Shown: one piece after another, positions 1-18,142 of the stretch
Layout: each line of letters starts with the position of its first letter
Numbering within the stretch: position 1 is the first letter of the stretch
Assembly (NCBI GenBank): GCA_036444275.1
Contig: JAZGAD010000003.1
Coordinates: 1-18,142 of the forward strand
DNA from: Candidatus Hydrothermarchaeales archaeon
Lineage (GTDB): Archaea; Hydrothermarchaeota; Hydrothermarchaeia; Hydrothermarchaeales; JAZGAD01
DNA: 18,142 nt
Direction: 5' to 3'
The notes under the pieces: model-generated
Seen by the model: the letters and a program-made list of their open reading frames with translations, nothing else
Told to the model about the DNA's origin: nothing
Databases searched by the model: none
Made by a program: the position numbers and the translations under genes

Positions 1-340
1 TGAGAGCCCCCTCCTTCTCCTCGTTCATTACTTTTATTTTATCGTCTTCCTTTCTCAGCATCATATTAGCTAAGTATATTGCCTGGTCCTTCTTGAATAC
101 CAATAAGCCAGTGCCCTTTATGTCCCCTAAGAGCCGGAGGTATATACCCACGATCAGTGTCTCTGCACCTCCAATCGCCGCAGGGATCTTCTCTATTTCC
201 ACCACTGATACCTTGGGGACATTTACGTAGACCTTTTTACCAATCATCTGTGCCAGTGCAGTTGATGCATGGCCTGCCCCTATATTCCCAACCTCCTTAA
301 GCGCGTCTAGCTGAGCTTCGCTTAGTTTACTAATCTCCAT
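1..340 (-). CDS. cheC: Chemotaxis phosphatase CheC (runs off the left edge of the window)
   Basis: Manual translation from ATG 340: MEISKLSEAQLDALKEVGNIGAGHASTALAQMIGKKVYVNVPKV... This carries the CheC D-x3-E-x2-N motif and the downstream VP. RBS GAGGTG lies upstream. Absent from the ORF track because no stop falls in the window. Confidence 0.93.
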   Translation of the reverse strand, partial: MEISKLSEAQLDALKEVGNIGAGHASTALAQMIGKKVYVNVPKVSVVEIEKIPAAIGGAETLIVGIYLRLLGDIKGTGLLVFKKDQAIYLANMMLRKEDDKIKVMNEEKEGAL

Positions 341-459
341 TCCTCGCACCTCTGCTCAAATATACTGGCTGTATCCAAGATCAAGGCTACCCCTCCATCC
401 CCGAGGAGGGTAGAGCACTAGAAACCATTATACCGCCCTGGATGCCTCACTATCTCCTC
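322..459 (-). pseudogene. cheA: Remnant of the extreme C-terminus (P5/CheW-like domain) of histidine kinase CheA
   Basis: Frame reads EEIVRHPGRYNGF*CSTLLGDGGVALILDTASIF, matching the CheA consensus ending GFSGATILGDGxVALILD. In-frame TAG at 418-420, no upstream cheA body, and it sits directly before cheC as in canonical che operons. Confidence 0.75.
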
Positions 460-800
460 GTGTATGACGGACGTTATATAGGTTTCATGTTATGTTATAT
501 TGTCTTATAAGATAAGAAGACCTGTGCACATAAATGTCTTTTGGAATGGATTGTCATGATTACGGGAAGCTTTCCAGCTTCTTCTCTCGGAGCTGTTAAC
601 CATACATTATAAGAGACCCTAGGCATGTGACTACTGAGGGATGACAAGTAGGTTCGTCCCATCCCTGCTAATAAAGTTCAAGGAGATGCATAAGAGAGGA
701 TAGAATAGACTAACGGGGATGGGGTCCTCCTGCCCATCTGTTGTAGGCTGAGCCAAATCTACATCGATTCTGGGTTGGGTAATATTTATACCACCTCGTT

Positions 801-1121
801 GTGACACTATGTATAGGAATAGGGGGCAGCCTGTTGGAAATTGGGGTTGAGGTCACTAGGGATGTGACGCCTAGTGCAATATTAGGCGTAGTCCTCATGG
901 TAGCTGTCACCGTTATTGTGGTGCTCTACTACGAGAGGGAGTGGGTGCTGGAGAGGCTGGAGGGCCTAGGCATCTTACGGGCGTTTGGGTTTATATTAAT
1001 GGCCTTAGGCGTGTCCTTAGTCATTGCTGGCCTCCTATGGACAGAGTTCGCCCTCATCGTCGTAGCCGGCTTCATACTCGTAGCACTGGGATACTTCCTA
1101 GCAGAGAAAGCCAGCGAATAG
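801..1121 (+). CDS. Small hypothetical membrane protein (about 3 TM helices); true start may be TTG at 835
   Basis: Three hydrophobic segments (SAILGVVLMVAVTVIVVLYY; AFGFILMALGVSLVIAGLLW; FALIVVAGFILVALGYFLA). TATA-like TTTATA at 785-790 and AGGGGG before TTG 835. Confidence 0.7.
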   Translation: MTLCIGIGGSLLEIGVEVTRDVTPSAILGVVLMVAVTVIVVLYYEREWVLERLEGLGILRAFGFILMALGVSLVIAGLLWTEFALIVVAGFILVALGYFLAEKASE

Positions 1122-1304
1122 GGGGGATAGAATAGGAATAGGAATCAGCATACACCCCCCCCCAAGTGGCACTAGCATAGGTTAGGCTAGGTTAGCTTCT
1201 CTGATCCTAGGACACAGTATATCCTATTCTATCTTGGCCTCGATTTCTACCATCACTCAAACCTCTTATTACGAGCCAGTATCTGGGCAGAATGAGGGCT
1301 CAGA

Positions 1305-1517
1305 TCAGACCTTGATGACGTCCATGGCCTTGCGCCACTTGTTGCCATCCAGCTCCATTACCCAGACCTTACTCACCTTTGGATTCTTCTTGGCGAGGGA
1401 GACCACCTCTTCCCTCGTGGGCATCGACGGGGTCTTCTTTAGGGTGACGAAGCGCTTAGCCTCAACACCCTTCCTGAACCAGCCCCTTATTCTCACATCC
1501 CTACCGAGGTATTCCAA
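1305..1517 (-). CDS. Small basic hypothetical protein, possibly frameshifted at the 5' end (alternative ATG at 1540)
   Basis: 70-aa ORF with protein-like composition and codon usage, co-oriented with and just downstream of cheY. Confidence 0.6.
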   Translation of the reverse strand: MEYLGRDVRIRGWFRKGVEAKRFVTLKKTPSMPTREEVVSLAKKNPKVSKVWVMELDGNKWRKAMDVIKV

Positions 1518-1595
1518 GCGTTGACATAGAACATCTTCATCTCTACACCACTCACTCTTTAGATGGATGAAGAGGTGGAGGGAAGCTAGGATAAT

Positions 1596-1958
1596 CTATA
1601 GACCCAGGGCCCTCTTGACTGCTTCCCTTATCATCAAAGGATGTAACGGCTTTGTGATGTAGTCCTTTGCCCCTGCTTTAATGGCATCGTTGACCATATC
1701 TGGTTGACCTAATCCGCTGAACAAGATTATCTTGGCATTGGGATCGTATTCTATGATACGCCTAGTCGCGTCAATACCGTCCACACTTGGCATGATGACG
1801 TCCATGAGTACCAACTCTGGTTTTAGCTCCGTGTATTTCTTAATGGCCTCCTCGCCGTCAGCCGCCTCACCCACGATCGTGTGACCCCCATGGACCAGTA
1901 TCTCCTTCAGCAAGTCACGCACAGAAGACGAATCGTCAACGACCAACAACCTAGCCAT
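1596..1958 (-). CDS. cheY: Chemotaxis response regulator CheY (stand-alone receiver domain)
   Basis: VVDD acidic pair, phospho-acceptor LMDVIMP, SGLGQ, GAKDYITKP. Bacillus/archaeal-type CheY with cheC nearby. RBS GGGAG. Confidence 0.9.
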   Translation of the reverse strand: MARLLVVDDSSSVRDLLKEILVHGGHTIVGEAADGEEAIKKYTELKPELVLMDVIMPSVDGIDATRRIIEYDPNAKIILFSGLGQPDMVNDAIKAGAKDYITKPLHPLMIREAVKRALGL

Positions 1959-2097
1959 ATCCCTTACTCCCTATTCAGCTTAACTTCCTGCTATAACTTC
2001 TAGCCTCCCATATTCCCATAGGTTACAATGTTAGGTTCTAGATGAGAGCCTTTATATTTTGTCATCACACTTCTTGCACACACAAGAAGCATGTGGT

Positions 2098-2108
2098 AAA
2101 AAAGAAAA
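2098..2108 (-). terminator. Oligo-T archaeal terminator after the 2116-2394 gene
   Basis: TTTTCTTTTTT on the minus strand, 7 nt after the TAA stop. Confidence 0.5.
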
Positions 2109-2115
2109 GGGGGGT

Positions 2116-2394
2116 TTATTTCGTAATAAGGTCGATAGCCCCGAGTATAGTCCCTACTGCTACAGCGACGAATCCTATCACTGAGAGTATCAATGTAACC
2201 CAACTGGTAACAAAGTGTATACTAGGCAGAACTCTGACTGTAAGAGTCAGTACTCCTCCCAATAGGTAAGCAAGTGCTCCGGCCATGATGTAGTCAAAGT
2301 TTTTCCCTAACTTATCGGCTGTTCCAGCGTATTTCAGTAGAACCCCCACTACAAATAGTGTCACCGCCAGCGATACTTCCCCTACTAATACCAT
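2116..2394 (-). CDS. Small hypothetical membrane protein (3 TM helices)
   Basis: Three hydrophobic helices. RBS GGGGTGA (2401-2407) is best spaced for ATG 2394 (the track uses 2400). Oligo-T terminator downstream. Confidence 0.8.
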   Translation of the reverse strand: MVLVGEVSLAVTLFVVGVLLKYAGTADKLGKNFDYIMAGALAYLLGGVLTLTVRVLPSIHFVTSWVTLILSVIGFVAVAVGTILGAIDLITK

Positions 2395-2410
2395 ATGCAT
2401 TCACCCCAAC

Positions 2411-2443
2411 GAGGCATGGTTTTTGCCTCCATAAATAATTTTC
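2411..2443 (-). promoter_or_regulatory. BRE/TATA promoter followed by inverted repeat GAGGCA-N7-TGCCTC (candidate operator)
   Basis: Minus strand reads GAAAATTATTTAT G GAGGCA AAAACCA TGCCTC GTT GGGGTGA ATG. Confidence 0.45.
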
Positions 2444-2714
2444 TATTTGATCATCACAAGGGCGAGCATAGATAGGTGGAGGGGATGAATATCAGGGCTT
2501 TATTTAATTCTTCCATCACCTTTCCACGGTCCTTTGAGCCACCTCTGGGTATAATCTCAAGGAGTATTGCCCCTAAATGTCATCGAACTTAGGATTTGTT
2601 TTAGAAGGATTTAAATATCTCTCTAGACGATAATTTGATTCGCCTGCATTGGTTATGAATATGGGGTGGCCTAAGGCTAATACTGAATGGGAAATATAGC
2701 CGTAGGTAAACGAG

Positions 2715-3443
2715 ATGACGAGGACGAAGAGCGGGGTACCCGGCTTGGACGAGGTCCTTGAAGGAGGGATCCCGGAGGGCTCCACTATCTTGGTAACTGG
2801 GGGCTCAGGCACTGGAAAGAGCATCCTCTGTTCTCAGTTCCTGTACAATGGCATAACCCAGTACGGAGAGAACGGGGTATTCGTCAGCTTGGAGGAGAGA
2901 CCCCAGGATCTAAGGGCTGAGATGGCCGAGTTCGGCTGGGACTTCCAAAAGCTTGAGGACGAAGGGAAACTCTTGCTTATAGATGCCTCCACTATAAAGA
3001 TCCCTGTCAAGGTGGATAAGGGCTTCGCGTGGGGCCTAGGCTATGACATCGAGAAATTGATGACTCTCGTCTCCGCGGGGGTGAAGAAGATCGATGCTAG
3101 AAGGGCAGTGGTAGATTGTCTCCCAGCTTTAGAATTCGGCCTTGAAAACACGCTGGATGTCAGGAGGGCTATATTCAACCTAGCCTCTCTCTTGCTGGAA
3201 CTGGAGTGCACCTCCCTTATGACTACTGAGACTATTGATCCAGATAGGATAAGCAGGTATGGCGTGGAGGAATTCATCCTCAAAGGGGTGATTGTTCTTG
3301 ACCTGATATTAAAGGAGGGGAAGATAGTAAGGACCATCACCGTCAGGAAGATGTGCCGTGTGAGGCATTCCCTCGAGACCTATCCCTTCACCATCGACGA
3401 GAACGGCATCACTATTTACCCCGGGGAAGGTGTATACATCTGA
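2715..3443 (+). CDS. Single-domain KaiC-like / RAD55-family RecA-superfamily ATPase
   Basis: SGVPGLDEVLEGG N-terminus, Walker A GGSGTGKS, VSLEE, Walker B AVVD, SRYGVEEF, and a C-terminal RKMxxxxHS..YPFTIDENGI pattern. Confidence 0.9.
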   Translation: MTRTKSGVPGLDEVLEGGIPEGSTILVTGGSGTGKSILCSQFLYNGITQYGENGVFVSLEERPQDLRAEMAEFGWDFQKLEDEGKLLLIDASTIKIPVKVDKGFAWGLGYDIEKLMTLVSAGVKKIDARRAVVDCLPALEFGLENTLDVRRAIFNLASLLLELECTSLMTTETIDPDRISRYGVEEFILKGVIVLDLILKEGKIVRTITVRKMCRVRHSLETYPFTIDENGITIYPGEGVYI

Positions 3444-3593
3444 CTCGATTTACGTGTGCAGCGTCAGAGCCTATTCTAGGTGTTGGGCTCGAACCGTCCT
3501 TTGTGCACAGTCTTTTTCACTTCCATGACATTCATGTCCACGAACTCCAGCCTCCAAGCGGTACTTGCATATATTCAAACGGTCCTGAGTAGG

Positions 3594-3621
3594 TGTCAAT
3601 AAATCAGTCCTATTATTGACA
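3594..3621. repeat. Perfect 9-bp inverted repeat TGTCAATAA-N10-TTATTGACA
   Basis: Arms read directly at 3594-3602 and 3613-3621, in intergenic DNA. Confidence 0.7.
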
Positions 3622-3849
3622 GCAAATACAAGCCGAAAATTGAGGAGATTTACTCTTCGAATACGAGGAATATTACGCCCTCACTGTAACAAAAGATATA
3701 AGTGTTAGAATCTCTATTCATCCCCCAGTGATCCGTATGGTTGGCCTAAAAGAGTGGGCTAAAAAGAAATGCGGGAGGAATCCACCTGATATCCCCAAGC
3801 AGGATGTCATAAGGGACACCTAGGAGAATAGTCGTTAGCCAAATCATGA

Positions 3850-4362
3850 ATGAAATATAGGAAAGGAAGCCGCGCCATGAGAAAGAAACTGGACCTCAGA
3901 GAAAAGTTAAAGATGCTATCACCAGAGGCAGCAGGGACGACGCCCTTACTAAAGGCTGTTAACGCTGCAGAAATAGAGCTCGGAGAACCAAGAACCAAAC
4001 CAACATTAGGTGACTTCGAACTCGAACTTGATGAAATCACTAGTAAAGCATCGTTTTTGGATAAGACGAAGGGAGACCGGTTGGAGCAAATCCTCTCCCT
4101 ACAGGGTGGTAATGATATAAAATGGACAGCCTTGGTCGATCCCTTCGCTGAGAAATTTGCATCTATGGTGAGCGATGGATTAACAGAGATAAAGACCCTA
4201 CCCCCAATCTTTGGCTCAAGATTCACAGAGAGCTCCATCCTCGCGTCCCACATCAAGGGCTACACTTTCACTCTGGCCAGCTACGAGGTAGATTTCGACA
4301 AGCTGGTAGAAATCTTCACTGCCGCTCTCAAGTACGCCAAGGAAAAACTACATTTGGAATAG
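3850..4362 (+). CDS. Hypothetical protein, possibly 5'-truncated or frameshifted
   Basis: 170-aa ORF with normal Lys/Glu/Leu-rich composition, converging on hisS (15-nt gap). No family recognised. Confidence 0.65.
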   Translation: MKYRKGSRAMRKKLDLREKLKMLSPEAAGTTPLLKAVNAAEIELGEPRTKPTLGDFELELDEITSKASFLDKTKGDRLEQILSLQGGNDIKWTALVDPFAEKFASMVSDGLTEIKTLPPIFGSRFTESSILASHIKGYTFTLASYEVDFDKLVEIFTAALKYAKEKLHLE

Positions 4363-4377
4363 ATAGTCAGTACTGTA

Positions 4378-5643
4378 CTAGAATTTGATCCTATGCAACT
4401 CCTTGATATTAACCTCCCTTTGCGTTTCCTTCTCCATATCTCGTAGGACTACGTACCCCCTCTCCAGCTCCTCGTCGCCTACAATTATCACAAAGGAAAA
4501 GCCCTCGTTGTTCGCATAGCTTAGGGCTCTACTAAGCTTGCGCCTCATCAACTCCAGTTCACAAGAAGCGTACTCCCGGATTATTGAACATATCTTTACT
4601 GCGTCCTCCAGCAAATCCTCACTTGTAGGCACCACCAGTACCCTGGTCTTCTTAACGGGAGCCATACCTGTCTGGGCCTCTAGGGCTAATAACACTCTAT
4701 CCAAACCGAATGCGAAGCCACATGTAGGGGTCGGCTCACCCCCTAGAACATCTGTTAACGTGTAAGTCCCTCCACCGCAGATCTGCTTCTGAGCTCCCAG
4801 GCCCTGGGCATAGACCTCGAAGACTACGCCGCTATAGTAATCCAAGCCCCTAGCAATCCCTAGATTCAACTGATAGGTAACGCCTAACTCTTCCAATAGC
4901 TCAAGAACCCTACTAAGCCTCTCTAATCTAGCCATAACGCCTTCATTATTCTCTAAGAGTTTCTTGGCCTTCTCCAGAGTTTTCTTCCCGCCTACTAACC
5001 CGCTTATCGTATAGACGAGTTTCCTGTCATCTGCTGGAATGCCTATCTCCGTTAAGAGGATGTCTATATCCTCGCCCTTGTCTATGGCGTTCATCACCTT
5101 TGCCTGATCCTCGTCGCTTGCTCCACTACACCCTAGAATTTCCCTAAGTACGCCTACCTCCCCTATCTGGAGATCAAACTTTAGGCCTATTCCTTTCAGT
5201 GCATACACCGCTAGTGCTATCACCTCTGCCTCTGCCTCAGGATAGGGGCTGCCTATGAGTTCTATCCCTGCCTGCCAGAACTCCCTGTATCTACCGGATT
5301 GAGGCCGCTCATATCTGAAGCAATTTCCGAAGTAGTAGAGTTTCACTGGCTTCGTTGTATGCGAGAGTTCCTCCATGTAAAGACGCATCACCGGAGCTGT
5401 CAGCTCTGGCCTAAGGGCTATCTCCCTACCAGACTTATCCTTGAAATGATATAGGTGGCGCCGTATTTCCTCCCCCGATTTTGTAGTTATCAGCTCAAGG
5501 TGCTCAAACGTAGGGGTCTGGACCTCTCGATAGCCGTATCCCTCAAAGACCCTCCTAATCGCTTCTTCGACTTTTCTACGCCCCTCCATCTCTTCGGGTA
5601 AGATGTCTCTGGTTCCTCTCGGTTTTGAAAAGTTACTTCGCAT
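4378..5643 (-). CDS. hisS: Histidine--tRNA ligase
   Basis: PRGTRD, LRPELTAP, motif 2 FRYERPQSGRYREFWQ, RGLDYYSG, GGGxY, GFAFGLDR, and a C-terminal anticodon-binding domain (its presence argues against HisZ). Confidence 0.96.
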   Translation of the reverse strand: MRSNFSKPRGTRDILPEEMEGRRKVEEAIRRVFEGYGYREVQTPTFEHLELITTKSGEEIRRHLYHFKDKSGREIALRPELTAPVMRLYMEELSHTTKPVKLYYFGNCFRYERPQSGRYREFWQAGIELIGSPYPEAEAEVIALAVYALKGIGLKFDLQIGEVGVLREILGCSGASDEDQAKVMNAIDKGEDIDILLTEIGIPADDRKLVYTISGLVGGKKTLEKAKKLLENNEGVMARLERLSRVLELLEELGVTYQLNLGIARGLDYYSGVVFEVYAQGLGAQKQICGGGTYTLTDVLGGEPTPTCGFAFGLDRVLLALEAQTGMAPVKKTRVLVVPTSEDLLEDAVKICSIIREYASCELELMRRKLSRALSYANNEGFSFVIIVGDEELERGYVVLRDMEKETQREVNIKELHRIKF

Positions 5644-5674
5644 ATCTCAAGTACTCCTTCAGCAGATCCAAGAA

Positions 5675-5785
5675 CTACAAGAGCTCCTTTATAACATTGC
5701 ATAAATCCTTGTTTCCCCCACCATTTTTCTCTAGGTAGAGGGCAGCAGTATCTAGAATAAACCTCTGACTGATATTCCTCTGCAT
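5675..5785 (-). CDS. 36-aa small ORF upstream of hisS (MQRNISQRFILDTAALYLEKNGGGNKDLCNVIKELL)
   Basis: Strong RBS AGGTGA 5 nt before ATG 5785 and BRE/TATA GAAAGCTTTAATA at 5828-5840. Below the ORF-track length cutoff. Confidence 0.45.
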   Translation of the reverse strand: MQRNISQRFILDTAALYLEKNGGGNKDLCNVIKELL

Positions 5786-5825
5786 TCTCTTCACCTAAAA
5801 AGCCAAATGATGTGTCTCTTGCTTC

Positions 5826-5840
5826 AATATTAAAGCTTTC
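5826..5840 (-). promoter_or_regulatory. Candidate BRE/TATA promoter for small ORF-hisS
   Basis: GAAAGC TTTAATATT on the minus strand. Confidence 0.5.
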
Positions 5841-5864
5841 TACAAAATACAAAACAAAAGGAAC
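5841..5864 (-). terminator. T-rich terminator after the Zn-ribbon gene
   Basis: CCTTTTGTTTTGTATTTTG on the minus strand, about 10 nt after the TAG at 5874. Confidence 0.45.
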
Positions 5865-5873
5865 TGAGCTAAG

Positions 5874-6029
5874 CTATCTTATTTTCTTGTTTTCCTGCCT
5901 GTAGACGCTTGTGGTGTTGATGCTGTCACAGCTTGGGCACTTCAACTCCTTATCCTCGGTAAGGTCATAGCTTATTCTAAACATCTTACCGCATTCCTCG
6001 CATACCATGACTTTTTCAACCATAAGCAT
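5874..6029 (-). CDS. Small zinc-ribbon protein (CxxC-x17-CPxC), 51 aa; start may be 6023
   Basis: Manual translation MLMVEKVMVCEECGKMFRISYDLTEDKELKCPSCDSINTTSVYRQENKKIR*, with a FmdB/rubredoxin-like knuckle pattern. Missing from the ORF track (<60 aa). Confidence 0.85.
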   Translation of the reverse strand: MLMVEKVMVCEECGKMFRISYDLTEDKELKCPSCDSINTTSVYRQENKKIR

Positions 6030-6068
6030 ACCCTAACCCTTAAATCACTTTGTTTTTTGTTGGAATCT

Positions 6069-6644
6069 CTATTTATTTATTTCCATGCGGCTGAAAACAT
6101 TAAAACCAGAGCCAGCGTGCACTATGAAGCATAATACTACGCTGAACAAAACAGAAAATAGCCCTATTACACCTATGTTGGAGAAGGGATAACCTAATAG
6201 GGGATGGGTCCCCACTATGTAGTCGAAGTAGTCGTTTAGTAGGAACCATGTCACAAATACTAGATGAATCCTCTTTCTCTCAATTGTAGGGAGTATAAAG
6301 ACAGGCTCCAAGATCATCCCGAAATGCAACACGAACATTGTTACATAGAAGAGGCGGTTGAAAGGCGCTAAGAAGTAATCAGAGTAGAATAGGATCACCA
6401 ACAAGGTCCAAAGACCGTATTTCATTACGTACACCGAAGCAACGAAGCTCAGCCAGCCAAGTTTTCGCCCCAGAAGTATGAAGAGGAGAGCTAGAGAGAA
6501 TAAAAGAGTCGAAGTAGCGCTGTCAGGGATAAATATCCATAAAGTGAGAGGCGATGCCGCTAATAGCTCCTTATAGTAATAGAAGCCGAAGGCAGAGCCC
6601 GCCAAATTCACAGCTAGAACCAAGAGCAAGAGACGAGGTCTCAC
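6069..6644 (-). CDS. DUF1405 family integral membrane protein (Bacillus YpjA/LhaT-like)
   Basis: NLAGSAFGFYYY, WIFIPDS, KYGLWT, HFGM, NDYFDY..GTHP motifs typical of DUF1405, with about 6 TM helices. GTGA start/stop overlap with the upstream acetyltransferase. Confidence 0.85.
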   Translation of the reverse strand: MRPRLLLLVLAVNLAGSAFGFYYYKELLAASPLTLWIFIPDSATSTLLFSLALLFILLGRKLGWLSFVASVYVMKYGLWTLLVILFYSDYFLAPFNRLFYVTMFVLHFGMILEPVFILPTIERKRIHLVFVTWFLLNDYFDYIVGTHPLLGYPFSNIGVIGLFSVLFSVVLCFIVHAGSGFNVFSRMEINK

Positions 6645-7147
6645 GGTTCTTCCCTTTCCAGCTCCCGTGCTGGGACGCCTCCAATAAAAGAACCAGGTTT
6701 CACATCCCTATTAACGAGGGAACAAGCAGATACCATGGCACCCTTCCCAATCTCCACTCCAGCTAGCACCGTGGTATTTGCTCCTATCATAACACTTTCG
6801 CCTATGCGCACGCTGCCCTTTCTCCACTCGCCGACGAGATATTCGTGAGCCAAGATCGTTGCATTGTAGCCGATCACGGTGTTATCCCCTATCTCAATGA
6901 GCTCTGGAAAGAAGATATCAAACATCGCCATCAAGCCAATAGAGACATCCCTCCCGATATTAATACCAATCAAACGGTAGAAGAAGTTCTTAAGGCTGAG
7001 CGATGGCAAGAAGCGGCAGAGGTATATAACCAGGAAATTTACGCTGACCCTCAGTGGGTTCCTTATCCTGTGCCAGTACCGCATAGAGTTCCGTCTCCTT
7101 ACCTTATGGACCTCCAGCCTCCTTCCATGCATCATCCTTTTCTCCAT
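6641..7147 (-). CDS. Hexapeptide-repeat O-acetyltransferase, YvoF-like (polyprenylglyceryl O-acetyltransferase family); start could be 7159, 7147 or 7135
   Basis: NS..YW, NFLVIYLCRFLP..LKN, DIFFPELIEIG, IGYNATILAHEYL, MIGANTTVL..V.IG..A.VSA, GGVPAR. Closely follows the B. subtilis YvoF sequence as recalled. Confidence 0.85.
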   Translation of the reverse strand: MEKRMMHGRRLEVHKVRRRNSMRYWHRIRNPLRVSVNFLVIYLCRFLPSLSLKNFFYRLIGINIGRDVSIGLMAMFDIFFPELIEIGDNTVIGYNATILAHEYLVGEWRKGSVRIGESVMIGANTTVLAGVEIGKGAMVSACSLVNRDVKPGSFIGGVPARELEREEP

Positions 7148-7241
7148 ATCCCGCCTCACATTAGAGATGAAAAGCTAACAGACACTTTCGAATGCTCTAC
7201 ACCGTTATTATTATATTTGCAATTATTAATGTTTATTTAAT

Positions 7242-7526
7242 ATGACTAAGTGCAACTTCTGCGACAGCACAGCCGATAGCATGCATTTCGGTCACCATAC
7301 TTGCGAGAAACATTCCCTAGAGTTCAAGGTATTCGAGGAAAAGAAAAGGGATATGGAGGTCAACCTAAAAGACGACATGCGGGTGGTGGAGAAGATGCTG
7401 AAGTTTAATCCTGGTTTAATGACATGCCCATGCTGCAACAACACCCTCGTAGTGCATCACTGGAAAGTAAAGGGCAATAAAAGGACCCCTGTCTTTAAGT
7501 GCGCTGCATGTGAATTCCTGGGCTAG
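7242..7526 (+). CDS. Small double zinc-finger protein (CxxC...CxxH, helical linker, CPCC...CxxC)
   Basis: CNFC/CEKH and CPCC/CAAC motifs. AT-rich TATA-like upstream region with no RBS (likely leaderless) and a T-rich terminator downstream. Confidence 0.8.
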   Translation: MTKCNFCDSTADSMHFGHHTCEKHSLEFKVFEEKKRDMEVNLKDDMRVVEKMLKFNPGLMTCPCCNNTLVVHHWKVKGNKRTPVFKCAACEFLG

Positions 7527-7550
7527 CCTGGCTGAGTTAATTATACCGCG

Positions 7551-7577
7551 CTTTGATTTTCCTTTTCTCTTTTTCTT
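7551..7577 (+). terminator. Oligo-T terminator between the convergent Zn-finger gene and pheA
   Basis: CTTTGATTTTCCTTTTCTCTTTTTCTT. Confidence 0.55.
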
Positions 7578-7580
7578 AAT

Positions 7581-8408
7581 TCAACCCTTTGGATAGCTCC
7601 CAAGTATTTTCATAAATGAAGCCTGTCTTTTTAGCTCTTTTAATGCATGTTTTATGCCAACCTCTTCCCTATGCCCCTCAAGGTCTATGTAGAATATGTA
7701 GTCCCCCAACGCCTTTCTCGACGGTCGGGATTCTATTTTGGTGAGATTTATTCCCAGCTCTGCAAATGCCCCTAATGCCTGGTATAATGCACCATGCTTA
7801 TCCTTGAGACCAAGAATGAGGGATGTCTTGTCATTCCCCGCCTTAGTATGGTCTTTTTTAGATATCACAAGGAACCTGGTCTGATTCAACTCCTCATCCT
7901 GAATGTCCTCTTTTAGGATTTCCAGCCCATATATTAGCGCCGAGATTCTGGGTGCAATAGCCGCTGTCTCTCTGGACTTGAGCTCTGCTACATGTCTTGC
8001 GGCCTCGGCAGTACTGGAGAAATTCCTAGTCTTAACCCCTAACCCCTTCAGGAAAATCTTACACTGCGCTAGAGCATGGGGGTGGGATATCACCTCCATT
8101 ACTTCCGAAAGTTTGACTCCCGGCTGGGCAAGGAGGAGATGCCTTACATTTAGTATGATCTCACCGTATATCCTTACATCTTCCCTAAGGAGCATCTCCA
8201 AGGTCATGCCCACCGCTCCCTCGATGGAATTCTCAACGGGCACTAATCCGTGGGGCGAGCGCCCTTTAGAAACACTCACGAATATCTCCTCAATATCCTC
8301 TGCTAAAAGGAATTCAGGCTCTTCGAAGAATTTCAAAGCAGCCTCCTCACTGAAAGTCCCTCTAGGCCCAAGAAGCGCTACCTTCGCCTTGTTTTTTCTA
8401 TCACTCAT
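7581..8408 (-). CDS. pheA: Prephenate dehydratase with ACT domain
   Basis: LGPRGTFSEEAA, VPVENSIEG, SHPHALAQC, STAEAA, NQTRF, INLTKIESRP, LGSYP. Confidence 0.96.
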   Translation of the reverse strand: MSDRKNKAKVALLGPRGTFSEEAALKFFEEPEFLLAEDIEEIFVSVSKGRSPHGLVPVENSIEGAVGMTLEMLLREDVRIYGEIILNVRHLLLAQPGVKLSEVMEVISHPHALAQCKIFLKGLGVKTRNFSSTAEAARHVAELKSRETAAIAPRISALIYGLEILKEDIQDEELNQTRFLVISKKDHTKAGNDKTSLILGLKDKHGALYQALGAFAELGINLTKIESRPSRKALGDYIFYIDLEGHREEVGIKHALKELKRQASFMKILGSYPKG

Positions 8409-8670
8409 CCTTTTCTGTACCCCTTTGAATCCCTTTACTCTGCTTTAGAATGAGGTCTACCAGTTTTTCCACGAAGCCCTCGTCAAGCTTTTTTGCAGCA
8501 CCACTATAGTTCTTTCTGACCTTTCGCTCCCTAGCATCGTCCTCAATCTTGAGACCTCTTGATCTCTTGATCCCTGCTATATCTTCGACTATCTCGAACC
8601 TCTCTTCCAGGAGACGGACTATATTTCTGTCTATCTCATCGATGCGCTGACGTAACTCCTCTAGGCTCAT
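8401..8670 (-). CDS. aroQ: Chorismate mutase (AroQ / type II)
   Basis: LEELRQRIDEIDRNIVRLLEER..IAGIK....IED.ARE...S...Q pattern; overlaps the pheA start by 8 nt. Confidence 0.92.
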   Translation of the reverse strand: MSLEELRQRIDEIDRNIVRLLEERFEIVEDIAGIKRSRGLKIEDDARERKVRKNYSGAAKKLDEGFVEKLVDLILKQSKGIQRGTEKDE

Positions 8671-8692
8671 GAGGCAAGTTCGTGGCCTAAGA

Positions 8693-9619
8693 TTAAAAAT
8701 CTTTTGCGGAATCCGTAATCCCTAGACGAGTGTTGCTGTAGAGCTCCGGAATATCCGCAATCGTTACGTATCGAATCTCATATGTATCCTCAAGGATGGT
8801 TAAAAACCTGTCCAGTTCTCCGAGTAGGTGGGGGGTTAATTTTTGTGGATGCGCAAACATCACGAAGGGCACCTCTTCTTCTGCGCATCTATCTGCAAAG
8901 CCGGTTAATATCGATACGTTCTTCAGCCTCGCTTCAGAGGTAACTACAGGTATCTCAACTACACCGTTTTCCATGTAATAAGGCCGGGGGTTTGAAAAAT
9001 CCTGATAAATACTGCTGTCGATCTCTATTCCAGCCTTTTGCAGTACTTCGAAATAAGCTGGATTTCTAGTCCAGTTTACCACGAGCGACGGCGCTCTAAA
9101 TATCCTAGGACGATATGCATTACTGATACTCTCCATGATGACACGTTGGGTGATTAATAAGTCCCGGTAGAAAGCATCCTCGCTTTTGAAACTTTTTTGC
9201 CATTCTTCATCCCATGAGTAGTTGTAGATACTGCCTATCAAAGCCGCTTCCCCTTCATCAAATAAGGGAAAATTATGGTAATAGGTATGCATGCCCAGGA
9301 GGTAACCCCGGGAATATATCTCCTGTATCTTATCCGGGTACTTCTCAGCTGTTACTCCAAGGACAAAAAAAGTTGCAGTGGCATTATGTCTTTCCAAAAG
9401 CTCAAAGATAGCTGGCAAGGTTCTACCCCCCTGGTTATCCCGCACGTCTTCATAGTCAAAGGTTAGAGCCACGTAGAGCTCTTTCACATCATACTCTTCC
9501 ACGCTCGGTGTATGAACCTCTTGCATGGAAAGGACTGCATCCTTTTTATTCCCAACTATAAATATAAACAAAGCAAAAAGTAGAAGGAGAAAGAAGGCTG
9601 TGACAATCTTTTTGTCCAT
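8693..9619 (-). CDS. Membrane-anchored polysaccharide deacetylase (CE4 / NodB homology)
   Basis: N-terminal TM anchor, LTFDYED, ATFFVLG, HTYYH (HxxxH), FRAP, DSS, EIPV, HP. ATG abuts the upstream TAA (TAAATG). Confidence 0.9.
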   Translation of the reverse strand: MDKKIVTAFFLLLLFALFIFIVGNKKDAVLSMQEVHTPSVEEYDVKELYVALTFDYEDVRDNQGGRTLPAIFELLERHNATATFFVLGVTAEKYPDKIQEIYSRGYLLGMHTYYHNFPLFDEGEAALIGSIYNYSWDEEWQKSFKSEDAFYRDLLITQRVIMESISNAYRPRIFRAPSLVVNWTRNPAYFEVLQKAGIEIDSSIYQDFSNPRPYYMENGVVEIPVVTSEARLKNVSILTGFADRCAEEEVPFVMFAHPQKLTPHLLGELDRFLTILEDTYEIRYVTIADIPELYSNTRLGITDSAKDF

Positions 9620-10438
9620 TTAACCAAGCTCTTCTCTCCGCCCCCTTATAATCACGGCAAGCAACAAGACTATTATAACGGCTGCTGCAATGGTGAGATA
9701 CCTCTTGACATCCGTGGGAGCCGGGCCTGCGCCCATCTCATCTGCTTTAGAGAGAAGCCTGTTAAGGGCGTTTGTAGCTATCTGGGCATTACTCTTAGCC
9801 GTCTCAATCTCCCCATTTTCATGAGCGCTTTCCGCTAGATCTATCTGTGTTCTAGCGTCTTGTAATTCAGCCTCCAATTCAGTAGTGGCCACACCTTTAG
9901 CCTTAAGGGAATCGATTTTTGTTCTAGCTTCGTTGTACTTGGCCCATGCATCATCTATAGCAGTCACAGTCTGCTTAATCTCTATATCTGTTACCGTCAG
10001 CGTCAGTGTCCCGTCATCTTGCCATTCAGGCTCATCACCCTTGTATTTCACGTAGGTGTTAATGGATAGAACGGTTATGGTAGTCATCTTCTCAACCGTG
10101 GGCGCCCAACCGCTAATTCTGATCTCGATTTTTCTCACACCATCTACTGGCAATGGAATCTGGTAGCTCTGTACGCCATATGTCTCTGGAGGTGCATCGT
10201 CGATCTGTATTTCAAGCCTAGGACTTGTCAGGTCCGTGGTATAATTTAGCTTCGCTTCCTCTGGTACTACACCTACCTTCTCAAGAGTCATGCTAGCCGC
10301 CACAAGATCGCCTATTTTTGCTGTTGTCTGGTCTAATTTAGTGTCACTTGGTTTAAGATAATCAGGGACCACAGCAGAAGCGACTCCAATACTTACTACA
10401 ACAAGCGCAAGAGCGAGTAAATAAATACCTATCCGCAT
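9620..10438 (-). CDS. Cell-surface single-pass membrane protein: signal peptide, beta-rich domain, coiled coil, C-terminal TM anchor and short tail RGRREELG; start 10438 or 10453
   Basis: MRIGIYLLALALVVVSIGVASA signal peptide, heptad-rich helical segment (AIDDAWAKYNEARTKIDSLK...ELEAELQDARTQIDLAE), TM LTIAAAVIIVLLLAVII. GGAGG 8 nt before ATG 10438. Confidence 0.85.
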   Translation of the reverse strand: MRIGIYLLALALVVVSIGVASAVVPDYLKPSDTKLDQTTAKIGDLVAASMTLEKVGVVPEEAKLNYTTDLTSPRLEIQIDDAPPETYGVQSYQIPLPVDGVRKIEIRISGWAPTVEKMTTITVLSINTYVKYKGDEPEWQDDGTLTLTVTDIEIKQTVTAIDDAWAKYNEARTKIDSLKAKGVATTELEAELQDARTQIDLAESAHENGEIETAKSNAQIATNALNRLLSKADEMGAGPAPTDVKRYLTIAAAVIIVLLLAVIIRGRREELG

Positions 10439-10452
10439 CCTTCGTTCCTCCA

Positions 10453-11457
10453 TCAAAACAACGGTTTTATATCTCCAAGCAAGTCCTCCAACTCCGATGA
10501 TGCCTTTTCCACTCCTTCTTGAATTTCGAATCTCTGAGCGATGTCCTTCAAACCTGTTATCATCAATCCTATATTTAAATATTTAGAATGAGGTTCATCT
10601 CTGAAGACATAGTCCACTTCACACCCAAATCTGCCCTTAACCCATTCCTTGGCGAAGCTCTGCCCATATACGTTGCTCAGGTCCCCATAGATTATGAGGT
10701 GTAATTTCTCTGCTTTCTCCATAGAAAGGAAGATGTGATCCTTGAGCATCTTGTCTAGGATATCCTTTATGGATATGTGCTCGGCCTTAAGGCGCATGTA
10801 GCCGGCGGTGGCAATCTTATCTCTAGCTATCTCCAGTATCTTAGCTGAATCTATCGTACTCAGGAACTTGAATATCGCCTCGTTGATTATCTTGTAGGCA
10901 GAGAATATGTCCTCGCCATGCTCAGTGAGCACGTTATTATCGAAGACTATTGCTCCATCCACTAGGTCAATGATGCGCGCTAGGTTCGCATATGTATTCT
11001 TGAGGTAAAGGGTTCCCTCAGCCTTGGAGGGAAGCATCAAGACCCCGATTATAGGTACATTATAAATAAACCTGAGCCTCTCGGCAATGAAAGGATATCC
11101 ACCAGTGCCAGTGCCACCACCTAAGCCGGCGATAAGGAAGAATATCTCAGGCTTCTTCAGGTTCACCTTCCTTATGGTATTCATGGCGAGCTCGGATTCC
11201 TCTTGCATTATCTTCTTCCCGAGCTCTATATCGCCACCTGTGCCATGCCCCTTTGCCCTGCTGCTTCCTATGAGCACCCTGCTCCTCAAAGGTATCGAGT
11301 CCATAGAAGTCAATGCATCCGAGGTATCTATTGCTACGCCCTTTGCAATTCCCCCTCCTTTAGATAACTTGCTGATCAAGCTACTTAAGAGATCCTTGCG
11401 ATAAAAGGATTCCACTACCTTGCAACCTGCACCTCCGATGCCGATGAGAGAGAGCAT
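10453..11457 (-). CDS. Divergent tubulin/FtsZ-superfamily GTPase (non-canonical CetZ-like)
   Basis: GIGGAGCK, GHGTGGD, tubulin signature GLGGGTGTG, EG, FDNN. T7 region shortened and reads IDSAK. Confidence 0.88.
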   Translation of the reverse strand: MLSLIGIGGAGCKVVESFYRKDLLSSLISKLSKGGGIAKGVAIDTSDALTSMDSIPLRSRVLIGSSRAKGHGTGGDIELGKKIMQEESELAMNTIRKVNLKKPEIFFLIAGLGGGTGTGGYPFIAERLRFIYNVPIIGVLMLPSKAEGTLYLKNTYANLARIIDLVDGAIVFDNNVLTEHGEDIFSAYKIINEAIFKFLSTIDSAKILEIARDKIATAGYMRLKAEHISIKDILDKMLKDHIFLSMEKAEKLHLIIYGDLSNVYGQSFAKEWVKGRFGCEVDYVFRDEPHSKYLNIGLMITGLKDIAQRFEIQEGVEKASSELEDLLGDIKPLF

Positions 11458-11466
11458 CCTTACCCC

Positions 11467-12609
11467 CTAGAGATTGTCTATGTCCCCCAGGAGATAGTCG
11501 ATGTCTCTTTCCTCCTTCTCTTCGCCGCCTCCAACCCGCCCCTGGATCAGCCTAGCCTTCTCCAACATGCTCTTGACCCTTGGAGCATTAGCAATGCCAG
11601 CTAAAAGCACGACGCATCCCACATAGCTGCTCTTCAGCAATGGATAATCACCCCCCCTAACCTCGGTACCAGTGATGGTACCCTCAAGCCATTCCCTGGC
11701 CTTCTCTATCCCCTTTCTGTCTAACTGATCTGGGGGACCAGCGATTATTATAAGCCCCTTATTGGCAGTTGTATACTCGCAGGGTAGAAGCAGTCTTCCC
11801 TTCACGGCGCGCTTCATCACAGATAATACCCTCGATGCCTTGCCTATCTCGTACTGCTTCTTCCGGAAGAGCCTTGTAAACAGGCCTTCCCTCTTAACCA
11901 TCTCTGAGGCATAGCCGATGCTGCATATCCCGCCGCCCCGCATAGTATTTATGACCTCAGAAGCGTCAACCACCATCTCTGGGGCGTGTTTCCTAGACCT
12001 TATCTCGCCGGATCTACAGATTATCCCTATCCTCTTCACCACTTCGGCATTTATTCTATCATATGCCTCACGAACGCTTTCCCCGGAGCGCAGAAAGGCA
12101 CCGTTGTCCACCAGTATGGTAGCATCACAGCTAGGTAGCAGAGCCTTTAGACTCCTAGCTGCATTCAAAGTGTAGATATCCCCCTCGTTCCCAGCTGGCA
12201 GGACCCCGACAGCATATACCGGCTCATCGTATACCTTCTTCAGATGCCTTGCAATTATTGGCATAGCGCCGCTTCCAGTACCGCCGCCCAGGCCAGACAC
12301 TAGTAAGAAGGCATCTAAATTACTCACATTAGACCTTGAAACCCTATTAAGGATTATATCGGCTTCATCCTTAGCAATCTCCGCCCCCTTCTTGTTATCA
12401 GCTCCAACTCCATGCCCCTTAACTTCTGTCTCCCCTAAAAGAATTCTATCTTCTTGCGGGATGTATTGCAAGCCCATTAAGTCAGAGACAGCAGTGTTTA
12501 CGGCGATTGACTCGAAGGTATGGGGAACATGGCTTTTTCGGTCATCAATTAAAAAATTATCCGCAATCTTACCACCAGCCTGACCCAAGCCTATGATTAG
12601 AACCTTCAT
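11467..12609 (-). CDS. cetZ: CetZ-family tubulin-like GTPase
   Basis: GLGQAGGKIAD, AVNTAVSDL, VKGHGVGADN, GLGGGTGSG, VDN, T7 VVDASEVINT, VRGGDYP. These are CetZ rather than FtsZ signatures. RBS GGAGG at 12617-12621. Confidence 0.92.
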   Translation of the reverse strand: MKVLIIGLGQAGGKIADNFLIDDRKSHVPHTFESIAVNTAVSDLMGLQYIPQEDRILLGETEVKGHGVGADNKKGAEIAKDEADIILNRVSRSNVSNLDAFLLVSGLGGGTGSGAMPIIARHLKKVYDEPVYAVGVLPAGNEGDIYTLNAARSLKALLPSCDATILVDNGAFLRSGESVREAYDRINAEVVKRIGIICRSGEIRSRKHAPEMVVDASEVINTMRGGGICSIGYASEMVKREGLFTRLFRKKQYEIGKASRVLSVMKRAVKGRLLLPCEYTTANKGLIIIAGPPDQLDRKGIEKAREWLEGTITGTEVRGGDYPLLKSSYVGCVVLLAGIANAPRVKSMLEKARLIQGRVGGGEEKEERDIDYLLGDIDNL

Positions 12610-12645
12610 TATTCTTCCTCCGTTGAATCAAAAATTCCCGTTAGA

Positions 12646-12676
12646 TATAATAAGCTTTCTCCTTATAAATATTTTC
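12646..12676 (-). promoter_or_regulatory. Two tandem BRE/TATA candidates upstream of cetZ
   Basis: Minus strand GAAAATATTTATAA (12663-12676) and GAAAGCTTATTATA (12646-12659). Confidence 0.55.
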
Positions 12677-12686
12677 TCAGGGACGA

Positions 12687-12705
12687 ATTTGACCGAATGT
12701 CAAAT
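12687..12705. promoter_or_regulatory. Palindrome ATTTGAC-N5-GTCAAAT, candidate transcription-factor site for the cetZ operon
   Basis: Perfect 7-bp arms at 12687-12693 and 12699-12705, 10 bp upstream of the distal BRE. Confidence 0.5.
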
Positions 12706-12839
12706 ATCTACCTAATCCACCTTTGAATTCCCCATATGTTTAGCTAAGGAAAACCCTGATATCCCTAAAGAGCTGTACCCTTTCGCCTCAGTATCTGCAA
12801 CTCTTCAAGGGTCTTATCTTAATCACTTATAGTGGTACC

Positions 12840-13610
12840 TCATTGGAACAAATCCTCTACTCCGAGGTCCTTAAAAAATCTGAAGTTCTTGACCATTATA
12901 CGCGACTCCAACTTAGTGATAGTGTCAACAAAGCCGTACCAGTATACCACTAATCCTGGGCCAAGAGTCTCAAGGCACTGGGCGAACTGCTTATCTAAGT
13001 AATATCTATGTAGCTCCTCATCTCCAAAACTGGCTTTGCTCTCTGCCCAGTAGATTCTTACATCTTCTACCACGAGCGGATCCTTCAGCAGAAAGTCCGG
13101 AGTCTTAGTATTTACAGCTCTAGGCGCCTCTTTTTCAGAGGTGAATCCTACACCCATCTTAGTTAGCCATTTTTCAAGGATGTCCTCCCCAAGCTTGCCC
13201 CATTCGCTCTGGGCGCTATGCGCCCATGGGGAGTACAAGTAATCTTCCCTTAAGGCCTCCTCTACCTCTGCCTTTAATCTTACATCACGAATGCGCGATG
13301 GATCCTTTAGAGCTCTTTTTCTAGCGTTCGCCGAAAAGTCTAATTTCTCTAGGAGTAGTAAAGCAATCAAAGCTGATGGGAAATTCAGCTTCTTAGCCAA
13401 GCTAAGGATGGACTCGCCCTTGCTCCAGCTCTCCTTAAGAGAGGGCGAATCATTCTTGATCTTGTGGTATCTCTTTTTAGCATCCCTCACCCGTTTTTGA
13501 TTCAGAATTATGGAAAGAACACTCTTTTGAACACCGTATCTGCCAGAGAGTTCTTCTATATTGGACTCTGTAACCCTACTATAAATCTCAGCGTACTTCT
13601 TTTCCTCCAT
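12840..13610 (-). CDS. C15orf41/CDIN1-family (TPD domain) PD-(D/E)xK nuclease-like protein
   Basis: N-terminal helical/HTH-like region, G..GE..L..WL, KTPDFLL, WAESKASFGD, GPGLVVYWYGF. Confidence 0.85.
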   Translation of the reverse strand: MEEKKYAEIYSRVTESNIEELSGRYGVQKSVLSIILNQKRVRDAKKRYHKIKNDSPSLKESWSKGESILSLAKKLNFPSALIALLLLEKLDFSANARKRALKDPSRIRDVRLKAEVEEALREDYLYSPWAHSAQSEWGKLGEDILEKWLTKMGVGFTSEKEAPRAVNTKTPDFLLKDPLVVEDVRIYWAESKASFGDEELHRYYLDKQFAQCLETLGPGLVVYWYGFVDTITKLESRIMVKNFRFFKDLGVEDLFQ

Positions 13611-13671
13611 GAATCAAAGAAATGCAATCATTTAATAATATAGTATTCTATCCAGTATCCAACGATCCTCC

Positions 13672-14016
13672 ATGATGATCCGCAATCTCACCAAGGATAA
13701 TATGATATGTGAAGCCGAGGAAGCGAGAAGCTTTCTTGCGAGGGCCCGGGGACTGATGCTCAAGCAAGCACTAGGGAAAAACAAGGGGCTTCTTCTTAGG
13801 TTTTCCTTCAAGGAAAACGCAGTGCATTCCTTCTTCATGAGGTTCACAATAGACCTCATCTTCCTTGATAATGCGAAAAATGTTGTAGACCTATATACGT
13901 TAAAGCCCTGGCGCGTCTATCGCCCGAAAAAAGCATGCCACTGGGTAATAGAGGTCAATCACGAGACTATTACGGACAAGGGAATAGAATTAGGGGATAA
14001 GCTTGAATTCGATTGA
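13672..14016 (+). CDS. DUF192 (UPF0127) family protein
   Basis: A.SFLARARGLM, VHSFFMRFTIDLIFLD, LKPWR, VIE, GD.L motifs. Confidence 0.9.
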   Translation: MMIRNLTKDNMICEAEEARSFLARARGLMLKQALGKNKGLLLRFSFKENAVHSFFMRFTIDLIFLDNAKNVVDLYTLKPWRVYRPKKACHWVIEVNHETITDKGIELGDKLEFD

Positions 14017-14043
14017 GATTGGCCTATATAATGTCAACTGCAC

Positions 14044-14955
14044 CTACTCTGAACTTTTGCCGAGGAGCATGCAGAGAAGTGCCTTTTGCACGTGCAACCT
14101 GTTTTCCGCCTGTTCAAATATGATAGAATTATCGCTATCCATTACTTCATCAGTTATCTCCAACCCGCGCTTAGCAGGAAGGCAGTGCATGACTAAAGGG
14201 TTATTTGCCTCTTTTAAAAGCTCACTGTTGACTTGGAATCCCTTAAACGCCTGGAACCTCTTATCCTCTTCTTTCTCTTGCCCCATGCTCACCCATACAT
14301 CTGTGTAGACAATATCCGCTCCCTTCACCGCTTCTTTGGCATCGTGGGTTATCTCTACACTCGATTTATTCTCTGCATACCCACTAGCCTCAGCCACGAT
14401 TGCAGAATTTGGCTCGTATCCCGGTGGACAGCCCACTGCGATATCCATGCCTACTAGCGAAGAGCCCAGAATCAGGGAGTTGCAGACATTGTTGCCATCC
14501 CCCACATATGCGAGTTTTATATCAAAACCCTTAGCCTCTTTGATAGTATAAAGATCAGATAGCGCCTGACAGGGGTGCTCTAGGTCAGTTAAGCCATTGA
14601 TGACTGGTACACTAGAATGCTTAGCCAGCTCAACAGCATCCACATGATGTCTGGCCCGTATCATTATAGCATCCACATAGCGTGACAGCGTCAGCGCAGT
14701 ATCTTTCATGCTTTCACCACGGTACAGCTGTATTTTTTCCCCCTCCAGATGAACAGCGTGCCCCCCGAGCTGGCTCATGGCTACCTCGAAGGAGACCCTA
14801 GTTCTAGTGGAAGCCTTCTCGAAGATCATGGCTAGGCTCTTATTCTTCAAGTGCTCTCTGAAAATCCCTTTTCTAGCCTCTTCTTTTAGCTTCTCTGATG
14901 TCTGGAATACGTAATCCAGTCTATCCCGTACATCACGCACTGAAATCATATTCAT
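14044..14955 (-). CDS. argF: Ornithine carbamoyltransferase
   Basis: FEKASTRTRVSF, HPCQALSD, GDGNNV, DVWVSMG, HCLPA, QAENRLH. Confidence 0.96.
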   Translation of the reverse strand: MNMISVRDVRDRLDYVFQTSEKLKEEARKGIFREHLKNKSLAMIFEKASTRTRVSFEVAMSQLGGHAVHLEGEKIQLYRGESMKDTALTLSRYVDAIMIRARHHVDAVELAKHSSVPVINGLTDLEHPCQALSDLYTIKEAKGFDIKLAYVGDGNNVCNSLILGSSLVGMDIAVGCPPGYEPNSAIVAEASGYAENKSSVEITHDAKEAVKGADIVYTDVWVSMGQEKEEDKRFQAFKGFQVNSELLKEANNPLVMHCLPAKRGLEITDEVMDSDNSIIFEQAENRLHVQKALLCMLLGKSSE

Positions 14956-14958
14956 AGA

Positions 14959-16335
14959 CTACAACCTCAATCTCTTAATGTGTTCCATACTCTTTCGTAT
15001 GTGCTCCGGTGACGCAATGTCCCATCTATTCCACAGCGGCCCATCTAGTGCAACAACACCTTCCAGCGAGATCTTTCTGGCGGTCTCGATATCATCACCC
15101 ACGCCAACGCAGCCTACAGCCCTCGAACCGAGAGCATATGTTTTCCCGTCCCGTAGCTCCATAGAACCTGGGTAGACCTTAAGTGCGCCTTTGTACCCGT
15201 CCCGTAGCTTATAAACGTTGCTTAGATCTACTTCTGAACTACCTGAAAACTTCTTCCTGAACCCACCATAGGTTAGCGGCACAGCATAGGTCATGACCGT
15301 CGCTAGAGGCTCAAAATCAAGCTTAGTTAGTTTTTCGTCGATCATGTTAAAACATAGGTCAACGAAGTCACCCTTCACTATTGGAAGCAAGTTCATTATT
15401 TCAGGGTCCCCTGGCCTAGAATTTATTTCGAAGACTTTCACTCCATCGCTAGCGCACGTATAAGCCATGTAGAGAGGTATGCCGCGCAACCCAGGGTTAG
15501 TCTCGCTGCCCCTCAATTCCTTAAATATCCTTTCACCAATATCAATTCCATCCTCCCAGTCCCTTTGACTCATGAAGGGCAGCCTATTCCCAACGTCTTT
15601 GTAGGAGCCCATACCGCCGGTATTAGGACCTCTGTCACCATCCAAGGCCCTCTTGTAATCCCTCACGGCCGGTGTAGCAGTGAGATGCTTTCCGTCAGAG
15701 AAGAATTGCAGGCTGAACTCCTCCCCATCAATCTTTTCCTCTACTAGCACCTTGCCATGTTCATATATAGACAAGAAATGATCAAAGAGCCCCTCCCTAG
15801 TTGAGAAGTGGTCCCCCCAGACGCCAACCCCCTTACCAGTAGCTGGTTCATCAGGCTTCACGGCAACTTCATTGTCAAGTTCATCCAGCCAGGACCAAAG
15901 ATCTCTTTTCACAGCCTCTACGCTGCTGTAGTCTGCATGATCAAACACCTTAAATTTGGGATTTACTTCTTTGCAACATCGTTCCAATAAGCGACGCTGT
16001 GCAACCTTGCTTCCCTCAATAGCGTATTCCCTCGTGGGGCATATCATAGGAACCCCTACTTCTTTTTCAACCCTATTTCTAACGCCAGCGATTATGGGAC
16101 CCTCTGGACCGACTATTCCAAAATCGATCTCACCTTTATGCTTCTTGGCGAATTCGCATATCTTTTCTATGTCTGAACCCAAGGTGAAATCCACGGATCT
16201 CTCAAGGATAAAAGGATTCCTTTGTTTATCAGCATCAAAGATCCTTACCTCATAGTTCTCGCTACGGGAGAGAGCGTCAGCAATGGCCGCTGCTCTCGAA
16301 CCATAGCTAACGAGCAAGACCCCGACCTTTTCCAT
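14959..16335 (-). CDS. purD: Phosphoribosylamine--glycine ligase (archaeal type)
   Basis: GPEGP, IEGSK, GKGV, EEKIDGEEFS, DYKRALDGDRGPNTGGMGS, EINSRPGDPE. RBS GAGGT favours ATG 16335. Confidence 0.92.
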   Translation of the reverse strand: MEKVGVLLVSYGSRAAAIADALSRSENYEVRIFDADKQRNPFILERSVDFTLGSDIEKICEFAKKHKGEIDFGIVGPEGPIIAGVRNRVEKEVGVPMICPTREYAIEGSKVAQRRLLERCCKEVNPKFKVFDHADYSSVEAVKRDLWSWLDELDNEVAVKPDEPATGKGVGVWGDHFSTREGLFDHFLSIYEHGKVLVEEKIDGEEFSLQFFSDGKHLTATPAVRDYKRALDGDRGPNTGGMGSYKDVGNRLPFMSQRDWEDGIDIGERIFKELRGSETNPGLRGIPLYMAYTCASDGVKVFEINSRPGDPEIMNLLPIVKGDFVDLCFNMIDEKLTKLDFEPLATVMTYAVPLTYGGFRKKFSGSSEVDLSNVYKLRDGYKGALKVYPGSMELRDGKTYALGSRAVGCVGVGDDIETARKISLEGVVALDGPLWNRWDIASPEHIRKSMEHIKRLRL

Positions 16336-16463
16336 CAACCTACCTCGCTTATAGAAGCTTTTTATTAATTAAGGATATATCAACCAAGATATATGTTTTC
16401 AATTCTACAGTACCCATAATAGTTCCCTCATGTAGTGACAACTCTTTCTTTCTATTTCTCTTT

Positions 16464-17330
16464 TTAACCAGGATAACCTAGGTTCACCTCTATTGTTATA
16501 AGGGCTATACCCAATCCAATGAAGACGAGATGCACCAAAATGAAATACCCGATAGCTACGTATATTAAACTCTTAGCCCTCGACAGCATCCCTCCAACTA
16601 TATCCATCCCCTCTACCGAGTCCTCAAGTGGAACTGCGACTTCTGAGACAATGCCTACAAGAGGCGCCCTAAGATTGTCTATGCTTTCTCCAGCATCCTT
16701 TAGCTTCGAACCGACGTCTACAAGGCTTGCGGATGTACCCTCAAGCTTCTTAGATGTTTTCCCAAGGTCCGAAGCGGTCTTCTCTATACCCTTGGATGCC
16801 TCGCCAATCTTATCCCCAGCTGCCTCTAACCTCGAGGAAGCCGTACTCATATTATCAATGGCCAGTTCGAAGGATGCCTTCCCGGGTAGAGGGCTTCCAT
16901 TGAATTCATAGCTGTCAGCCCATTCCCTCAGTCCTTGGGCAGATGCATTGAGGGATAGCCCCGCCTCAGCATTAAGTCTGGAAGCCCCTTCTAGTTCCAC
17001 CGCGGCAGCATTCAAGTTTCCGGAGGCGCTGCTAAGGTCTGTGGAAGCAGAATGCACCTCACTGCCTGCTCTATCGATGCTCAAAGAAGCAGCCTTTAGA
17101 TTAGAGCTTGAGTCACCTATAGAAGTTTCCAATGCTAGCTTTCTCCCCCTTAGGCTGGCGCTGGTGTCTGATAGAGAACTCCTGAGATCCGCTGTGGCCA
17201 AGGCGGCCTCTCCATCATAGTTCCTGACCACTGTTATTGCATAGACCCCTACCATAACACCGATGAAACCCAGTATTACCAGGAACGCACCCAAGGCCTT
17301 TAATAAAAAGGAAGGAAATTCCATTTCCAA
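16464..17330 (-). CDS. Membrane protein with N- and C-terminal TM helices and a long Ala/Ser/Gly-rich heptad coiled coil
   Basis: TM ALGAFLVILGFIGVMVGVYAI and TM LIYVAIGYFILVHLVFIGLGIALITI flank about 220 aa of L-x2-(A/S)-x3 repeats. RBS AGGTG. Confidence 0.8.
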   Translation of the reverse strand: MEMEFPSFLLKALGAFLVILGFIGVMVGVYAITVVRNYDGEAALATADLRSSLSDTSASLRGRKLALETSIGDSSSNLKAASLSIDRAGSEVHSASTDLSSASGNLNAAAVELEGASRLNAEAGLSLNASAQGLREWADSYEFNGSPLPGKASFELAIDNMSTASSRLEAAGDKIGEASKGIEKTASDLGKTSKKLEGTSASLVDVGSKLKDAGESIDNLRAPLVGIVSEVAVPLEDSVEGMDIVGGMLSRAKSLIYVAIGYFILVHLVFIGLGIALITIEVNLGYPG

Positions 17331-17366
17331 TGCACCTTTATTTTTTTACCCTCACTTTTCTATCAT

Positions 17367-17879
17367 TCATAGCGCCGGAATCAAATCTGTTGCCTTAAAA
17401 AGGGCATCGAGCTCTATTCCGTGTTCTCTCAGCATTTCCTTAGCTCCTTCTTCCCTGTCCACGACTGTCAAGACCTTATCGCACCTTGCATTGTGCGCTC
17501 TAATGGCTTCCACAGCAGCTAAGGAAGAAGCCCCAGTGGTAGTCACATCCTCGATTACTGTTACTCTATCTCCAGTCTCCAATTGCCCCTCCACTACGAG
17601 ACTAGTGCCGTAGCCTTTCTTCTCTTTCCGTATCATCAAAAAAGGGATGCCGGTCTCTAAACTTATAGCTGTCGCAAGAGGCACAGCTCCAAGGGCGATG
17701 CCCGCAATCCTGTCTGTCTCGCCAGCCTTAATTAAAGCAGCCATTTCCTTGGCGATTTCCTTCAGAATGCCTGGATTGGTGTATGCCCTCTTGATATCGA
17801 TGTAGTAATCACTCTGCCTACCGGAAGAAAGGACGAATTTCCCTTTCCTTACACTACCCTTCAGCTTATCAACAAGCAT
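17367..17879 (-). CDS. pyrE: Orotate phosphoribosyltransferase; start 17879 (GGTGA RBS) or 17897
   Basis: GKFVLSSGRQSDYYID, RKEKKGYGT, PRPP-binding VIEDVTTTGAS, VDREEGA. Confidence 0.95.
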   Translation of the reverse strand: MLVDKLKGSVRKGKFVLSSGRQSDYYIDIKRAYTNPGILKEIAKEMAALIKAGETDRIAGIALGAVPLATAISLETGIPFLMIRKEKKGYGTSLVVEGQLETGDRVTVIEDVTTTGASSLAAVEAIRAHNARCDKVLTVVDREEGAKEMLREHGIELDALFKATDLIPAL

Positions 17880-17883
17880 TTCT

Positions 17884-18142
17884 TCACCAGGGGACATCCT
17901 TCATTCTCAACTGGTATCCCAGCTTATTAACGGCCATGTGCCCGATAGGAGTAAGAATGAAGAGCGTAATAATAAATTCCATAGGTATGGGAGTGACAAC
18001 GCGGGCAAATAATAGCCCGCCCACTACGAAGTTGAGCTGGTCCAGTGGGAAAAGAGGCGAGCCCTTTGGCTTACCCACCCTACGCTTTATAAAGCTCCCA
18101 GCTGCATCTCCGGCTAAGGCACCAGAAGATAGGAGCACACCC
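17884..18142 (-). CDS. carS: CDP-archaeol synthase (CDP-2,3-bis-O-geranylgeranyl-sn-glycerol synthase), 3' part only
   Basis: GDAAGSFIKRRVG..KG..LFPLDQL, TP..H..N..GY...KDVPW C-terminus. The frame is open to the window edge. Confidence 0.9.
   Translation of the reverse strand, partial: GVLLSSGALAGDAAGSFIKRRVGKPKGSPLFPLDQLNFVVGGLLFARVVTPIPMEFIITLFILTPIGHMAVNKLGYQLRMKDVPW

What the first reader, a model, noticed from the sequence alone, without database searches (positions are those of the whole stretch)
10453..12609. Tandem archaeal tubulin paralogs with an alpha/beta-tubulin-like catalytic split (DxxE vs DxxK)
Seen: two tubulin-superfamily genes 9 nt apart, both with intact GTP-binding loops (GQAGGK/GGAGCK, GHGxGxD, GGGTGxG, DN). 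The first has a full T7 region, VVD215-A-S-E218-VINT. In the second, the stretch from the H7 Asn to the T7 Asp is 10 aa instead of 27, and it reads ID203-S-A-K206 (Lys codon at 10840-10842). Known: this acidic residue activates GTP hydrolysis in the neighbouring subunit (FtsZ DxxD, Haloferax CetZ1 E218, alpha-tubulin E254), while beta-tubulin has Lys there and leaves the N-site GTP unhydrolysed. Adjacent divergent CetZ paralogs are known in euryarchaea. Inference: the second protein binds GTP but cannot activate hydrolysis. The pair may form an alternating heteropolymer, or the second may act as a cap or nucleator, which would be convergent with eukaryotic tubulin specialisation.
Basis: partly seen in the sequence, partly recalled or inferred. 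Interest (0 to 1): 0.85.

Follow-up and report, generated by a model that had tools for sequence, protein, structure and literature searches.

The report
CetZ plus a T7-less CetZ-like partner
An archaeal cytoskeleton gene (CetZ) is followed by a divergent copy that keeps its GTP pocket and tail but has lost the loop that switches on GTP hydrolysis in a neighbour, so it probably sits at one filament end; the reported Lys is a one-genome change.

Summary
Two tubulin-superfamily genes lie 9 nt apart on the minus strand: a canonical CetZ (380 aa, "A") and a 334-aa CetZ-like protein ("B") lacking 17 residues between helix H7 and the T7 motif. K206 does align with the catalytic Glu218.

K206 occurs in 1 of 83 orthologs, while 53 of 83 have Asp or Glu, and the 8 nearest relatives all have Glu.

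What is conserved is different:
- All 83 orthologs share the T7 deletion.
- B is found in 34 of 38 genomes of the phylum (source names say Hydrothermarchaeota).
- B directly follows CetZ in 30 of 30 assessable loci and precedes a bitopic membrane protein.
- B's GTP loops and C-terminal LLGDI tail are well conserved. Its T7/H8 and the homolog of CetZ's tail-binding groove are among its least conserved parts.

A complex prediction (score 0.66, best control 0.00) puts CetZ's T7 on B's GTP face and B's tail in CetZ's groove.

Best reading: B is a one-sided, filament-end subunit (cap, seed or anchor), confidence about 0.45. It is a new CetZ-derived subfamily and has not been tested biochemically.

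The parts
11467..12609 (-). cetZ-A: canonical CetZ, 380 aa (P0001)
   Evidence: ORF. Pfam Tubulin 3e-31 and CetZ_C 2.1e-62. In 25 orthologs, D215 and E218 are invariant and mean column identity is 81%.
11944..11979 (-). CetZ-A T7/H8 segment, residues 211-222 (E-M-V-V-D215-A-S-E218-V-I-N-T)
   Evidence: E211, V214, D215, E218, I220, N221 and T222 are invariant in 25 of 25 orthologs. In the complex model, residues 211-213, 215-218 and 220-221 touch B's nucleotide face.
12136..12159 (-). CetZ-A helix H5 residues 151-158, one wall of the predicted tail-binding groove
   Evidence: These residues contact B residues 326-333 with the lowest expected error in the model. A151, R152, L154, K155 and L157 are invariant in 24 genome-matched sequences.
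11542..11592 (-). CetZ-A C-terminal helix residues 340-356, the other wall of the predicted groove
   Evidence: Contacts at 340-342, 345-346, 349-350, 352-353 and 356 with B's tail. B has no counterpart of this helix; hhalign leaves gaps there.
11458..11466 (-). 9-nt spacer between cetZ-A and B, containing a GGGGT Shine-Dalgarno-like run
   Evidence: Sequence. A 9-nt spacer is also seen in G022.
10453..11457 (-). B: CetZ-like paralog with the T7 loop deleted, 334 aa (P0002)
   Evidence: ORF. Pfam Tubulin only. AF2 model pLDDT 87.3. Best structural match is CetZ1 4b46, with Z 32.8, rmsd 3.4 and 308 residues aligned. 82 orthologs found. Family found in 33 of 38 phylum genomes, plus one fragment.
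10822..10854 (-). B residues 202-212: remnant T7 (2 residues) plus helix H8, including D203
   Evidence: AF2 secondary structure gives H7 as 184-201 and H8 as 204-211. Mean pairwise identity is 0.23, with only 8 of 324 equal-length windows lower.
10840..10842 (-). AAG codon of K206, the positional equivalent of CetZ E218
   Evidence: K in 1 of 83 orthologs, D or E in 53 of 83.
10456..10497 (-). B C-terminal tail residues 321-334 (S-E-L-E-D-L-L-G-D-I-K-P-L-F)
   Evidence: L326 scores 1.00, L327 0.92, D329 0.84 and I330 1.00 in 24 genomes. CetZ-A has the same LLGDI core. The tail docks on CetZ-A in the model.
9620..10453 (-). Bitopic membrane protein (P0122). Its ATG overlaps B's TGA stop by one base (tgATG).
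   Evidence: Homologs lie directly downstream of B in 28 of 30 loci. The C-terminal E-L-G is invariant. The AF2 model shows TM 2-23, a beta-sandwich at 33-155, a 3-helix bundle at 157-241 and TM 249-276.
12617..12669 (-). Putative expression signals of the unit: TATA-like TTTATAA (12663-12669) and GGAGG (12617-12621) before the cetZ-A ATG
   Evidence: Read directly. These are consensus resemblances only. No transcript data exist; no RNA run was listed.

Best explanation
Shown. The window carries an operon-like unit: cetZ-A, then B, then a bitopic membrane protein. A is a canonical, slowly evolving CetZ with an invariant T7 D..E pair. B belongs to a discrete, fast-evolving CetZ-derived subfamily found across one archaeal phylum; source names on the orthologs say Hydrothermarchaeota. 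B keeps the GTP-binding loops and a CetZ-type C-terminal LLGDI tail, has the full two-domain CetZ fold in the model, and lacks the T7 loop.

Inferred. B binds GTP and uses its nucleotide-bearing ('top') face and its tail to bind the T7 ('bottom') face and the tail groove of CetZ-A. CetZ-A can therefore sit on B and supply the catalytic Glu for B's GTP. B's own bottom face and groove are degenerate, so nothing polymerises below B. B would thus be a one-sided, terminal subunit that seeds, caps or anchors the T7-exposing end of CetZ filaments. It may work together with the co-encoded membrane protein.

Lys206 is a private Glu-to-Lys change of this lineage. It only adds to an already weakened activator face.
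For: - Family and distribution. 82 orthologs score 213-531 bits, then there is a sharp drop to canonical CetZ at 122 bits. The profile search of 1.84 billion representatives returns 7 long and 3 fragmentary family members at 127 bits or more that match beyond the GTPase domain. The best other hits, at 173 bits, match only profile positions 4-202.
- Presence. B is found in 33 of 38 phylum genomes and 18 of 21 high-quality ones, plus a contig-end fragment in G022.
- Synteny. A CetZ-A ortholog (67-83% identical) lies directly upstream of B in 29 of 29 assessable loci; L014 ends at a contig edge. The same holds in G022. The membrane protein lies downstream in 28 of 30 loci.
- Fold. CetZ1 4b46 is the best match, with Z 32.8 over 308 residues and Foldseek E 3.8e-28, TM 0.76.
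- Asymmetric constraint in 24 genome-matched pairs. Well-conserved parts of B are T1 0.83, T3 0.78, T4 0.90 and tail 0.58. Poorly conserved parts are T7/H8 0.23 and H5 0.26, against a protein mean of 0.47. In CetZ-A, T7/H8 is 0.81 and the H5 groove 0.90, against a mean of 0.76.
- Relaxed catalytic position. The acidic state at position 206 changed at least 7 times on the family tree. In CetZ-A, D215 and E218 are invariant in 25 of 25.
- Complex prediction. Scores in the three runs were 0.65, 0.66 and 0.67, with best control 0.00. The runs agree in at least 85% of contacts and partner pLDDT is at least 86. The tool's mark was reached by 58 of 80 solved complexes and 2 of 110 mismatched pairs. 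CetZ-A residues 211-221, 298-309 and 315-317 touch B residues 46, 48, 68-76, 146-150 and 181-185. B residues 321-334 dock on CetZ-A residues 151-158 and 340-356.
- Literature. The CetZ1 tail is conserved, is needed for rod formation, and appears to contact the adjacent subunit (passages of 10.1101/2024.04.08.588506). A subunit with a blocked bottom face caps FtsZ filaments (passages of 10.1101/2020.02.25.965095).
Against: - There is no biochemical, genetic or expression evidence for these proteins. No RNA run was listed.
- The complex score may partly reflect memory of solved CetZ and FtsZ protofilaments. My own alignments and the riding GTP also depart from the tool's calibration.
- Only one job was allowed. 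The reverse orientation (B on top of A), B-B and A-A complexes were never scored, so the orientation preference rests on what one model chose in three seeds.
- 53 of 83 orthologs keep an acidic residue at position 206, and 33 of 83 keep both acidic residues. Some activator function may therefore persist in many lineages.
- Part of B's bottom face, helix H10 (G265, A269, W272), is at least 90% conserved.
- B is not sister to CetZ-A in the tree. It groups weakly (SH-aLRT 88) with the third paralog, CetZ-C. CetZ-C could therefore be B's real partner, and this was not tested.
- In a sister order (G037) the cluster is A, membrane protein, then a tubulin-like gene, with no B. The membrane protein is therefore not specific to B.
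Confidence: 0.45

Rival explanations
1. A and B form an obligate alpha/beta-tubulin-like heterodimer that builds an alternating heteropolymer. B's Lys206 keeps the GTP under it unhydrolysed, as beta-tubulin K254 does for the N-site.
For: K206 aligns with E218 in three alignments. The two genes are always adjacent. A hetero-interface is predicted with a score of 0.66 against a best control of 0.00. Both proteins keep GTP loops.
Against: Lys occurs in 1 of 83 orthologs, while D or E occurs in 53 of 83, and the 8 nearest relatives have E. An alternating polymer needs B's bottom face and A's top face to co-evolve, yet B's T7/H8 is among its least conserved segments, with 8 of 324 windows lower. 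The interface the model found is the opposite one: A's T7 on B's GTP. B lacks the helix that forms the tail groove.
Confidence: 0.08
2. B is an independent CetZ paralog that forms its own homopolymers with its own, possibly slower, GTPase activity. It would serve a separate function, as CetZ1 and CetZ2 do in Haloferax. Adjacency would then reflect only shared regulation or an old duplication.
For: The GTP loops are strongly conserved. An acidic residue is kept at position 206 in 53 of 83 orthologs. The complete two-domain fold is present. Paralogs with distinct roles are known in Haloferax (abstract of PMC13556191 in the listing).
Against: A homopolymer constrains both longitudinal faces. In B only the top face and tail are constrained, whereas in CetZ-A both are. 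The T7 loop is reduced to 2 residues. The catalytic position changed state at least 7 times.
Confidence: 0.2
3. B does not enter filaments. It acts as a GTP-dependent sequestering or regulatory partner that binds free CetZ-A monomers through the same top-face and tail contacts and so sets the pool of assembly-competent CetZ.
For: It uses the same interface and conservation data as the best explanation. Modelling work on FtsZ notes that assembly assays cannot tell cappers from sequesterers, though GTP turnover might (passages of 10.1101/2020.02.25.965095).
Against: Nothing in the sequence distinguishes this from capping. An A-B dimer still exposes A's normal top face, so it should be able to add to, or start, a filament.
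Confidence: 0.15

Closest known systems
CetZ family (Haloferax volcanii CetZ1 and CetZ2, PDB 4b46 and 4b45; Methanosaeta CetZ, 3zid)
   Same: These are the best sequence hits in the PDB for B's GTPase domain (4b46 at 7.8e-33). They are also the best structural matches over both domains (Z 31-33). B shares the short conserved hydrophobic C-terminal tail. P0001 is a plain member (CetZ_C 2.1e-62).
   Different: B gives no Pfam CetZ_C hit at E up to 1. It lacks 17 residues of H7/T7 and the long C-terminal helix. Its catalytic Glu position is variable. It forms its own clade on a long stem (1.01 substitutions per site, support 100).
Alpha/beta-tubulin, and the bacterial BtubA/B and Asgard AtubA/B heterodimers
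   Same: Two paralogous GTP-binding subunits are encoded side by side. One has a non-acidic residue at the T7 activator position in this genome. The folds are related (Z about 26-28 for 9f6t, 2btq and tubulins).
   Different: The Lys is not a family trait. The whole T7 loop is missing rather than substituted. The predicted contact is A's T7 on B's GTP, not B's T7 on A's GTP.
Gamma-tubulin as a minus-end nucleator and cap (analogy, from recall)
   Same: A paralog would offer its nucleotide face to the T7-side face of the first polymer subunit and so sit at the T7-exposing end, possibly attached to an anchoring structure.
   Different: There is no sequence-specific kinship and no ring complex. 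The analogy rests on one predicted orientation and on textbook knowledge that I did not check in a paper.
FtsZ 'bottom cappers' (the MciZ-FtsZ complex)
   Same: A subunit whose bottom face cannot accept another subunit binds the filament's bottom end and blocks elongation (passages of 10.1101/2020.02.25.965095).
   Different: There the block is a small inhibitor peptide bound to normal FtsZ. Here it would be built into a dedicated paralog. Whether CetZ filaments grow at the bottom end is not known to me.

Membership tests
Tubulin/FtsZ superfamily (PF00091) | GTPase domain with T1 and T4 (GGGTGxG) signature loops, scoring above the Pfam cut-off of 33 bits | tested here: met
   P0001 scores 109.6 bits and P0002 107.1 bits. 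The motifs were read. In B orthologs G115 and T116 are invariant, and G113, G114, G117 and G119 are at least 90% conserved, in 83 sequences.
CetZ family, for P0001 | CetZ_C C-terminal domain (PF21011) plus the T7 D-x-x-E | tested here: met
   CetZ_C 2.1e-62. D215 and E218 are invariant in 25 of 25 orthologs.
CetZ family, for P0002 (B) | CetZ_C domain recognisable by sequence | tested here: not met
   No PF21011 hit at E up to 1. None of the 82 listed orthologs carries PF21011 in the precomputed Pfam column, whereas canonical CetZ hits do.
CetZ family, for P0002 (B) | CetZ-like two-domain fold | tested here: met
   4b46 gives Z 32.8, rmsd 3.4 and 308 of 334 residues aligned. 3zid and 4b45 give Z 31. 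FtsZ and tubulins follow at about 26-28. These are based on a predicted model with pLDDT 87.3.
CetZ family, for P0002 (B) | Conserved T7 loop with the catalytic acidic residue (E218 of CetZ1) | tested here: not met
   A 17-residue deletion is present. The T7 loop is 2 residues in the model. Position 206 is acidic in 53 of 83 orthologs and is K in the window.
CetZ family, for P0002 (B) | Phylogenetic placement on the CetZ side of the FtsZ/CetZ split | tested here: met
   B (11 rows, support 100) lies inside the 40-row CetZ-side clade (support 100) when rooted on 10 FtsZ rows. It is not within canonical CetZ. This was a quick IQ-TREE with SH-aLRT support only.
FtsZ (TIGR00065) | Score above the curated cut-off of 295.2 bits | tested here: not met
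   86.2 bits for P0001 and 83.0 bits for P0002.
Alpha/beta-tubulin-type heterodimer with a catalytic split | The non-catalytic residue (Lys) is conserved at the T7 activator position of one partner | tested here: not met
   K in 1 of 83 orthologs, D or E in 53 of 83.
Alpha/beta-tubulin-type heterodimer with a catalytic split | Both hetero-interfaces (A on B and B on A) are conserved and used | tested here: inconclusive
   Only A's T7 on B's GTP face was predicted. B's T7/H8 is poorly conserved.
Filament-end (capping or nucleating) subunit | One longitudinal face competent and the other incompetent; located at one filament end | not testable with these tools
   Conservation asymmetry and the predicted orientation are consistent with this. 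Location and kinetics need experiments.

The most novel reading that the evidence does not exclude
B is a genetically dedicated filament-end subunit of an archaeal tubulin-like cytoskeleton, a prokaryotic functional analogue of gamma-tubulin. It would bind GTP, receive the T7 loop of the first CetZ subunit, clamp that subunit with its C-terminal tail, and be unable to be extended on its other side. It would thereby nucleate and cap CetZ filaments. These may be held at the membrane by the co-encoded bitopic protein, whose cytoplasmic tail ends in an invariant E-L-G.
Probability: 0.25. Interest if true: 0.8.

Novelty: new variant of a known kind. Interest (0 to 1): 0.5.

Why it matters
CetZ proteins control cell shape and motility in archaea, but how their filaments are started, ended or attached is not known.

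This locus offers a paralog, conserved across a phylum and always co-encoded with CetZ, that has kept only one of its two polymerisation faces. It is therefore a natural candidate for a built-in nucleator or cap.

That would show that division of labour among tubulin paralogs (polymer subunit versus end subunit) arose outside eukaryotes. It also gives a directly testable pair of proteins.

The report also corrects an attractive but wrong cue. The Lys that suggested a beta-tubulin-like state is a private substitution.

In two full-text searches and in the passages read of PMC9856176 and PMC9871819, I found CetZ reported in Hydrothermarchaeota but no description of this T7-less subfamily or its gene cluster. 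Those papers' supplementary tables and trees were not seen and may list these sequences.

Tried and rejected
- **Beta-tubulin-like Lys as a family trait.** Rejected.
- **B as a recent tandem duplicate of CetZ-A.** Rejected. B is not sister to A in the tree and sits on a long stem. That tree was a quick search with SH-aLRT support only. One long-branch row (own_C30_409) and six rows of odd composition were flagged.
- **B as a decaying pseudogene.** Rejected. ORFs are intact in 32 of the 33 matches; only G034 (L013) carries an in-frame TAG.
- **Mobile-element context.** Rejected. The neighbours are housekeeping genes: HisRS, prephenate dehydratase, carbamoyltransferase, GARS and KaiC-like.
- **Co-absence of B and the membrane protein in the sister order.** I first read this way, then withdrew it. 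G037 has a diverged bitopic membrane protein after cetZ-A that the A5 profile missed.
- **'B absent from G022'.** Withdrawn. Its first 93 residues sit at a contig end.
- **Fold search for the membrane protein.** It gave only generic beta-sandwich matches (TM at most 0.32). Pfam and NCBIfam gave only sub-threshold coiled-coil hits.
- **Expression.** No RNA holder was listed.
- **Population check of codon 206.** One contig of run X1 spans the stretch with 26 differences. 25 are listed and none lies in 10840-10842, but one is unlisted. The X3 piece over that codon has 10 differences that the table does not show. The check therefore does not settle whether K206 is fixed.
- **Predicted complexes not run.** The reverse orientation, B-B, A-A, B with CetZ-C, and either tubulin with the membrane protein's tail could not be scored, because the cap is 1 job.
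- **Residue-level superposition of K206 on E218 in 3D.** Not possible, because the tools give ranges only. The equivalence rests on three sequence alignments plus the model's secondary structure.
Full report
**What is there.** The minus strand of the window carries a 380-aa ORF (11467-12609, P0001, "A") and a 334-aa ORF (10453-11457, P0002, "B"). They are separated by 9 nt containing a GGGGT run. B's TGA stop overlaps the ATG of a third ORF, P0122 (9620-10453), as tgATG. A TATA-like TTTATAA and a GGAGG precede A; these are consensus resemblances only. The neighbours are housekeeping genes. Composition is even, with GC 0.44-0.51.

**Identity of the two proteins.** A is a canonical CetZ: Pfam Tubulin 3e-31 and CetZ_C 2.1e-62. 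B has the Tubulin GTPase domain (1.8e-30) but no recognisable CetZ_C. Neither protein reaches the FtsZ cut-off, scoring 86 and 83 bits against 295. A and B are 27% identical. B's best solved relatives by sequence are CetZ1 and CetZ2 of Haloferax, matching the N-terminal domain only. An AlphaFold2 model of B built on 42 orthologs has pLDDT 87.3 and pTM 0.86. It matches CetZ1 4b46 over both domains, with Foldseek E 3.8e-28 and TM 0.76. VIA-align gives Z 32.8, rmsd 3.4 and 308 residues aligned, ahead of FtsZ and tubulins at about Z 26-28. In the model, H7 is 184-201, H8 is 204-211, and only two residues link them, so the T7 loop is essentially gone.

**Is K206 the equivalent of the catalytic Glu, and is it conserved?** BLASTP, MAFFT and profile-profile hhalign (probability 100, one 17-residue deletion) all put K206 under E218. 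BLASTP and hhalign also put D203 under D215. I could not superpose coordinates, so the equivalence is alignment-based.
- Among 83 family members (the window's protein plus 82 orthologs of 38-69% identity), position 206 is E in 29, D in 24, a gap in 7, H in 5, T in 5 and L in 4. It is K only in the window's protein.
- Position 203 is acidic in 55 of 83, and both positions are acidic in 33 of 83.
- On a tree built without those columns, the acidic state at 206 changes at least 7 times, with at least 4 changes forced by well-supported branches.
- The window's protein lies in a 9-member clade (support 96) whose other 8 members have Glu.
- In 25 CetZ-A orthologs, D215 and E218 are invariant.

The Lys is therefore a recent, private substitution: AAG differs from the Glu codon GAG by one transition. 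The deletion, however, is shared by all 83.

**A discrete, phylum-wide family.** After the orthologs, scores drop from 213 to 122 bits, where canonical CetZ begins. A profile of the 83 was searched against 1.84 billion representatives. It returned 7 long and 3 fragmentary family members that match beyond the GTPase domain. The best other hits, at 173 bits, match only profile positions 4-202, the GTPase domain. Source names on the orthologs read Hydrothermarchaeota, Hydrothermarchaeaceae or Pyrohabitans.

B is found in 33 of 38 genomes of the phylum, and in 18 of 21 high-quality ones, once per genome. G022 adds a 93-residue fragment at a contig end. The four genomes without B are G004 (62% complete), G011 (93%), and G036 and G037 of a sister order (95% and 81%). 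In a 50-row tree rooted on FtsZ, B is monophyletic (support 100) on a long stem on the CetZ side. It groups weakly (88) with a third paralog, CetZ-C, and not with A.

**Conserved gene order.**
- In 30 loci, a CetZ-A ortholog (67-83% identical) lies directly upstream of B in 29. The 30th locus (L014) ends at a contig edge. G022 shows the same order with a 9-nt spacer.
- A homolog of the membrane protein follows B in 28 of 30 loci. L023 is at a contig end, and none was found in L025.
- In most genomes a third tubulin gene follows. It is a CetZ_C-bearing paralog (6.6e-28). In this genome it lies elsewhere, at C10:31926-33083, with 58% identity.
- In the sister order the cluster reads A, a bitopic membrane protein, then a 341-aa tubulin-like gene, without B.

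**The membrane protein.** P0122 models with pLDDT 90.4 as a signal or TM helix, a beta-sandwich, a three-helix bundle and a C-terminal TM helix. Its short cytoplasmic tail ends in an invariant E-L-G. It has no specific structural relative.

**Asymmetric constraint.** These values come from 24 genome-matched pairs; G034 was dropped because its B gene has an in-frame TAG. Mean pairwise column identity is 0.76 for A and 0.47 for B.
- B's GTP loops are its best conserved parts (T1 0.83, T3 0.78, T4 0.90).
- B's tail is also conserved (L326 1.00, L327 0.92, I330 1.00).
- B's T7/H8 (202-212) scores 0.23; only 8 of 324 windows are lower.
- B's helix H5 (156-163) scores 0.26.
- In A, T7/H8 scores 0.81 and the homologous H5 (151-158) scores 0.90, with five invariant residues.
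- B also lacks the long C-terminal helix of A.
- Against this pattern, B's helix H10 (G265, A269, W272) is at least 90% conserved.

**Predicted complex.** The job used A (25-row alignment), two GTP and B (42-row alignment). The three runs scored 0.65, 0.66 and 0.67 against a best control of 0.00. The runs agreed in at least 85% of contacts, and partner pLDDT was at least 86. The tool's mark was reached by 58 of 80 solved complexes and 2 of 110 mismatched pairs. The tool warns that my alignments and the ligand depart from its calibration, and that likeness to solved protofilaments can produce a pass from memory.
- A's T7 and bottom loops (211-221, 298-309, 315-317) sit on B's nucleotide face (46, 48, 68-76, 146-150, 181-185).
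- B's tail (321-334) lies in a groove of A formed by 151-158 and 340-356, with the lowest expected errors.
- B's own T7 face is free.

Passages of the CetZ1 preprint say the CetZ1 tail is conserved, is needed for rod formation, and seems to touch the adjacent subunit. They also say E218A gives hyperstable polymers.

**Interpretation.** B keeps the 'donor' features (GTP face, tail) and has lost the 'acceptor' features (T7 loop, tail groove). The simplest mechanism is a one-sided subunit at the T7-exposing end of CetZ filaments, acting as a cap, seed or anchor. This resembles the 'bottom capper' idea for FtsZ (passages). By recall only, it also resembles gamma-tubulin at microtubule minus ends. 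It is an inference, and I give it 0.45.

The rivals are:
- an independent homopolymer-forming paralog (0.2);
- a monomer-sequestering regulator (0.15);

**Prior knowledge.** Two full-text searches, together with passages of PMC9856176 and PMC9871819, show CetZ noted in Hydrothermarchaeota and various 'non-canonical' or 'CetZ-like' groups. They give no description of this T7-less subfamily or its cluster. The supplementary trees and tables of those papers were not seen.

**Verdict.** The headline interpretation is not supported, but its fallback (cap or nucleator) is favoured on other grounds. B represents a new variant of a known kind. Interest is moderate (0.5), because all functional claims are computational.

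Noticed in passing
window 9620-10453 (-); orthologs in L007-L035: The bitopic membrane protein after B has a very short cytoplasmic tail ending in an invariant E-L-G at the C-terminus, usually [RK][RK]EELG, in 20 of 20 aligned orthologs. The tail loosely resembles the E-x-L-L-G core of the tubulin tails, which suggests it could be a docking peptide for the CetZ proteins.
   Followed up: partly
L036:8629-9783 (+) in G014; own genome C10:31926-33083 (L039:1849-3084, -): A third paralog, CetZ-C, has a CetZ_C domain. Its T7 reads G-T-T-D or T-A-T-D: the first Asp is lost and the second position is Asp. It usually closes the cluster. In this genome it has moved next to an isopropylmalate-synthase-like gene.
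   Followed up: partly
L038 (G000:C30) 449-4141 (-): The genome has a second tubulin-superfamily cluster. It comprises a 409-aa protein with only the Tubulin domain (2.1e-25), a 479-aa protein with no Pfam hit, and a 245-aa weak Tubulin match (4.3e-08). In the tree the 409-aa protein sits on a very long branch. No protein with an FtsZ_C domain was seen among the 5 PF00091 matches of this 81%-complete genome.
   Followed up: partly
L042 (G037:C1) 568-3504 (-): In a sister order the cluster is cetZ-A, a 283-aa bitopic membrane protein (tail KRKRERL) and a 341-aa tubulin-like gene with a degenerate T4 loop (FGGTGASG). There is no B. B therefore looks like an insertion into, or a loss from, an older CetZ-membrane-protein-CetZ cluster.
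   Followed up: no
L013 (G034:C221:8513-9520): The B ortholog of this genome carries one in-frame TAG. It translates to 255 aa before the stop, and the match continues beyond it. This could be a sequencing error, a pseudogene or a recoding event.
   Followed up: no
window 11462 and 11550-12505: In public contigs laid on the stretch, one run (X2) has a CC insertion in the 9-nt A-B spacer. The near-identical X1 contig has 23 of its 25 listed differences in cetZ-A and only 2 in B.
   Followed up: no
window 12840-13610 (-) and 8693-9619 (-): The unit is flanked upstream by a TPD-motif protein (PF14811, 8.6e-40). Downstream lies a membrane-anchored polysaccharide deacetylase (PF01522, 2.2e-16). In G014 a GT2 glycosyltransferase sits inside the cluster. 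This recalls the published association of cetZ genes with cell-surface sugar genes (abstract of PMC9856176).
   Followed up: no
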